Positions 1-64,000 are shown, counted from the first letter of the stretch. The stretch is DNA of 64,000 bases from Dehalococcoidia bacterium (GCA_040882355.1 JBBEBM010000060.1:1-64000); one strand, 5' to 3'. Numbers and translations are program-made. The notes: generated from the letters alone by a model not told the origin.

Positions 1-1
1 G

Positions 2-61
2 GAGCTGCGTCTCAACGGCGAGGCGATCGTCGCCCTCGAGCGCCTCAGCGCCGGGCTGTAG
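2..61 (+). CDS. 3' end of a gene entering from the left edge (ELRLNGEAIVALERLSAGL*)
   Basis: Open frame with GC3-rich codons ending TAG at 59-61; product not identifiable. Confidence 0.35.
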   Translation, partial: ELRLNGEAIVALERLSAGL

Positions 62-67
62 GGTCGC

Positions 68-541
68 CTACCGGTGAGGCGCGCCCTGCGCTTCGCGCCA
101 GGCGTGGTACTCGGGTACCGGCTCGCCGACGACGTAGAGGAAGATGTAGCAGCCCGAGTCGCCCAAGAACTTGAACTGTTTGCGAAGGTCCTTCACGAGC
201 GCGTAGTAGTCGCCGTCGAACGAGCGCAGGTACTTGCGAAAGCCCTTGTACTCGGCGTCCAGGGCGATCATGCGGTTCGCGTTCTCGACGACCGCGGCGA
301 TCTTGCGCCGGTTGCGGATGACGCGCGTATCCGTCGCCAGCGTGTCGATCTCGCGGTCGCTCATGCGGGCGACGGCCTCAGCGTCGAAGCCGCCGAAGGC
401 CTCGCGGGTGCCGGGCCACTTCGCTTCGACGACGTCCCATGACATGCCACTCTGGAAGACCGACTTGCTCATGATCTCCAGGTAGTCGCCGAGGCGCTTC
501 GGCTTGATCTGGGGCGGCGCGCCCTTCTCTCTCTTCGGCAT
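68..541 (-). CDS. DNA-3-methyladenine glycosylase I (Tag)-like protein
   Basis: FQSGMSWDVVEAKW, IRNRRKIAAVVENA and LRKQFKFLG motifs typical of the Tag family; SD-like GAAGGAGGGG upstream. Confidence 0.8.
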   Translation of the reverse strand: MPKREKGAPPQIKPKRLGDYLEIMSKSVFQSGMSWDVVEAKWPGTREAFGGFDAEAVARMSDREIDTLATDTRVIRNRRKIAAVVENANRMIALDAEYKGFRKYLRSFDGDYYALVKDLRKQFKFLGDSGCYIFLYVVGEPVPEYHAWREAQGAPHR

Positions 542-563
542 CTCGATCCCCTCCTTCGTTACA

Positions 564-613
564 GCGACCTGCGGTCGCCCAGGGCGACCAGCCCCTTCGA
601 CTCCGCTCAGGGC
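564..613. repeat. REP-like palindrome plus CCCTTCGAC..GCTCAGGG element
   Basis: GCGACCTGCGGTCGC palindrome, also at 4671 and 5912; CCCCTTCGACTCCGCTCAGGGC resembles copies at 4288 and 6002. Confidence 0.65.
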
Positions 614-628
614 CCCTACGAGGCGCGT

Positions 629-1741
629 TCAGCGTCCTTCCGGCGGGTTCACGTCGACCACGCCGGCCATGCCGGCGAGCGCGTGGATGGTGCAGGCGTA
701 GCGATAGGTCCCGGGCTGGGTAAACGTCACCTCGTAGTAAAGACGCGGCAGGGTGATGCCCATCATGCCGGAGCTGAAGAAGTCATCGGGGCCGAAGCCG
801 GCTGGCGGCGGTGTCTCGCGCTGGGCGTCCGGGTTGATCAGCAGGCGGAACCCGTCACGACCTTCGACGGGCTTAATGATCGGGAACGGCGGCGGGTCCT
901 GGCCCTCAGGTGTGAAGACGACGTTGTGGAAGTCGCGCTCGCTATTCCAGAAGACGACGGTATCGCCCGTGTCGATGTCGAGGCTGGCGGGCATGAAGGT
1001 GAGCACCTGGGCGTGAGGCGTGTCGACGCCAACGCCGACCTCCCATGAGCGCCCATTCGCGGTGACATCGCTCGCGGCGAGGCGCTCCCTCTCCATCGTT
1101 TCCGCCGCTACCCGGGCTTCTTCGACGTAGCGTTCGCGGTCGCGGTCGCCCTGGGCGACGACGGCTTCCGGCGCGGACACCGCGGCGTCAGCGGCATCGA
1201 CGACCACGACGCCGCGCATGTGGAACGGATGGATCATGCAGAGATACGGGTAGACGCCCTCCTCCGGGAAGCTGAGCGAGTACTCGCCCTCGGCGGGCAC
1301 ACCAAAGATGCCGGAGTTCGTGTAGGCGGCGCCGTCGTAGGTGCCCTGAGCCGCGGATGAGAGGGTGACGTTCTGGTTGAACTCCAGCGCCTCGGGCTGG
1401 TCGGGCGCGGGAAGCAGGTAGCCGCCCGGCACGACGTCGCTGAGGGTCATCTCGGGGGGGATGAACGTGATCGTGTGGCCCTCATGCCCGCTGCCGCGCC
1501 AGTGGACTGTGTCTCCCGTGCGGACGCGAACCGTCGCGGGCATGAACTGCTCGATGTCGAACGCGCCCTCGGCCGCGCCCGCAGTCACCTCGAATGTCGC
1601 TGGGCCCGGCGCCGCTGACGCGACCTGCGTGGCGGTTGGGGTGGGCACGGCAGCTTCGTCGTCGCCGTCGCAGGCGAACGCGAGGAGGGCGAGACTTGCG
1701 ATGGCGAACGTGCCGAGGATCAGGCGTCGGGAGCGAAGCAC
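629..1741 (-). CDS. Lipoprotein with two cupredoxin (plastocyanin/azurin-like) domains
   Basis: Lipobox LAFAC; two type-1 Cu ligand sets (GHT...YLCMIHPFHM and FHN...YACTIHALAGM). Confidence 0.8.
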   Translation of the reverse strand: MLRSRRLILGTFAIASLALLAFACDGDDEAAVPTPTATQVASAAPGPATFEVTAGAAEGAFDIEQFMPATVRVRTGDTVHWRGSGHEGHTITFIPPEMTLSDVVPGGYLLPAPDQPEALEFNQNVTLSSAAQGTYDGAAYTNSGIFGVPAEGEYSLSFPEEGVYPYLCMIHPFHMRGVVVVDAADAAVSAPEAVVAQGDRDRERYVEEARVAAETMERERLAASDVTANGRSWEVGVGVDTPHAQVLTFMPASLDIDTGDTVVFWNSERDFHNVVFTPEGQDPPPFPIIKPVEGRDGFRLLINPDAQRETPPPAGFGPDDFFSSGMMGITLPRLYYEVTFTQPGTYRYACTIHALAGMAGVVDVNPPEGR

Positions 1742-1789
1742 AACGGCTCCACCCTACCCAGCACCGACGCGGCTGTCAACGACTCGCGC

Positions 1790-2242
1790 TCAATCGGGCG
1801 GTGGGAAGCGCTGCTTCATAGTGAACGCCTGCGGGGAGGGGCCGCGACGGTGGAGCAGCTCCAGGCGGATCTTGCCCTGCGGGGCGTCCGGGATGTCGCC
1901 GGCCGGCACCCACCAGAGGACGAGCGTCTGGCCGTCCATCGGCTCGAACCACGTATGGCGGGCTGCGTACATCGGTCCGTGATCGCTGCGGTAGGTGAAC
2001 TCGTGGAGCGCCTCGATCGACTCCCAGACCGTCATGTTGATGATGACGAGGGGGTCGTCCGGGTAGGGCCGGATCGACGTCGATGTGTCGTCTTCGGTGT
2101 GGAGGCGCCAGACGAAGCCGGGCGAGCGGTCGCCCAGGTGGTTGAGCTCGTCCAGGCGCGCCGCGAAGCCATGCATGAGCGGGTCGTCGAGCGGCGCCCG
2201 CATGCGCGCGACGTTGTACTGCGCGATGTGGTACGCGGACAT
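1790..2242 (-). CDS. DUF3291 family protein
   Basis: HIAQYNVARMRAPLDDPLM, SPGFVWRL, NMTVWESIEAL and LWWVPAG motifs. Confidence 0.8.
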   Translation of the reverse strand: MSAYHIAQYNVARMRAPLDDPLMHGFAARLDELNHLGDRSPGFVWRLHTEDDTSTSIRPYPDDPLVIINMTVWESIEALHEFTYRSDHGPMYAARHTWFEPMDGQTLVLWWVPAGDIPDAPQGKIRLELLHRRGPSPQAFTMKQRFPPPD

Positions 2243-2292
2243 CGAACGCAGTCTAGCAGGGCGGCTTGAGCGCTGTCAGCGGACTCACCTGC

Positions 2293-2436
2293 TCGCTACA
2301 ATGCGCGAGCCATGAGCCAGCAAGAGCCCGGCCCTGCCCACGCGCCCGAGTTTCCGAGCAACGTCGCCTGGCGCCAGGACGGCCCGCTGACGCTCCGCGG
2401 CCTGCGCGGGGGGCCGGGGCTGCTCGACTTCTGGGA
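2293..2436 (+). pseudogene. Decayed duplicate of the promoter and first ~41 codons of the redoxin gene at 3480
   Basis: Imperfect direct repeat of 3461-3604 (TCGCTACAATGC...ATGAGCCAGCAAGAG...GACTTCTGGGA). Confidence 0.85.
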
Positions 2437-2489
2437 GTGCGCCCACGCTAACGCTGAGTGTGGTCGGCGCATCGGGCTCCGGAGGGACT

Positions 2490-3410
2490 ATGGGCCTCGC
2501 AGCCAGCGACCGTGAGCTGCGCGGAATCATGAACAGCGTCGGCGGAGCGAGGGACTATGTCCGTCGCGAGGTCCTGTGGGAATGGCCGCTGTCACGCGTC
2601 GAACGAGTGCACCTAGATAGGGGCAAGAGCCTGGTCGTAAAGCGATCGCGGCGCCCGATGATCGACGAGGGCCGCATCCTTCGGCACCTCGGCCGAAGCA
2701 ACATTCCGCTGCCCAAGCTGTACCTCTCGTGGGGCAGGGACGGCATCCTGACGATGGTCCTGGAGGACCTGGGGCCGGCGGTCCGAGAGGCCACGTTTCA
2801 GGAAGCGGCGAGCGCGGCGGTGAGGACGCATGCCGCGTCTCCTCCTCCTCGGCTGCAAGTGCTCGATGCCGGCGCGCTGGCTGGGCTGCCGTCGCGCACG
2901 CTCGAAGCGCTCGATCGACTCGAGCGAGCCGGCCGCTGGCAGGATGCCGCTGGAGTGCGATCGACGCTCCTTCGCTTGGAGCCGGTTGCCGAGCGGCTGA
3001 GCGAGGGGGCGGAGTTGCCCCCGTTCGGTCTCTGCCACAGCGAGTTCCATCCCCTCAGCCTGCATATTGGCAGCAAGCGCATCGGACTCGTCGACTGGGC
3101 GAGGGCCTTCGTGGGGCCGGGACTGCTGGACCTTGCTTCCTATAGCGGAACCGTACTCACGCCCGACCCCGCCGCCTGCCGCGCGCTCATCGAGGGTTAC
3201 GTTGCCGAAGGCGGAGCGCCAGAGGCGCGGGCCCCGCGGGCAGGCTTGCCGGCGGAGAGGTGGGCGCTCTTGTGGCACCGAGTCTGGACGGCAGAGTGGT
3301 TCGCGAGCAGTTGCGCGACGTGGATGACCGATACGGGGAAGGACGCCGAGTATCAGGTGACTGTGCTGCGGCACCTTGAGGAGGCCCTGGACCTGGCAGG
3401 GGCTGACTAG
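2490..3410 (+). CDS. Aminoglycoside/choline phosphotransferase (APH)-like kinase
   Basis: LVVKR, MVLEDLG, LCHSEFHP (variant Brenner motif) and LVDWARA; GGAGGG SD before ATG 2490. Confidence 0.7.
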   Translation: MGLAASDRELRGIMNSVGGARDYVRREVLWEWPLSRVERVHLDRGKSLVVKRSRRPMIDEGRILRHLGRSNIPLPKLYLSWGRDGILTMVLEDLGPAVREATFQEAASAAVRTHAASPPPRLQVLDAGALAGLPSRTLEALDRLERAGRWQDAAGVRSTLLRLEPVAERLSEGAELPPFGLCHSEFHPLSLHIGSKRIGLVDWARAFVGPGLLDLASYSGTVLTPDPAACRALIEGYVAEGGAPEARAPRAGLPAERWALLWHRVWTAEWFASSCATWMTDTGKDAEYQVTVLRHLEEALDLAGAD

Positions 3411-3479
3411 TGCGTCGGTGCAGGAAGACCACTGCATCGCCTGTCAACACCGACTACCGGTCGCTACAATGCCCCCGCT

Positions 3480-4517
3480 ATGAGCCAGCAAGAGCCAGGC
3501 CCTGTCCACGCGCCCGAGTTCCCGAGCAACGTCACCTGGCTCCAGGGCGGCCCGCTGACGCTCGCCGACCTGCGCGGGCGGCCGGTGCTGCTCGACTTCT
3601 GGGACTTCACCTGCCTCAACTGCCTGCACACGCTGCCTTACGTGAAAGAGTGGCATCGACGGTATAGCAGCCTCGGCCTGACGGTCGTCGGGGTGCACGC
3701 GCCGGAGTTCTCGTTCGCGCACAACGCCGACCACGTGCGACGCGCGGTCGCCGCGCACGGGCTGCCGTACCCGATCGTTCTCGACAACGACTACGCGATC
3801 TGGCAGGCTTACGCCAATCGCTACTGGCCGGCGAAGTACCTCGTCGATGGCGAGGGCTACCTGCGCTACTACCACTTCGGCGAAGGCGCCTACGACGAGA
3901 CGGAAACCGCGATCCAGACGCTGCTGCGCGAGTCGTTCCCGCAGATCGTGCTGCCCAACCTGATGACGCCGCTACGAGAGACGGACGCGCCCGGCGCGGT
4001 CTGCTATCGCGTGACGCCCGAGCTGTATCTTGGCTACCAGCGCGGGCGCATCGGCAACACGGCGGGCCTCGTGCCCGACAAGCCCGCCACGTACAAGGAC
4101 ATCCCCAAGCACGCCGAGGGCTACTTCTTCCTGGAGGGCGACTGGCTGCTGGGCGGGGAGAGCGCAGCCCGACCGATCGGGGCGATCGGCGACAGCCGGC
4201 TGCACGTGCGTTACATGGCGAAGGAGGTCAACCTCGTGATGATCCCGCCTTACGGCGGCGGCGAGGGCCGCGTGGAGCTGCTCCAGTCCCCTTCGACAAG
4301 CTCAGGGCAGGCTCCCTCACCCCTGGCGATCGAGGACGCCGGCGACGATGCGCGCATCGAAGAAAGCCGCGCCTTCGTCACAGTGGACACGCCGCGCATG
4401 TACCGCCTCGTCAACAACCGCGAGATCGACACGTACGACCTGACGCTCGTCATCTCCAGCGACGGCCTGGCGCTGTACGCGTTCACGTTCGGGAGCTGCC
4501 TGGTACCGGAGGCTTGA
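3480..4517 (+). CDS. Redoxin/thioredoxin (TlpA/DipZ C-terminal-like) protein
   Basis: DFWDFTCLNC, GVHAPEF, NRYWPAKYL and TPELYLGY motifs. Confidence 0.85.
   Translation: MSQQEPGPVHAPEFPSNVTWLQGGPLTLADLRGRPVLLDFWDFTCLNCLHTLPYVKEWHRRYSSLGLTVVGVHAPEFSFAHNADHVRRAVAAHGLPYPIVLDNDYAIWQAYANRYWPAKYLVDGEGYLRYYHFGEGAYDETETAIQTLLRESFPQIVLPNLMTPLRETDAPGAVCYRVTPELYLGYQRGRIGNTAGLVPDKPATYKDIPKHAEGYFFLEGDWLLGGESAARPIGAIGDSRLHVRYMAKEVNLVMIPPYGGGEGRVELLQSPSTSSGQAPSPLAIEDAGDDARIEESRAFVTVDTPRMYRLVNNREIDTYDLTLVISSDGLALYAFTFGSCLVPEA
4288..4314 (+). repeat. Short repeat element lying in frame inside the redoxin CDS (encodes PSTSSGQA)
   Basis: CCCTTCGACAAGCTCAGGGCAGGCTC closely matches the intergenic copy at 6002-6027. 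Confidence 0.7.
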
Positions 4518-4670
4518 GGCTCGCCGTTCGAAGCTCGAGTTAAGTGCGGCGCCCTGCAGCCCTAGCGATATTCCGGCTCGCCGACCCGCGTAGCGACGCC
4601 TCGGTCAGCCGGGGCGGAGTCGCGGGCCACATCGGCCGCCTCGATGGGGCCCGGCCCGGTGTAAGACCCC

Positions 4671-4693
4671 GGCGACCTGCGGTCGCCCCTACA
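4671..4693. repeat. GTAG-type REP-like palindrome
   Basis: GGCGACCTGCGGTCGCCCCTACA. Confidence 0.65.
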
Positions 4694-4710
4694 CCCGCTA
4701 CACCCGCCCT

Positions 4711-5796
4711 CTACGTCTTGTCGAAGTTGGAGAACCTCATCTTGAGGCGGTCCACTGTGGTTCGCCATTTGGGCGCGGTCGGTTTGCAGACAGTGTTCTG
4801 GTTGCCGAACAGGCCGATCTCTTGCACAGCACCTTCGAGCGGCGCAGTCTGGAGCCACTTGACGGGTACGAAGTACTCGCACCGTTCTTCATCATCAGCA
4901 AAATCTCGATGATAGCTGCCGCCTTGGGCAATATCTAGAACTGGCAGTTCCCCTTCGGGAGTCTCCACCTTGAACGTGTTAGCGGGTTGGGCGCTGCCAG
5001 CCACCCGTCCGACTCCGACAAATCCGTATCCTGGGACTTTCACCCATACGCGGTCCCCGGGCGATAGGAGCTGCAGCGTTCTGGTGTACCATGGCCCTCC
5101 TCCACCAGAGATGAACCCGTACTGAACGGCGTCTGCCCAGGACCGCTGTTTGCCGTGTCCAAACGAGGCGTAGAACTCCCCATTCCATGGTTCCTTGGGA
5201 CCGTCAGGTACCGTCGCGCTAACCTGAGCGTGCACGGGATCCAGCAGCCACGCGCGACTAAGTAACTGCTCCTCACCATGCGTGAATACCTGGAAGAACA
5301 GCACGTTGATTGGGATGCCGCGCTCACTGAGGTAGGCTACGATCCGCTCCGTGCTGGCGTCCAAGGACGAGGCAACGACGATGATTTGGTGACTCTGGTT
5401 CAGCGAGTCTTCCTCGAGGTCCAGGCCGAACCGCGTGCGGAAGTCCTCGCTTAGGTTGTGCTCCGGGGCGAAACGTTCGTAAATGGCGACGATGTCTTCG
5501 GCACGGAGTTTCTCAACCCAACTGGCTTAATCCAGTGCCTGCGCCACCACCTCGCGAGGCGTGCGGTCGCGCTTGAGTTCGATGAGTGTGAGTGCGCCGT
5601 CCGGCGCGATGGCCAACAGGTCTATGCGGCCACCGAAGCCTGTGTCCACCTGACGACCAATGAGCATCCACTCTTCGGAGAGCATCTGCGGGGCGGCGAC
5701 GATCATGTCCTCCAGCAGTTGCTCTTTCGCGAGCCACGACTCGGCAAGCGGCTCTGGGCGAGGCAGGACTTTCCAGATGGCGTGTCGAATAGGCAT
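4711..5796 (-). pseudogene. Endonuclease NucS/DUF91-like (PD-(D/E)XK) gene interrupted by one in-frame TAA
   Basis: GRIDLLA...IELKRDRTPREVVAQALD*ASWVEKL; the frame stays open from 5526 into ORF 4711-5364; stop at 5527-5529 where Tyr is expected. Confidence 0.75.
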
Positions 5797-5911
5797 GGCA
5801 CAAGGACTTTAGCGCACTTCTCAGGAGCTGAGGGGCTCAGCTCAGCTCGCTACCGGCAGCGCCTCATCGCCAGGGTCAGCGCAGCCTGGTCGTCGCACAG
5901 CGGCCGGGGGC

Positions 5912-6027
5912 GGCGACCTGCGGTCGCAGGGGCGACCAGATGGTCGCCCCTACAGGTCACCCTCGACTCGTTCCGTCAGCGCAGCTCACTGCCGCCGGTG
6001 ACCCTTCGCTGCGCTCAGGGCAGGCTC
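5912..6027. repeat. Cluster of REP-like elements
   Basis: GGCGACCTGCGGTCGC, GGGGCGACCAGATGGTCGCCCCTACA and CCCTTCGCTGCGCTCAGGGCAGGCTC. Confidence 0.65.
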
Positions 6028-6057
6028 CTCAGATCGAAGTGCTCCAGGCCAAGACAG

Positions 6058-6840
6058 CTATCTTAATTCGCTGCCGCCGGTTACGTTCAAGGCTTCGCCG
6101 GTGATGTTGTCGGCGCGGCAGAGGAAGACGACGGCCTGGCCGATGTCCTCCGGCGACTGAGGGCGGCCGAGCGGCACGCGCTCGCGCACGTAGCGCTCCC
6201 ACGCCTCGTCCTGCGAGCCGCCCTGCGCGCCTGCGAGGGCGGGGAGAAGGACCTCGCGCCACATGGCGGTGTCGACCTCGCCCGGGCAGACGGCGTTGAC
6301 GGTGACGTTGAACGGCGCCAGCTCCAGGGCGAGCGACTGCGTGAAGCCGATCACGCCCCACTTCGTGGTGCAGTAGTGCGCGAGCGCGGGCGCGCCCCGC
6401 CGGCCCGCTTGCGATGACATGGTGACGATGCGCCCGGAGCGGCGCTCCATCATGTGGCCGATGACGGCTTTGCAGCAGAGGAACGTGCCCTTCAGGTTCA
6501 CGTCGACGACGCGGTCCCACTGCTCCTCGCTCATCGCGACGACGGGCGCGACGGAGATGACACCGGCGTTCGCGACGAGGATGTCGATGCGGCCGAAACG
6601 GTCGTGCGCCGCCTGCGCCAGCGCGGAGACCTGCGCCCAGTCCGTCACGTCGCAGTCGATGGCGAGCGATTGAACGCCTTCGGCCTCCGCGAGCGCGCGC
6701 GTCTCCTCCACCTCGGCGCGTAGCGAGGGCAGGTCGGCCACGACGACGCGGGCGCCTTCGCGGGCGAGCGACAAGGCAACGCCGCGACCGATGCCTCGCG
6801 CCCCTCCCGTGACGATTGCGACACTGTCCTTCAGCTCCAT
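6058..6840 (-). CDS. SDR family oxidoreductase
   Basis: TGGARGIG, NAG and YCTTK motifs. Confidence 0.9.
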   Translation of the reverse strand: MELKDSVAIVTGGARGIGRGVALSLAREGARVVVADLPSLRAEVEETRALAEAEGVQSLAIDCDVTDWAQVSALAQAAHDRFGRIDILVANAGVISVAPVVAMSEEQWDRVVDVNLKGTFLCCKAVIGHMMERRSGRIVTMSSQAGRRGAPALAHYCTTKWGVIGFTQSLALELAPFNVTVNAVCPGEVDTAMWREVLLPALAGAQGGSQDEAWERYVRERVPLGRPQSPEDIGQAVVFLCRADNITGEALNVTGGSELR

Positions 6841-7005
6841 CAGTGGCTCCCTTCGTGGCGCGCGCCCCATTCGGCGCAACACCGCCCCATTCTGCACGTT
6901 CCGCCGCTCCTACAGCAACAGACATGGCCCCTGCGCCCTTCGGCGGATAGCGGCTTTGCCCTGTTGTGTCGATACTGGAGTAGGCGCAAGGGGGCCGCCA
7001 CGTCC

Positions 7006-7836
7006 ATGGCAGAACGAATCGGAGACGGACAGATCACTCCAAGCGGCCAGACCTCCCGGGGGGCGCCTCAGGCTGAGACGCCCCTTCCAGAGCGAGTCCG
7101 CGAGACGAGCAAGATCTATCGCAGCTACTATCGCTGGCTGCGACTGAGCCGGCTCTTCATGGGCGTCTTTCTGCTGCTGGCCGCTGCGATCGGGTTCTGG
7201 CTCATCCCGTGGATCCCGAGCGGGATGGACCCGAAAGACTACACTCCGGCGGTGTCATTCACGATCTATCTCCTGAGCGCTGTCGGCTTCATGGGCATCG
7301 CCACGCTCGCGCTGCGCGAACGCGCGTGGCGGCAACGCGAAACGCTGGTCGCCTGGTCCGCCGTGTACGACGAGGCGACCGGGCTTCACCACCGCACGTA
7401 CTTGTACGACCGGCTTTCCCTGGAGTGCGAGCGGGCGGAGCGCACCAGCACCACCTTCTCGGTGCTTCTCCTGCACATCCGCCTGACGGCCCGGCGGGCG
7501 GGTCCGGCGCCGAGCCTGTCAACCACCGCCTTGCAGCAGATCGCCGAGATCGTCAACCCGCTCACGCACCTGGGAGATCTGGTCGCCCTGCTGAGCGGAA
7601 GCGAGCTTGTGGTCGTGACGAACCAGGCCGACCGGGCGGAACGCGACGGACTTCTAGACCGGCTGCGCACAGCAGTGACGGTCGAGCTGCCGGGACTGGC
7701 CGGGGGCGCCGCGATTGTGGGCGTGGCCGGCGGCGTCGGCACCTACGGCGTCGACGGCAAGGACGCGGAATCGCTGATCAAGGCGGCCCGCGCGGCGGCG
7801 GCGCTCGCCGCCCCGCTGCGCACCGCGGCCGCATAA
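7006..7836 (+). CDS. Two-TM membrane protein with a degenerate GGDEF domain
   Basis: Two hydrophobic helices then DEATGLHHRTYLYDRL..ECERAER; the signature position reads SGSEL. Confidence 0.7.
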   Translation: MAERIGDGQITPSGQTSRGAPQAETPLPERVRETSKIYRSYYRWLRLSRLFMGVFLLLAAAIGFWLIPWIPSGMDPKDYTPAVSFTIYLLSAVGFMGIATLALRERAWRQRETLVAWSAVYDEATGLHHRTYLYDRLSLECERAERTSTTFSVLLLHIRLTARRAGPAPSLSTTALQQIAEIVNPLTHLGDLVALLSGSELVVVTNQADRAERDGLLDRLRTAVTVELPGLAGGAAIVGVAGGVGTYGVDGKDAESLIKAARAAAALAAPLRTAAA

Positions 7837-7843
7837 CCACCCT

Positions 7844-7872
7844 TTGACACCCCAGCGCCGTCCGCCTATGAT
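7844..7872 (+). promoter_or_regulatory. sigma70-type promoter
   Basis: TTGACA-17 bp-TATGAT. Confidence 0.6.
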
Positions 7873-7926
7873 CGTTCGTAGGCTCGCCGGGAGACCCTGC
7901 CCATCGCGGGGCCGACGGGCCGAGAG

Positions 7927-9291
7927 TTGGCCATCGAGATATCGTCCTTAGCTCCGCTGTCCCTCTCCGTCCTGGCTCAAGCTGAGACCGTTGGAGGCGG
8001 TCTCAGCGTCCCCTGGAGCGTCGGCCTCCTCGTTGTCAGCGTGCTTGGCTACGCGCTGGTGAACGGCGTTGAGATCGCCATCGTCGGCGCGAGCCGCATC
8101 CGCACCCGACATCTGGCAGAGCAGGGCAAACGCAGTGCGCAGTCGCTGGAGCGCATCCGCGCTCGTGAGGACCGCTTCTTCACAGCTATCGTCCTGTTCC
8201 AGAACCTGTTCGTCGTCATCGCGTCAACCATGGCGGGACTGCTCGCGGTGGACATCGCCGGTGGCTGGGGGCTCATCCTCTCGACTGTCATCGTCACCGC
8301 CGGCCTGGCGCTCTTCGGAGAAGTGACGCCGAAGCTGCTGGCGGTGAGAGCGGCCGACCGGATTGCGCTCGCGGTGGCAAGGCCGACGGAGATGGTAACA
8401 GCGGTGCTCCGGCCGATCACCGCCGTCTTCTCAGCCGCGCCCAACCTGCTAAGCAGGCTGCTCTTCGGCACCGACGCGAGGGTGACGCCCACGGTCTCAG
8501 AGGCAGAGCTGCGCATGCTCATCGACATCGCCGCCGAGGAGGAGGCGGTGGGTGAGGAGGAAGCGGAGCTGATGGAGCGCGTCTTCCGCTTCTACGACCG
8601 ACGCGCCAACGAGGTGCTGGTGCCGCGGACAGAGGTCGTCTGGCTGGAGGCAGGCACGTCCATCGCGGAGTTCTACGGGGTCTTCGACGCGACGCCCCAC
8701 TCGCGCTTTCCCGTCTATCGCGACACGATCGATAACGTCGTGGGCACCGTGAACATCAAAGACGTGCTGCGCGCCGTTGCGCAGAATCGGGCCAGCCCTG
8801 ACACGCCGATCGATGGGCTGATGCGGGCCGCCTACTTTGCCCCCGAGACGAAGCTGATCGGCGCCCTTTTCGTGGAGATGCAGGAGCGCCGGCAGCAGAT
8901 TGCCGTGATCGTCGACGAGTACGGCGGAACGGCGGGCATTGTGACGCTCGAGCTGCTGCTCGAGGAGATGGTGGGACGGGTCGTCGACGAGCTGGGCCGC
9001 CCTGGAGAAGAGTTCCAGACGATCGACGAGCGCACGGTGCGCGTCGACGGCGGCATGAGCGTCCACGAAGCGCGCGAGGAGCTGACCCTGCCGATCCCTG
9101 ACGGCGACTACGAAACCGTCGCCGGCTACGTGCTCGACACGCTGGGCCACATCCCGAAGGCGGGCGAGACCGTTCAGGGCGACGGCTACCGCATCACGGT
9201 GGTCGAGATGAAGGGCCGCAAGATCGAGCAGGTCGTCGTCACGCGGCTGCCCGCGGAAGCCACCGCATCCGAAGAAGACGGTAGCCCATGA
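7927..9291 (+). CDS. Hemolysin/CNNM (DUF21-CBS-CorC) family transporter
   Basis: FGEVTPK, HSRFPVY, IVDEYGGTAGIVTLE and DYETVAG motifs; exact start uncertain. Confidence 0.9.
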   Translation: MAIEISSLAPLSLSVLAQAETVGGGLSVPWSVGLLVVSVLGYALVNGVEIAIVGASRIRTRHLAEQGKRSAQSLERIRAREDRFFTAIVLFQNLFVVIASTMAGLLAVDIAGGWGLILSTVIVTAGLALFGEVTPKLLAVRAADRIALAVARPTEMVTAVLRPITAVFSAAPNLLSRLLFGTDARVTPTVSEAELRMLIDIAAEEEAVGEEEAELMERVFRFYDRRANEVLVPRTEVVWLEAGTSIAEFYGVFDATPHSRFPVYRDTIDNVVGTVNIKDVLRAVAQNRASPDTPIDGLMRAAYFAPETKLIGALFVEMQERRQQIAVIVDEYGGTAGIVTLELLLEEMVGRVVDELGRPGEEFQTIDERTVRVDGGMSVHEAREELTLPIPDGDYETVAGYVLDTLGHIPKAGETVQGDGYRITVVEMKGRKIEQVVVTRLPAEATASEEDGSP

Positions 9292-10013
9292 GTGAGATCG
9301 AACCGCCAGCGTGCGTGTCCTCGGCGAAGGCGCAACGGCTGCGCATCCGGTTCGCTCGGGGCGCCGAAGCGCGCAACGTTGGCCACCTGGACATCGCCCG
9401 TGTCTGGGAGCGGGCGTTCCAGGAGGCGGGCATCACGGTCTCGTACTCCGAAGGGCGCCACCCGCGACCGCGCATCACGTTCGCGTCCGGGCTGCCCGGC
9501 GACGCCACAAGCGAGGGCGAGCTACTGGACGTGATCCTGGCGGAGCTCGTCTCACCGGCCGAAGTGGCGTCGCGGGTCCAGCCGCACCTGCCCGCCGGCA
9601 TCGACCTGCGCGAGGCCTTCGAGGTGGGCATGGGGCTGCACTCGCTCCCGTCGCTCGCGCGTTGGGCCGACTACCAGGTCGATCTGCCCGCGGAGAGCGC
9701 GGCTGACGTAGACGAGCGTGTCGCGAGGTTGCTCGCCGCCAACGAACTTCCGTGGGAGGATACGCGCGGCGAGAAGACTCGGCGCTACGACCTGCGAGCG
9801 CTGGTGCAGACGATCGTCGTCGAGCGGGCGGGCGAGGTCACGCGGCTTCGCATGCGCCTTCGCTGCGAAAGCGCGGGCGTCGGCCGGCCGGAACAGGTCG
9901 TGCTGGCGCTCGGCCTGCCCGCGCCCGCGAGCGTTCATCGCGAGCGTCTCGTCCTCACCGAGGTCTCGCCCGCCCGATACGCATGGCGCAGGCGCGGGCG
10001 ATTCGTGGCGTAG
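9288..10013 (+). CDS. Radical SAM-linked protein (DUF2344/TIGR03936)
   Basis: GHLDIARVWERA..SYSEGRHPRPRITFASGLP..SEGE motif. Confidence 0.8.
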   Translation: MSEIEPPACVSSAKAQRLRIRFARGAEARNVGHLDIARVWERAFQEAGITVSYSEGRHPRPRITFASGLPGDATSEGELLDVILAELVSPAEVASRVQPHLPAGIDLREAFEVGMGLHSLPSLARWADYQVDLPAESAADVDERVARLLAANELPWEDTRGEKTRRYDLRALVQTIVVERAGEVTRLRMRLRCESAGVGRPEQVVLALGLPAPASVHRERLVLTEVSPARYAWRRRGRFVA

Positions 10014-10041
10014 CTGCGCTCCTTGCCATAAGGAAGACTCC

Positions 10042-10455
10042 ATGCTATGGTTGCCGCACCTGGAGCGAGGTGGGAACCGGGAGCATGGATTGCGTAAACT
10101 TCCTCGGCTCTCGCTGACTCGGCTCACCATGCTGGCGGCAGCGATGGTGGTGGGCTATCTGCTTTTCTCTCTCGCAGGCGACGTCCTCCTCTCGAACCGC
10201 CTCAGCGCCGAGGAGCAACACACTCGGAACCAGATCGCCGAGCTCGAACGCCAGGAACGGGAGCTGACCGTCATGCGCGAGCGGCTCCAGAGCGACAGCT
10301 ACGTCGAGGGCGTCGCTCGGCGCGTGCTTGGCCTGGTGCGGCCGGGCGAGACGCTCGTCATCGTCTCATCGAGCGTCACGCCCACGCCCACCGCCACGCC
10401 ATCGACCGGCGACGACGAGGCGCGCCCCTGGTGGGAGGAGACGGACGGGCCGTAG
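10042..10455 (+). CDS. Septum formation initiator (FtsB/DivIC family)
   Basis: TM helix, coiled coil and YVEGVARRVLGLVRPGE motif. Confidence 0.8.
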   Translation: MLWLPHLERGGNREHGLRKLPRLSLTRLTMLAAAMVVGYLLFSLAGDVLLSNRLSAEEQHTRNQIAELERQERELTVMRERLQSDSYVEGVARRVLGLVRPGETLVIVSSSVTPTPTATPSTGDDEARPWWEETDGP

Positions 10456-10613
10456 TACCACGCGGGCGGAGGCCGCCGCCGGCGGGCGCTTCACCAGACA
10501 GGACCAGGAAGAGCCCGCCCGCGAGGTACCGGGCGCACCGCCACTGCACTAGCAGGGTGCCGAAAGCACTCACGCCTACCCTTCCCACCCGCCCGCCCAG
10601 GAAGGAAATTGGG

Positions 10614-10623
10614 NNNNNNNNNN
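10614..10623. other. Assembly gap (10 N)
   Basis: Run of n. Confidence 1.
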
Positions 10624-10782
10624 GGGGCAGCGCCCCTCTGCACTCCCCTCCCTCAGCGCCCCTGTTAGCATCCGGAGCCTCTTGTCCACGCCGGTCAGGC
10701 TAGCGTCCTGCGATGCATCCCCCAAGGGATTATCATGGGGGCGAGTATCCGCGTATGACCGGAGTGCCTGTGTGTGTTCGAT

Positions 10783-12249
10783 ATGTCTCAGAGTAAACGA
10801 GCCGCCTTGTTCAGCGCGGGCGCCTCTCTCGCGCCGCCGCGCGCGCTCGTCGCGCGGGTGCGACGCTTCATCCGCGAGGGCGCTCTCATTCGCCCGGGCG
10901 ACCGGGTGCTGGCCGGCGTCTCCGGCGGGCCCGACTCGACGTGCTTGCTGTTGACGCTCGCGGCGCTGCGCCGCTCGCTTGGCTTCGACCTGCACGTCGC
11001 GCACTTCGACCACCAGCTCCGCGGACCGCGCGCCGCCGAGCGAGAAGAACGCTTCGTGCGCTCGCTGTGCCAGGCGCTCGCGGCGCCGCTGGTCAGCGGC
11101 GCCGGCGACGTGCGCGCGCACGCCCGCGGGTACCACCAGTCCGTGGAAGAGGCAGCGCGCGAGCTGCGTTATCGCTTCCTGGCGCAGGCCGCGCGCGACG
11201 GCGGTTGCGCCATTGTCGCCGTTGGCCACACGCGCGACGATCAGGCAGAGACGGTGCTCCTCCACATCGTGCGGGGCAGCGGTCTCAGAGGCCTGGCGGC
11301 GATGGCGGCCGCGAGCGCCTGGCCCACCGGCCGTGGGCGCAACACGCCCCGCCTCGTGCGCCCGCTCCTTGCGCTCTCGCGCGACGACACCGAGGCATGC
11401 TGTCGGGAGGCGGGCGTCGAACCGCTGCATGATCCGTCGAACCGCTCGCAGGCGCACCTGCGCAATCGCGTCCGAAGCGAGCTGCTCCCCCTGCTCCGCG
11501 ACTACAACCCGCGCATCGAGGACGCGCTCGTCCGCCTCGCCGGCGCCGCTTCGAGCGACATTGAGGCGCTGGAGGCGCTCGCTGCCGAAGCGCTGGCGGG
11601 CGAGGCTGCGCGTGATGGCACGGTACGGCTCGACCGCAAGCGGCTCGCGGCGCTGCCGGAGGCGCTCGGCCGCCACGCCGTGCGGCTGGCCGTCGCCCGG
11701 TTGCTGGGCGACAGGCGCAACCTGAGCGACCGCCACGTTCAGGCCGTGCTCCGCGCTGCTGAAGGGCCTGCCGGCACGCGGCTCGACCTGCCGCGCGGCC
11801 TGTGCGTAGAAGTGCGGCGGGCCAGCGTCGTCATCTCGCCGCGAGCAGCGCCCGAAGCGCTGCCGGCGAACGAGCTGGCGCTGCCCGTCCCGGGTATCGT
11901 CAGCTTCGGGCTGTGGCGCATCGAGGCCGAGCTGCTCCATAGGGCGCCCTCTCGGCTACCCGACGACCCGCTCACTGCCTATCTGGACGCGGACGCTTGC
12001 GGGGCCTCGCTGTCGATTCGAACACGCCGGCCCGGCGACCGCTTCCAGTCGCTGGGGCTGGGCAGCCCGAAGAAGCTGCAGGACTTCTTCGTCGACGCCC
12101 ACGTGCCACGTTCGGAACGCGACGGCGTGCCGCTCGTCTGCGGCGAGCGCGGCATCGCGTGGGTCGTCGGGCTGCGCCCGGCCGAGTGGGCGAGGCTGAC
12201 GCCGAAGACGCGCCGGGTGCTCCGGGTGCGCGCAAAACGGCTTTCCTAG
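10783..12249 (+). CDS. tilS: tRNA(Ile)-lysidine synthetase
   Basis: SGGPDS, HFDHQLR, ARELRY, GHTRDDQAET and RNRVR motifs; C-terminal KKLQDFFVD. Confidence 0.95.
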   Translation: MSQSKRAALFSAGASLAPPRALVARVRRFIREGALIRPGDRVLAGVSGGPDSTCLLLTLAALRRSLGFDLHVAHFDHQLRGPRAAEREERFVRSLCQALAAPLVSGAGDVRAHARGYHQSVEEAARELRYRFLAQAARDGGCAIVAVGHTRDDQAETVLLHIVRGSGLRGLAAMAAASAWPTGRGRNTPRLVRPLLALSRDDTEACCREAGVEPLHDPSNRSQAHLRNRVRSELLPLLRDYNPRIEDALVRLAGAASSDIEALEALAAEALAGEAARDGTVRLDRKRLAALPEALGRHAVRLAVARLLGDRRNLSDRHVQAVLRAAEGPAGTRLDLPRGLCVEVRRASVVISPRAAPEALPANELALPVPGIVSFGLWRIEAELLHRAPSRLPDDPLTAYLDADACGASLSIRTRRPGDRFQSLGLGSPKKLQDFFVDAHVPRSERDGVPLVCGERGIAWVVGLRPAEWARLTPKTRRVLRVRAKRLS

Positions 12250-12264
12250 AAGACTTTGACGCCT

Positions 12265-12364
12265 GAATCCTTGACAAGTCCGACCAACGTACTATGCTAT
12301 GAGACATCTGGTGGCAGCACCCTTCAGAGTCTGCTGCGAACTACCTGCGGGGAGGGAGGTTCAT
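12265..12364 (+). promoter_or_regulatory. Promoter/leader module, copy 1 (repeated at 13506)
   Basis: TTGACA-16 bp-TATGCT, hairpin GCAGCA/TGCTGC, SD GGAGG; first 53 nt differ from copy 2 at 3 positions. Confidence 0.7.
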
Positions 12365-13202
12365 GATGAACGGCACGCTTAGGCTAAGGTTTACGGTCCT
12401 GACGTTGTTATTAGGGCTGGCGCTGGCTTTCGCGCTGATCGGAAGCAGCCACGACGCGCGGCGAGCGGAGGCGGCGCTCAGCGCGCCCGACCTTGCGATG
12501 ACCATCGACCATGACGGCGGCGGCGACGACTGCGACACAAGGTCGAGCACGGCGTCGATCGGCACAACCTGCACCGTGACCGTCGGCAACATGTTTACCT
12601 TGAAGGGCAACATCGATAAGGTTGCCGGGCTACCCGGCACCGGGGGCTATATCGTCTTCCAGTTCCAGTTCCTGTATACGAACCCCGGGCTGACCCGAAA
12701 CAACAGGACCGGCTCCATGGAAGTCGGCCCCGACGCAGGCGCGGGCGTCCCGACGTTCTGGAAGAACATGAACGCTGGCTCGGACATACCATGCGCCCCG
12801 AACAGCGAGGTCGATGGCGCTGGCAGCTACTATGTTGACTGCTGGGGGCCAGGGACCAAGTCTTCGTATACCGGCACGCTGGTGGAAGTGGACTTCACCT
12901 GCGCCACACTGGGTACGCGGACCATCACGATGCAAGATGCCGGGACGTACGTGCACAACCAGAGCCACGGCAACACACCGCCGGACGTGGATGGTGACGA
13001 GGTGCTCACGATCGAGTGTGTCACCGGAGCTGCGGTGGGCGGAGTCGCCGGGCCACCCGACGTCGCGCGATCACCCCTGCAGGCGAGCCGCGATCAATCG
13101 GGTCCCGCGGGGTGGCTGACGGCTATGCTCGCTGCTGCGGCGGCGGGCGGCATCGCCTTCGGCGGCGCGTTTTGGTACGCCCGGGGACGCCGCTCCAGCT
13201 AA
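12363..13202 (+). CDS. Secreted cohesin-like beta-sandwich protein with VGG C-terminal anchor
   Basis: Signal peptide ending AEA; paralog of 13633; ends AVGGVAGPPD-spacer-TM-WYARGRR. Confidence 0.75.
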   Translation: MMNGTLRLRFTVLTLLLGLALAFALIGSSHDARRAEAALSAPDLAMTIDHDGGGDDCDTRSSTASIGTTCTVTVGNMFTLKGNIDKVAGLPGTGGYIVFQFQFLYTNPGLTRNNRTGSMEVGPDAGAGVPTFWKNMNAGSDIPCAPNSEVDGAGSYYVDCWGPGTKSSYTGTLVEVDFTCATLGTRTITMQDAGTYVHNQSHGNTPPDVDGDEVLTIECVTGAAVGGVAGPPDVARSPLQASRDQSGPAGWLTAMLAAAAAGGIAFGGAFWYARGRRSS

Positions 13203-13505
13203 GTTGTACGGCATTCCTTGAACGCGAAGGGCTGAGCGTCAACTGCAGCCCGACGCGCGCGGTCGGCAACCACGCCCGGAGGGCGTCGCTGGACTGTGTC
13301 CTGCGCCTGCCGAGGCGTTGCGGCAGATCTGCTCTTGGAGTGCCGCCTGCGCCGGTCGCTTCGGGTGCGTGCCAGAGCGACGGGCCACTTGCTCATCTGG
13401 CTGCGCAGAGGTTGGGGAACTCCCTGGCGGGTCGGTGCTCGCTGGCGAGTGAACCAGGCTCACGTCCGGGCCGAAGCCGGCTCCCGAGAAACCTTCTCTC
13501 CTCCC

Positions 13506-13604
13506 GAATCCCTGACAAGTCCGACCGACGTACTACGCTATGAGACATCTGGTGGCAGGTGAACCCAAGCAGCCTGCCGTGGACCTTTGCGGGAGGGGGT
13601 TCAC
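13506..13604 (+). promoter_or_regulatory. Promoter/leader module, copy 2
   Basis: CTGACA..TACGCT, GAGACATCTGGTGGCAG, hairpin GGCAGG/CCTGCC. Confidence 0.65.
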
Positions 13605-13632
13605 GATTCGCGTAGACAGCGTTCGTCGATCG

Positions 13633-14469
13633 ATGGTCGGCGCTCTGAGGGCGTCGCACACCTGGAGCCTTGCCGTTGCTATCGCCCTTGGCGCCCTGGC
13701 GCTTGGCCATCGGCCGGGCGAGGCCGCCAGCGGCGGGCCCGACATCTCCCTCGCGATCGACGCGGATGGAGGCGGGGACGACTGTGACACACGGTCTGGC
13801 ACGTCCACGGGCGCGACCTGCGCCATCGATCTAGGTGAGCAGTTCGTGGTCAAGGGTAACGTGGACAGCGCGGCCGGGCTCCCCGACATCGATGGCGACA
13901 CGCAGATGGGCTACGCGGGCTTCCAGTTTCGCCTCCAGCACACACCGGGCCTCACGCTGAATAACCCGCCCGGCACGGACACGGAGTTGGGCTTCCCGGG
14001 CCCGTTCTGGCCGGTCTGTGGTAACGGTCGTGGCGATGCCTTGTCGGGACAGACGTACGACATCGTCTGCTTCTCGTCGGGGGCGGAGTCCCTGTTCCTT
14101 GGCAAGGTGGTTGAAGTGACCTACGAGTGCTCGGCGCCCGGTCCGCAAACCGTCACCATGGACGACGCCGGCAGCTATATCCACAACGACGGCCATGGCA
14201 ACCTTCCTCTGGACAAAGAGGGAAACGAGCTGCTCACGATCAACTGCGGCACGACATCCGCCGTCGGCGGCATCGCCGGACCGGCTGCCGCCATGCTTGC
14301 GGCACAGGATCAGGGCGCTGCTTCATCGAGAGGCACTTCGGGGATCACCGGAGGCGGCGCCGCACCTCGCGGCGCTGTTCTGGCAGCCGGAGCGTTTGGC
14401 TGCGCTCTCTGGTTGGCGCGTAGACGGGCCAGGTCCACGGACCCAAAGCTAGGAAGGAGGCAATCATGA
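13633..14469 (+). CDS. Secreted cohesin-like protein with VGG C-terminal anchor (paralog of 12363)
   Basis: Shares DGGGDDCDTRS, KGNxD, FQF and YxHNxxHGN; ends AVGGIAGP...LWLARRR; start uncertain. Confidence 0.7.
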   Translation: MVGALRASHTWSLAVAIALGALALGHRPGEAASGGPDISLAIDADGGGDDCDTRSGTSTGATCAIDLGEQFVVKGNVDSAAGLPDIDGDTQMGYAGFQFRLQHTPGLTLNNPPGTDTELGFPGPFWPVCGNGRGDALSGQTYDIVCFSSGAESLFLGKVVEVTYECSAPGPQTVTMDDAGSYIHNDGHGNLPLDKEGNELLTINCGTTSAVGGIAGPAAAMLAAQDQGAASSRGTSGITGGGAAPRGAVLAAGAFGCALWLARRRARSTDPKLGRRQS

Positions 14470-15404
14470 GGATTGCACAGATCGGTCTCGTCGCGGTTCT
14501 GCTCGCCATCGGCACGATGTTCGTTCAAGAGCGAAGCGCGTTCGCAGCCTTCCATTGCATGCGCATTCACGCGGTGATGGCGGGCTTCAACACAAACAAC
14601 AGTATCCAGTACGTCGAGCTGCGAATGAACACGGGCGGGCAGACCGCTGTGAGCGGCCACGAGGTGCGCTTCTACGACTCGGCCGGCACGCACAAGGCCA
14701 CGTTCACCATCCCTGGTTTCATCAGCAACGGCTCCACCGGCGACTCTATCCTGATCGGCACGAGCGAGTTCAACGCGGCCACCCTGGGCGGCGACGCCGA
14801 CTTCACGTTTTCGATGGCGAACACGACGGGACTGAATGGCGGCGATCCGCTCCACCCTGTCCAGTCTACTGGAGGCCGGATCGAGTTCGCCCCGGGATTC
14901 GACAACTGCGACGTCGACATCACAGCGAGCCCGGGTGAGGTCGACACCGTCGGCTACGGCGGCGGCAGTACGTCCTACGGGTCCTCCGCGGTCGCGCTGC
15001 CCAGCCCAAGCGACAACCGCGCGCTGCGCCTCTCGAACCTCGGGGTCGAGGCGACGAACAACTCGACGGAGTACTCGCTGCAAGCGGCCTCGGCGACCAC
15101 GTTCAGCGTATCGCCGGGTAGTCTGGCGACCGACTTTACGACCCCGCGAAACAACGGCAGGGTCGTGCTGCAGCTCGGAACGAATCCCACACCGACGCCG
15201 ACCATCACCCCTACGCCCACCGTCACGCCCATTCCCCTCGGCGGGGTGGCCGGGGCGCCGGACCTCGACCCAAGCGCGGCCGGAGCGAGCGATAGCTCAG
15301 GTGACGGGTCTGGCACGGCGACGTGGATTGCCCTGGGCATTGCGGGTACGGCGGCTGCGCTCGGCGCAAGCGTCTGGTACGGGAGGAGGCGGCGGGCGCT
15401 CTAG
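14466..15404 (+). CDS. Secreted protein (possibly lamin-tail-like fold) with PT linker and VGG-type anchor
   Basis: Signal ending AFA; FHCMRIHAVM..QYVELRM; PTPTPT linker; PLGGVAGAPD-TM-WYGRRRR. Confidence 0.75.
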   Translation: MRIAQIGLVAVLLAIGTMFVQERSAFAAFHCMRIHAVMAGFNTNNSIQYVELRMNTGGQTAVSGHEVRFYDSAGTHKATFTIPGFISNGSTGDSILIGTSEFNAATLGGDADFTFSMANTTGLNGGDPLHPVQSTGGRIEFAPGFDNCDVDITASPGEVDTVGYGGGSTSYGSSAVALPSPSDNRALRLSNLGVEATNNSTEYSLQAASATTFSVSPGSLATDFTTPRNNGRVVLQLGTNPTPTPTITPTPTVTPIPLGGVAGAPDLDPSAAGASDSSGDGSGTATWIALGIAGTAAALGASVWYGRRRRAL

Positions 15405-15424
15405 CGGCCTGCAATGAGACCACA

Positions 15425-16306
15425 ATGAGCTTCGTACGAGCCGCCTTTCTGATCGTCGCCCTTATGCTTGGCGGGCTCCTGGCCCAGCAGCCGCGCCCTG
15501 CGTTCGCGGACTTTCATTGCATGCGCATCCACGCGGTGATGGGAAGCGCTGCAGCCGGCAGCAACGTCCAGTATGTGGAGCTGCGCATGTCGCTGCTGGC
15601 CCAGAACTTCATCGGCGGGCACAAGATCCGCTTCTACGACGCAAGCAACGTACTGAAGGCGACCTTCACGTTTCCCGGCAACCTCTTCGCGAACGCCCTG
15701 AACGGCGAGTCGATCCTGATCGGCACGCAGGAGTTCAACGCTGCGACCGCCGGGGGCGACGCCGATTTCACATTCTCCATGGCGAACACCGTCGGTAGCA
15801 ATGGCGGCGACCCGCTCCACCCGGTCCAGTCGCCCGGCGGCAAGGTCGTGTTCGCCGGCGAGGTGGGGGACTTCGACTGCAACTTCAACCCGCCGCCCGT
15901 CGACTCTGTGGGCTACGGCGCCTACACGGGGCCGATCGACTTCGGAACGGGACCGGCCCCGGGACTGGCCAATCCGGGCAACACCGTGCTGAGGTTAGGC
16001 ACACTGACGCTCAAGCCATCGAACAACGCGACCGAGTACTCGCTGCAGCTCGCGTCGAGCACGACCTACAGCGTGCCAAGTGGCAACCTCAAGACCGATC
16101 TAGGCACCCCGCGAAATAACGCCAGAATAGTGTTGCAGTTGCCCTCGGCAGTCGGAGGCGTCGTCAGACCGCCCGACATCGCGGGGACAGCGGCCCAGGC
16201 CAGCCGCGACGAAGGGACGAGCTACGGAGGGCTGGTCGTCCTCGCCACGGTCGCTGCTGTTGCCGTGACACTGGCCGGGGGCATACTGTTCTTCAAGCGG
16301 CGTTAA
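15425..16306 (+). CDS. Secreted paralog of 14466 with VGG anchor
   Basis: Shares FHCMRIHAVM, GGDADFTFSMANT and GGDPLHPVQS; ends AVGGVVRPPD-TM-FFKRR. Confidence 0.75.
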   Translation: MSFVRAAFLIVALMLGGLLAQQPRPAFADFHCMRIHAVMGSAAAGSNVQYVELRMSLLAQNFIGGHKIRFYDASNVLKATFTFPGNLFANALNGESILIGTQEFNAATAGGDADFTFSMANTVGSNGGDPLHPVQSPGGKVVFAGEVGDFDCNFNPPPVDSVGYGAYTGPIDFGTGPAPGLANPGNTVLRLGTLTLKPSNNATEYSLQLASSTTYSVPSGNLKTDLGTPRNNARIVLQLPSAVGGVVRPPDIAGTAAQASRDEGTSYGGLVVLATVAAVAVTLAGGILFFKRR

Positions 16307-16377
16307 CCGTTGGGACATCGCGGCGCGTCCTGTGCGCCGGCAGCACATAGTCAAGTCAAGCAAGGAGGAGGAAACGC

Positions 16378-17004
16378 ATGAATACAAGATGGCTACTACG
16401 GTTGACAGGATCGATGGCGGTGAGTCTGGGGGTGCTCCTGGCGCTGGCCTATCAGGCGACTCCGGCTCGGGCGGAGGTCATAAACTTCCGGTCGACGCTG
16501 GACGCGGCCCAGGCGATCTCCACGTGTCCGGGCGGGTCACCGGCTACGGGAAGCGGCACGATGACCTACGATACCGACACGAACCTGCTGACATGGAATA
16601 TCATGTTCAGCAATCTCTCCGGGGCCGTCACGGTCGCGCACTTCCACGGCCCGGCCGCGCCTCTTGTTGACGCCGGTATCCAGGTCACCATCACAGACAT
16701 CACGTCGCCCAGCGTGGGCAGCATGACGATCACCGAGACGCAAGAAACCCAGCTGCGGAACGAGCTGTGGTACACCAACTATCACACAGCCATGTGCGGC
16801 GGCGGCGAGATCCGCGGCCAGGTGCTCTTCGCGCCGGTAGGCGGCATCGCCGAACCGCCAGACGCTGCGGCATCGCCCCTCAAGGCCGGTGCGAACTCAG
16901 ACGGTAACTCCTGGCTCATCGCATCGCTCGCGGCCGCCGCTGGGGTTGCTGTCGTCGTATTCGGCGGCAGCGTCTGGTACGCTAAGGGGCGTTCGCGCGA
17001 CTAG
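16378..17004 (+). CDS. CHRD domain protein with VGG anchor
   Basis: AHFHGPA..WYTNYHT..GGEIRGQV CHRD motifs; PVGGIAEPPD-TM-WYAKGRSR; strong SD. Confidence 0.85.
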   Translation: MNTRWLLRLTGSMAVSLGVLLALAYQATPARAEVINFRSTLDAAQAISTCPGGSPATGSGTMTYDTDTNLLTWNIMFSNLSGAVTVAHFHGPAAPLVDAGIQVTITDITSPSVGSMTITETQETQLRNELWYTNYHTAMCGGGEIRGQVLFAPVGGIAEPPDAAASPLKAGANSDGNSWLIASLAAAAGVAVVVFGGSVWYAKGRSRD

Positions 17005-17029
17005 TCGCCGCGCATCGCCAGGCGACCGC

Positions 17030-17800
17030 ATGAACAGAAGAACCAGACTGGCGTTCTTGGCCACGGCCGCGCTCTTGGGCGCGGCTGTGGCCGCCGCCGT
17101 CTTCCTGATCTCGTCCTCATCGTTCGGAGGCGGCTCGAACCGGCCCTCGGCCGTTATTGTGGACCAGCTCGACCTCACGTACCCGAACCCGGCCTTCGCG
17201 AGGGATGCGACGAGCGTCCTTGAGAAGGCCGGGTTCGAGGTCGACTACTACCCGGGCGAGGAGGTAACGGTCGATTTCTATCGAGAGCTGCCGGCGCGCG
17301 GCTACGACATCGTGCTGATGCGGGCGCACTCAGCTCGCTACCAGGGCTCCTGGCAGGGCGAGCAGAAGGACCTGGTGGAGATCTTCACGTCAGAGGGGTA
17401 CAGTCTCGCCGACCATGCGGAGGAGCAGCAATCGGGCCGCCTGGGCGTCGTCTCCTACTTCGACGACCCGGAACAGCGCCAATACTTCGGCATCACGCCG
17501 GAGTTCATCACCGGGAGCATGCGGGGCGACTTCAATGGCGCGACGGTGATCCTGATGGGCTGCAACGGCCTGAGCACCGGGTCGACCGCGCAGGCGTTCA
17601 TGGACAAGGGCGCCGCCGCGGTGGTCGGCTGGGACGAAGCGGTCTCCGCCGTTCATACGGACGCCGCCACGCTTAGCCTGCTCCGCCACCTTATCGACGG
17701 CGATCTCCCGGCCGATGACGCCGTCGCGGCCGCGATGGACGAGGTTGGCCCGGACGTCCCCTTCGACAGCACCCTCCGAACATACAAGAGCGCAGGCTAA
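17030..17800 (+). CDS. Membrane-anchored caspase/CHAT-like (clan CD) cysteine peptidase candidate
   Basis: N-terminal TM/signal anchor; IVLMRAH(100)S and VILMGC(178) strand-His/strand-Cys pattern; AFMDKGAAAVVGW CHAT-like motif. Confidence 0.6.
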   Translation: MNRRTRLAFLATAALLGAAVAAAVFLISSSSFGGGSNRPSAVIVDQLDLTYPNPAFARDATSVLEKAGFEVDYYPGEEVTVDFYRELPARGYDIVLMRAHSARYQGSWQGEQKDLVEIFTSEGYSLADHAEEQQSGRLGVVSYFDDPEQRQYFGITPEFITGSMRGDFNGATVILMGCNGLSTGSTAQAFMDKGAAAVVGWDEAVSAVHTDAATLSLLRHLIDGDLPADDAVAAAMDEVGPDVPFDSTLRTYKSAG

Positions 17801-18030
17801 CTGACGCAATCCGGCCTGCCGGCGATGCCCGCTTGACGGCAGCAAGCGGCGTGTCGTTTACTCTATGCACACGCGCGGCGCGACTGGCACAAGCGCCGTG
17901 GCACGAACCAGCAGCCAGGGAGGTCGCCATCGCATGCTGTGCTTGGTCATCTCGAGCCCTGCACAGCGCATGCCCGCTGGCCTTGCTGGTCGGAGTACCT
18001 GAGCACTAAGCTGATCATCCGGCGCACCTG

Positions 18031-18059
18031 AGCCACGGGCAAGCGACCCGTGGCTTTTT
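18031..18059 (+). terminator. Intrinsic terminator/attenuator 18 nt upstream of the MFS gene
   Basis: AGCCACGGG-loop-CCCGTGGCT followed by TTTT. Confidence 0.75.
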
Positions 18060-18077
18060 CGTTCTTCGAGGTGCCCG

Positions 18078-19319
18078 ATGAGAATTCTGCACAACCCGAC
18101 CTTTCGCAACCTCTGGGCGGCGAACACCATCTCCAGCTTCGGCACGCTGTTCGGCGCCCTGTCACTGACTGCCCTTATCTATCTGGACGCATCGCCGGCG
18201 GAGATGGGGGTGCTCGCGGCGGCTACGAGCATGCCGGTCCTCCTCTTCGCCCTGGTCGCGGGCGTCTGGGTGGACCGCTTGCCGCGCGTTCCGGTAATGG
18301 TCGCGGCCGATCTCGGCAGGTTCGCGGCACTGATGACGGTACCCGTCGCTGCGGCCGCCGGGCACCTGCGGATCGAGCAGATCTATGCCGTCTCGTTCGT
18401 TGCCGGTTGCCTGAACGTCATGTTCAACCTGGCGTTCCGCTCAGTGCTGCCCGTCCTGGTGCCGCGTGACCGTGTCGTGGACGCTAACAGCACGCTCGGC
18501 ATGAGCGAATCGGTGGCTGCCAGCGCCAGCCCGGCGATCGGAGGTGGCATCGCGCAGGGCGTGGGCGGACCGGTCGCGGTCCTGATCGACGCCACCACGT
18601 TTCTCATATCGGGACTGCTCGTCAGCAGAATCGGGAGCCCGGCTGGCGGTGAGCGACCGAAGCGGCGTTCCGCGCTTGCTGAGGCGTTCGAGGGATTGAG
18701 GGCGGTCGTTCATCAGCCGGTCCTGCGCGCGGTCTTCGGAATGGTCGCGACGTACAGCTTCTTCGGAGGCTTCATCGTCACGCTCTACGGCTTGTGGGTG
18801 ATCGACGGACTGGGCTTCTCCGCGTTCACGCTTGGCGTTCTGCTCGCTTCGGGTGGCATCGGAGCCGTCGTTGGCGCATGGCTCGCCGGGCCGACAGCGC
18901 GCAGCCTCGGCCTCGGCCGCAGTATCGTTGCGACGTACATCGTGGCAGCCGCACTCCTGTTCCTCACGCCGCTCGCCGGGGGACCGGTGTGGCTCGCGTT
19001 CATGATGCTGCTCACGGAGCAGTGCGTGGGCGACGCGTTCTGGACGATCCACAACATCCACGCGATGAGCATGCGGCAGTCGATCACGCCTGACGAGCGG
19101 TTGGGCCGAGTGAACGCGTTCTTCCTTCTCGCCAGCCAGGGTCTGCGGCCGATCGGAGCGCTCATCGCCGGGGTGGCCGCTGGATTCGTCGGAGTGAAGG
19201 CCGGACTCCTCATCTCCGCCGTCGGGATCAACCTGGCGGGACTCTGGCTGATCTTGTCGCCGCTACCGTGGCTCACGGATGCTTCTTGGACTCCGCCGCG
19301 AAGCCAGGCTGAGAAGTGA
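18078..19319 (+). CDS. MFS transporter (DHA3/MFS_3-like)
   Basis: FRNLWAANTISSFG and GVWVDRLPR motifs; about 12 TM segments. Confidence 0.9.
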   Translation: MRILHNPTFRNLWAANTISSFGTLFGALSLTALIYLDASPAEMGVLAAATSMPVLLFALVAGVWVDRLPRVPVMVAADLGRFAALMTVPVAAAAGHLRIEQIYAVSFVAGCLNVMFNLAFRSVLPVLVPRDRVVDANSTLGMSESVAASASPAIGGGIAQGVGGPVAVLIDATTFLISGLLVSRIGSPAGGERPKRRSALAEAFEGLRAVVHQPVLRAVFGMVATYSFFGGFIVTLYGLWVIDGLGFSAFTLGVLLASGGIGAVVGAWLAGPTARSLGLGRSIVATYIVAAALLFLTPLAGGPVWLAFMMLLTEQCVGDAFWTIHNIHAMSMRQSITPDERLGRVNAFFLLASQGLRPIGALIAGVAAGFVGVKAGLLISAVGINLAGLWLILSPLPWLTDASWTPPRSQAEK

Positions 19320-19342
19320 TGGCTGAGGGAGATGTGGCGGGA

Positions 19343-20722
19343 TCAGTCCACGGGCAGGTGTTCGCCCATCGCATCGAGGTCGTCAGGGCCCATGATCGAG
19401 TCATACAAGGGGCTGCGAGGGTCGGTGCTCCCTGGGAGACCGTAGTACAGCAGGCCAACATACTTGGTGAGGAGCTTTCGCGAGCGCGAAAAAAGCAGGT
19501 CGTTGTCCGCAGGCTGGCTGTACGTTTCAGGATTCATGCGGAGGATAGAGACGATCGCCTTCGGATCGGCGTAGGTGCCCTTTGTTCCGAAGACGTACCG
19601 GAAGTGGTTGTTCGAGTTGTATAGGTCTAGCGGTGTCAGCCCGATCAGGACGGCCTGCGGATCGGCGTATGCATCGGGGAAGGAGCTTCCCATGTAGTCG
19701 ATCAATCTGGCTGCATCGACTTGATCGCGCAGCGGGTCTGCGATGTCCGCGGGCACGGCGAGCGGCGTCAAGACGCTGACAGCGAGGCCGTACTGTTCTT
19801 GATAGTAGGCCACCAGGTACTTCACGAGTTCCGGCGGCACCTGGCCAAGGGGTACAAGGCAGGCGCGGCGGCCGCTCCCGTCGCAAGCGGGTTGCGCACT
19901 CGCCGAAAGGGCGGCCTGCGCGGGCAAGCACCCTTCGAGTCGGGAGCCGGTGCACGGAGCGTCGGGCAGTTGCACGTCACGGAACGGTCGCGCGTCGGCC
20001 GGGCGGTCCAGCGGCGCGATGGTGGCGCCATCCAGTACGAACTCCACTGCGAAGGTGACCGCGTCGCGGCCGCTGCCCTGTGCGATCTCCACTCTGTAGG
20101 GGAGATTGTCGTCCGGCCGAAGCCACAGCTCCGCATGGGCGCTGCCATCCACTGCACTGCCTGCCAGAGAGGTGAGGTCGCTGAGGTCGATCGTCGCGCT
20201 GTAGCGCGCGTACGGCTCGTCGTGTACGGTTTCATTGGCCTGCTGCTCGACCTCGTCCAGCGCTAGGGTGAACGCGTCGTAGTCCAACACCGGATCGTCC
20301 AGGAGGAAGTCCTGTTGCTCGTCCGGCGGGATGCCCTGATACCACGGACTCATCACCACCCAAGCCCCGTCGGTTTGCTGAAGGTAGAGGTCGGGAGGGA
20401 TGAACCGCATCTCCTGTACGCCGTCATCGACCGCGGCGTCCGGGTCGAATTGGATCCTGTTGAAGACCAGCTCGTTGGCCTGGTAACCACCGGCGCCTGT
20501 TACGGCCCCGCCGAGACTCGCCCCGGTGATCTCGAAGGTGGCAAGGACCGCATCGACCTGAGCGAAGGCCTCGCGTGACAAGGCCATCACCTCGCCTGCG
20601 GTGAGGCTCTCTCCTGCCGGCGCCTCATCCGCCCGAGACTCACCTTTGACGCATGCGGCGCCCGCCAGCAACGCTAGGACGGTCATCGACAGCAGGACGT
20701 AGGAGAGAGATGGACGAGTCAT
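19343..20722 (-). CDS. Lipoprotein with LppX/LolA-like N-domain and archaemetzincin-like C-domain lacking HEXXH
   Basis: Lipobox LAGAAC; RDQVDAARLI, LIGLTPLDLY and YVFG motifs; KLLTKYVG at the zinc-motif position; start uncertain. Confidence 0.55.
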   Translation of the reverse strand: MTRPSLSYVLLSMTVLALLAGAACVKGESRADEAPAGESLTAGEVMALSREAFAQVDAVLATFEITGASLGGAVTGAGGYQANELVFNRIQFDPDAAVDDGVQEMRFIPPDLYLQQTDGAWVVMSPWYQGIPPDEQQDFLLDDPVLDYDAFTLALDEVEQQANETVHDEPYARYSATIDLSDLTSLAGSAVDGSAHAELWLRPDDNLPYRVEIAQGSGRDAVTFAVEFVLDGATIAPLDRPADARPFRDVQLPDAPCTGSRLEGCLPAQAALSASAQPACDGSGRRACLVPLGQVPPELVKYLVAYYQEQYGLAVSVLTPLAVPADIADPLRDQVDAARLIDYMGSSFPDAYADPQAVLIGLTPLDLYNSNNHFRYVFGTKGTYADPKAIVSILRMNPETYSQPADNDLLFSRSRKLLTKYVGLLYYGLPGSTDPRSPLYDSIMGPDDLDAMGEHLPVD

Positions 20723-20830
20723 CACTGGGGTCCGGCGAATCGGAGGTCCAATCCGCCCCTCCACCGTAGTTATCGTCAATCTCGTGACGAATCGGCAGCC
20801 CTCGCTACCGGCAAACGGGCGTACGAGCGC

Positions 20831-22159
20831 CTAGCCCCGCAGCCGCGCCGCCACGTCCGCCGCCGCCCGCAGGCCGGAGGTGAGGGCGGCCTCTGTGTAC
20901 GGCCCGGCGAGGTAGTCGCCGGCGAAGAAGAGGCGCTCGCTGCGGTGGCGGCGCGCCTTGAACGACGCCAGCGCCCGGATGTAGCCGGGGTAGAACTGCG
21001 GAACCAGCTCCGGCCAGCGGTGCACGGCGTAGCCCTCCGTCTTGTCGAGTCCAAGCAGCGGCAGCTTCGCCAGCTCGCCGCGGAGCGCCTCGATCACGTC
21101 GCCGTCCGGGCGGTCGAGCAGCTCGGCGGCGTACTCCTCGCTGAAGGCGCAGTTGAACATCGTCTTGCCGGGCGGGACGGCGCCCTCCTTGGGGTTCTCC
21201 AGCGCCATGCCGTAGAGGCGCACGCCCTCGCGCCGGCCGATGCCCACGCCGTAGACGCCCGGGTCCGCCTCCTGTGTCGACGTCATCACGAAGACGATGA
21301 TGCTCGACGCGTAGCGCACGCCCTCGAAGAAGCGGCGCTCCTCGTCCGTTAGGTCGGGGCAGAGGCGCGCGACGTGGTTGCCCGGCGTCGCGACGACCGC
21401 CGCATCCGCGCTGAGCGACTCGCCGGTCGCGAGCCGGACCGTCACGCCTTCCGGCGACTGCGTCACACGCGCGACCTCGGCGTCCGTACGCACGTTCAGC
21501 TTCGACGCGAGCGTCTGCGTGAGCAGCCCATTACCGCCGACGAAGGCGTGGAGCCGGAAGCCGGACGTGAACATGTAGTTGATCGTCGCGAGGACGAAGG
21601 CGCGCGAGAGGTTCTCCGGCAGCACGGTGAACGTCGAGGCGAAGGGCGGCTCGATGATGTAGTCGAGCACCTCGCGACCGAAGCGCGACAGCGCCCAGTC
21701 GCGCGCCGACTGGTCGTCGAGCGGCGCGGCCCGCTCGATCTCGTAGAAGTCGAGCAGCGCCCGGTGGCGGCGCAGCTCCAGCAGCAGACGCGGCAGGCGC
21801 AGCTTGCTGCCGAGGGTAAGGTCGCGGGCCGACCAGATCGCCTTCAGCCCGGCGTAGCTCGACGTGACGAACCGACCGTTGCGCAGCGTCGCGCCTCGCC
21901 CGGTGGCCAGGCGGCGCACCTGCGGGCGCAGCCCCAGCGCGTCGACCAGCGCGCGCATGTTCCGGTAACTGCCGGCGACGAACTGCGCCCCGCGGTCGAC
22001 GACGAAATCGCCGTGGCGCTCCGTGCGCATCCGGCCGCCCGCCGTCGAATCGCGCTCGAGCACGAGGAGCTCGATGGCCTGCTTCTGCAGCGTGTACGCG
22101 GCTGTGAGGCCGGCGATCCCTCCGCCAACGACGATGACGCGCGGGCGCGTTGGCTCCAT
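20831..22159 (-). CDS. FAD-dependent oxidoreductase (protoporphyrinogen/amine oxidase family)
   Basis: GGGIAGLTAA, GGRMRT, DRGAQF and FFAGDY..EAALTSG motifs. Confidence 0.85.
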   Translation of the reverse strand: MEPTRPRVIVVGGGIAGLTAAYTLQKQAIELLVLERDSTAGGRMRTERHGDFVVDRGAQFVAGSYRNMRALVDALGLRPQVRRLATGRGATLRNGRFVTSSYAGLKAIWSARDLTLGSKLRLPRLLLELRRHRALLDFYEIERAAPLDDQSARDWALSRFGREVLDYIIEPPFASTFTVLPENLSRAFVLATINYMFTSGFRLHAFVGGNGLLTQTLASKLNVRTDAEVARVTQSPEGVTVRLATGESLSADAAVVATPGNHVARLCPDLTDEERRFFEGVRYASSIIVFVMTSTQEADPGVYGVGIGRREGVRLYGMALENPKEGAVPPGKTMFNCAFSEEYAAELLDRPDGDVIEALRGELAKLPLLGLDKTEGYAVHRWPELVPQFYPGYIRALASFKARRHRSERLFFAGDYLAGPYTEAALTSGLRAAADVAARLRG

Positions 22160-22217
22160 CAGGTCGTGAGCATACCGAATGGCTCGCAGCGGCGACCAGT
22201 GCGCCGCGCCACGCCGA

Positions 22218-23591
22218 TCACGTCATCCGAGGGGTGCGTCGCAGAAGCTCCTCCCAGCCGCTGCGCAGGTTCTCGACCTCCTCGCGTGGGCGCTGCAGCC
22301 GCCCGTAGCGCGCTTCCGAGTAGGCATGACTGATCGCCTCGACCACGGGCGAGCCCCAGTGCGCCCTCAGCTCCGCCGCAAACTCGAGCGCTGTCGCGGA
22401 CTGCGGCCGCGCCAGGCCCTGTACCGCTGACTGACGCAGGACGCTCACGTAGAGCCTGCCGATGGCATCGCGAGGCCCCTGTCCTGAGCGTCCGGGCAGG
22501 CGCCCCAGTGCGCCGGCAAGGAGGGCCCGCAGGTTGCTCAGCGGCTGGTTCGGCACGGGCTCAACGCTCTCTCGCACGTCCGGCTCGTCGACGCCATGGC
22601 GCCTTCGCCGTCGCATGGCGGACCAGAACAGCGCCAGCGCGAACGCGATCAGCAGCGCGACGAGGCCCGAGCGGACGACATAGCCGAGGACCTGCGCCCA
22701 GGCTGGCGGGTTCGATTCATCGGGTTCGACCCGGTCGAACGGGCCGGTAACCGGCGGCTCCGGCAATTCGTTCCGGCTCGGTAGCCAGCCGACGAGGTGT
22801 TGTACCGTCCACGCAATGGCCAGGATGAACGGCGCGAACACCAGGGCCACTGCCGCCGCGACGGCGCCCGCAACGAACTCCAGCGCCCGGCCAGCGCCAT
22901 CAAGCGTAGGTGGCTCAACCAGCGATGCGAGGAGAGAGAGGCCCGCGATCGCCGCCAACGCGCCGGCGGTCCACATCGCGTAGAAGGGCAAGAAGGGTTC
23001 GGAAGCACCGGTCCCCGTCGAACGCAGGTTGGCCAGGGCGAGCGCCAAGAACACGGCGAACATGTACGGCGCGGGCAGCCAGCGCAGCCCATCCGGGGCG
23101 CTGGTCGACCCGGCGAGCGCGGCGACCACCACCACCACGCCGAGTCCGATGCCCGCCTCGGCCATCAGCTCATCAGGCGTCGATTCGCGCAGGCCGCGCC
23201 GGAACCCCCACGCCCAGACGGCCCCGAGCAACGCGACCTCAGTCAGGTCGCCGGCGTGCCCCCCAAGGGCCTCCGTTGGGTCGAGCAGCAGATCGAGTAG
23301 CGGAGGCAAGCCCCAGAAGTGCGCCACGCCGGCGATTTCGATCTGCAGGATGAGAGCGAGCAACACGAGCGACCCGACGATCGCCCACGGCCGCGTGGCA
23401 TCGTCGCTGGCTGTGGTCCGCCCCAGGAGGCGGCCGACGGTGTACGAGAGCGCGACCACCGCCGCCGGCGCAGCGAACGAAACCGACTCGCCGTCAGCGA
23501 CGATGGCGACGGCAAACGCGACGCCGCCGTACGCGCACAGCGCTGCGGCTGCCAGGAACGCGAGCGACGCGCCGGCGCTGCGCGCGTTCAT
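22218..23591 (-). CDS. Multi-TM membrane protein with C-terminal DUF4129
   Basis: Many TM helices; RPQSATALEF..YSEARYG; third gene of a MoxR operon. Confidence 0.7.
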   Translation of the reverse strand: MNARSAGASLAFLAAAALCAYGGVAFAVAIVADGESVSFAAPAAVVALSYTVGRLLGRTTASDDATRPWAIVGSLVLLALILQIEIAGVAHFWGLPPLLDLLLDPTEALGGHAGDLTEVALLGAVWAWGFRRGLRESTPDELMAEAGIGLGVVVVVAALAGSTSAPDGLRWLPAPYMFAVFLALALANLRSTGTGASEPFLPFYAMWTAGALAAIAGLSLLASLVEPPTLDGAGRALEFVAGAVAAAVALVFAPFILAIAWTVQHLVGWLPSRNELPEPPVTGPFDRVEPDESNPPAWAQVLGYVVRSGLVALLIAFALALFWSAMRRRRRHGVDEPDVRESVEPVPNQPLSNLRALLAGALGRLPGRSGQGPRDAIGRLYVSVLRQSAVQGLARPQSATALEFAAELRAHWGSPVVEAISHAYSEARYGRLQRPREEVENLRSGWEELLRRTPRMT

Positions 23592-24805
23592 GACAAGGAG
23601 CCGCGTGGCTCGGTCGCCGCATCGAGCGTGAGGCGCCGGACCGCGATTTCGCCCAGCAATTCTGACCAGTCCTCGTCGACGGCCTGGAGGACGACAACCT
23701 GCTGGCCGGCATCGTGACGCCTGCGGAGCGCGGTCGCCAGGGCCTCGGGCATCTGGGCCGTCACCACCGCCAGTGTGGCGCCCTGCGGCAGTCGCTCGCC
23801 CGCGCGCTCCAGCAGCTCGGCGAGCGAGACCATCGTCATCGGCTCGATGCCGCCCAGCGATTCCAGGATGTGGAGGAGCTGGGCGGGCGCGCGCCCCGGC
23901 GCGACGCTCATCGGCAGCAACGACTCCCGCAGGCTGCCGTTGGCCAGCAAGCCGACCGCGTACCCCGACTCGAACGCCCAACGCGCGATCGAGGCCGCGA
24001 CAACGATGTTTGCCTCAAGCCGCTCCGGCACGTAACCCTCCCACGAATGTTCCATCGTATCGACGTTGAGGGCGACCAGGAGATGCTGTGTCGTAGAGGG
24101 TTCGTACACCCGCGACTGGAGCTGGCCGGAGCGGGCTGTCGCCTTCCAGTCGATGCGCCGGAGCGCGTCGCCCGGCTGGTAGGCCCGCACGCCGGCGACG
24201 CGGACCGGGTCTTCGAAGATGCGCTCGCGTCCCTTTCGCTCGCCGAGCGGGCGCGCGCTGGGCAGCCCCAGGTCTGGCATCGAGAGGGTGCGAGGGTACA
24301 CCACGACGCTGGCGGTCCCCTGGTCAGCTCGTTCGGTGATGAAGAGGCCGAAGCCGTCGCCGGAGCGCAGACGGGCCGGGCCCAGCCTGTAGTAGCCACG
24401 CGTTTCGCACGGCAGCTCCAGCGACCAGGTGATCCGCTCGTTCCACCCAAGGTGGGCCGCGCGCGTGTAGGCGTTCGTGCGAGTCGCGCTGGATGGCGGC
24501 AGCTCCAGGTCCGGCGGTGTCAGCGCTTCCGGGATCTGGTCGCGCATCTCGATCCGTGGCAGCGGGATGAGCTTGTGGTTCGTCAGGCGGTACGTCAGCC
24601 GGACGTGCTCGCCGGGAAAGGCTCGCGATTCCGGCAGCAGCCGCTCAAGCGAGACCCGGTCCAGCGCCCGGTCCGCCCATGCGCGCGCGAGCCCTCCTGC
24701 CAGCAGGACGAACACACCCAGGCCGACCAACGGGCCGGACCGTGCTAGCACGCCAACAACGACCAGGGCGATCCCCAGAGGCAACCAGGATCCACGCAGA
24801 AGCAT
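23588..24805 (-). CDS. DUF58 domain protein
   Basis: VRAYQPGDALRRIDWKATAR. Confidence 0.9.
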   Translation of the reverse strand: MLLRGSWLPLGIALVVVGVLARSGPLVGLGVFVLLAGGLARAWADRALDRVSLERLLPESRAFPGEHVRLTYRLTNHKLIPLPRIEMRDQIPEALTPPDLELPPSSATRTNAYTRAAHLGWNERITWSLELPCETRGYYRLGPARLRSGDGFGLFITERADQGTASVVVYPRTLSMPDLGLPSARPLGERKGRERIFEDPVRVAGVRAYQPGDALRRIDWKATARSGQLQSRVYEPSTTQHLLVALNVDTMEHSWEGYVPERLEANIVVAASIARWAFESGYAVGLLANGSLRESLLPMSVAPGRAPAQLLHILESLGGIEPMTMVSLAELLERAGERLPQGATLAVVTAQMPEALATALRRRHDAGQQVVVLQAVDEDWSELLGEIAVRRLTLDAATEPRGSLS

Positions 24806-24807
24806 TG

Positions 24808-25785
24808 CTACCCCTCAACCGGCGCAGGCACGTCAGCCAGCACCTCTTCGAGGACGTCGCCGACATTGCGGCCTCGCAGGCGGCTCTGCGAGCTGAGGAT
24901 GAGTCGATGAGGCAGCACGGAGGGAGCGAGGAACTTGACATCGTCCGGCAAGACGTAGTCGCGGTCCTGCATCGCCGCTAGTGCCCGCGACGCGCGGAAT
25001 AGGAGCAGGCTGGCGCGAGGGCTCGCGCCCAGGTCGAGCGCGGCGTGCTTCCGAGTCGCCCGGACGATATCGAGCAGGTATCGTCGCACCGAGGGCTCGC
25101 AGCGCACCTTCGGAACCATGGCGCGCGCCCGGAGCAGCTCGTCCGCCGACACCACAGGCGTCAATGCCTCGAGCGGACTCGCCGCTTCGAAGCGCAGGAG
25201 CATCTCCCCTTCTTCCGCTTCGGACGGGTAACCGATGGCGACTCGCATCAGGAACCGGTCGAGCTGAGCTTCCGGCAGCGGGAAGGTACCTTCCAGCTCG
25301 ATCGGGTTCTGGGTGGCCAGCACCAGGAACGGTGCAGGCAGCGGCATCGTGACGCCATCCATCGTGACCTGGCGCTCCTCCATCGCTTCAAGCAGCGCGC
25401 TCTGCGTGCGTGGCGTAGCTCGATTGATCTCGTCGGCGAGCACGACGTTGGCCATGATTGGACCCGGTCGAAACTCGAACTCACCGGACGCCTGGTTGTA
25501 GTAGTGGATACCTGTCACGTCGGACGGCATCAGGTCCGGCGTAAACTGGATGCGCTTGAAGGAGCAGCCGATGCTGCGAGCGATCGCCTTCGCCAACGAT
25601 GTTTTCCCGACACCCGGCACGTCTTCGATGAGCACGTGTCCGTCCGCCAGGAGCGCCACGAGAGCCAGCTCGACGCTGTCGCCCCGTCCCACGATCACCC
25701 GGCCGATGTTCTCGCGAAGGCGGTCCGCCAGCTCCTTGATGCCGCCTATCGAGGGGCCGGTGTCGTCTCGCAGATCGTCTCCCAC
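24808..25785 (-). CDS. MoxR family AAA+ ATPase
   Basis: [23 protein letters not shown] and LPEAQLDRF motifs. Confidence 0.95.
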   Translation of the reverse strand: MGDDLRDDTGPSIGGIKELADRLRENIGRVIVGRGDSVELALVALLADGHVLIEDVPGVGKTSLAKAIARSIGCSFKRIQFTPDLMPSDVTGIHYYNQASGEFEFRPGPIMANVVLADEINRATPRTQSALLEAMEERQVTMDGVTMPLPAPFLVLATQNPIELEGTFPLPEAQLDRFLMRVAIGYPSEAEEGEMLLRFEAASPLEALTPVVSADELLRARAMVPKVRCEPSVRRYLLDIVRATRKHAALDLGASPRASLLLFRASRALAAMQDRDYVLPDDVKFLAPSVLPHRLILSSQSRLRGRNVGDVLEEVLADVPAPVEG

Positions 25786-25956
25786 GGTTCTGACAGCTTA
25801 GCACGCGTGCAGACGTGGCCGCGTGAGGAGACGGTTGTCGGTTGAGTTGGTGGAGCGGGAGTGCCCAGACCGCCAGGCGGAACCGGCAAGCCCGCCACGC
25901 GACGGTCGTTACGACGGCGGGAGCCGCCGCCGGCCTCCTCGCGACCAGGGCGGGCG

Positions 25957-26496
25957 CTAGTTCTCCGGGATGCTCTCTTCGGGTTCGATCTGGATGCCGC
26001 TCTCGAAGTTGTTGGTGGCGGACTCGAACTCCTCGGGCAGGACCTGGACGAGGACGGCGCCGTCGTCCACCATCAGCGCGCCGATGAAGGAGTCGTGGAT
26101 AGCGCCACCCATGCCCCACCTGGGGTAGGTGACGAAGACGATGAGGAAGACCTGGATGATGACCAGCGCCTTCAGGAAGCCGAAGCCGGCGCCCAGGAGC
26201 TGGTCGAAGACGCCGAGCTGCACCATGGCGGTGGTCGGCTTGAGGAACAGCGCCAGCATCTGACCGGCGAGCGCCACCGCGGCGAACAGGATGCCAAACG
26301 CGATGATGCGCGACGCGGCCTCGTTGTTGATGAAGAGCAGTACATCGTCCGCGAGCTGTTCGTAGAACAGGCCCGCGACCACGACGCCGATCAGGGCGGA
26401 GATCAGCGTCACCGTCTCGCGGATGAACCCCACCTGGAACGCGCTGATGGTGAGGAACAAGACGAATGCGATGATCACACCGTCCAGCCAGTTCAT
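25957..26496 (-). CDS. cvpA: CvpA family protein
   Basis: MNWLDGVII..GFIRE..FDQLLGAGFGFLK. Confidence 0.8.
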   Translation of the reverse strand: MNWLDGVIIAFVLFLTISAFQVGFIRETVTLISALIGVVVAGLFYEQLADDVLLFINNEAASRIIAFGILFAAVALAGQMLALFLKPTTAMVQLGVFDQLLGAGFGFLKALVIIQVFLIVFVTYPRWGMGGAIHDSFIGALMVDDGAVLVQVLPEEFESATNNFESGIQIEPEESIPEN

Positions 26497-26674
26497 AGCG
26501 GCCCCCTTTCGGATGGGGCCACAAGCTGACGGCGCGCTCGCTTGAGCGGTCGATCTACTTCCAGGCGTGATGTGCGGTGGGGCACGCCTAAGGGCTCCTT
26601 TCCACAGGGCGGTGGCTAGACCGCGTTCTCTCCATTACTAGTATCGACCGTTTGGCGTAGTCTAGCATGCCCCG

Positions 26675-27313
26675 TCAAGCGCGACTATCCACATTCTCCC
26701 TACGAAACAACTCGACATAAAGGGAGATCACCGGCGCCAGAAAGAGCAGCGCCAGCAGGTAGCCGCCGAATACGTCGCTCGGCCAGTGGACGCCGATGTA
26801 GACTCGCGCCGGGCCGGCCGCCGCGATGACGAGCAGGCAGACGGCCCGCAGCGCCCAGCGGCCGAGAGGCCACGGGACCAGCGCCGGCGCCAGGAAGAAC
26901 AGGAGGCCGAAGAGTACGGAGAGCGCCACGGTGTGGCCGCTGGGGAAGCTGCCTGCGTCGATCTGCTTCGTCACGTCGATCAGGTCCGGCGATGGGCGCG
27001 GCCTGCCGATCAGCTCCTGGAGGGCGCTGTTCAGCCACCTGGCGACGAAGGTGAGCAGCACCAGGCCCGCCGCCAGCGGCGCCCTTCGCAACAGGAAGGC
27101 GCCGGCGAGCATGACGATCAGCGCCGCCAACGGCCACGTGCCGCCCAGCCAGTTGATCGTGTCGACGAAGCCACCGAAGGCGGGCACGTCGATGTCCTGG
27201 ACGGCGCGGGCGCTCCGCTCGTCGCCGGGGAAGCGGTCGAAGATAGCGGCGGCTGCCGCCAGCAGTGCGAACAGGAGCGCTCCGGCGATCCAGATCTGGA
27301 CACCGATGCGCAC
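26675..27313 (-). CDS. PAP2 family phosphatase
   Basis: RPRP, SFPSGH and RVYIGVHWPSDV motifs; start uncertain. Confidence 0.85.
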   Translation of the reverse strand: MRIGVQIWIAGALLFALLAAAAAIFDRFPGDERSARAVQDIDVPAFGGFVDTINWLGGTWPLAALIVMLAGAFLLRRAPLAAGLVLLTFVARWLNSALQELIGRPRPSPDLIDVTKQIDAGSFPSGHTVALSVLFGLLFFLAPALVPWPLGRWALRAVCLLVIAAAGPARVYIGVHWPSDVFGGYLLALLFLAPVISLYVELFRRENVDSRA

Positions 27314-27397
27314 GCGTCGATCCCGAGATATTGGGCGAGACACTACGCAGTATATCGTCTGTCTCGGAGGAGCGGATGGCAGTAGACTCGGGACGAG

Positions 27398-28225
27398 ATG
27401 GAGGAACTCTTCCGCATCATCGTCCTGGGCATCGTCCAGGGCCTGACCGAGTTCCTCCCCATCTCCTCCTCCGGCCACCTGATCCTCGTCCGCGAGCTCT
27501 TCGGCTGGGAGTTCAGCAACGACCTCACGTTCGATCTCGCCCTTCACCTGGGAACAACCGTCGCGGTGCTTGCGTTCTTCTGGCGCGAGTGGCTGCTCAT
27601 GCTCGGAAGCTCGTTAAGCTGGGCGACAAGCGGCGGGCGCGAGCACGGAAGCGATCCTGTGTTCAACCATGGACTGCTCCTGCTGCTGGTGATCGGCTCG
27701 GTGCCCGCGGCGCTCGTCGGTTTCCTCTTCGGAGACTACATCGAGGAGCATATCCGCTCGCCGGTCGTGGTGGGGGTGATGCTGATGGTCTTCGGAGGCG
27801 TCCTCTTCCTGGCCGAGCGCCTCGGCAGGGGGCGGCGTGACCTCGCGAGCAGTACCTGGCGCGACGCGGTCTGGATCGGCTGCGCGCAGGCCGTGTCGCT
27901 GATACCGGGCGTCTCTCGCTCCGGCGTCACGATCTCGGCGGCGCTGGCCCGCGATTACACTCGCTACGATGCGGCCCGCTTCTCGTTCTTCCTCGCGACG
28001 CCGGTGATCGTCGGCGCGGGCGGCCTGAAGATGCTCGAAGCGCTGAACGAGGGCATCTCGCGAAACGACCTGGGGCTGATGCTCGTGGGGGCTGTTGTGG
28101 CCGCCGTGACTGGCTGGCTGGTGATTGGTTTCCTGCTACGTTACGTCCAGGCGCGGAGCTATCTGCCGTTCGTCATCTACCGGCTCGTGGTGGGCGTCTT
28201 CGTGATCGTCTACTTCGCGCGCTAG
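27398..28225 (+). CDS. uppP: Undecaprenyl-diphosphatase
   Basis: QGLTEFLPISSSGHL and PGVSRSG motifs. Confidence 0.95.
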   Translation: MEELFRIIVLGIVQGLTEFLPISSSGHLILVRELFGWEFSNDLTFDLALHLGTTVAVLAFFWREWLLMLGSSLSWATSGGREHGSDPVFNHGLLLLLVIGSVPAALVGFLFGDYIEEHIRSPVVVGVMLMVFGGVLFLAERLGRGRRDLASSTWRDAVWIGCAQAVSLIPGVSRSGVTISAALARDYTRYDAARFSFFLATPVIVGAGGLKMLEALNEGISRNDLGLMLVGAVVAAVTGWLVIGFLLRYVQARSYLPFVIYRLVVGVFVIVYFAR

Positions 28226-28767
28226 GCCGACCCGTCGCTGAGCAGAGCGTGGCCGTCCGCGGCGAGTGCCATTACCCGGTCGGCGACGAGCTCGGGCGCG
28301 AGAACGTCAGGGTCGACCTTCGCGACGCCGCCCCACGACGCGAGCCGTTCGTACAGCGCGTCGAGGCGGCCGCCGCGATGCCATTCGGTCGGGCGCTCCC
28401 GCTCACGTTCTAGCACGACGCCGAGCGGCGGTAGCAGGACGACGAGGTGCACGGCGTGGCCGCAGCCGGCGAGCGCGGCGCGATAGAGGGGCAGGTCTTC
28501 CGGCGTCACTACATCGTCGATGATCACGCCGTAGCCCGCGTCCAGGAACCGGCGGGCGGTGTCGCACACGGACGCGATCAGCAGCGCGCGTTGCGCGCGC
28601 CCAGCAGGCGATTCATCCCACGGCCGCAGGCGTCCCATCCGGATCGAGTCACGCAGCGCGCGCACCTCGATGTGCAGCATGCGGTCGTAGCGCTGGCAGA
28701 GCGCCTCGGCCGTCGCGGACTTGCCGGCGTTGGGCGGGCCGGAGAGGATGACGAGCTGGTTGGGCAT
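28222..28767 (-). CDS. P-loop nucleotide kinase-like (AAA_33) protein
   Basis: SGPPNAGKS; GYGVIIDDV. Confidence 0.75.
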   Translation of the reverse strand: MPNQLVILSGPPNAGKSATAEALCQRYDRMLHIEVRALRDSIRMGRLRPWDESPAGRAQRALLIASVCDTARRFLDAGYGVIIDDVVTPEDLPLYRAALAGCGHAVHLVVLLPPLGVVLERERERPTEWHRGGRLDALYERLASWGGVAKVDPDVLAPELVADRVMALAADGHALLSDGSA

Positions 28768-28869
28768 GAGACGGTGCTCCCGAAGGCTATTCTACTGGGT
28801 CTCGAAGCTCGATGTTCGAGCCTCGAACATCGAGCTCAGCACCCGCTCCTCCCCGGCAGCGTCCTCGTC

Positions 28870-28990
28870 GCGCGAAACGTGTCATTAGGATTTGCCCTCA
28901 CCCCGGCCTTCGGCCGACCCTCTCCCCTGGGGAGAGGGGACGTTCCCGCCGGCCAGGACCGGTTGCGCGAAACGTGGCATTAGGATTTGC
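28870..28990. repeat. 26-bp direct repeat enclosing a CCCTCACCCC..CCCTCTCCC..GGGAGAGGG REP-like hairpin
   Basis: GCGCGAAACGTG(T/G)CATTAGGATTTGC at 28870-28895 and 28965-28990. Confidence 0.8.
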
Positions 28991-29146
28991 AAAATGGCAC
29001 TTTGCGGGCGTAACACCTCGATCCACCTCCAGCGCGCGAGTCTGGCGCCCAGACACTGAGCGCTGCATCCCCTCGGCGAGTTGTCGAGCCTAGGGTAAGG
29101 GCCGGGCGGAAGAGCGCGTAGTGCGACGTGGCGCGACCAAGCCGGC

Positions 29147-29791
29147 TTATGCCCGTTCAGCGAGCTGCTGGAATGCGGTGCCCGGCGGCCCGTTCGCCAG
29201 CCGCTGGCGGATCTCCTCCGCGCAGGCCTGCGGGCTGAGCAGGGACGTATCGACCTCCATGTCGTAGACGCCAGGCTTGTGCACCTCGTCCTGCCAGAGA
29301 CGCACAGGTGCGGGCACGGGGTCGTCGGCAGTGCTCACGGTGTAGTGCCCGGGTGGAGACTCGTTGCGGCGCTTCATGACCTCCTCGATCGGGCAGCGCA
29401 CGCCGACGAACAGCACGGGCAGCCCCGCGAGCCGTCGCGCGCAATCACCGAGCAGGCCTGGGTGGATCGCGCCGTGATGTCCGACGTCGGCGACGACGTT
29501 GAGGCCGAGCCTGCTGTGCGCCGCGATCGACTCGTAGAACGCGGCGTAGAGCGTTGGCACGAGCGGCTCGAGTTCAGGGCGGTCGCCGCCGAGTGCCGGG
29601 CCCGGGCCCGGCCGGAGGCCGATTCCGGGCTGGTATCGCTTCGGCGTGACGCCTATCGCGAAGACGTCGACGCCGAGGTTCATCCAGACGCCCTCGAAGG
29701 TGTCCTGGACGACCTTGACGATGCTCGACTTCCCCGCGCGAGGGGCGCCGTTGAGGATGACGATCTGGCCGGGCGGTGCTGGTTCGTCCAT
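29147..29791 (-). CDS. Chloramphenicol phosphotransferase-like P-loop kinase
   Basis: ILNGAPRAGKSS, LFVGVRCP and YDMEVDTS motifs. Confidence 0.85.
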   Translation of the reverse strand: MDEPAPPGQIVILNGAPRAGKSSIVKVVQDTFEGVWMNLGVDVFAIGVTPKRYQPGIGLRPGPGPALGGDRPELEPLVPTLYAAFYESIAAHSRLGLNVVADVGHHGAIHPGLLGDCARRLAGLPVLFVGVRCPIEEVMKRRNESPPGHYTVSTADDPVPAPVRLWQDEVHKPGVYDMEVDTSLLSPQACAEEIRQRLANGPPGTAFQQLAERA

Positions 29792-29847
29792 CGTTGGTCA
29801 TTGTACGGGGAGGAACGAGGAAGGAGGAACGCGCCCTGTTCGATTAG

Positions 29848-29876
29848 CCACAGATGAACACAGATGAAACACAGAT
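29848..29876 (+). repeat. Short tandem repeat (CACAGAT x3)
   Basis: CCACAGATGAACACAGATGAAACACAGAT. Confidence 0.8.
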
Positions 29877-30031
29877 TCGCGATGGTCTAGATGGACCAAC
29901 GTTCGGGCCGAAGGAGCGCCACCATGGCGCTCAGGCGGCGGTCGAGGTGGTGAGCACGTGGCCGGGGATGATGGAGACGATCGAGATCCGGCCTGTGCTC
30001 GGCTAGGGGACGCCCGGATCAGAACCATCGC

Positions 30032-31351
30032 CTATTGAACGGCGTACAGGCGCCATTCGTCCGGCACGCCCTTGAGGCGATGCGCCCCGCGATCAGCGAA
30101 ACGGATCTGCGATCCCGCCACCAGATCCTTCACGGTGCTGGAGACGAGCACCTCGTCCGGGCCGGCGGCGGTCGCCACCCGGGCGGCGATATGAACTGCG
30201 ATGCCTCCAACGTCGTCACCGATCAACTCACACTCGCCCGTGTGGAGCCCCGTACGCACCTGAAGTCCCAGCGGGCGCACTCGTTCGCGGATCGAATTGG
30301 CGCACCGTATCGCGCGCGCGGGCCCGTTGAAGGTCGCGAGCAAGCCGTCGCCGGTCGTGTTCACATCGCGCCCGTCGAAGACCGCGAGCTCCTTGCGGAC
30401 GGCCGCGTAGAAGTTACCGAGCAGCTCGCGCCATTGCCGGTCGCCCAGCTCAGCGGCGCGCTCCGTGGAGCCCACAACATCTGTGAACATTAAGGTGGCG
30501 AGCACGCGGTCCGGCTCCGGGCGCTGGCGCGTGCCGGTGATGAACTCCTCCATCTCGTCGAGAAGGTGGTCCAGGACGTCCTCGTCGAGCGCTTGGATCA
30601 GGTGGTCCTCGCCGGGGAGTTCGACGTACTTCGCACCCGGAATGTGCTCGGCCAGATAGCGCCCGGATTCGACCGGCACGAGCGCATCGCCCACACGGTG
30701 GAAGATGAGGGTCGGCGCCTGGATTGAAGGCAGAATGTGGCGGACGTCGATCTCGTAGTTGGCTCGCATGAGCGCCACGATGGCCCCCGGACTCGCCGCG
30801 GCCCGCTCCAGGCCGGCCCACCAGCGGACGAAGGCTTCGTCCTTGGCGCGGCTCGGGGCATTGAGTGCGACGAGGATGCCCTGGCCCCAGCGCCTCTCGA
30901 TGAGGTCGACCGCGGCCGCGAAGACCTCTCGGGTCAGCGCCCAGGGCGGTTCCCGCATCGACGCAAAGGCGCCAAACAGGACGAGGCCCGCGGTTCGCTC
31001 GGGGTAGGTGGCGGCGAACATCAGCGACATCGCGCCGCCCTCCGACCAGCCGTAGATGGTGGCGACCTCGGACCCCGCCGCGTCTATCACGGCTATCACG
31101 TCGCCGGTGCGTTCTTCCAGCGTTTGCTCCCCGACGCGATCGGAGAGCCCCTGGCCGCGTTTGTCGAAGACGATGACCCGGGAGAACGCCCCAAGCCTCT
31201 TCAGCATGTACTCGTTCGGCGGGAACTCCCAGTAGAGCTCCACGTGCGACGTCGTTCCTGGAATCAGCACGATATCGCGCGGGCCGTTGCCGAAGACCCG
31301 GTAGGCGATGTGAACATCTCCACTCCTGGCGTACTTCGTCTGGGCGTCCAT
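30032..31351 (-). CDS. Alpha/beta hydrolase-adenylate cyclase fusion (LipJ-like)
   Basis: YARSGDVHIAY, GWSEGG, FTDVVGST, TGDG and RTGLHTGE motifs. Confidence 0.9.
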   Translation of the reverse strand: MDAQTKYARSGDVHIAYRVFGNGPRDIVLIPGTTSHVELYWEFPPNEYMLKRLGAFSRVIVFDKRGQGLSDRVGEQTLEERTGDVIAVIDAAGSEVATIYGWSEGGAMSLMFAATYPERTAGLVLFGAFASMREPPWALTREVFAAAVDLIERRWGQGILVALNAPSRAKDEAFVRWWAGLERAAASPGAIVALMRANYEIDVRHILPSIQAPTLIFHRVGDALVPVESGRYLAEHIPGAKYVELPGEDHLIQALDEDVLDHLLDEMEEFITGTRQRPEPDRVLATLMFTDVVGSTERAAELGDRQWRELLGNFYAAVRKELAVFDGRDVNTTGDGLLATFNGPARAIRCANSIRERVRPLGLQVRTGLHTGECELIGDDVGGIAVHIAARVATAAGPDEVLVSSTVKDLVAGSQIRFADRGAHRLKGVPDEWRLYAVQ

Positions 31352-31454
31352 CGCTCCTCCGGCTTCGCCTATGGTAGCGCATGCCAGATTGCGTGGCCCC
31401 ACAGCCCCGAAGAGAACCTCCTCGAGGCCCAAAGGCGTCGCGACGAGACATACG

Positions 31455-31919
31455 TTATGCCGTTGAGTGCGCGATCCTGAGGACGGCCGCTACGATTTCG
31501 TCTAAGGGAGCCGTGGTGTCGGTCTCATGGCCGGCGACGCCGCGCAGCTTGGGTTCCGTGTGCTCGAGGTCGCTGTGGACCTGCGCCAGCTCGTCAGGGC
31601 GCTCGCCGAACGGGGTGGTCGTCCTGGTGGCCAACCGTTCTCTGATAACGTTCGCGGGCGCGCTGAGCACGATGATCTCGAACTGGCGATAGAACTGCAC
31701 CTGGTTCGACGCGCAGCCAGCGACTAAGATCACCTCGGCGTCCTCCGTCGCGAGCAGCTCGCGGACGCCGTCCGCGCGCCACACCCACTCGCCGTCCGGC
31801 GCCGCCTCCGACCACCCCGGCTCGTCCACGTCGATGGCCCGGCAGCCGCGCGCAGCGAGCCCGCGCACCAGCGTCGACTTGCCGGTGCCGGACATGCCGG
31901 TGATGAGGACGCGCTTCAT
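31455..31919 (-). CDS. Shikimate kinase-like P-loop protein
   Basis: TGMSGTGKS; GCASNQ. Confidence 0.75.
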   Translation of the reverse strand: MKRVLITGMSGTGKSTLVRGLAARGCRAIDVDEPGWSEAAPDGEWVWRADGVRELLATEDAEVILVAGCASNQVQFYRQFEIIVLSAPANVIRERLATRTTTPFGERPDELAQVHSDLEHTEPKLRGVAGHETDTTAPLDEIVAAVLRIAHSTA

Positions 31920-31963
31920 GGTGCGTACGTGAACAGCGTTCTATCGGCTCTGACGCTCTCTCC

Positions 31964-32233
31964 CTACGCAGGCTCGGTGATCCAAACCTGTGGCTCACCT
32001 ACCACGCCGGCCTTCGCCATAGCGTCTCGGAGCTCGGCGCTCTCGATGAAGGCGTTCGCGCCATCGGCTGTCCCGAAGTCGTGGGTCACGGTGACATCGT
32101 TTGCGTCCGCGACGCTGCGATAGATGGCGTCGCCGAGGACTCCCATGTGGCGGCGGGTCGGTTCAAAGTCGGCGTAGGCCCTGCGCCAGGCGTCATACTC
32201 GGACACGCGGTGGCGGATGAATAGTCGAGGCAT
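31964..32233 (-). CDS. Small dimeric alpha+beta barrel-like protein
   Basis: HRVSEYDAWRRAY..LRDAMAKAGVVGEP pattern; SD upstream. Confidence 0.65.
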   Translation of the reverse strand: MPRLFIRHRVSEYDAWRRAYADFEPTRRHMGVLGDAIYRSVADANDVTVTHDFGTADGANAFIESAELRDAMAKAGVVGEPQVWITEPA

Positions 32234-32259
32234 GCTGCTTTCCTTGGTTCCTTCCCCGT

Positions 32260-32697
32260 CTACGCGGGCGTTTGCGCCCCAGGTGGCTCAACTGCGATCT
32301 CACCCGACACGTCGGAAACAGCGGCAAGCGTGTTGTAGATCGTGCCGAACTTCTCGATGTTCTTGCGCAGGTTCTCGACCCGCTGCGGCGGTTCGTCCGT
32401 CACGAGCCGCAGTACATACCGCACGCGTGCGATGCGAGGCGGGGCGTCTTCACGCTCTGCCACGACATCGATGGCGGCGTGGTCGTAGCGGAATGGGAGT
32501 ATCTCGGCGAAGCGGGAGACATTCTTCAACACGCAGGCAGCGAAGGCCGCCGCCAGCAACTCGGCCGGCCCCGCCAGCTGCTGGCTTGGTGACGGCCCGC
32601 TGTCGAACGTAATCCGGGTCTGCTTACATCTCGCTTCGGAGACACCGGGGCCGGTGTTCTCCGCCTGCAGCTCATAGCGCATGACTGCCTGGGTCAT
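32260..32697 (-). CDS. OsmC family protein
   Basis: GPAELLAAAFAAC; GTIYNTL. Confidence 0.8.
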   Translation of the reverse strand: MTQAVMRYELQAENTGPGVSEARCKQTRITFDSGPSPSQQLAGPAELLAAAFAACVLKNVSRFAEILPFRYDHAAIDVVAEREDAPPRIARVRYVLRLVTDEPPQRVENLRKNIEKFGTIYNTLAAVSDVSGEIAVEPPGAQTPA

Positions 32698-32733
32698 CTT
32701 ACCTCCCGTCTCCGGATATCCTGCGCACCGATG

Positions 32734-32913
32734 CTAGTCATCCGCAAGCTCCGCTGCCTCCTTCGCGCCGAGGATGCGAAAGACCTTCGTCGTGCCGTCA
32801 TCACTGGCGATACCGCGAACCGCCTTACGGCCGTTCTTCATGGTCACGACCTCCGAATTCATGATCGTGCATTCCTTCCGGGTCCGGAGATTGTAAGCCT
32901 TGTACTCCTTCAT
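32734..32913 (-). CDS. 59-aa DUF5679-like protein without the zinc cysteines (not in ORF track)
   Basis: MKEYKAYNLRTRKECTIMNSEVVTMKNGRKAVRGIASDDGTTKVFRILG...; SD GAAGGAGGGG. Confidence 0.7.
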   Translation of the reverse strand: MKEYKAYNLRTRKECTIMNSEVVTMKNGRKAVRGIASDDGTTKVFRILGAKEAAELADD

Positions 32914-32965
32914 TGCGGCCCCTCCTTCTGGAATCTCTAACCGGTGGGGCTCATCGGCCGCGCGT

Positions 32966-33085
32966 CTATTGCTTCAAGGTCATCGGGTTCCCGCAACAAT
33001 GCAGCGTACCCTCACCGCCCTTCGTAACGATGAACTCGGACCCGCAGTGTTTGCACACGTATCGCTTGCCGACGATGTTGGCCAC
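32966..33085 (-). CDS. 39-aa stand-alone desulforedoxin-like protein (not in ORF track)
   Basis: MANIVGKRYVCKHCGSEFIVTKGGEGTLHCCGNPMTLKQ has CxxC..CCG; GTG start after AAGAGG. Confidence 0.75.
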   Translation of the reverse strand: MANIVGKRYVCKHCGSEFIVTKGGEGTLHCCGNPMTLKQ

Positions 33086-33101
33086 GCTCTACTGCCTCTT
33101 C

Positions 33102-33314
33102 TCAGTCCCAGGCGGGGCCCGGGGCGCCTTCCGCCGCTAGCTGGCGCTGTAGAGCGCCAAGGTCTCTCTCCAGTCGTTTCAACCTCCGCCACGTCAGGAC
33201 TGTCCAGATGATCGGAGTAAACACGAGCAAGGGCATCAGCAGCATGAACCGGCGGGGCGGGCGCCTGCTATGCCGGGAACCAAGTCCTTCTGCGTGCTCA
33301 GGGTGTCGGCACAT
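33102..33314 (-). CDS. Small single-TM hypothetical protein
   Basis: Hydrophobic FMLLMPLLVFTPIIWTVLTW segment; purine-rich SD. Confidence 0.45.
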   Translation of the reverse strand: MCRHPEHAEGLGSRHSRRPPRRFMLLMPLLVFTPIIWTVLTWRRLKRLERDLGALQRQLAAEGAPGPAWD

Positions 33315-33534
33315 GGCTTCTTCTCTCCAGGAGCGAGTGGAGCCATCATTAGAAGAGCCACTCGCTACGAGCATCATAGCCTGGCGCCACGCTATCCAGG
33401 CAGGGCCAACCCGACGTAGAGAATAGGCCGTTTGGCGGGCCATCTGAGGCCGGTCTGGCCCGATGATGGCGCCCGAGCGGCCCGGCGTTGCGGCGCGGCT
33501 TCGGTATCATGGTGGCATTGCGAAGGAGGACGGC

Positions 33535-33798
33535 ATGCCGATGGTATACGAGCATTCGGTGGTAGAGGCTGGTGCCTTGTGGGCAAAGATGCATCCGCAT
33601 GGGGCGGATCGCATCAGGGATGTCGTGACCGGAGTCTTCGCGATCAAGAAATGTCACGAGCCTGAAGAGATGCTGTGCGCTAATTGCTACCGAGAGCTTG
33701 TGCGGGTGATCCGCGAGGAGGACCCATCCGTTGCAGAATCCATGCGCAAGGGCGAATACACGTGGACCCGCGCTTGGCTGCACGGAGCAGTCGGCTGA
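33535..33798 (+). CDS. Hypothetical protein
   Basis: Strong SD AAGGAGG; CH..CANC motif. Confidence 0.5.
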   Translation: MPMVYEHSVVEAGALWAKMHPHGADRIRDVVTGVFAIKKCHEPEEMLCANCYRELVRVIREEDPSVAESMRKGEYTWTRAWLHGAVG

Positions 33799-33890
33799 AG
33801 GCGATCTGCTCGCGAGCAGGATCAACCTCGGATCTCGGACCCCCCCTGCTTGGGAAGCAAGGGTGGGAACGGCGGCTCGGCCCCTGCCGT

Positions 33891-34772
33891 CTACCCCTCG
33901 ACGGTCAGGCTCATGTCGAGGGCGGGGGCGGAGTGGGTGATGCCGCCGACCGAGATGACGTCGACGCCGGTCTCCGCAATGGCGCGCACGTTCTCCAGCG
34001 TCACGCCGCCCGAGGCCTCGGTGAGGGCGCGGCCGCGCGCGGCTTCGACGGCGCGGCGCATCTCGTCGACCGGCATGTTGTCGAGCAGGAGCACGTCGGC
34101 GCCCGCTGTGAGCGCCTCGATGGCCTGATCGACCGTCGTTACCTCGATCTCGACGCGCATGACGTGGGGCGCGGCCAGGCGCATCTGCTGGATCGCCTGC
34201 GCGATGGTGTCGCCGCGGGCGCGGATGACCGCGATGTGGTTGTCTTTGATCAGCACACCGTCAGCCAGGTTGAAGCGGTGGTTGCGCCCGCCGCCGACGC
34301 GCACCGCGTAACGCTCCAGCGTCCGCAGGCCGGGCGTCGTCTTGCGCGTGTCGACGATGCGGACGCGGCCGGTGAAGCCGGCGCCGGCGGTCGCTTCGAC
34401 GAGCTGGCGGGTGGCCGTCGCGACGCCTGAGAGGCGCTGGAGGAAGTTCAGCGCGACCCGCTCGCCGCTCAAGACGGGCGCCAGCGCGCCCTCGATGCGG
34501 GCGACGGGGGTGGCCGGGCCGACGCTCGCGCCTTCGGGCAGGAGCGCCTCCAGACGAAGGGACTGATCGAGGGCGGCGAAGACGGTGGCGGCGACGGGCA
34601 GGCCCGCGAGCACGCCCTGGCCCTTGACGGTGATCGTCGCGATACCGCGCTGCTCGGGCGGTACCAGGGCTTGCGTGGTGATGTCCCGACGGGCCGCGTC
34701 CTCCTCCAGCGCCATTTCGACGACGCGGCGCAGGAGCATCGGATCGAGCGGGGGTGGGCGTACCTCCGGCAT
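33891..34772 (-). CDS. nadC: Nicotinate-nucleotide pyrophosphorylase
   Basis: DTRKTTPG, NHRFNL, IKDNH and EASGG motifs. Confidence 0.95.
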   Translation of the reverse strand: MPEVRPPPLDPMLLRRVVEMALEEDAARRDITTQALVPPEQRGIATITVKGQGVLAGLPVAATVFAALDQSLRLEALLPEGASVGPATPVARIEGALAPVLSGERVALNFLQRLSGVATATRQLVEATAGAGFTGRVRIVDTRKTTPGLRTLERYAVRVGGGRNHRFNLADGVLIKDNHIAVIRARGDTIAQAIQQMRLAAPHVMRVEIEVTTVDQAIEALTAGADVLLLDNMPVDEMRRAVEAARGRALTEASGGVTLENVRAIAETGVDVISVGGITHSAPALDMSLTVEG

Positions 34773-34821
34773 TGCCCAGTCATTGTGCGTCGGCGCTGGA
34801 GTTTGAGCAAGCACGAATGTG

Positions 34822-36357
34822 TTACGCCTCTTGCCGGAAGACGATGTGCCGCCGCCACGCCTCCAGAGGCTCGGGGAAGTCGGTACGGTAATGCGCGCCG
34901 CGGCTCTCTTCGCGCCGGAGCGCCGATTCGGCCACCAGCCGGCCGCCGAGCACCATGTTCGCGAGCTCGTCGGCGGGGCGGTCGGCCGGGCGCGTGAGCG
35001 ACGCCTGCCACGCCGAGAGCGTGTCGCAGGCGCGCTGGAGTGGGTCGCCGTCGCGGACGATGCCCACCTGCTCCCACATCAGCGCCTGCAGCGCCGAGCG
35101 GCTGAGCGGCGGCGCTTCGGTGCGCTGGGCGGTCGACAGGGCGAAGGCGTCGGGCGTGGGGGACGCGGGCGTGGGGGCGTCGCCGGTCGCGAGCGCGCGC
35201 TCGACGACGCGTCGCGCGAAGACGACGGTTTCGAGCAGGGAGTTCGAGGCGAGGCGGTTCGCGCCGTGGACGCCGGTGCAGGCGCACTCGCCGCAGGCGT
35301 ACAGCCCGGCGACGGTCGTTTCGCCCCAGACGTTGGTGCGGACGCCACCCATCATGTAGTGCGCGGCCGGCGAGACGGGCACGGGCTCCTTCGTCATGTC
35401 GACGCCGTGCTCCAGGCAGTGATGGTAGATCTGCGGGAAGCGCGCGCTGACGCGGTCCGGCTCCAGGTGCGTCACGTCCAGGTAGACGCGGTCCGCGCCG
35501 GACTGCGCCAGCGCGGTATGGATCGGGCGCGCGACGATGTCGCGCGGGGCGAGCTCGGCGCGCTCGTCGTACTCCGGCATGAAGCGACGCCCGTTCGCGT
35601 CGCGCAGGATGCCGCCCTCGCCGCGCACCGCCTCGGAGATGAGGAACACGGGCACGCCGGGCAGGCAGAGGGCCGTCGGGTGGAACTGGATGAACTCCAT
35701 GTCCGCGATCTCGGCGCCCGCGCGGTAGCCGAGCGCGACGCCGTCGCCCGTGGCGACCGCCGGGTTCGTGCTGACGCGGTAGAGCTGGCCGCAGCCGCCC
35801 GTCGCGAGCACCACCGCGCGGCCCTCGAAGGTCTGGCGCGCGTTCGTGCGCGCGTCGAGCGTGGCGACGCCGGTCGCGCGCTCGCCTTCGACCAGCACGT
35901 CCTCGACGAGGCAGTACTCCTTGATCGCGATGCGCGACATGCGCGCGAGCGACGAGAGCGACAGCTCGATGTGAGCGCCGGTGGCGTCGCCGCCAGCGTG
36001 GATGATGCGCGGCCGGCTGTGGGCGCCCTCGCGGCCCAGCGCCACCTCGCCGTCAACGCTGTCGAAGGGCACGCCGAAGCGCACGAGGTCGCGGATGCGC
36101 TCCGCCGCCTCGGTGACGAGGATGCGCGCAGCCTCTTCGTCGACCAGGCCGGCGCCCGCCTCGATCGTGTCGCGCAGATGCAGCTCAGGCGAGTCGTCCG
36201 GGCCGACGGCGGCGGCGATGCCGCCCTGCGCGTAGCGGGTATTGCACTCGTCGATGGAGCCCTTGGTGAGGATGAGGACGGAGCCGTGCTCGCGGGCGAG
36301 GAGGGCGGCGTAGAGGCCGGCGATGCCGGAGCCGACGATGATGTAGTCGTAGCGCAT
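34822..36357 (-). CDS. nadB: L-aspartate oxidase
   Basis: YAQGGIAA, QFHPT and GVHGANRLASNSLLE motifs; adjacent to nadC. Confidence 0.95.
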   Translation of the reverse strand: MRYDYIIVGSGIAGLYAALLAREHGSVLILTKGSIDECNTRYAQGGIAAAVGPDDSPELHLRDTIEAGAGLVDEEAARILVTEAAERIRDLVRFGVPFDSVDGEVALGREGAHSRPRIIHAGGDATGAHIELSLSSLARMSRIAIKEYCLVEDVLVEGERATGVATLDARTNARQTFEGRAVVLATGGCGQLYRVSTNPAVATGDGVALGYRAGAEIADMEFIQFHPTALCLPGVPVFLISEAVRGEGGILRDANGRRFMPEYDERAELAPRDIVARPIHTALAQSGADRVYLDVTHLEPDRVSARFPQIYHHCLEHGVDMTKEPVPVSPAAHYMMGGVRTNVWGETTVAGLYACGECACTGVHGANRLASNSLLETVVFARRVVERALATGDAPTPASPTPDAFALSTAQRTEAPPLSRSALQALMWEQVGIVRDGDPLQRACDTLSAWQASLTRPADRPADELANMVLGGRLVAESALRREESRGAHYRTDFPEPLEAWRRHIVFRQEA

Positions 36358-36393
36358 CCCTCACCCCCGTCCCCTCTCCCTCGGGGAGAGGGG
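36358..36393. repeat. REP-like hairpin abutting the nadB start codon
   Basis: CCCTCACCCCCGTCCCCTCTCCCTCGGGGAGAGGGG; same family as the element near 28895. Confidence 0.7.
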
Positions 36394-36469
36394 TGCGTGC
36401 TTGGCCTGCGCCTCACAGGGTCGAGGCCGAGGGCTGGAAGTTGAGTTGATGTAGCTGCGGCGCATCGAG

Positions 36470-36494
36470 AGTTAGTGTATCACGTACACTAACT
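36470..36494. promoter_or_regulatory. NrtR-like operator upstream of nadBC
   Basis: Perfect 10-bp inverted repeat AGTTAGTGTA-N5-TACACTAACT containing the GT-N7-AC core. Confidence 0.65.
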
Positions 36495-36502
36495 TGTGTC
36501 GA

Positions 36503-36661
36503 CTAGACGAGCTGGGGCGGTGGTCCAGCCTTGCGGCGCTGGCCGCTGCCGCCGCAGTCGGGGCACTCGATGACGATGCTGTCGCTGCCGGGCATGCTCA
36601 GGTTGCCCTCACCGCTGCAGATATCGCAGCGCACCAGCGTTCCTGCTCCGGCGACGCGCAT
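36503..36661 (-). CDS. 52-aa DnaJ-type zinc-finger mini-protein (not in ORF track)
   Basis: MRVAGAGTLVRCDICSGEGNLSMPGSDSIVIECPDCGGSGQRRKAGPPPQLV has two CxxCxGxG motifs. Confidence 0.6.
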   Translation of the reverse strand: MRVAGAGTLVRCDICSGEGNLSMPGSDSIVIECPDCGGSGQRRKAGPPPQLV

Positions 36662-36847
36662 CGCTTCGTCTCTTCCCTGGTGACGTCAGTCTAGCAGAGA
36701 TGGGCCCGCGCGAGGGCAATCCGGCCTCGACTGCGGGCCGTATGTTGAGTAAGGGAGCGCGCATCCACCAGCTAGGCGTCGCTCCCCAGGCGGCGCGGAT
36801 GCGGAGTCGCGCCGCCTGTTACGTTCAGCGGCGGCGAACGACACCAA

Positions 36848-36873
36848 CAGCGCCCCGAGCGATCGGGGCGCTG
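36848..36873 (-). terminator. Hairpin terminator after hsp20
   Basis: CAGCGCCCCGA-N4-TCGGGGCGCTG. Confidence 0.6.
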
Positions 36874-36904
36874 AGCCTACGGGCAGCCGGCCGTCAGGCG
36901 GGTC

Positions 36905-37378
36905 TCACTCCTTCTTGCTCTCGATGACGCTCTTGGCCTTGACGGCGATGGTCTTCGGTCGCATCTCGGCGGCCTTGGGCAGGTGGAGCGTCAGCACGCC
37001 GTGCTCGAAGACGGCGTCGGCCTTGTCCGCCTCGACGCGGACGGGCAGCGTCAGCGCGCGCTGGAACGAGCCCTGACGCAGCTCCTTGCGGTAGTAGTTC
37101 GGCTTCGTCTCCTCGTGCTCGGACTTGCTCTCGCCCTTGATCGTGAGCGTGTCGCCGGTGACCGAGATCTCGACCTCCTCCGGCTTTACGCCCGGGAGGG
37201 AGGCCTTGACGACGATCTCCTCGTCGGTCTCCAGCAGGTCGACTGGGACGGTCGCTTCGCCGTTCTCCCAGGTGATCAGGCGCCAGGGGCGGCTGAAGCC
37301 GCGCTCGAACAGCCTGTCCATCGTGTCCCGGAGGTCGGTCATCTCGCGGAACGGGTCCCACCGTGTAATGTCAGCCAT
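36905..37378 (-). CDS. Hsp20/alpha-crystallin small heat shock protein
   Basis: WDPFRE, LPGVKPEEVEISV and GVLTLHLPK motifs. Confidence 0.95.
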   Translation of the reverse strand: MADITRWDPFREMTDLRDTMDRLFERGFSRPWRLITWENGEATVPVDLLETDEEIVVKASLPGVKPEEVEISVTGDTLTIKGESKSEHEETKPNYYRKELRQGSFQRALTLPVRVEADKADAVFEHGVLTLHLPKAAEMRPKTIAVKAKSVIESKKE

Positions 37379-37441
37379 CTCTTCTGTACCTCCATTGTAT
37401 ATTTGGCGCCGGGCCGGCTGCCCCCAGCGATTCCACTCTCG

Positions 37442-37542
37442 ATTATACGGCTACTCTCCTATGATGTCAAGACTCTTGATGCTCTTGCTATCAACTTTTC
37501 TCCTGTTGCTCCTTTGACATCACGCGGTTCCTTTCATATACT
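37442..37542. promoter_or_regulatory. Back-to-back sigma70 promoters with a central HAIR-like (HspR) operator
   Basis: Minus strand TTGACA(37470-65)-17-TATAAT(37447-42); plus strand TTGACA(37514-19)-17-TATACT(37537-42); TTGA-N11-TCAA at 37476-37494. Confidence 0.75.
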
Positions 37543-37556
37543 AAGACTGAACAGTC

Positions 37557-38606
37557 ATGGCCAGCAAGGACTATTACGCCACTCTTGGGGTGCCGAAAGG
37601 CGCGACTCAGAAGGACATCCGGCAGGCGTATCGACGCCTCGCCCGGCAGCACCACCCTGACGTGAACCCGGGCGACAAGGCGAGCGAGACCCTCTTCAAG
37701 GAGGTCAACGCCGCGTACGAGGTGCTCTCCGACAAGGAGAAGCGCAAAAAGTACGACAAGTACGGCGACCAGTGGCAGTACGCCGACCAGATCGAGGAGA
37801 TGCACCGAACGTCAGGCGGCGCCCGCCCGCAGCGCTTCGGTGGTGATGGCGGTGGCGTCCGATACGACTTCGGCGACCTGGGCGACCTCGGCGGTGTCTT
37901 CGAGAGCTTCTTCGGCGGCGGCGGACGCTCGCGGGCGCCGCGTCGCGTCGCCAACGTCCAGCAGCCGGTTGAGATCACGCTCGAGGAGGCGTTCCGCGGG
38001 ACGAGCCGAACGCTCCAGCTCGCGGCGGAAGAGCCGTGCGCGACCTGCGGCGGCACCGGCGAGATCGCCGGAGCGACCTGCCACGTCTGCAACGGCGCCG
38101 GCGTCACGCTGAAGGCCCGCCGCCTCGAGGTGAAGATCCCGCCCGGCGTCGCCACGGGCTCGCGGGTACGCGTCGCGGGCGAGGGCCAGGCGGGCATGGG
38201 CGCCCAGCGCGGCGACCTGTACCTGATCGTCTCGGTCCGGCCGCACGAGCGCTTCGAGCGCAAGGGCGACGAGCTCTACGTCGACATCGACGCGCCGGTC
38301 ACCGACGCCGTCCTCGGCGGTGAGGTGGAGGTGCCGACGCTGACGGGTCGCGTGATGCTGACGGTGCCGCCGCTGAGTCAGAACGGCAAGACGTTTCGCC
38401 TGGCCGGCCAGGGGATGCCCCGTCTGAATGCGGAGGGTCGCGGCAACCTCCACGCTCGCCTGCGCGTCAAGCTGCCGGAGCAGTTGACCGACCGCGAGCG
38501 GGAGCTGTTCGAGGAGATCCGGGCCGCGAAGGAACAGGGAACGAGCAACAAGGAACGAGGCGGAGGGGACAAGGAACGAGTGGAGAAGCGCAAGGCACAT
38601 GGATGA
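37557..38606 (+). CDS. DnaJ family co-chaperone with two CxxCxGxG repeats (DnaJ2/CbpA-like)
   Basis: J domain HPD, G/F region, half zinc finger and C-terminal domain. Confidence 0.9.
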
Positions 38607-38940
38607 CCGCGACATCTCGGTGGACGACGAGCCCTGCTTCGTGATCAGCGTCGCGTCGCGGATGGTGGGCATGCACGCGCAGACCCTTCGCGCTTACGAG
38701 CGCATGGGGCTCTTACGCCCGACGCGCTCGCTGGGCCAGCGGCGTCTCTACTCGCCGGCGGACATCGCCCGGCTGCGCGACATCCAGCGCCTGATCAGCG
38801 ACCTGGGCGTGAACCTCGCCGGCGTCGACGTTATCTTCCGCATGCGCGACCGCATCCTCCAGATGGAGGCGGAGATGGAAAACCTCCGCCGCGAGGTGCA
38901 GCGCATGCGCGACCGCAGGCTCCCCGCGCCGAGGGAGTAG
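38599..38940 (+). CDS. hspR: HspR-type MerR heat-shock repressor
   Basis: [28 protein letters not shown]; follows dnaJ. Confidence 0.85.
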
Positions 38941-38966
38941 GATTATGATGAAGAAGGAGGCTAGGA

Positions 38967-39410
38967 ATGAGCACGCAGAGCCTTACTGATGACTTGTTGC
39001 TGATCGCCTGTGGACCGCGCGAAGGGGAAATGCGGGTACTCCTGGATGAACTCCTCCGCAATAGGTCTGTACCTCGGGAGACCGTTGCCGCTGAGGCCCG
39101 CCGCGTTATCGGACTGCTCCGGTTACAGGCTAAGTCGATGGAGCAGTTGCCACCGCTGAACCTGAACGATGACGAGGCCGCGCGCCTAGGGCTACGGGAT
39201 TGGATCGAAGCGACCCGTGCCCGTGCAGCCGAGCTTCGGAAGGAGGCGGACGAATTCGAGGAGGCTGCAATCGCGGCGACACTTCTCGCAAAGGACGATG
39301 TCACCTCCTGGAGTGCCCGGGGTCTCTTGCGTGGGTTGGACGTGAGCGAGGACGAAATCGAAGAGGCGAAGCATTCCCTATTCAGGGCATCCTATGACGA
39401 CAACGTCTGA
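38967..39410 (+). CDS. Hypothetical protein, probable antitoxin
   Basis: Overlaps the PIN gene by 17 bp; acidic C-terminus (DVSEDEIEEAKHSLF); SD AAGGAGG. Confidence 0.55.
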   Translation: MSTQSLTDDLLLIACGPREGEMRVLLDELLRNRSVPRETVAAEARRVIGLLRLQAKSMEQLPPLNLNDDEAARLGLRDWIEATRARAAELRKEADEFEEAAIAATLLAKDDVTSWSARGLLRGLDVSEDEIEEAKHSLFRASYDDNV

Positions 39411-39792
39411 CACCTACATCATCGATACGCATGCTCTCGTCTGGTACCTTACCGACGACGCGAAGCTGTCCGAGCAGGCTGCTTCAATTATCGAGCGCAG
39501 CGAGCATGGCGATCTGACAATAGCAATTCCCACGATCGTCCTCGCCGAACTACTGACGATCGTCGAGAAGAAGAGAGCGCCATTGGCCATGCCGAGGGTT
39601 CTTGATTGGATGATCAGTAACACGGGCGTGGTAGTGTACTCGTTCGACCTGATGGTCTTCGCGGAACTAGTACGAATTGGAGGCGGGCTCGATTTGCACG
39701 ACAGGATCATCGCAGCCACAGCGACCCGCTATGGAGTGCCGGTCATCACACGTGATCCGGCACTTCGCAATGCTGTTCGTGCAGTGTGGTAG
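39394..39792 (+). CDS. PIN-domain (VapC-like) toxin
   Basis: IDTHALVW, IVLAEL, DLHDRIIAATA and ITRD motifs. Confidence 0.9.
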   Translation: MTTTSDTYIIDTHALVWYLTDDAKLSEQAASIIERSEHGDLTIAIPTIVLAELLTIVEKKRAPLAMPRVLDWMISNTGVVVYSFDLMVFAELVRIGGGLDLHDRIIAATATRYGVPVITRDPALRNAVRAVW

Positions 39793-39951
39793 TCGGGTGA
39801 GCCCGGCGAGTGGTGATACGCGAACGGTCACATGCAACGTGTCTGTCAAAGTACGCTGACGGACCATCGGCCGCGATAGGAGACCGCATCGCTCGTCCAG
39901 CCGTTAGTCCGTTCGATATTCGTTGACAGATCAACAGGAAAGCCCAGAGGA

Positions 39952-40004
39952 CAGAGGTAACCAGCCATGATGAGACAGGATAGGTTCACACAGCAGGCGC
40001 AGGA
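39952..40004 (+). pseudogene. Orphan duplicate of the clpC RBS and first 13 codons
   Basis: Encodes [13 protein letters not shown], identical to the protein starting at 40231, with synonymous differences. Confidence 0.85.
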
Positions 40005-40010
40005 ACATTC

Positions 40011-40146
40011 CTGCGGGATGAATCCCGCAGCTTCTCAATCAGGGAGCCTGTTTCGACGGGGTACGCGACACGCCATCCGATCTGGCCGCCCGTATGACCG
40101 GTGATCGTCATCCTGCGCTGGTGGCGACCTGAAGGTCGCCGCTACC
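40011..40146. repeat. Two REP-like palindromes
   Basis: CTGCGGGATGAATCCCGCAG and GGCGACCTGAAGGTCGCCGCTAC. Confidence 0.6.
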
Positions 40147-40230
40147 TGGCGCAGGAAGCAGCGCCGCTGGCGCAGAGCGGGTGACAAGAAGGGACAGGAA
40201 GGGATAGGACAGGAACCAGAGGTAACAGCC

Positions 40231-42684
40231 ATGATGAGACAAGACCGATTCACGCAACAGGCGCAGGAGGTACTGGCCGGCAGCCAGGAGCTGGTGCGTC
40301 AGCAGCGCCACAGCCAGTGGGACGTCGAGCACGTCCTGCTCGCCCTCCTGCAGCACCCGGACGGCCTCACGCGCCGTATCCTGGAGACGATGAAGGTGGA
40401 CGTAGACGGCCTGCGCGACCGCGTCGCGGCGACGCTGGCCCAGACACCGAAGCTCGCCTACGACGTCGTGCAGATCTACACCACGCCGCGCATCGTCAAG
40501 ATGCTCGAGGTGGCGAACGCCGAGGCCGAGCGGCTGAAGGACGAGTACGTCTCGGTCGAGCACCTGCTCATCGCCATCGCAGACGAGCGCGAGGGCGAGT
40601 CGGCGAAGATCCTGCGCGAGTTCGCCGTCGACAAGGAGCGGCTGTACCAGGCGCTGGCCGAGGTGCGCGGTGGCGCCCGCGTCGACTCGCCGTCGGCGGA
40701 GAGCCGCTACGGCGCGCTCGAGAAGTTTTCCATCGACCTGACGGAGGCGGCGCGCCAGGGCAAGCTCGACCCCGTCATCGGGCGTGAGAACGAGATCAAG
40801 CGTGTGATGCAGATCCTCAACCGGCGCACCAAGAACAACCCGGTGATCATCGGCGAGCCGGGGGTGGGCAAGACCGCCGTCGCCGAGGGCCTCGCTCAGA
40901 AGCTCGTCGCCGGGGACGTGCCGGACAACCTCAAGGACAAGCGGCTGCTGGCGATGGACATGGGCGCGATGGTCGCCGGCTCGAAGTTCCGCGGCGAGTT
41001 CGAGGAGCGGCTCAAGGCCGTGCTCGACGAGATCCGGCGCGCCCAGGGCGAGGTGATCATCTTCATCGATGAGCTGCACCAGGTCGTCGGGGCGGGCGGC
41101 GCGGAGGGCGCCATCGACGCGTCGACGATGATGAAGCCCGCCCTCGCCCGAGGCGAGCTGCACGCCATCGGCGCGACCACGCCGGACGAGTATCGCCAGC
41201 ACATCGAGAAGGACAAGGCGCTCGAGCGCCGGTTCGCGCCGGTCTGGCTGGAGGAGCCGACCGTGGAGGACACGATCGAGATCCTCAAGGGCCTCCGTCC
41301 GCGTTACGAGGAGCATCACAAGGTGGAGATCACCGACGAGGCGCTCGTGGGCGCCGCCCGCCTCTCCGACCGTTACCTTACGGAGCGCTTCCTGCCGGAC
41401 AAGGCGATCGACCTGATCGATGAAACGTCGTCGAAGAAAGTGATCGAGGCGCAGAGCATGACGCCGGAGCTGCGCGACCTAAAGGCTCGCCTGGACGAGC
41501 TGGGCGCGCAGACCGAGGCGGCGGCCCAGCGCCAGGACTACGAGGAGGCGGCGCGGATCAAGCAGGACGTGCTCGCGATCCAGGCGGAGTACGACGAGCG
41601 CCGGGCGCGCTGGGAGCAGGAGGAGAAGATCACGCTCCGCGTCGACGAGACGGACATCGCCGAGCTGATCGCGTCGATGACGGGCATCCCGGTGTCGCGC
41701 ATGCTGGAGAGCGAGGCGGAGAAGCTGCTCCAGATGGAGGAGCACCTGCACGAGCGGGTCGTTGGCCAGGATGACGCGGTGACCGCCGTCTCCGAGGCGC
41801 TCCGCCGCGCCCGCGCCGGCCTGAAGGACCCGCGCCGGCCCATCGGCAGCTTCATCTTCCTGGGCCCGACGGGCGTGGGGAAGACGGAGCTGGCGCGCGC
41901 GCTGGCCGAGTACATGTTCGACGACGAGGACGCGATGATCCGGCTGGACATGTCGGAGTACGGCGAGCGTCACACCGTCTCGCGCCTGATCGGCGCGCCG
42001 CCCGGCTACGTGGGCTACGACGAGGCCGGCGGCCTGACCGAGGCCGTGCGGAGGCGCCCGTACCGCGTCGTCCTCTTCGACGAGATCGAGAAGGCGCACC
42101 CGGAGGTGCTCAACGTCCTGCTCCAGATCATGGAGGACGGCCACCTCACCGACGGCCACGGCCGCACGGTGAACTTCCGCAACACCGTGATCATCATGAC
42201 CTCGAACCTCGGCACGAGCTCCGAGTCGAAGGGCGCCTTCGGCTTCGTCACCAACCGGGCGAAGACCGAGACGGAGCGCGACCGGCTGCGCAAGAACGTG
42301 GAGGAGGCGCTGCGCCGGTTCTTCCGGCCGGAGTTCCTCAACCGCGTGGACGAGATCATCATCTTCGAGCCGCTCACGGAGAAGGAGCTCGACCCGATCG
42401 TGGAGCTGATGCTGGAGGACGTGGAGGACCGCCTCACCGACCGCCAGATCACCTTCGAGGCGACCGCTGCCGCGAAGAAGGCGCTTGTCGAGGAGGGCTA
42501 CGACCCGGCCTACGGCGCGCGCCCGCTGCGCCGCGTCGTCGAGAAGCAGGTGGAGAACGCGCTCGCCCGGCGCATCCTTGCCGGCGAGTTCTCGGAGGGC
42601 GACCACATCCTCGTGAACTACGACGGCGAGAACTTCACGTTCGTGAAGGCGGAGGCGAGCGAGCCCGTCGCCGTGGGCGCGTAG
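40231..42684 (+). CDS. clpC: ATP-dependent Clp ATPase, ClpC type
   Basis: Clp N repeats, two AAA modules, short UVR-like middle domain ([10 protein letters not shown]) and FGF loop. Confidence 0.85.
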
Positions 42685-42708
42685 GCTTTACCGGTACGTA
42701 CCGCGCCT

Positions 42709-42869
42709 GTAGGGGGGGGGGGGAGGGCCCCCCCCTACGCTTCTCCTTCTGTGGGACAGGCTTCAGCCTGTCGCCGCCGGGCTAAAGCCCGACCCGCGAT
42801 GGGATATTGCATCGTCTGGCGAAATGGACGCCACGCGACTGCTGGGCGGGTCTTAGACCCGCCCCTACA
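42709..42869. repeat. Cluster of GTAG-type REP-like palindromes
   Basis: GTAGGGG..CCCCTAC, GACAGGCTTCAGCCTGTC and GGGCGGGTCTTAGACCCGCCCCTAC. Confidence 0.7.
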
Positions 42870-42896
42870 TAGGTATACTGCCTAAGGAGCTATGTC

Positions 42897-43304
42897 ATGA
42901 GTACGCGTCGATCTGTAGTCCAGCTAACGGAGATGCAGTCGGGCGCCGACCTGCCGATCGCTCGTTCCCGGGTGCTGCCGGATGAGGTCGAGGGCTGGCT
43001 GTCGCTCACGCACCACGCCGACCCGAAGCTGCGCAGCAAGGCGGTGCGCGCCCTCTGCCCCTGCCACGTGAAGCGACAGGACGACCGCATCTGGGGGCGC
43101 ATCTTCGAGATGGCGTCCGACGACGACGCCCACGTCCGCAGCACGATCCTCCACGCGCTCGGCGACGGCTCGCCGCGAGCGCTCGAACCGCAGGTCGTTG
43201 CTTCGCTCGAAGGCATGCGCGACGACCCCGACCCGAGCCTGCGGCGGCGCGTCCGTAAGCTGCTCGCGGTCTACCGTCGCACGGGCCAGGTCAACGTTCT
43301 GTAG
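42897..43304 (+). CDS. HEAT-repeat-like small protein
   Basis: DPKLRSKAV, DDDAHVRSTILHALGD and DPDPSLRR repeats; CPCH motif. Confidence 0.65.
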   Translation: MSTRRSVVQLTEMQSGADLPIARSRVLPDEVEGWLSLTHHADPKLRSKAVRALCPCHVKRQDDRIWGRIFEMASDDDAHVRSTILHALGDGSPRALEPQVVASLEGMRDDPDPSLRRRVRKLLAVYRRTGQVNVL

Positions 43305-43331
43305 CGCGAATGGAGAGGAACCTACATCGAC

Positions 43332-43877
43332 ATGCCTGAGACTGGATCGACGAAGCCCTGGTGGTTGGCCGCTGCGCTCCTGGTCGGCGTATTCGCGGTC
43401 GGAGGGATCGCCTTCGGCGTCGGCCGCTTGACCGCGGGCGGGGGATCGGAGAGCGACCTTGGCGATCGCCAGGCGGACGTCGCCGAGCGAGGCGCGACGG
43501 TGATGCCGTTCGACCTGGAGCGGACCACGCACGTTTTCAGCCAGACGGCCGACGGCGGGCTCCAGACCGTCACGGCGGACGACCCGCAAGACGCCGAGCA
43601 GGTCCGGCTGATCCGCGAGCACCTGAAGTCGGAGGCCGCCCGCTTTGCCGCCGGCGATTTCAGCGACCCGGCGCAGATCCACGGCTCAGCGATGCCCGGC
43701 CTCGCGGAGCTCTCGGCGGCCGGCGGCGCAATCGAGATCGAGTACAGCGATGTCCCCGATGGCGCTGCGATCCGCTACGCAACGGAGGATCCTGCCCTGG
43801 CGTCGGCGCTGCATCGCTGGTTCGATGCGCAGGTCTCGGACCACGGCGACCACGCGCACGACGGATCGATGCGCTAG
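43332..43877 (+). CDS. Conserved exported hypothetical protein
   Basis: N-terminal TM; VMPFDLERTTHVF, GDFSDPAQIHG..MPGL and WFDAQVSDHG motifs. Confidence 0.7.
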   Translation: MPETGSTKPWWLAAALLVGVFAVGGIAFGVGRLTAGGGSESDLGDRQADVAERGATVMPFDLERTTHVFSQTADGGLQTVTADDPQDAEQVRLIREHLKSEAARFAAGDFSDPAQIHGSAMPGLAELSAAGGAIEIEYSDVPDGAAIRYATEDPALASALHRWFDAQVSDHGDHAHDGSMR

Positions 43878-43936
43878 GGCGAGTCCTCGCGATCAGATCT
43901 TCTGGACAAACGCAGGGTCGTGCAACAGGCAAGCGC

Positions 43937-43985
43937 GGGCGGGTCTCAGACCCGCCCCTACCGCGTCGGGCTGAAGCCCGCCCCG
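43937..43985. repeat. REP-like palindromes
   Basis: GGGCGGGTCTCAGACCCGCCCCTAC (1 mismatch to 42844) and CGGGCTGAAGCCCG. Confidence 0.7.
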
Positions 43986-44007
43986 CGGAGGATGGGCACG
44001 GGCCGGC

Positions 44008-44397
44008 TCACAAGCGCCCCGGACTGGTCGCCGGCAGCGCCCTCATCGCAAGGCCGCGCACGCGTACGAGACGTTTGTTCACCGGGTCCGGCGCGACGCT
44101 GAAACCCTCCATGGTGTAGGCGCCTAGCAGCGCCCTCGACGCTTCGTCACCAAAGACGACTACCGTTGTGCGGCGGGTGCCGTTCAATCGGGCAAACGTC
44201 TCTGCTGCTCCGCGTTCGATGATCCGGCCGTCGGCCGTCTCGAACTCAAGACTGAACTCAGGCTTTATGCCCAAGCGCTCTAGTACGTCCTTGGGTATCC
44301 AGGTGTAGCTGGCTCCGGTATCGACAAGCGCTTCGACGGACTCCCACCGTTGGCCGTCTCGGTCGCCGACTTCGAACGATGCATTGAACGTGCCCAT
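44008..44397 (-). CDS. Clan AA (retropepsin-like) aspartic protease
   Basis: ALVDTGAS; LLGAYTME; DPVNKRL. Confidence 0.85.
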   Translation of the reverse strand: MGTFNASFEVGDRDGQRWESVEALVDTGASYTWIPKDVLERLGIKPEFSLEFETADGRIIERGAAETFARLNGTRRTTVVVFGDEASRALLGAYTMEGFSVAPDPVNKRLVRVRGLAMRALPATSPGRL

Positions 44398-44429
44398 CGA
44401 TCAATCGTACCCAGGTATGTCGAGGGCCG

Positions 44430-45848
44430 TCAAAGCGCCCGGTCCGCCGCGTCCCGGCCCGCGATGCGGCCGAAGACGGCGCCCCGCAGGACGGACGTGG
44501 CGCCGGGGTAGTTGTAGTAGTAGACCTCGCCCATCAGCTCGCCCGCTGCGTACAGCCCTTCGATGACGCGGCCGGCGGTATCGTAGACGCGCGCCCGGCC
44601 ATCGACCTTCAGGCCCCCAAACGTGAACGTGATGCCGCCGGTCACCGGCACCCCGACGAAGGGCGGTTCTGTGATCGGCAGCGCCCAGTTGCTCTTCGGC
44701 GGGCTGATGCCGCGCGCGGCCGTGCCATCGAGCCGGTCGAGGTCCAGCTCGCCGGGCTGGACGGCGGCGTTGTACGCGTCGACCGTCCGCGCGAGGCCGT
44801 CCGGCGCGATGCCTAGCTCGGCTGCCAGGCCCGCGAGCGTGTCGGCGATGATCGGCGGCGCGACCGGGTACCAGGCGCGCTGGAACTCCGGGCGGCGGTA
44901 CATCTGCTGGTCGAAGATGCAGAACGCCAGGCCGTCGGCCTGCTCGATGATCGCCTTGCCGAACTTGACGTAGGTGTTGTCGCGCCAGTCTTCGCCCTCG
45001 TCCAGGAAGCGCCGCCCCTGCGCGTCGACGATGATCCCCATCTGGAAGTTGTAGAGCGCGGTCACGCCGCACTCCGTCTTCGGCGAACGGGCGTCGATCA
45101 CGGCCGAGTGGTAGTCGCCCCACTGGCCCGCCGGCTGCGCGCCGATGTCGAGCGCCATCCGGATGCCGTCGCCGGTGTCGAAGCGGGAGCCGCGCAGGAT
45201 CAGGCCGTCGGCGAAGCGCCCGAGGTGCGCGACGCGCATCGCGACGTTCGCCTGAAAGCCGCCTGTCGCCAGGACGACGCCTCCGCGCGCTGCGAAGTCG
45301 ACGAAGCCCTCCGGCGTCCGCGCCCCCACCCCGGCCACGCGACCCCGCTCGTCGACGAGCAGCGCTTCCGCCGCCGTCTCGTAGCGCGCCGTGACGCCCG
45401 CCGCTTCGCAGCGCGCGAACAGCGTGTCGACCAGGCCCTGACCTCCCTGGGCCGGGCGGCGCCGGTAGCCGGCGGTGTGCGGAAAGCCCTCGTCCCAGGT
45501 GACGCCGCGCTCGCTGAGCCACTCCACCGTCTCCGCCGCGTTCGAGACGAGCACGTCGATCAGCTCCGGGTTCGCGCGCCCGCGCGAGAGGCGCATCAGG
45601 TCGTCGCGGAACTCAGCCGGTGAGTAGTCGCGGGCGCCGTACCGGTCTGCTTCGTGTGGGAAGCGGAACTGGGCATCGGCGAAGCGGGTGTTGCCGCCAC
45701 GCTCGGCCCGGGGCGCCTTCTCCAGCAGCGCGACGGATGCGCCCGCCTCGGCCGCGGAGAGCGCCGTCGCGAGCCCGGCGATGCCGCCGCCGGCGACGAC
45801 GACGTCGAGCGCCTCGCTCGGAATGCCGGACTGGGGAGTGAGCGCCAC
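44430..45848 (-). CDS. FAD-dependent tricarballylate dehydrogenase TcuA-like flavoprotein
   Basis: ERGGNTRF, GRRFLDEG, ITFTFGGLKVD and YYNYPG motifs. Confidence 0.8.
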   Translation of the reverse strand: MALTPQSGIPSEALDVVVAGGGIAGLATALSAAEAGASVALLEKAPRAERGGNTRFADAQFRFPHEADRYGARDYSPAEFRDDLMRLSRGRANPELIDVLVSNAAETVEWLSERGVTWDEGFPHTAGYRRRPAQGGQGLVDTLFARCEAAGVTARYETAAEALLVDERGRVAGVGARTPEGFVDFAARGGVVLATGGFQANVAMRVAHLGRFADGLILRGSRFDTGDGIRMALDIGAQPAGQWGDYHSAVIDARSPKTECGVTALYNFQMGIIVDAQGRRFLDEGEDWRDNTYVKFGKAIIEQADGLAFCIFDQQMYRRPEFQRAWYPVAPPIIADTLAGLAAELGIAPDGLARTVDAYNAAVQPGELDLDRLDGTAARGISPPKSNWALPITEPPFVGVPVTGGITFTFGGLKVDGRARVYDTAGRVIEGLYAAGELMGEVYYYNYPGATSVLRGAVFGRIAGRDAADRAL

Positions 45849-46008
45849 GGTCGTTCTGCCCGATACTGAAGATGCGATGTCGACCTATCTTAATCGAATC
45901 GACATCTCACCGCCCAGCGCCCCGCTTTTCCTGGAGCGCCCATCGGTGGTACGCTGAAGCAGAGTCTAATCCCAAGACACACCGCAGGCGACTGAGGAGG
46001 CCCCCGCC

Positions 46009-46407
46009 ATGACTCGCGCCGCCGAGCGCCCGCCTATGACCGACCGCGAATCTGAGCAATCCTGGCAGGATGACCCGCAGGGCGAGCCGCCCGACATTGC
46101 GAGCCGTCAAGCGCTGCATCTTGCCCACCAGGTCGCCGAGAAGTTCCCGGAGCTGGCGAAACGCTATCGCAGCTTTGCCGGCCCTGCCGTCATCGTGTCG
46201 GGTGCTCTCGTCGCACTCGCCGGCGTTGCGGTCGCCCGCCGCCTGCGTCGTGGCCAGGGGGCCGAGGAGATCCTGAACGAGATCACGTCCGAGGAGATCG
46301 AGCAGGCCGCGACCGTGAGCAGCCGCCAGAACCGCTGGTGGCGGATGCTCGCGCGCATCTCCCGGCGGCGCCAGAAGGAGGCGGACGAGTCGGGCGGGGC
46401 GTTGTGA
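46009..46407 (+). CDS. Hypothetical single-TM protein
   Basis: SD GAGGAGG; hydrophobic segment; stop overlaps the next start. Confidence 0.6.
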   Translation: MTRAAERPPMTDRESEQSWQDDPQGEPPDIASRQALHLAHQVAEKFPELAKRYRSFAGPAVIVSGALVALAGVAVARRLRRGQGAEEILNEITSEEIEQAATVSSRQNRWWRMLARISRRRQKEADESGGAL

Positions 46408-46838
46408 GACGCGTCTTCATCGTTTGGGGCCAAGAGCCACCGGAGCCGTCGACTGAGTCGCGGCTCCTTTCTCTTGCCCTCCGCCTCGGGTTCTACATCG
46501 CGGCCCTCTGGCTCGCCGACCGCTGGGTCACGGGCGTCAAAATCGAGGGCGGGGCCTCGCTCATCGCGATGGCGACGATCTTGTGGGCGGTGAACAGCAC
46601 GATCAACCCCCTCGTCCAGTTCGCGAGCTGCGCGCTCACCTGTCTGACGCTGGGGCTCTTCGCGCTGGTGATCAACGCCGCCATGCTCGCGCTCGCCGCC
46701 TGGATCGCCGGCGGCTTCGGCGTAGACGTCGAGGTCGACGGCTTCTGGGCCGCGTTCCTTGGGGCGCTGCTCGTTGCGTTCGTCACCACGGTCCTCGATA
46801 ACGTGGTCGGCCGCCCCATCCGTCGCGCGCTCGCGTAA
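46404..46838 (+). CDS. Phage holin family/DUF360 4-TM membrane protein
   Basis: LTCLTLGLFALVINAAML..VDGFWAAFLGAL. Confidence 0.8.
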   Translation: MRRVFIVWGQEPPEPSTESRLLSLALRLGFYIAALWLADRWVTGVKIEGGASLIAMATILWAVNSTINPLVQFASCALTCLTLGLFALVINAAMLALAAWIAGGFGVDVEVDGFWAAFLGALLVAFVTTVLDNVVGRPIRRALA

Positions 46839-47119
46839 CGGTCTAGACCGGATCGCCGGCACGACACGGTTGGGCGAGCGTCGGTCCCGCTTGCGCCGAT
46901 AGAATGCCGTCCTGTCGCGAAGCTGCCGTTCCTTCATGCATGATTCACGGTCTCTGCATGGCCTGGCCGCCGCTGGCGTGGCAGTCTTCTTGGAGAGACT
47001 ATGCAATCCTGAGCATGCAGCCAATTGTATGCATCCGCATGCCTCTTGTCGCAGACACTTCGTCGGGCTAGGATCGGATCATACGCAGGGAAAGCGGGGA
47101 TTGGCGTGGTTCGCCGTCC

Positions 47120-47698
47120 ATGAGCCTTCGATACGTCCTTCTGGCAGTGCTCAGCAAGCAGCCGAACACCGGCTACGGTATCGGCAAGCTGCTGCGCACC
47201 GAGTTGCGGCACATCTGGCAGGCGCGCCTCCAGCAGATCTACAGCGATCTCGCCCGCAGCGAAGCGGAAGGCCTGGTGCGCGCTCAGGTCACGCACATGC
47301 CGAACCGCCCGGCGAAGAAGGTGTACTCGCTCACGCCGGCGGGCACCCGGGCGCTCGACGACTGGCTGGCCCAACCGCCCGGAGTCGACTCCGCGCGCGA
47401 CGATCTTATGGTCAGGCTCTACTGCCTGCCCAGCGCCCCGCTCGATCTGCTTGTCCGGCGGCTCGAGGAGCGGCGCGATCATATCGAGGCGAGGGCGCGC
47501 GAGCTACGGCGGGCCCTGGAGGAGGCGTCGTCCGATCCGAACACGATCGGCTACCTGCTGACGCTTGAGGGCGCGCTCGCGGGGGCCGAGGCGCAGATAG
47601 CGTGGTGCGAGCGGGCGGTGTCGACGCTCGGCGAGCGCGCCGCGAACGCCGGCGCGCCGTTCCCGCGCGACCAGGGCATCCAGGCTTCCGGCGCCTGA
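47120..47698 (+). CDS. PadR family transcriptional regulator
   Basis: MSLRYVLLAVL..TGY..QIY..KKVYSLT..WL. Confidence 0.9.
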   Translation: MSLRYVLLAVLSKQPNTGYGIGKLLRTELRHIWQARLQQIYSDLARSEAEGLVRAQVTHMPNRPAKKVYSLTPAGTRALDDWLAQPPGVDSARDDLMVRLYCLPSAPLDLLVRRLEERRDHIEARARELRRALEEASSDPNTIGYLLTLEGALAGAEAQIAWCERAVSTLGERAANAGAPFPRDQGIQASGA

Positions 47699-47737
47699 CG
47701 GTTGTATGCGCGTCTTAGGCCAGATGTTGGTAGTGGG

Positions 47738-47902
47738 TCCAGCGTAGACGAGATCTCCCCGGTGGTAGAGCGCGTACACGCCCTTGAGTGGGGGCGCCAC
47801 GTCCTGGGTGAGGGCGTGGTTCGGGCTGGCCTTAAACTTTTCGATGAGCTGCTGGTTGTAGGCCTTGTCGAACTCGAAAACGAATCGGTGCTGGTCGCAC
47901 AT
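47738..47902 (-). pseudogene. N-terminal fragment of a GIY-YIG (Eco29kI-like) endonuclease
   Basis: GVYALYHRGDLVYAG motif, after which the similarity appears to stop and the frame runs antisense into padR. Confidence 0.5.
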
Positions 47903-47946
47903 AGCTTAGCCTCGCCACATTCTACAGTAGCCTACACTTCATGCCG

Positions 47947-47990
47947 TTGACATCGGCTGCGCTGCTGCCTACACTGAGAACGCATATTCT
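47947..47990 (+). promoter_or_regulatory. dinB promoter with LexA (SOS) box
   Basis: TTGACA-17-TACACT then AGAAC-GCAT-ATTCT (one mismatch to GAAC-N4-GTTC). Confidence 0.7.
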
Positions 47991-48006
47991 GGCCTGGAGC
48001 GCTCCC

Positions 48007-49287
48007 GTGCCACGCGTGATCATGCACGTCGACCTGGACGCCTTCTTCGTGGCGGTGGAGCAGGCGCGCGACCCCGAGCTGCGGGGCAAGCCGGTGATCG
48101 TCGGCGGCGACCCGAATGGCCGCGGCGTCGCCGCGACCGCGTCGTACGAGGCGAGGCTGTTCGGCGTTCGTTCCGGCATGCCGCTATCGACGGCGCGACG
48201 CCTCTGCCCGCAAGCGATCTTCCTGCGGGGCGACTACAAGGAGTACCAGCGCGTCTCGAAACTGTTCCATCGCATCTTGCGCGACTTCTCGCCGCTGGTC
48301 GAATCGATGGGCCTCGATGAGGCGTTCCTCGATCTCACCGGCTGCGGCCCGATCGTCGAAGCGAAGGCGGGCCCGCACGCGCCCGACGAGCTTGGGCGCG
48401 TCGCGGGCGAAGCGATCCGCGCGCGAGTGCGGGAGGAACTGTCGCTGACCGCGTCGGTCGGTATCGCCACCGGCCGCTGCGTGGCGAAGGTGGCGTCGGA
48501 CGCGGCGAAGCCCGACGGGCTGCTGGAGGTGCCCGCGGGAGGGGAGGCCGCGTTCCTGGCGCCGCGACCCCTGCGCGAACTGCCCGGCCTGGGCGCCAAG
48601 GCCGAAGCGGAGCTGACGCGCCTCGGCGTGCGCACGCTCGGCCGGCTCGCGGCGCTGGCCGACGCGCGTCTTCGCGCGCTCTTCGGGAAGTGGGGGCTGC
48701 TGATGGCCGAGCGGGCGCGCGGCATCGATCCCACGCCCGTCGCCCTCGAACACGAACCGGCGAAGTCGGTCAGCCGCGAGGGCACCTACGCCAAGGACAT
48801 CGACGACGTCGCGGTGCTGCGCGCGTCGCTACGGGGCTACGCGGAGAGCATCGGCGCCGACCTGAGGCGCATGGGCCGCCGTTCGCGCTGTATTACGCTG
48901 AAGCTGCGTTACGGCGACTTCACGACGATCAGCCGCAGCCGCACCCTCAAGCAGCCGACGCACGCCGATGACGAGATCTATGACGTGGGCGCAGAGCTGC
49001 TCGACAAGGCGCTTGCGCAGGACGGTCGCTCGGTGCGGCTAATCGGCCTCGGCGGGACCAACCTGGTCGACGACGCCGTCCAGCTCGACCTGTTCGACCA
49101 CAAGGAGGAGCGCTCGCAGGCGCTCCTCGAAGGCATCGACCGCCTGCGCGAGAAGTACGGCCATCGCTCGGTGCAGACCGGCCGCACCTTCTTCGACCCC
49201 TACGTCAGCTCGCCGGACTGGGAGCCCGAGCGGCGCACGGGGCTCTCTTCTCAGGTCGGGCTGGAGCCGGACGGCCCGCGCGAGTAG
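48007..49287 (+). CDS. dinB: DNA polymerase IV
   Basis: HVDLDAFFVAVE, SYEAR, GLDEAFLD and AKPDG motifs. Confidence 0.95.
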   Translation: MPRVIMHVDLDAFFVAVEQARDPELRGKPVIVGGDPNGRGVAATASYEARLFGVRSGMPLSTARRLCPQAIFLRGDYKEYQRVSKLFHRILRDFSPLVESMGLDEAFLDLTGCGPIVEAKAGPHAPDELGRVAGEAIRARVREELSLTASVGIATGRCVAKVASDAAKPDGLLEVPAGGEAAFLAPRPLRELPGLGAKAEAELTRLGVRTLGRLAALADARLRALFGKWGLLMAERARGIDPTPVALEHEPAKSVSREGTYAKDIDDVAVLRASLRGYAESIGADLRRMGRRSRCITLKLRYGDFTTISRSRTLKQPTHADDEIYDVGAELLDKALAQDGRSVRLIGLGGTNLVDDAVQLDLFDHKEERSQALLEGIDRLREKYGHRSVQTGRTFFDPYVSSPDWEPERRTGLSSQVGLEPDGPRE

Positions 49288-49360
49288 CGGCTCAGCCATG
49301 ACCACCCCCTCCATCGAACGCACCGTCTGTGTCGCATCGGGAGCGCCCATTCGAGGACCT

Positions 49361-49476
49361 CGTAGGGACAGAGCTTTCCCGCCGAACGCGGGTTCGCCGC
49401 CGGCGAACGCTCTGTCCTGGCTCACCACCGAACCTCAATCTACGGGGCCGGACAGACCTAAAGGTCTGTCCCTACG
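49361..49476. repeat. Inverted REP pair (REPIN-like)
   Basis: CGTAGGGACAGA ... GACAGACCTAAAGGTCTGTCCCTACG. Confidence 0.65.
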
Positions 49477-49477
49477 G

Positions 49478-49792
49478 GTGAATGCAGTCACGCTGCTCTT
49501 CGCCGCGATAGTTCTCCTTGCCACGCAGGCGCCAGCCCACGCATCGCAAACTCCGCAAACTACGGCGCAGGACGGCCCTGCCGTTACGGTCGATGGGCAG
49601 GACACGACGAGCGACGACGACTCGGTCGAAGTGCCGAAGTGGGTGTGGGCGACGCTCGTGATGGCGGGCTTCGTCGCTCTGAGTGTGGTGACGATGGTGG
49701 TCGCCCGAGGCCCTGTGCGTCGGCCGCCGCCGCCAGTGGAGCCGGCCGGGCCAGCCGAGGATGCGCCGGCGGCCGACGCACAGGGCGCCTAA
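49478..49792 (+). CDS. Small protein with signal peptide and C-terminal TM
   Basis: LLFAAIVLLATQAPAHA signal; WVWATLVMAGFVALSVVTMVV TM; start uncertain. Confidence 0.45.
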   Translation: MNAVTLLFAAIVLLATQAPAHASQTPQTTAQDGPAVTVDGQDTTSDDDSVEVPKWVWATLVMAGFVALSVVTMVVARGPVRRPPPPVEPAGPAEDAPAADAQGA

Positions 49793-52083
49793 CGCAGGCG
49801 CAACAGTCTTCGCACCAGCGACCGGCGCACACTACGCCACGCGCGCTCCAGGCCGGGCCGTTCGTCGTCGTCGACGTCTCGCTGGCCGTACTGCTGGCGC
49901 ACGTAAGCGTCCGCCAGCTCCGAGACGCCTTCCATGCCGGGGACCTGCGACTGGAGGGAGCGAGCGTACTCTTGCGGGGTCTGCGCCGGCTCCGGCGGCA
50001 CGCGCGCCCACGCGGCCAGCCGCACGGTCTGGCCCCAGAGCCGCGCGGGCGCCGGCAGGCCGGCGAGGCCTCGTAGCCACGCGTAGCTCAGCCCGGCTGT
50101 GCCGGCCGAGACGAGCGCCGCGACGCCGGCGAGCACGCCGATCAACACCCACATCGCCCGGCCGCTGGCGCCGGACGCGACCGCGCCGGCCGCGTCCGAG
50201 CCGTCGTCGGTCGGGAAGCCGCCCACGTCACCGGCAAACGGGTTCGGGGGAAAGTCGATCGGGTCGGGCGCCTCCGGCTCGCTACTCGCTTCGCTGGTGG
50301 GACGCGTGAAGGTGCCGCGATCGGGGGTCGGGTTGAACTCCACCCAGCCCAGGCCGGGAAAATAGACTTCCGGCCAGGCGTACGCGGCCCTCTCGGTCAC
50401 GCGGTAGCTGCCGCCGTCCTGGCTCCGCTGGCCCTCGTCCAGCACGTAGCCCACTGCGAGGCGGGACGGGATGCCCAGCTCGCGGAGCAGCACCACCATC
50501 GCGGAGGCGTGGTAGTCGAAGTAGCCGCGCCTGGAGTTGAAGAGGAAGTATTCGATGGCGTCCTGGCCGGGCGGCGCGTTGGGCACCGCCAGGTCGTACT
50601 GGTAGTTGTCGCGCAGGTGCGTCTCGATCGCCAGAGCCTGGTCGTACGGGGTATCGGCGGCGCCCGCGACCCGATCGGCCAGGTCGCTCACGCGGTCGGA
50701 GCGGTCGTCGGGGAGCTGCGTGTAGCGCTCCGTCCAGTCCGGGTAGTCCTCGCCCGCGTTGCGCAGCGCGAGCTCGGACGCGGTCGAGACGCTGCCGGTT
50801 GTCTCGTACGTGTCGCCTTCGTGGAGCCGCCGCTGCGAGATGAGCGCGATGATGTCGTCCATCTCCTCGGTGTTCGTGCGCACCCGTGACCCGAGGTCCA
50901 CGCTCCACGGCTGACCTTGTGTAAGCAGGATGCCGCCGGTGCGCCCGGCCGACTGGATTAAGACTGAGCGGAGCTCGCGGAGCGAGACGTCGGCGTTGGT
51001 GTCCGTGATCTCGCTCCGCTCCAGCCGAATGTTGAGGCCCTCATCGGACAGCGTCCAGCCGCTCGGCCCGTAGACGTCGTAGGCCTTCGCGCGCAGGAAG
51101 GCCGGCTGGTCCTCCTTGAGCCGGGCAACGACTTCCATGATCAACGCGTCCGATAGATCGATGTCGCCGTGGAAGGGCATCGTCTCGCCGAAGCTGTGGA
51201 TGCGCACGTTCTCCGTGTTCACGGCGACGAAGAGCCGCGCGAAGCTCGCTGTCCGTTCCTCGATGGGCGCCGTCGTCCGCTGCCAGAGGGCGTCCAGGGG
51301 CGCCGACTCGTTTGCCTGGGGCATCACCCATGCGACGGCCAGCAGCGCGAGGGCGAGCCAGAACGTCGCGTGCAGCACCGAAAGGCTGAGCAGCGGCGGG
51401 TAGGGTGTGCCGTCATCGCGCCAGGCCTTCGCGCGCTGGAGCAGGTGGAGGCGCGTCACCAGCAATGCGGCGCCAAACAGGAAGATGACGACGGCAAGGC
51501 TGAACTCACCGATCTGAAGGCTGGCGTTCGTCACCAGTGCGGCGCTTCCCGGCGCGAGCGCGAGCCAGGCGTTCTGCCAGCGGAAGACCGCCCAGGCGGA
51601 GAGGTACGCGCCGAGCCAGCTCAGCGTTACGACCAGGATGATCACGGGGAGGCTGTCGTTGCTGATGCCGTTGTTGAATGCCGCGCCGAACCAGTCGCCC
51701 ATGCGCTGCACCATCACCTCGCAGCGGTCGAGGGGTGTGTCGCCGGGCAGCAGCCTCAGGACCTGGAGCAGGACGGCGCCCAAGCCGACGGGCAGCGCGA
51801 CGAGGTGGATGAACCCTTCCGGCCAGCGCACCCGCGCCAGCAGCGCGCCCATGAGCAACCCCAGGAAGGCTACCGGATAGAGCGACGGCATATCGTCGAC
51901 CCAGTCTGCTCGCTGTATCGCGGCGATCACGGTCAGGAAGAGGACCGTGAGCAGCCCGAACGTGACCAGGTCCTCCCACCAGAGCAGGCGTCGCCAGCCC
52001 CTTGGCTCCTCCGGCACGTCCGCCGCCAGGGCGAGCGGCTCGTGGCGCGCGGCGAAGATCTCGTTCCAGCTCGCCTGTCTCAC
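49789..52083 (-). CDS. TgpA-like membrane transglutaminase-domain/DUF4129 protein with catalytic residues substituted
   Basis: N-terminal TMs; GYFDYHASAM, GIPSRLAVGY and YAWPEVYFPGLGWVEFNPTP motifs. Confidence 0.85.
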   Translation of the reverse strand: MRQASWNEIFAARHEPLALAADVPEEPRGWRRLLWWEDLVTFGLLTVLFLTVIAAIQRADWVDDMPSLYPVAFLGLLMGALLARVRWPEGFIHLVALPVGLGAVLLQVLRLLPGDTPLDRCEVMVQRMGDWFGAAFNNGISNDSLPVIILVVTLSWLGAYLSAWAVFRWQNAWLALAPGSAALVTNASLQIGEFSLAVVIFLFGAALLVTRLHLLQRAKAWRDDGTPYPPLLSLSVLHATFWLALALLAVAWVMPQANESAPLDALWQRTTAPIEERTASFARLFVAVNTENVRIHSFGETMPFHGDIDLSDALIMEVVARLKEDQPAFLRAKAYDVYGPSGWTLSDEGLNIRLERSEITDTNADVSLRELRSVLIQSAGRTGGILLTQGQPWSVDLGSRVRTNTEEMDDIIALISQRRLHEGDTYETTGSVSTASELALRNAGEDYPDWTERYTQLPDDRSDRVSDLADRVAGAADTPYDQALAIETHLRDNYQYDLAVPNAPPGQDAIEYFLFNSRRGYFDYHASAMVVLLRELGIPSRLAVGYVLDEGQRSQDGGSYRVTERAAYAWPEVYFPGLGWVEFNPTPDRGTFTRPTSEASSEPEAPDPIDFPPNPFAGDVGGFPTDDGSDAAGAVASGASGRAMWVLIGVLAGVAALVSAGTAGLSYAWLRGLAGLPAPARLWGQTVRLAAWARVPPEPAQTPQEYARSLQSQVPGMEGVSELADAYVRQQYGQRDVDDDERPGLERAWRSVRRSLVRRLLRLR

Positions 52084-53339
52084 GCGCCGCCTCCCGCGGG
52101 CACGCCTTCGGCGCTCACCGCCAGCGCCCTCTGGATGTCGTCCTGCCGCTTCACCAGGTAGGTGAGCACGCCTGCCGCGGCCAGGGCGCTGTAGACCAGC
52201 AGCGTGTTGCCCTCGCCGCCGAAGGTGCGCGCCTCCAGCAACACCGAGGCCAGCTTCACGCCGCGCCCGCCGAGCATCTGCAGGCTCACCACCCAGCTCT
52301 CGTCGGTCGAGGGCGTGACGACGACGACTGTGGTGTGACGCCCGAAGCGGCGGCCTTCGTGATTGAGCAGCTCGGCCAGCGGGACGTCGCCCTCGGCCCG
52401 GCCGAGCGCCAGGTGCTCCAGGATGCGCGTGTACTGCGCGAGCCCGCGCTCCGGCTCCTCGACGTGGAGGCGCTTCCCGAACGCCAGGAAGCCCACGGTG
52501 CGGTTCGCCAGCAGGAAGTAGCGGGCGATCGACGCGGCGATGCGTACCGCGTGCTCCTCGGTGCCGTCGTCGCCGTCGCCGGCCTGCACCTCACCCTGAA
52601 GGTCGAGGACAACCCAGACATCGCTCGCCGGGTCCAGCTCGAAGAGCTTGACCATCAGGTCGCCGGTGCGGGCGGAGCTGCGCCAGTGAATGCGGTTTAG
52701 GCTGTCGCCGGGGAGGTACTCCCGGACGCTGGCTGCGTTGGGCGTGATGGTGTGCGTCGGCCTGCGGTAGCGGCCTTCACCCGGCAGGTTCGCGGGCGGC
52801 GCCTGGAAGTTCGGCAGGTCGATGCCGCGCGGGTAAACGAGCACCGACTGGGGCGCGCCGAACGTGCGGGAGTGGCGGAACAGGCCGAAGAGGTCGCTCG
52901 TGCTCACGCGCACGGGGCCCATGGAGTAGAGGCCGCGCCGCGTGCTCTCTGACACCACGCGCCACGTCCGCTGGGAGCGCGGTCCGATGCTGATGACGCG
53001 GCGGGCGCTGTAGCCGGGCAGGTCCGAGAGGTCCTCGATCTCAAGCCAGAGCTTGGTGAACCAGCTCCGATTCGTGACGGCGATCCGTTCCTCGAAGTGG
53101 TTGCCCTCTTGCAGACGGTCGAAGGGGCGCTCAGCGCTCACGTCCAGCCAGCGCAGGTTGAGCCGTCCCCAGACGTACGCGATCGGTATCGCGATCAAGA
53201 TCACGTTCGCCAGACGCGCGACCAACCAGAAGCCGCTGCCGAGCGCGACGCCAACCGAGGTGAGCAGCAGTACCACGCTGATCGTGAGCGCGCGGTGCTC
53301 TACGAAGAGGAAGCGAAGGACTGTGCGAAGTGCGCGCAT
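52080..53339 (-). CDS. DUF58 domain protein
   Basis: VREYLPGDSLNRIHWRSSAR. Confidence 0.9.
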   Translation of the reverse strand: MRALRTVLRFLFVEHRALTISVVLLLTSVGVALGSGFWLVARLANVILIAIPIAYVWGRLNLRWLDVSAERPFDRLQEGNHFEERIAVTNRSWFTKLWLEIEDLSDLPGYSARRVISIGPRSQRTWRVVSESTRRGLYSMGPVRVSTSDLFGLFRHSRTFGAPQSVLVYPRGIDLPNFQAPPANLPGEGRYRRPTHTITPNAASVREYLPGDSLNRIHWRSSARTGDLMVKLFELDPASDVWVVLDLQGEVQAGDGDDGTEEHAVRIAASIARYFLLANRTVGFLAFGKRLHVEEPERGLAQYTRILEHLALGRAEGDVPLAELLNHEGRRFGRHTTVVVVTPSTDESWVVSLQMLGGRGVKLASVLLEARTFGGEGNTLLVYSALAAAGVLTYLVKRQDDIQRALAVSAEGVPAGGGA

Positions 53340-53354
53340 GACGCCTCCTGGCGG

Positions 53355-54359
53355 TTATCGAGCCGGCTGTCCGTCCGGCCGCCCCGTCGCCGCTGGAGCT
53401 CCACTGGGACGGCCCGGGCGAAAGCCCGGCACCGGCACCCGCTGCAGGCAGCCCGACACGATGTCGGCCGGGGCGACGTCCTTCACCCGTGCCGAAGGGC
53501 TTACGATCAGCCGGTGTCCCAGCGTGGCGTACGCGAGCTCCTTCACGTCGTCCGGCGTGACGAACTCGCGGCCGTCAAGCAGCACGTGCGCCTGGCAGGC
53601 GCGGTAGAGGGCGAGCGAGCCGCGCGGCGACGCGCCGAGGTAGACCGACTCGTGCCGGCGTGTCATGTGGACGACGCCGGCGATGTACTCCTTGATCAGC
53701 GGGTCGACGTAGACCTCCTTCACCGCCCGCTGGACGTGCAGGATTTCGTCGGGATTGCTCACCTGCGTCAGCGACTCGATGGGGTGCGCGAGCTGCTGCG
53801 CCTCCAGGATCGCGACCTCGTCTTGCTGCGTCGGGTAGCCGAGGTGGACGCGAAGCACGAAGCGGTCGAGCTCCGCTTCGGGCAGCGGGAAGGTGCCTTC
53901 GTACTCGATCGGGTTCTGCGTGGCGAGGACGATAAACGGCTGGGGCAGATGATAGGTCACGCCGTCCACGGTGGCCTGGCGCTCCTCCATCGCCTCGAGG
54001 AGCGCTGACTGCGTCTTCGGCGTCGCGCGATTGATCTCGTCGGCGAGCACCACCTGGGCCATGATCGGCCCGGGCCGGAACTCGAAATCACGTGTCTTCT
54101 GGTTGTAGATCGAGACGCCCGTGACGTCGGTCGGCAGAAGATCGGGGGTGAACTGGATGCGCCGGAAGCTGCAGCCCGTTGACATCGCCAGGCTGCGGGC
54201 GAGGATCGTCTTGCCGACGCCCGGCACGTCCTCGATCAGGACGTGGCCCTGGCACATCAGCGCGATCAGGGCGAGGCGCACGGCCTCGCGTTTCCCGATG
54301 ATGACGCGCTCTACGTTCGTGAGGATGCGTTCGGCGACGGCCTTCGGATCTTCCACCAC
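53355..54359 (-). CDS. MoxR family AAA+ ATPase
   Basis: [17 protein letters not shown] and DEINRA motifs. Confidence 0.95.
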
Positions 54360-54517
54360 CCACTCCTAGTTCGACGGGGCGCGGTCCCCCTGTGGCGCCC
54401 GCCCGAGGTCGGCACAACCGCCACGGGCGCGTCTAGTATAGCATCGCCAAGCTGCCTTTTGTAGATACGCCGTGGAATCTCGCCCGGTTCCGTTACAGGT
54501 GTGACGAGCGCGGCGCC

Positions 54518-55438
54518 TCAGCGGCCGCGCTCGACCACGAACAACCGCCACGGCCCGTCCGACCGGGTCTCGACGACGCGTCCGGCGGCGGCCTCGAGTG
54601 CCGCGCGGCAAGCCGCTCCGTGCTCCTGGATCAGGCCGCTGACGAGAGCGACGCCGCCCGGCCGCAGCGCGTCGATCAGCGGCCGCGCCAGCTCCTGGAC
54701 GAGTCGACTGCTGAGGTTGGCCATCGCGAGGTCGTAGCGGGCTGATGGCGGCTCGTCGAAGGGCCACGCCTCGTCCAGCGAGCCCTCCGCCACGCGCACG
54801 ATGCCTTCGACGTGGTTACGGGCTGCGTTCTCGGTCGCAGCGCGCACAGCGATCGGGTCGATGTCGAGTGCGTCGACGCCCGCTGCCCCGAGCAGCGCGG
54901 CGGCGACGCCGAGGATGCCCGAGCCGGTGCCGAGATCGAGGACGAGAGCGCCCGATTGCATGCGCTCCTCCAGCCCCTCCAGGCACATCCGCGTCGTTGC
55001 GTGCTGGCCGGTACCGAAGGCCATGCCCGGGTCGAGCTCGATCAGCACGTCCTCTTTTCGCGCGCGGTAGCGCCGCCACGATGGCCGCAGCACGAGACGC
55101 TTCCCGACACGCAACACCGTGAAATAGCGTTTCCAAGCGTTCGCCCACGACGCGTCGTCGACCGTCCGACTGCGCAGCCGCCCGACGAGCGCATCGTCGA
55201 GCGCGCGCAGCTCGCGGCGCATCGCAGCGAGCGTTGCCCGGCTGTCGCCGTCTTCGGCCGGTAGCCAGGCGCGCAGCACGACGGGCGTCTCGTCGTCGAG
55301 GGAGACGCCTCCCTCCTCGTCGATCGCCTCGAACGGCACGTCGATGCTGACTCCGCCCGGAACGTGCCGGCGCACGATCTCAGATGCTGCCTCTACCGCC
55401 TGCGGCCTGACGGTGAAGGTCAGCTCCAGGTAGCGCAC
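54518..55438 (-). CDS. prmA: Ribosomal protein L11 methyltransferase
   Basis: DPGMAFGTGQHATT and LDLGTGSGIL motifs; follows dnaJ. Confidence 0.95.
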   Translation of the reverse strand: MRYLELTFTVRPQAVEAASEIVRRHVPGGVSIDVPFEAIDEEGGVSLDDETPVVLRAWLPAEDGDSRATLAAMRRELRALDDALVGRLRSRTVDDASWANAWKRYFTVLRVGKRLVLRPSWRRYRARKEDVLIELDPGMAFGTGQHATTRMCLEGLEERMQSGALVLDLGTGSGILGVAAALLGAAGVDALDIDPIAVRAATENAARNHVEGIVRVAEGSLDEAWPFDEPPSARYDLAMANLSSRLVQELARPLIDALRPGGVALVSGLIQEHGAACRAALEAAAGRVVETRSDGPWRLFVVERGR

Positions 55439-55455
55439 GGTTTGGGGATGTGAGC

Positions 55456-56574
55456 CTAGCTGAGGGCGTCCTTGATGCGGTCGAGCAGGCCCTTGTCGTC
55501 CTCGGACAGCGGCGTGCCCATCGACTCCGCCAGCTCGGCGAGCAGGGCTTTCTGCTTCTGCGAGAGGTGCTTCGGCGTGACGACCTGAGCGCGCACCAGG
55601 AGGTCGCCCCTGCCGCTGGTGCGTAGGTGGGGAACGCCCTTGCCGCGCAAGATGAAAACCTCTCCGCTCTGCGTGCCCGCCGGGATGCGCAGCGGCTCCT
55701 GCCCTTCAAGCGTGGGTACGTCCACCTCGTCGCCGAGCGCAGCCTGGGCGATGTTCATCTCGAGCGGGTAGATCAGGTCGTCGCCGTCCCGCTGGAAGAG
55801 CTTGTGCGCCTTGACGTCGATCAGCAGGTAGAGGTTGCCCCGCGAGCCGCCGTTGACGCCCGGCTCGCCCTCGCCGGCGAGGCGCATCTGCGCGCCGTCG
55901 TCGATCCCGCCGGGGAACTTCACCTGGAGGCGGCGGCTGCGCTTCTCGCGGCCGCTGCCGCGGCAGTTCTTGCAGGGGTTGGTGACGACGCGCCCCTCGC
56001 CGCCGCAGCGGTCGCAGGCCGCGACGTTGACGAACTGGCCGAAGACGCTCTGCTGCACGCGACGCAGCTCGCCGGTGCCGCCGCAGTTCGCGCAGCGCTC
56101 CAACTCGCTGCCCGGCTCCGCGCGCAGGCCGTTGCAGTGCGAGCAGAGCTCCGTGCTGGCGAGCTCGACTGTCTTCTCGCAGCCGAAGGCCGCTTCCTCG
56201 AAGGCGAGCGTGATCTGCATCCGCAGGTCGGTGCCCTTGCGTGGCGAACGGCGGCGCTGTGTGGTGCCGCCGAAGAACGCGTCGAAGATGTCGCCGAAGC
56301 CGCCGAATCCGAAGCCCTCGAACCCGCGCCCGCCCATACCGGCTTCGGCGCCGGCGTGCCCGAAGCGGTCGTACATCGCGCGCCGGTCCGCGTCGGAGAG
56401 CACCTCGTAGGCCTCGTTGACCTGCTTGAAGCGCTCCTCCGCGCCGTGGTTCCGGTTCCGATCCGGGTGGTACTCCATCGCCAGCTTCCGGAAGGCCTTC
56501 TTGATCTCTTCCGGCGTGGCGTTCCGGGCGACCCCCAGCACGTCGTAGTAGTCTTGCTTGGTCGTTCTAGCCAT
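55456..56574 (-). CDS. dnaJ: Chaperone DnaJ (type I)
   Basis: J domain HPD, G/F region and four CxxCxG repeats. Confidence 0.95.
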
Positions 56575-56664
56575 TCGCTACCTTACATGAGTTGTCGACT
56601 GCGGATGGGCGGGTGCCCAGCGCCTCATTGTACCAGGGGCGGGCAATGCCTCACAGCAGGGTGG

Positions 56665-56674
56665 NNNNNNNNNN
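56665..56674. other. Assembly gap (10 N)
   Basis: Run of n. Confidence 1.
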
Positions 56675-56699
56675 CCCACGGGAGCTGGGGGCCGGTCGC

Positions 56700-57731
56700 T
56701 TAGGCGCTGGCGACCAGCGACTCCTCCTCGGTGGGCAGGCTGCGCTTGATCACCTCCAGGTGCTCCAGCGCGACGCCCGCGCCGATGGCCGTGCATTCCA
56801 GCGGGTTGTCCGCGACGTGGCACGGGATGTCGATCTCCTGGGTGAGGAGCAGGTCCAGGTGGCGCAGGAGCGCCCCGCCGCCGGTGAGTACCAGGCCGCG
56901 GTCGATAACGTCGGCGGCCAGCTCCGGTGGCGTGCGCTCCAGCACGGTGCGCACCGTCTGCACCATACTGGCGAGGCAGTCCTGAATCGCCTGAGTCGTC
57001 TCGGTGCTGTTCAGTGTGATCGTGCGGGGCAGGCCGCTGATCAGGTCGCGTCCTCGCACGGGCATCGTCAGCTCTTCCTGGAGGGGAATCGCGCTGCCGA
57101 TGCCGATCTTGATGTCTTCCGACGTGCGCTCGCCGATGGCCAGGTTGTGGCGTCGCTTTACATAAGCAACGATTGCGTCGTCCATGCGGTCCCCGGCGAC
57201 GCGCACCGACTCCGCGACGACGATGCCGTACATCGAGATCACCGCGGCCTCCGTGCGCCCGCCGCCGATGTCGACGACCATGTTGCCACTGGGCGTGCCG
57301 ACGGGGATGCGCGCCCCGATCGCCGCGGCCAGCGGCTCCGGCACGAGCTGGGCGGGGCGCCGTCCGCCCGCCTGCTCGGCGGCGTCGCGCACGGCGCGCT
57401 GCTCGACGCTGGTGGCGCCGACGGGGATGCAGATCATCACCTCAGGCTTGATGAAGTTGAGCCGCCCAACGACCTTCTGGATGAAGTAGCGCAGCATCGC
57501 TTCCGTGATCAGGTAGTCGGCGATGACGCCGTCCTTCATCGGGCGGATGACCGAGATGGTGTCGGGCGTGCGGCCCAGCATGTCGCGCGCCTCCATGCCG
57601 ACGGCGACGACGGTGTTGTCGCGGTTCGCCAGCGCGACGACGGCGGGCTCGTTGATCACGATGCCCCGTCCCTTGACGTAGACGAGCACGTTGGCGGTGC
57701 CCAGATCGATGCCGATGCGTTTCGGTAGCAT
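56700..57731 (-). CDS. mreB: Rod shape-determining protein MreB/Mbl
   Basis: [21 protein letters not shown] and TGGGALL motifs. Confidence 0.95.
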
Positions 57732-57763
57732 GGAGCCTTCCCCTCTGTTCTGTCGTGCGGCGG

Positions 57764-59014
57764 CTACACGCGCTCGATCGCCGCGCCCAGCGAACGCAGC
57801 TTCTCGTCCAGCGCTTCGTAGCCTCGGTCCAGGTGGTAGATGTCGCTGATTTCGGTCCGGCCCTCGGCGGCGAGGGCGGCGATGACCAGGGCGGCGCCGG
57901 CGCGCACGTCCATGCAGCGCACGGGCGTGCCGTGGAGCTTCGTCGGGCCGCTCACGATGGCGGTCTGACCGGCGGTGATGACGTCTGCGCCCATCTTGCG
58001 CAGCTCGCTGATGTAGAGCAGCCGGTTGTCGTAGACGCGCTCGAGGATCACACTCACGCCCTTCGCCTGTGTCAGGAACGCAGCGAGCGGCGGGTGGAGG
58101 TCGGTGGCGAGGCCGGGGTAGGGGACCGCCTGCGCCGCTACCGCCTTGTACGCGTCCATGCCTGTGACCACAATGCCGCCCTCGACGTTCCGGATGCGCA
58201 CGCCGGCCTCCTGCAGCTTCCAGATGAGCGCGTCAAGGTGCTCCGGCACTGCCTCCATGATCTCCGCCTCGCCGCGCGTCACCGCGACCGCGAGAGCATA
58301 CGTGCCGGCCTCGGCCCGGTCGGGCAGGATCCGCTGGGTGGTGCCGTGCAGCTCATGCACGCCTTCGATCTCGATCGTCTGGCCGCCGCCGCGGATCTTC
58401 GCGCCCATCCGGTTCAGCATCTCGACGATGCTCACCACCTCCGGCTCGGAGGCCGCGTTGATGATCGTGGTCGTGCCTTCGGCCATGATCGCCGCGAGCA
58501 TGACGTTCAGCGTGCCCATCACGCTCGGGTAGTCGAGCACGACGCGCGCGCCGTGCAGCCGGTCCGCCTCGGCGACGAACTGGTCGCCGCGCCGGTAGAC
58601 CTCGGCGCCCAGCGCGCGAAAGCCTGCCAGGTGCACGTCGAGGGGCCGGAGGCCGATCACGTCGCCGCCGGGCGGGCAGCAGGCGGCCCGCCCGAAGCGC
58701 GTGAGCAGCGCCCCCATCACCAGGAAGCTGGCGCGCAGGTTCACGACGAGCTCGCTGGGGGCCTCGAACGACGTGATCTTGGCCGCGTTGATGCGCAGGC
58801 GTGACGTCGAGAGCTGCTCCACCTCGGCGCCGAGCTGGCGCAGGATGGCGCTCATATAGGTGACCTCTTCGATGTCCGGGACGTTCTCGAGGATACAGTC
58901 GTCGGCGGTGAGCAGGGCTGCGGTCATCGCGTAGTCGGCGGCGTTCTTGTTGCCGCTGACACGCACCCGACCTCGAAGCGCCCGCCCGCCTTCGATGACG
59001 AAGCGCTCGCCCAT
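57764..59014 (-). CDS. murA: UDP-N-acetylglucosamine 1-carboxyvinyltransferase (Asp variant)
   Basis: [30 protein letters not shown] and HLDRGYE motifs. Confidence 0.92.
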
Positions 59015-59170
59015 TAGCGAAGCCTCCCTGCAGGCATTGTGAACGGAGCATACCGAGCGCATCGTGCGGGCGCAAGAATCGAGGCGCGGTTGCCTCGCCA
59101 AGCCGGGTGCGGTCTGGTACAATCGGCGCGCTGGAGAGGCATCCGTTCAGACATAAGGAGGACATGGGAC

Positions 59171-60010
59171 ATGGCAGTAGTGCTGATCACGGGCTGTAGC
59201 AGCGGTTTCGGGCTGCTCTCGGCCCTCCACTTCGCCCGCAAGGGCGACACCGTCTTCGCGACGATGCGCAACACGGCCAAGGCGGCCGAGCTGGAGCGGG
59301 CGAAGGAGGCGGAGGGGCTGGCGATCGAGGTCGTTGCGCTCGACGTCACGGACGAGCAGTCGGTCTCGGACGCTGTGCGCCAGGTGCTCGACAAGGCCGG
59401 CCGCATCGACGTGCTGGTGAACAACGCCGGCCTCGGCCACCACGGCGCGATCGAGGACACCGACGACGATGAGGTGAAGGAGATCTTCGAGACGAACTTC
59501 TTCGGCGCGTTCCGCGTCACCCGCGCCGTCCTGCCTTCGATGCGAGGGCAGGGGTCGGGCACGATCGTCAACGTCTCGTCGCTCGCCGCGCCGGTCACAC
59601 CACCCTTCAGCGGCACCTACGCCGCCAGCAAGCGAGCCCTGGAGGCGATCAGCGAGGCGCTCCACTATGAGGTGCACCCGTTCGGCATACGGATCGTAAT
59701 CATCGAGCCGGGCGGGTTCGAGACGGCGATCGAGACCAATCGACGTGTGTCGCGCCGCTTCACGGAAGGCTCGCCTTACCCGGAGAGGGACGCGCGATTC
59801 CAGGCGGCGCTCTCTCGCCTGCCCGCCGCCGCTGCCCGCGACGACGCCCAGAAGGTCGCCGAGGCGATCTACGACGCCGTCAACACGAAAGAGCCGAAGC
59901 TACGCTACCTCGTCGGGCAGGACGCGGAGGGCATCGGCGGGCTGCGTCGCCAGCTCGACGACGAGCAGTTCGAGCAGACGATGCGCCAGGCGCTCGACTT
60001 CTGGGACTAG
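59171..60010 (+). CDS. SDR family oxidoreductase
   Basis: TGCSSGFG, NNAG and YAASK motifs. Confidence 0.9.
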   Translation: MAVVLITGCSSGFGLLSALHFARKGDTVFATMRNTAKAAELERAKEAEGLAIEVVALDVTDEQSVSDAVRQVLDKAGRIDVLVNNAGLGHHGAIEDTDDDEVKEIFETNFFGAFRVTRAVLPSMRGQGSGTIVNVSSLAAPVTPPFSGTYAASKRALEAISEALHYEVHPFGIRIVIIEPGGFETAIETNRRVSRRFTEGSPYPERDARFQAALSRLPAAAARDDAQKVAEAIYDAVNTKEPKLRYLVGQDAEGIGGLRRQLDDEQFEQTMRQALDFWD

Positions 60011-60055
60011 CTCGCCGGCTGCATGTTGCCTTAGGTTGTGCTAAGATAGGCCGCT

Positions 60056-60661
60056 ATGTCAGATCGACACAACGAACTGGCCCGAAGATACCCGCGCGAG
60101 CTCTCGCTCGGGGAGGAGACGCTCAGCCTCAGGCTGATGGAGCCGTCGGACCGGGACGCGGTCCTCGAGTTCGCCCGATCGCTCCCGCACGATGATCTGC
60201 TCTTCCTGCGCCTGGACATCACGACGTCCGACGGCGCGGACGAGTGGGTGCGCAACGTCGAGTCCGGGCGCACGATCACGGTGCTCGCCGAGGCCGAAGG
60301 CCGGGTCGCGGGCTACGCCAGCGTCCACCACAACGACGCCATGTGGAGCCGTCACCTCGGCGAGATCCGCGTGAACGTGGGCGCGGAGCACCGCAAGCGA
60401 GGGCTGGGCCGCCGCCTCACGGAGGAGGTTTTCAGCATCGCGCGTGAGCTGGGCCTCCGGAAGGTCACGGCTCAGATGACCACGGACCAGCGCGGGGCGC
60501 GCGCGGTGTTCGAGCGACTGGGCTTCCACCCGGAGGCGCTGCTCGCGGACTTCGTTGTCGACCGCGAGGGCAAGACCCGCGACCTGCTGATCATGTCGAA
60601 CGACGTCACCGGCTTCACCGCGGTTGAGCATGCGCGAAAGAAGGTAGGGGCGGCGAGCTAA
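60056..60661 (+). CDS. GNAT family N-acetyltransferase
   Basis: HRKRGLG motif A; FERLGF. Confidence 0.85.
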   Translation: MSDRHNELARRYPRELSLGEETLSLRLMEPSDRDAVLEFARSLPHDDLLFLRLDITTSDGADEWVRNVESGRTITVLAEAEGRVAGYASVHHNDAMWSRHLGEIRVNVGAEHRKRGLGRRLTEEVFSIARELGLRKVTAQMTTDQRGARAVFERLGFHPEALLADFVVDREGKTRDLLIMSNDVTGFTAVEHARKKVGAAS

Positions 60662-62124
60662 GCGCTCGCGACCGTGGTTGGCGTCGGGGCGGCGGGCCTG
60701 TGGTTGCCCGCGAAGACGGGAATGTCCGTGGCGGAGACACCTGCGGCGGTGCGAAGCTCCAAGAACGATTCGTCCACGCACTCTTTGAGGAAGTCGATGT
60801 CCGGCACGGCCTTCGGATCGGCTGTCAGGCCGAAGAAGAGCCGGTGGTTGTAGCTGGTCACGCCCACACCCAAGCCCATGCCCATGCTGAGCGGCACCAG
60901 CGGGTAATGCTCCAGCAGCAGTTGCCCGACGGCGTAGAGCGGGATCATTGGGCCGGGCACGTTCGTGCAGATCATGTTCACCAGCGTGTTGGGCGAGGGA
61001 ATCATGCCAGCGAGCACTTGCAGCGGCGCCGGCGCCAGCGAGCCGAGTCTCGAGACCAGCTCCAGCCCGGCCGCCTGGTTCCCTTGCTTGAGCGAGTTCA
61101 CGTGCTCCTGGATGGCGCGATAGCGCTTTCCTGCGTCGCCCTCGCCTAGCGGCAGCGAGGTGAGCATCATCGAGACGCGGTTGCCCAGGGCGCCCTGCTC
61201 CTCTTCGTGCCGGACGTTGACGGGCACTGCGACTCTGATCTCGACGCCGTCGACCTGATGCCCGTGCTGCAGCAGGTAGCGTCGCAACGCGCCGGCGAGC
61301 ACCGTGAGCACGACGTCGTTGACGGTGCCGCCCAGCGACGTCCGGATCTCGCGGATCTCGATGAACGACATCTCGCTGAAACCGAGCAGCCGGTCAGGGC
61401 CGATGGTTACGGCGAACGGCGTGCGGGGCGCCGGCCTCGTCAGGTAAGGCGAGGCGAGCGTGAAGGCGCGCATGGCGTCCTGCGCGCGCTTCCACTGAGC
61501 CTGCGGGTCGATCATGCCCTGCACCCAGTCCTGGAACGCGCCGAGCTGCCGGTCGACCTGGTCCCAGAACGCGCCCTCGACCCGGGTCGGCGCTGCGGGC
61601 AACGGCTGGGGCTCCCAGGGGGCCGCCTCGGGTGGGGGCGCCTCCTCCGGGGTCAGGTCGACGATGGCCATCAGCAGCTCGATGCCGGACACGCCGTCGA
61701 CGAGGCAGTGGTGCACCTTCGAGAGAATCGCGGAGCGGGCGCTTTCGATGCCGCTGATCACGTAGCTTTCCCAAAGCGGCTTATTTCGGTCGAGCGGTTT
61801 CGCGAAGATCTCGGCCGTCACCTCGCGGAGCTGCTCGTCGTTGCCCGGCGCAGGCAGCGAGACGTGAAAGACGTGGTTGCGAATGTCGAAGGCCGGATCG
61901 TCCTCCCAGGTCGGGTGAGAGAGGCCAAGGGGGACGAACGCCAGCCGCTGGCGGTAGCGCGGGATGTTCGGCATGCGCGAATCCATGTGGCTCAGGAACC
62001 GCTGAAACGCGATCTGCCCCTGGTAGATCCCCAGCGAGCCGATATGAAGCGGCGCGTTCGGACGTTCAAAGTACAGGAACGCCGCGTCAGGTGCGGTGAG
62101 CCGGTGGATGAGCTTCTCGGTCAT
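60658..62124 (-). CDS. Wax ester synthase/diacylglycerol acyltransferase (WS/DGAT)
   Basis: HHCLVDG, PLW, TVNDV and TNVPGP motifs. Confidence 0.92.
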   Translation of the reverse strand: MTEKLIHRLTAPDAAFLYFERPNAPLHIGSLGIYQGQIAFQRFLSHMDSRMPNIPRYRQRLAFVPLGLSHPTWEDDPAFDIRNHVFHVSLPAPGNDEQLREVTAEIFAKPLDRNKPLWESYVISGIESARSAILSKVHHCLVDGVSGIELLMAIVDLTPEEAPPPEAAPWEPQPLPAAPTRVEGAFWDQVDRQLGAFQDWVQGMIDPQAQWKRAQDAMRAFTLASPYLTRPAPRTPFAVTIGPDRLLGFSEMSFIEIREIRTSLGGTVNDVVLTVLAGALRRYLLQHGHQVDGVEIRVAVPVNVRHEEEQGALGNRVSMMLTSLPLGEGDAGKRYRAIQEHVNSLKQGNQAAGLELVSRLGSLAPAPLQVLAGMIPSPNTLVNMICTNVPGPMIPLYAVGQLLLEHYPLVPLSMGMGLGVGVTSYNHRLFFGLTADPKAVPDIDFLKECVDESFLELRTAAGVSATDIPVFAGNHRPAAPTPTTVASA

Positions 62125-62283
62125 GAAATTAGGATGGCCCCGTCATCAGGTCGCAGGCTTTCCCCTAGCTTACGGCCAGTTCTAGCCGACGTCCAGGGTA
62201 CGTATAATGGAAATGCGACGCGTTTTATGATAAACATAAGGCCACACGGTGGCAATGGGCTGCGCGGTGTGGGGAGGTAAGTC

Positions 62284-63057
62284 GTGGCAATGAGCGCCAG
62301 CCAGGTGGCGCAAACTGAGTTTCAGAGCGCGCCGGTGCCGCTCTGGCGAGAGGTGCTCTTCGGCGTCGATTGGCTCTCGCTGCGTGTTTCACCCGTCTAT
62401 TACGGCTTCGGTGTACCCCGCGGCGACGGCGCCCCGGTCATCGTCATCCCCGGCTTTCTCGGCTCCGACGACTACCTCGTAGAGATGTACTACTGGCTCC
62501 GGCGGATCGGCTACAAGCCCTACTACTCACGCATCGGCCGCAACGCGGAATGCCCCGAGCTCCTCACCGATAGACTGTTCGCCACGATCGACCGCGCTCA
62601 GAAGGACACCGGCCGCAAGGTCCATCTCATCGGCCACAGCCTTGGTGGGCTGCTCGCGCGCAGCGCCGCCGGCCAGCGGCCGGAGCAGGTGGCGCAGGTG
62701 ATCTGCCTGGCCTCTCCCTTCCGCGACATCCGTGTTCACCCCATGGTGCTGGCCGCCGCCGGCTTCGTCCGCGGCCAGATCGCTCGAAACAACAACAGTC
62801 GCAAGGAGAAGACGGCGAAGCGCGACTGCTTCACCGGCGCGTGCTCGTGCGAATTCGCCGCCTCGCTGCGCAGCGACTTGCCGAGCGGGATCGATCGGAC
62901 CGCGATCTACACGAAGACGGACGGCGTCGTCGACTGGCGGAGCTGCGTGGAAGAAGACGATCGGCTCAACTCAGAAGTGAGCGGCACGCACGTCGGTCTC
63001 GCCTTCAACCCCCAGGTCTACCGCAAGGTGGCCAACCTGCTAGCTGGGCCTCGCTAG
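62284..63057 (+). CDS. Alpha/beta hydrolase (lipase/esterase)
   Basis: IPGF, GHSLGG, DGVV and HVGL motifs. Confidence 0.85.
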   Translation: MAMSASQVAQTEFQSAPVPLWREVLFGVDWLSLRVSPVYYGFGVPRGDGAPVIVIPGFLGSDDYLVEMYYWLRRIGYKPYYSRIGRNAECPELLTDRLFATIDRAQKDTGRKVHLIGHSLGGLLARSAAGQRPEQVAQVICLASPFRDIRVHPMVLAAAGFVRGQIARNNNSRKEKTAKRDCFTGACSCEFAASLRSDLPSGIDRTAIYTKTDGVVDWRSCVEEDDRLNSEVSGTHVGLAFNPQVYRKVANLLAGPR

Positions 63058-63074
63058 CTTCCCTTCCCCTGACC

Positions 63075-63803
63075 CTAAGCGCTCATCCCTGCTAGCTCGC
63101 GCTGCCCGGCGAGGTCACGCATCGCCGTCTCCATCCGGTCCTTCGCTTGGCCGATGTCGTCGCCCGCGGCGAAGGCGAGCGGCGCGCCGATGCGAATGCG
63201 CACGGCGGCCGGCCGCGACACGCGCTCGCCCGGCGGCAGGATGTCGGTCGCTCCCTCGATGTGGATCGGCAACACGGGCGTCTCCTGTCGGACGGCCAGG
63301 ATCGCCGGACCGGCGTGGAAGGGGAGCAGCTCACCTGTTCGTGAGCGGTGGCCCTCCGGGAAGATCAGCAGCGACCAATCGCGCTGGAGCAGCCACGCTG
63401 GGTAGGCGAGGGCGGCGCTGCCGCCGCCGCGGGCGATGGGCGCGGCGTTGTACTTGAGGGAGTACCAGGCGCTCTTCAGCCGCTCTCGGTAGAACCGGTC
63501 CGCCGCGGCGACGACGGCGGTCCGGCGGAAGATCCGCTGTGGCAGGAGCGAGAGGACGATGATCGTGTCGAAGTGGCTGGTGTGATTCGCGATGATGAGG
63601 CTGCGCCCGTTGACCTCGTCGAAATGCTCGAGCCCTTCGATCGTCAACGGCGAGCAATAGTGCTGGAGGTGGCGAGTGAGCAGGATTGGGCGGGCAAGAC
63701 TGCGAAAGCTCCGCGCCCAGAGGCTGAGGGCCCAGCGGTGGGGCTGTGCCTCCGCCGAGGTCGCGACTTCAGAATGACTGCCGCCGAGAGGGACGCTGGT
63801 CAT
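63075..63803 (-). CDS. 1-acyl-sn-glycerol-3-phosphate acyltransferase (PlsC-like)
   Basis: NHTSHFD and FPEG motifs; GGAGG before ATG 63803. Confidence 0.88.
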   Translation of the reverse strand: MTSVPLGGSHSEVATSAEAQPHRWALSLWARSFRSLARPILLTRHLQHYCSPLTIEGLEHFDEVNGRSLIIANHTSHFDTIIVLSLLPQRIFRRTAVVAAADRFYRERLKSAWYSLKYNAAPIARGGGSAALAYPAWLLQRDWSLLIFPEGHRSRTGELLPFHAGPAILAVRQETPVLPIHIEGATDILPPGERVSRPAAVRIRIGAPLAFAAGDDIGQAKDRMETAMRDLAGQRELAGMSA

Positions 63804-64000
63804 AATTGTCCTCCGTATGGACATGGCGCGCCCCGCGCGCACTCCTGATCGATTGCGGGTTTGATGGGGTCCTCGGAGTACAGAGAAGCCAACCGCGTCT
63901 GGCTGAAGCCTAGATCGGTGCTGACCACCCCCTTCCGTGGCTAGGGGACTGCGGAGTTCGCGCTAGCTGTCGGTGTCGGACGAATCTGATGCACGGGCCG

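Follow-up and report, generated by a model that had tools for sequence, protein, structure and literature searches.

Five consecutive genes in a stretch of Dehalococcoidia DNA (the window, 64,000 nucleotides in full, GCA_040882355.1 JBBEBM010000060.1:1-64000) encode proteins that end in a common C-terminal tail, and a sixth gene directly downstream encodes a protease-like protein. The question raised by this locus is whether the tail is a dedicated protein-sorting signal and the neighbour its enzyme, as was proposed in the original prediction. The features considered were as follows, with coordinates counted from the first letter of the window.

12271..12298, + strand: promoter-like site ahead of gene 1 (TTGACA, 16 nt, TATGCT), recognized by consensus match alone
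12363..13202, + strand: gene 1, putative signal peptide (by eye), cohesin-like passenger, VGG tail at 13032-13199 (tail HMM E 3.2e-23)
13540..14469, + strand: gene 2, paralogue of gene 1, atypical VGG tail at 14260-14466 (tail HMM E 8.7e-15)
14466..15404, + strand: gene 3, putative signal peptide (by eye), LTD-like passenger, Thr/Pro linker, LGG-variant tail at 15234-15401 (tail HMM E 1.9e-21)
15323..16306, + strand: gene 4, paralogue of gene 3 (47-53% identity), VGG tail at 16148-16303 (tail HMM E 6.8e-22)
16378..17004, + strand: gene 5, putative signal peptide (by eye), CHRD domain, VGG tail at 16834-17001 (tail HMM E 1.8e-24)
17030..17800, + strand: gene 6, candidate sorting peptidase of 256 aa (fold model, invariant His100/Cys178)
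17829..17849, + strand: terminator-like hairpin right after gene 6, weak (4 in the region vs 3.3 expected)
18030-18056: second terminator-like hairpin, weak on the same count (4 vs 3.3 expected)

The promoter-like site was the sole sigma-70-like match within 12000-18200 (0.6 expected) and may mark the start of a six-gene operon. Genes 2 and 3 share 4 nt at the stop of the former and the start of the latter, and gene 6, which carries no tail, starts at 17030, 26 nt past the stop of gene 5. BLASTP alignment to the respective paralogues suggests that the real starts of genes 2 and 4 are later than listed, at about 13633 and about 15425. No Pfam match was obtained for gene 1, the passenger of which has an Atlas structure lead to the Cohesin cluster (TM 0.64); PF00932 (LTD) is named in the Atlas structure rows for the gene 3 passenger, as a lead only, and the CHRD domain of gene 5 is PF07452 (Pfam, E 7.8e-19). 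Signal peptides of the tail proteins were assigned by eye from hydrophobic N-termini.

The five co-oriented ORFs (12363-17004) share the conserved motif V-G-G-phi-x-x-P-x-[DE], followed in order by a low-complexity spacer rich in Ser, Gly, and Asp, a hydrophobic helix, and finally a W-Y-A-R-R-R-like end, and thereby possess all three parts of a tripartite sorting signal, namely motif, hydrophobic helix, and C-terminal basic cluster. The decapeptides quoted in the original prediction were all found; they start at 13032, 14260, 15234, 16148, and 16834 in genes 1-5, 3 nt before the coordinates first given, which mark the V/L codon. Counted from that V or L, the C-terminus lies 55, 68, 55, 51, and 55 aa away, so that the distance of 51-55 aa claimed for four of the five is correct. 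The odd one is the gene 2 tail, which has a longer spacer, a short helix, and no Asp at +6, and which was the weakest of nine in a whole-genome search (E 9.2e-9). The ORFs and alignments also bore out the claim of five tandem genes with three unrelated passenger types: when the passengers were compared without their last 70 aa, similarity was confined to pairs (41-43% identity between genes 1 and 2, 52-53% between genes 3 and 4), and between passenger types the alignment was limited to the tails (E 3e-5 to 3e-7).

The repetition exceeds chance: the tail HMM recovered nine full-length tails from the 3.33 Mb source genome (E 1.8e-24 to 4e-3), and the next match had a helix and an Arg end without the tail. 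The whole-genome search likewise gave nine tails at E<=1e-6, so that the five putative substrates of the cluster stand and the total for the source genome becomes nine. These tails are borne by CHRD, cohesin-like, LTD-like, BD-FAE esterase, and PD40 propeller proteins and one unknown passenger; the carriers outside the cluster are one esterase, two PD40 propellers, and the unknown passenger. At least five unrelated passenger types therefore bear the tail in one genome, and several of the unrelated carriers appear to be exported, as judged by eye from their signal peptides. Among 31 aligned long-form tails, G-G was invariant and V was present in at least 90%, and in 14 short-form tails V-G-G, L, and P were all invariant. 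A spacer of about 20 or more residues between motif and helix is particular to the Chloroflexota form; in the archaeal form the motif runs directly into the helix with no spacer. The tripartite tail first described is thus real, with the motif now refined as above and the long spacer recognized as Chloroflexota-specific. In established sorting signals the motif generally abuts the helix, and the spaced Chloroflexota form is in this respect a point against the sorting reading.

The predicted gene 6 product starts with a short basic stretch, followed by a single membrane helix (about 3-29), a linker of ~10 residues, and a caspase/CHAT-fold domain (about 35-256). The family has a single copy in the source genome, 275 homologues from the homology search, and 1784, 1024, and 655 cluster representatives at E<=1e-3, 1e-10, and 1e-30, respectively. 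Residues H100, C178, R98, E122, W201, and D211 were invariant in 30/30 aligned homologues. An alpha/beta caspase-like fold was obtained in the AF2 model (pLDDT 91.8, pTM 0.82) and matched by both VIA-align and Foldseek; His100 comes after strand 94-98 and Cys178 after strand 172-175, so that the His precedes the Cys and each directly follows a hydrophobic beta-strand, as in clan CD. Foldseek returned 12 matches at E<=1e-3, all of them CHAT proteins or separase (CHAT-group E 1.7e-6 to 6e-4). The best VIA-align match was SAVED-CHAT (8tl0_A, Z 16.0, rmsd 2.8, 178 aligned), and matches at Z 9.8-14.9 spanned DdvA (14.9), separase, gingipains (RgpB 13.0), caspases, metacaspases, legumain (11.1), and the GPI transamidase subunit PIGK (9.8). 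By its modelled fold and invariant His/Cys pair, gene 6 looks like a clan CD (caspase/CHAT-fold) cysteine peptidase of predicted activity, and the earlier reading of a tail-less, N-terminally anchored protein with a clan CD-like His/Cys pattern holds. No Pfam or NCBIfam model covers the family, and precomputed Pfam annotation was absent for all 120 homologues listed. The CHAT model PF12770 gave no match to gene 6 at E<=1 (hmmscan, Pfam-A), the sole Pfam-A listing being Epimerase at 17.9 bits, under its 20.9 cut-off. Peptidase families C25 (gingipain/PorU), C13 (legumain/GPI8), C14 (caspase), and C11 gave no Pfam/NCBIfam match at E<=1, a PDB sequence search with the protein or its profile gave no match, and the likeness of the modelled protein to these four families is at the fold level only.

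The pairing of tail and enzyme was compared across public genomes. The enzyme homologue was preceded, at 500 bp or less, by the end of a same-strand tail ORF in 37 of 73 public loci, the denominator being enzyme loci with at least 1 kb of upstream DNA; the split was 11/16 in archaea and 26/57 in bacteria, and adjacency was seen in both Chloroflexota and Bathyarchaeia/ANME-1. A tail was present anywhere in the locus in 45/80 loci and, at a looser cut, in 15/17 archaeal loci, and no third conserved neighbour gene was found among the 80. One protein (P0264) is a natural fusion of passenger, VGG motif, helix, basic loop, helix, and enzyme domain. Within a set of 41 relatives, the 28 with the enzyme had a median of 8 tails (range 0-30) vs 1 (range 0-4) for those without it, and the best tail reached E<=1e-7 in 27/28 vs 2/13, counts that overstate the signal because related genomes are not independent. 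Three relatives deserve mention: G018 has a strong tail and no enzyme, the tail sitting on a 1554-bp contig; G031 has partial tail matches, to the helix only; and G026 has the enzyme with a weak adjoining tail (E 3.8e-4). In a phylum sample of 151 genomes, the enzyme was found in 2, a lower bound because the enzyme search used a stricter first look, and the same 2, but 0/149 others, had the tail at E<=1e-6; one of the two (G221) has a single tail, the end of which lies 83 bp upstream of the enzyme match. The archaeal class sample of 81 genomes comprised 17 with both, 7 with the tail only, 14 with the enzyme only, and 43 with neither, which places the tail in 17/31 enzyme-bearing vs 7/50 enzyme-less genomes, the seven being weak tail matches. 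In a quick ML tree of the enzyme, one branch (SH-aLRT 96) splits a short-tail from a long-tail clade: all 15 short-tail loci fall in one and 30/31 long-tail loci in the other, and two Chloroflexota with short tails nest inside the archaeal enzyme clade. Tail form thus tracks enzyme clade among the sequences compared. The tail is accordingly both co-distributed with and adjacent to one dedicated enzyme family, as the profiling called for in the original prediction was expected to reveal if the two belong together.

These data also bear on the best surviving alternative, in which the tail is a permanent C-terminal membrane anchor with a conserved stalk and the clan CD protein acts on other targets as a surface protease or regulator, its gene adjoining because envelope genes are co-regulated. 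By the tail HMMs 31/73 enzyme loci had no tail, including none in a well-supported enzyme subclade of 8 loci; 14/31 enzyme-bearing archaeal genomes had no short-form match, a divergent VGG tail adjoining the enzyme in just 2 of the 14; and the long Chloroflexota spacer could be a mere stalk. A plain anchor would nevertheless have no need of an invariant V-G-G kept over two domains of life, and the confinement of the tail to enzyme-bearing genomes in the 151-genome sample, the tracking of enzyme clade by tail form, and the fusion P0264 all speak against it. So does the complex model, in which the motif rather than the helix is seated in the catalytic cleft, and we regard permanent anchoring as unlikely.

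In that model, gene 6 with a tail reached an ipSAE of 0.88 (runs 0.87, 0.88, and 0.88), whereas the best of three controls reached 0.01; the score is the model's own confidence and, as own alignments were used, its calibration is only rough. The pass mark is reached by 116/157 solved complexes and 2/215 mismatched pairs. The runs share at least 77% of contacts, with a partner pLDDT of 53 or more. The interface is confident for tail residues 1-13 only, against enzyme residues 100-104, 138-144, 176-179, and 204-207; it includes both His100 and Cys178, and His100 contacts both Gly residues. The model thus places the motif, and the motif alone, in the His/Cys cleft of gene 6. Because it supports binding and does not model catalysis, the clan CD protein could also bind the motif without cutting, as a receptor, chaperone, or assembly factor organizing tail-anchored proteins at the membrane, and non-catalytic caspase-fold proteins do exist (e.g. 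c-FLIP and Raptor among the VIA-align rows). This alternative is very improbable, given that an invariant His100/Cys178 pair is unexpected for a pseudo-enzyme family and that both residues fall within the predicted interface.

Searches for known sorting systems gave no counterpart. With NCBIfam, the cluster tails gave sub-threshold noise only (GVDTG_CTERM, 14.1 bits vs a cut-off of 29). No CTERM model matched above cut-off in eleven tail proteins encoded by other genomes, in line with the check proposed at the outset. For LPXTG, gene 3 alone matched, below threshold (TIGR01167, 10.3 bits vs 15.9; PF00746, 13.2 vs 20). The GlyGly-CTERM model had no NCBIfam match at E<=1 among 17 tail proteins, and the tails gave none at E<=1 to PEP-CTERM or PGF-CTERM. 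Exosortase/archaeosortase (PF09721) had 0 matches in the source genome, which is 93.9% complete. That genome holds one sortase (C29:23459-23887) and one rhomboid (C37); against rhombosortase (TIGR03902) the best rhomboid scored 26 bits vs a cut-off of 84, as low as generic rhomboids score in all 14 control genomes. Sortase was found in 40/41 relatives, including 12/13 without the enzyme, which hold few or no tails, and being near-universal whatever the tail content it does not track the tail. That one of these enzymes processes the tail, with the clan CD neighbour a bystander, is hardly credible on these results, even though a sortase and a rhomboid are at hand and the Gly-Gly pair resembles GlyGly-CTERM.

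The reading that we consider probable is a two-component protein-sorting or processing system, formed by VGG-tail substrates and a dedicated clan CD enzyme, for which cleavage, the bond cut, and the acceptor are what we infer. The substrates would be exported proteins with unrelated passengers, each held in the membrane afterwards by the shared tail, with the W-Y-A-R-R-R-like end on the cytoplasmic side. The gene 6 product would have type II membrane topology, with the basic N-terminus inside, one helix across, and the peptidase domain outside, as assigned by eye from the positive-inside rule. It would bind the motif as an extended strand within the His100/Cys178 cleft and cut at or just after the Gly-Gly pair, removing the helix and Arg cluster. 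If cleavage occurs, an envelope acceptor could receive the new C-terminus, by analogy with PorU and GPI transamidase, or the protein could be released by plain hydrolysis, with about even chances for the two. The original proposal of a dedicated signal with the neighbour as its candidate enzyme is thereby supported by the CTERM, fold, co-occurrence, and complex-model results, cleavage itself being predicted.

Among known systems, one of the closest is PorU, the T9SS sortase of the gingipain family (clan CD), which removes a C-terminal signal from many unrelated cargos and links the C-terminus thus formed to an anchor in the envelope (PMC7468200). Gene 6 likewise has a clan CD cysteine peptidase fold (RgpB match Z 13.0, rmsd 3.1, 176 aligned), but none of the peptidase models in Pfam matches its sequence. 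In the T9SS the signal folds as a domain of some 80 aa, as opposed to a motif, helix, and Arg tail, and PorU acts at the outer membrane of diderm Bacteroidota as part of a multi-protein complex, whereas gene 6 carries a membrane helix at its N-terminus, showed no conserved partner in the 80 loci, and occurs in Chloroflexota and archaeal hosts. GPI transamidase PIGK/GPI8 (family C13, clan CD) is anchored in the membrane on the non-cytoplasmic side and cleaves at small residues ahead of a hydrophilic spacer and C-terminal hydrophobic segment, the latter being replaced by a lipid anchor. With its small-residue site, spacer, and hydrophobic end, this layout comes closest to that of the Chloroflexota tail, and PIGK (7w72_K, Z 9.8) matches the gene 6 fold, more weakly than CHAT proteins do. 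GPI transamidase is, however, eukaryotic, with PIGK one subunit of a five-protein complex, and GPI signals do not end in an Arg cluster; for gene 6 a GPI pathway is not implied. The best fold matches, in the CHAT/separase group (SAVED-CHAT 8tl0, Z 16.0; anti-sigma factor DdvA 8rot, 14.9; Craspase Csx29, 12.1-14.6), have the His-then-Cys dyad in common with gene 6, but CHAT-group proteins serve in the cytoplasm as signalling or defence proteases and carry large regulatory domains, unlike the minimal ~220-aa domain of gene 6 on its membrane helix.

The logic of the pairing is that of the LPXTG, PEP-CTERM, PGF-CTERM, GlyGly-CTERM, and MYXO-CTERM systems, in which a motif, helix, and basic C-terminal cluster on unrelated exported proteins are served by a single enzyme of their own, the gene of which often neighbours that of a substrate, with patchy co-distribution (10.1101/2023.06.07.544157). 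Sortase, exosortase, archaeosortase, rhombosortase, and myxosortase share that logic with gene 6 but belong to other enzyme classes (beta-barrel transpeptidase, polytopic membrane proteins, rhomboid, and CPBP-type intramembrane protease); the VGG motif differs from theirs, and none of their HMMs matches the tails above cut-off. The motif/enzyme pairing was not recognized in the original prediction as one already described, and no curated model for it was found in the family libraries searched (Pfam, NCBIfam), nor any paper on it. Unlike those CTERM systems, the VGG tail would be served by a single enzyme family in both domains, so that one pairing of enzyme family and tail spans Bacteria and Archaea.

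The cluster comprises six genes on the forward strand, and the features found in and around it are as follows (window coordinates):

12271-12298: promoter-like site (weak consensus match)
12363-17004, + strand: genes 1 to 5, five co-oriented ORFs (ORF calling)
17030-17800, + strand: gene 6, starting 26 nt past the gene 5 stop and carrying no tail (ORF calling)
17829-17849: terminator-like hairpin (weak consensus match)
18030-18056: terminator-like hairpin (weak consensus match)

The promoter-like site and the hairpins bracket genes 1 to 6 and, as far as such weak scans can indicate, suggest a six-gene unit. Genes 1 and 2 form a paralogue pair (41-43% identity, BLASTP), as do genes 3 and 4 (47-53%, BLASTP), and gene 5 is a singleton with a CHRD domain (PF07452, E 7.8e-19). 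After the last 70 residues were cut off, no similarity between these three passenger types was found by BLASTP. The hydrophobic N-termini of all five proteins, read by eye, are putative signal peptides. Atlas look-ups, taken as leads only, pointed to a cohesin-like fold for the gene 1 passenger and an LTD-like fold for that of gene 3. Atlas look-alikes of the gene 3 passenger from other phyla carry the T9SS Por_Secre_tail, and this passenger type appears, on predicted structures, to pair with different sorting signals by lineage.

The original prediction that all five genes end in the same tail, a VGG motif followed by a spacer, a helix, and an aromatic-basic end, was borne out, with motif starts at 13032, 14260, 15234, 16148, and 16834. 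In gene 2 the motif starts 69 aa from the protein end, against 52-56 aa in the other four. The gene 2 tail (window 14260-14466) is degenerate: it lacks the Asp at +6, has a longer Gly/Ser spacer and a short helix, runs 13 residues further beyond the Arg cluster, and had the lowest HMM score among the nine tails of the source genome; this copy may be decaying, or it may be specialised.

The flanks were read by eye. Upstream (window 10774-12249) lies a PP-loop (S-G-G-x-D-S) protein resembling tRNA(Ile)-lysidine synthetase, and downstream (window 18078-19319) a 12-helix MFS-type transporter, a similar transporter being present in 7/80 of the enzyme loci described below. A run of 20 N at about 10560-10640, with XXXX in the ORFs around 10431-10703, was judged to be a gap or withheld stretch upstream of the cluster. 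Window 12300-17900 was matched by four DNA runs from sediment metagenomes of a single study (69-99% of sampled words), and no RNA run matched it among the runs listed.

A tail HMM recovered nine full-length tails in the source genome (3.33 Mb, 93.9% complete), five of them in the window; the others belong to an esterase of the BD-FAE/alpha-beta-hydrolase type (contig C68), a pair of PD40 beta-propeller proteins (C40), and a protein that matched nothing in Pfam (C1). Alignment of 31 tails, taken from the source genome and from public Chloroflexota loci, showed G-G in every sequence and V in at least 90%, with the consensus V-G-G-I-A-E-x-P-x, spacer, S-G-G, helix, W-Y-A-R-R-R (long form). The gene upstream of the enzyme in Bathyarchaeia and ANME-1 carries a short form, V-G-G-phi-x-x-P-x-D-K-x-x-L-L-A-P-Y, which is followed directly by the helix and a Lys/Arg cluster; the core common to both forms is V-G-G-phi-x-x-P-x-[DE]. 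The spacer of about 20 residues in the Chloroflexota tail is unusual among sorting signals and was counted against the sorting reading. When the tails of the source genome and eleven foreign tail proteins were compared with existing CTERM and other sorting-domain models (NCBIfam release 20 and Pfam), none matched at cut-off. Sub-threshold matches to GVDTG_CTERM (14.1 vs cut-off 29), LPXTG (10.3 vs 15.9), Gram_pos_anchor (13.2 vs 20), and an anti-sigma family (12.5 vs 100) were rejected. Queried with the last 60 residues of gene 5, a collection of 5.8 billion proteins gave a self-match and nothing else; a low-complexity query of 60 aa falls below significance in that collection, and per-genome searches were therefore used instead.

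Gene 6 encodes 256 aa and is present in one copy in the source genome. A word-indexed search gave 275 homologues among 8000 candidates scored, and the 120 homologues listed all lack a Pfam domain and are named 'hypothetical protein' at most; an exhaustive profile search gave 1784, 1024, and 655 cluster representatives at E<=1e-3, 1e-10, and 1e-30, respectively. Six residues (Arg98, His100, Glu122, Cys178, Trp201, and Asp211) were invariant in 30 aligned homologues. The AlphaFold2 model (pLDDT 91.8) predicts an N-terminal helix (3-29) joined by a short linker to an alpha/beta domain in which strand 94-98 precedes His100 and strand 172-175 precedes Cys178. All 12 Foldseek matches of this model at E<=1e-3 were CHAT or separase proteins. 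A fold search independent of Foldseek ranked SAVED-CHAT best (Z 16.0, rmsd 2.8, 178 aligned), followed by DdvA (14.9), separases (12.4-14.6), and gingipain RgpB (13.0), with caspases, metacaspases, legumain (11.1), and the GPI transamidase subunit PIGK (9.8) lower. These matches, together with the invariant His100 and Cys178, uphold the earlier description of the neighbouring protein as clan CD-like. Pfam CHAT was not matched by gene 6, and neither the protein nor its profile found anything relevant among PDB sequences; because the fold matches came without a sequence match, the predicted structure identifies gene 6 as a new clan CD (caspase-fold) family, in a known fold class and outside Pfam CHAT. 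Assignments of gene 6 to Epimerase (17.9 vs cut-off 20.9) and CU044_5270 (11.5 vs 100) were rejected. The N-termini of the homologues are long and very basic, and by the positive-inside rule the catalytic domain would be extracellular, on the same side as the motif, with the Arg cluster inside. Two homologues have unusual ends: P0046 has its own C-terminal helix and W-Y-A-R-R-R end, and P0037 has an N-terminal extension that looks like the tail end of the gene before it, translated in frame.

Pairing of tail and enzyme was assessed in 80 public loci containing an enzyme homologue, which were scored with HMMs for the two tail forms. Of these loci, 73 had 1 kb or more of upstream DNA, and in 37 of the 73 a tail ORF ended within 500 bp upstream of the enzyme on the same strand (bacterial 26/57, archaeal 11/16); a tail was found anywhere in the locus in 45/80. 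Since well under 1% of genes carry a tail, chance cannot account for this adjacency. Counted against the pairing were 31/73 loci in which the HMMs did not detect an adjacent tail, among them eight Dehalococcoidia loci (L015, L045, L047, L050, L053, L057, L066, and L072) with no tail gene found within 8 kb, whose enzymes form a subclade (SH-aLRT 100, stem 0.7). This subclade may be a paralogue that acts on distant substrates or has a different role. Clustering of ORFs of at least 120 aa from the 80 loci gave no third conserved component beyond the enzyme; a cluster spanning 55 loci was read as an antisense ORF artefact, and the next families occurred in at most nine loci. For some archaeal enzyme loci the surrounding contig is very long (1.7 Mb, a chromosome, in one case and 1.19 Mb in another), and the range across Bacteria and Archaea is thus not a binning artefact.

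One homologue, P0264 (696 aa), joins a NosD/beta-helix and PKD passenger to the VGG motif, which is followed by two helices separated by a basic loop and then by the enzyme domain (residues 404-665). Either substrate and enzyme are naturally fused here or the gene call is a read-through, and the layout is consistent with the topology proposed for the enzyme. Archaea often have a cassette of one enzyme and one to three substrates, and several relatives of the source genome have two to four enzyme copies; the source lineage has expanded to many substrates per enzyme. At G002:C50:10586-12188 two tandem enzyme genes have tail matches on either side (10315-10482 and 12913-13077).

Profiling across genomes showed co-distribution of tails and the gene 6 family among relatives and in phylum and archaeal samples, with exceptions, in counts that are not independent since the sampled genomes share kinship. 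The enzyme was present in 28 of 41 relatives of the order (by family: f1, 15/15; f2, 0/8; f3, 7/8; f4, 0/2; f5, 5/7). Long-form tail matches had a median of 8 (0-30) in relatives with the enzyme versus 1 (0-4, mostly weak) in those without, and the best tail reached E<=1e-7 in 27/28 versus 2/13. In the phylum sample (151 genomes, at least 90% complete) the enzyme was found in two, a floor set by a stricter first look in this search, and tails at E<=1e-6 occurred in those two alone: the source genome, with the long form, and G221, with the short form, whose sole tail ends 83 bp ahead of the enzyme match. Among 81 genomes of the archaeal class, 17 had both, 7 the tail only, 14 the enzyme only, and 43 neither; only two of the 14 enzyme-bearing genomes (of 31) without a tail match had a divergent adjacent VGG tail when their loci were fetched. 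Individual exceptions were G018 (strong tail on a 1554-bp contig, enzyme not found), G031 (partial tail matches covering the helix only), and G026 (enzyme present, adjacent tail only weak). The passenger of the G018 tail protein (L084, G018:C122:2-1144) is weakly like squalene-hopene cyclase N-terminal repeats (PF13249, 22.1 bits, under the 26.2 cut-off).

Other processing enzymes were considered for the tails. The source genome encodes one sortase, and the near-universal presence of sortase among the relatives (40/41) holds irrespective of tails, since it includes 12 of the 13 that lack the gene 6 enzyme and have few or no tails; sortase was rejected because its distribution does not follow the tails and LPXTG models fail. 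Rhombosortase was rejected because the single rhomboid scored 26 bits against a cut-off of 84, like generic rhomboids in all 14 control genomes. No exosortase or archaeosortase match was found in the source genome at its 93.9% completeness.

Docking of the tail to the gene 6 enzyme supports binding of the VGG motif. The modelled complex scored 0.88 (runs 0.87, 0.88, and 0.88), versus 0.01 for the best of three controls, with at least 77% contact agreement between runs and partner pLDDT of at least 53. The pass mark was met by 116/157 solved complexes and 2/215 mismatched pairs, counts that hold only roughly here because our own alignments were used. The confident interface is predicted between tail residues 1-13 (the motif) and enzyme residues 100-104, 116-117, 138-144, 176-179, and 204-207, with both motif glycines contacting His100 and the membrane helices lying outside it.

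A quick maximum-likelihood tree of 79 enzymes, with SH-aLRT support only, contains one branch (SH-aLRT 96) that splits all 15 short-tail loci from 30/31 long-tail loci, which suggests from sequence that enzyme and signal travel together; related loci share tail labels, and the tree is thus supportive, not decisive. Two loci from Chloroflexota MAGs (L071 and L078) have the archaeal short-form tail and enzymes nested among those of Bathyarchaeia, a placement that suggests joint transfer of enzyme and signal between domains as one cassette. An exception in the other direction is L028, which has a long tail and an enzyme sister to an archaeal one.

In the proposed mechanism, the substrate would be exported and halted in the membrane by its tail helix, and the N-anchored peptidase would grip the motif as an extended strand. 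Cys178 would then attack the bond at or just past Gly-Gly, with His100 as general acid/base, and the helix and Arg cluster would stay behind. Cleavage at the motif by the gene 6 enzyme is probable in our judgement. The outcome would be either transfer to an envelope or lipid acceptor or hydrolytic release; the two are about equally likely, because the envelopes of the hosts are very different and no acceptor-building gene is linked. Transfer would resemble the action of GPI transamidase, which replaces a C-terminal segment by a lipid anchor. It would also resemble that of PorU, which, according to PMC7468200, passes the new C-terminus to an envelope anchor. Tentatively, and with more doubt than belief, the family might be a prokaryotic counterpart of both, a minimal membrane-anchored clan CD transpeptidase that puts a covalent bond to a lipid or envelope polymer in place of the helix.

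The logic of a tripartite tail with a dedicated peptidase is already known, as are clan CD transpeptidases; what appears to be new is the signal, the enzyme family, and the range across Bacteria and Archaea. NCBIfam release 20 and Pfam hold no curated model for the tail or the enzyme, and full-text literature searching, whose scope left out subscription journals and very recent papers, found neither the motif nor the tail-enzyme pairing described. A term search of the Haft 2023 myxosortase preprint (10.1101/2023.06.07.544157) likewise gave no mention of either.

If the family is such a transpeptidase, it would be a further, independently evolved 'sortase' class, common to Chloroflexota and archaea and, to our knowledge, the first with members working in Bacteria as well as Archaea. 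C-terminal sorting systems determine cell-surface display, and each known class (sortase, exosortase/archaeosortase, rhombosortase, myxosortase, and PorU) opened a field, sortase itself now being in wide use for ligating proteins. The proposed system would add a compact caspase-fold enzyme (about 220 aa) that recognises a short motif; if it is a transpeptidase acting at V-G-G, it could become a new ligation reagent. The system would provide a test case for the repeated origin of transpeptidases from clan CD peptidases and an example of an enzyme-signal cassette crossing the divide between bacteria and archaea. Almost nothing is known about the cell surfaces of its hosts (uncultured Chloroflexota of sediments, Bathyarchaeia, and ANME-1), and for them the tail would serve as a rule for surface-proteome prediction, covering 1-30 proteins in each genome, with esterases, propellers, cupredoxins, and beta-helix proteins among them.
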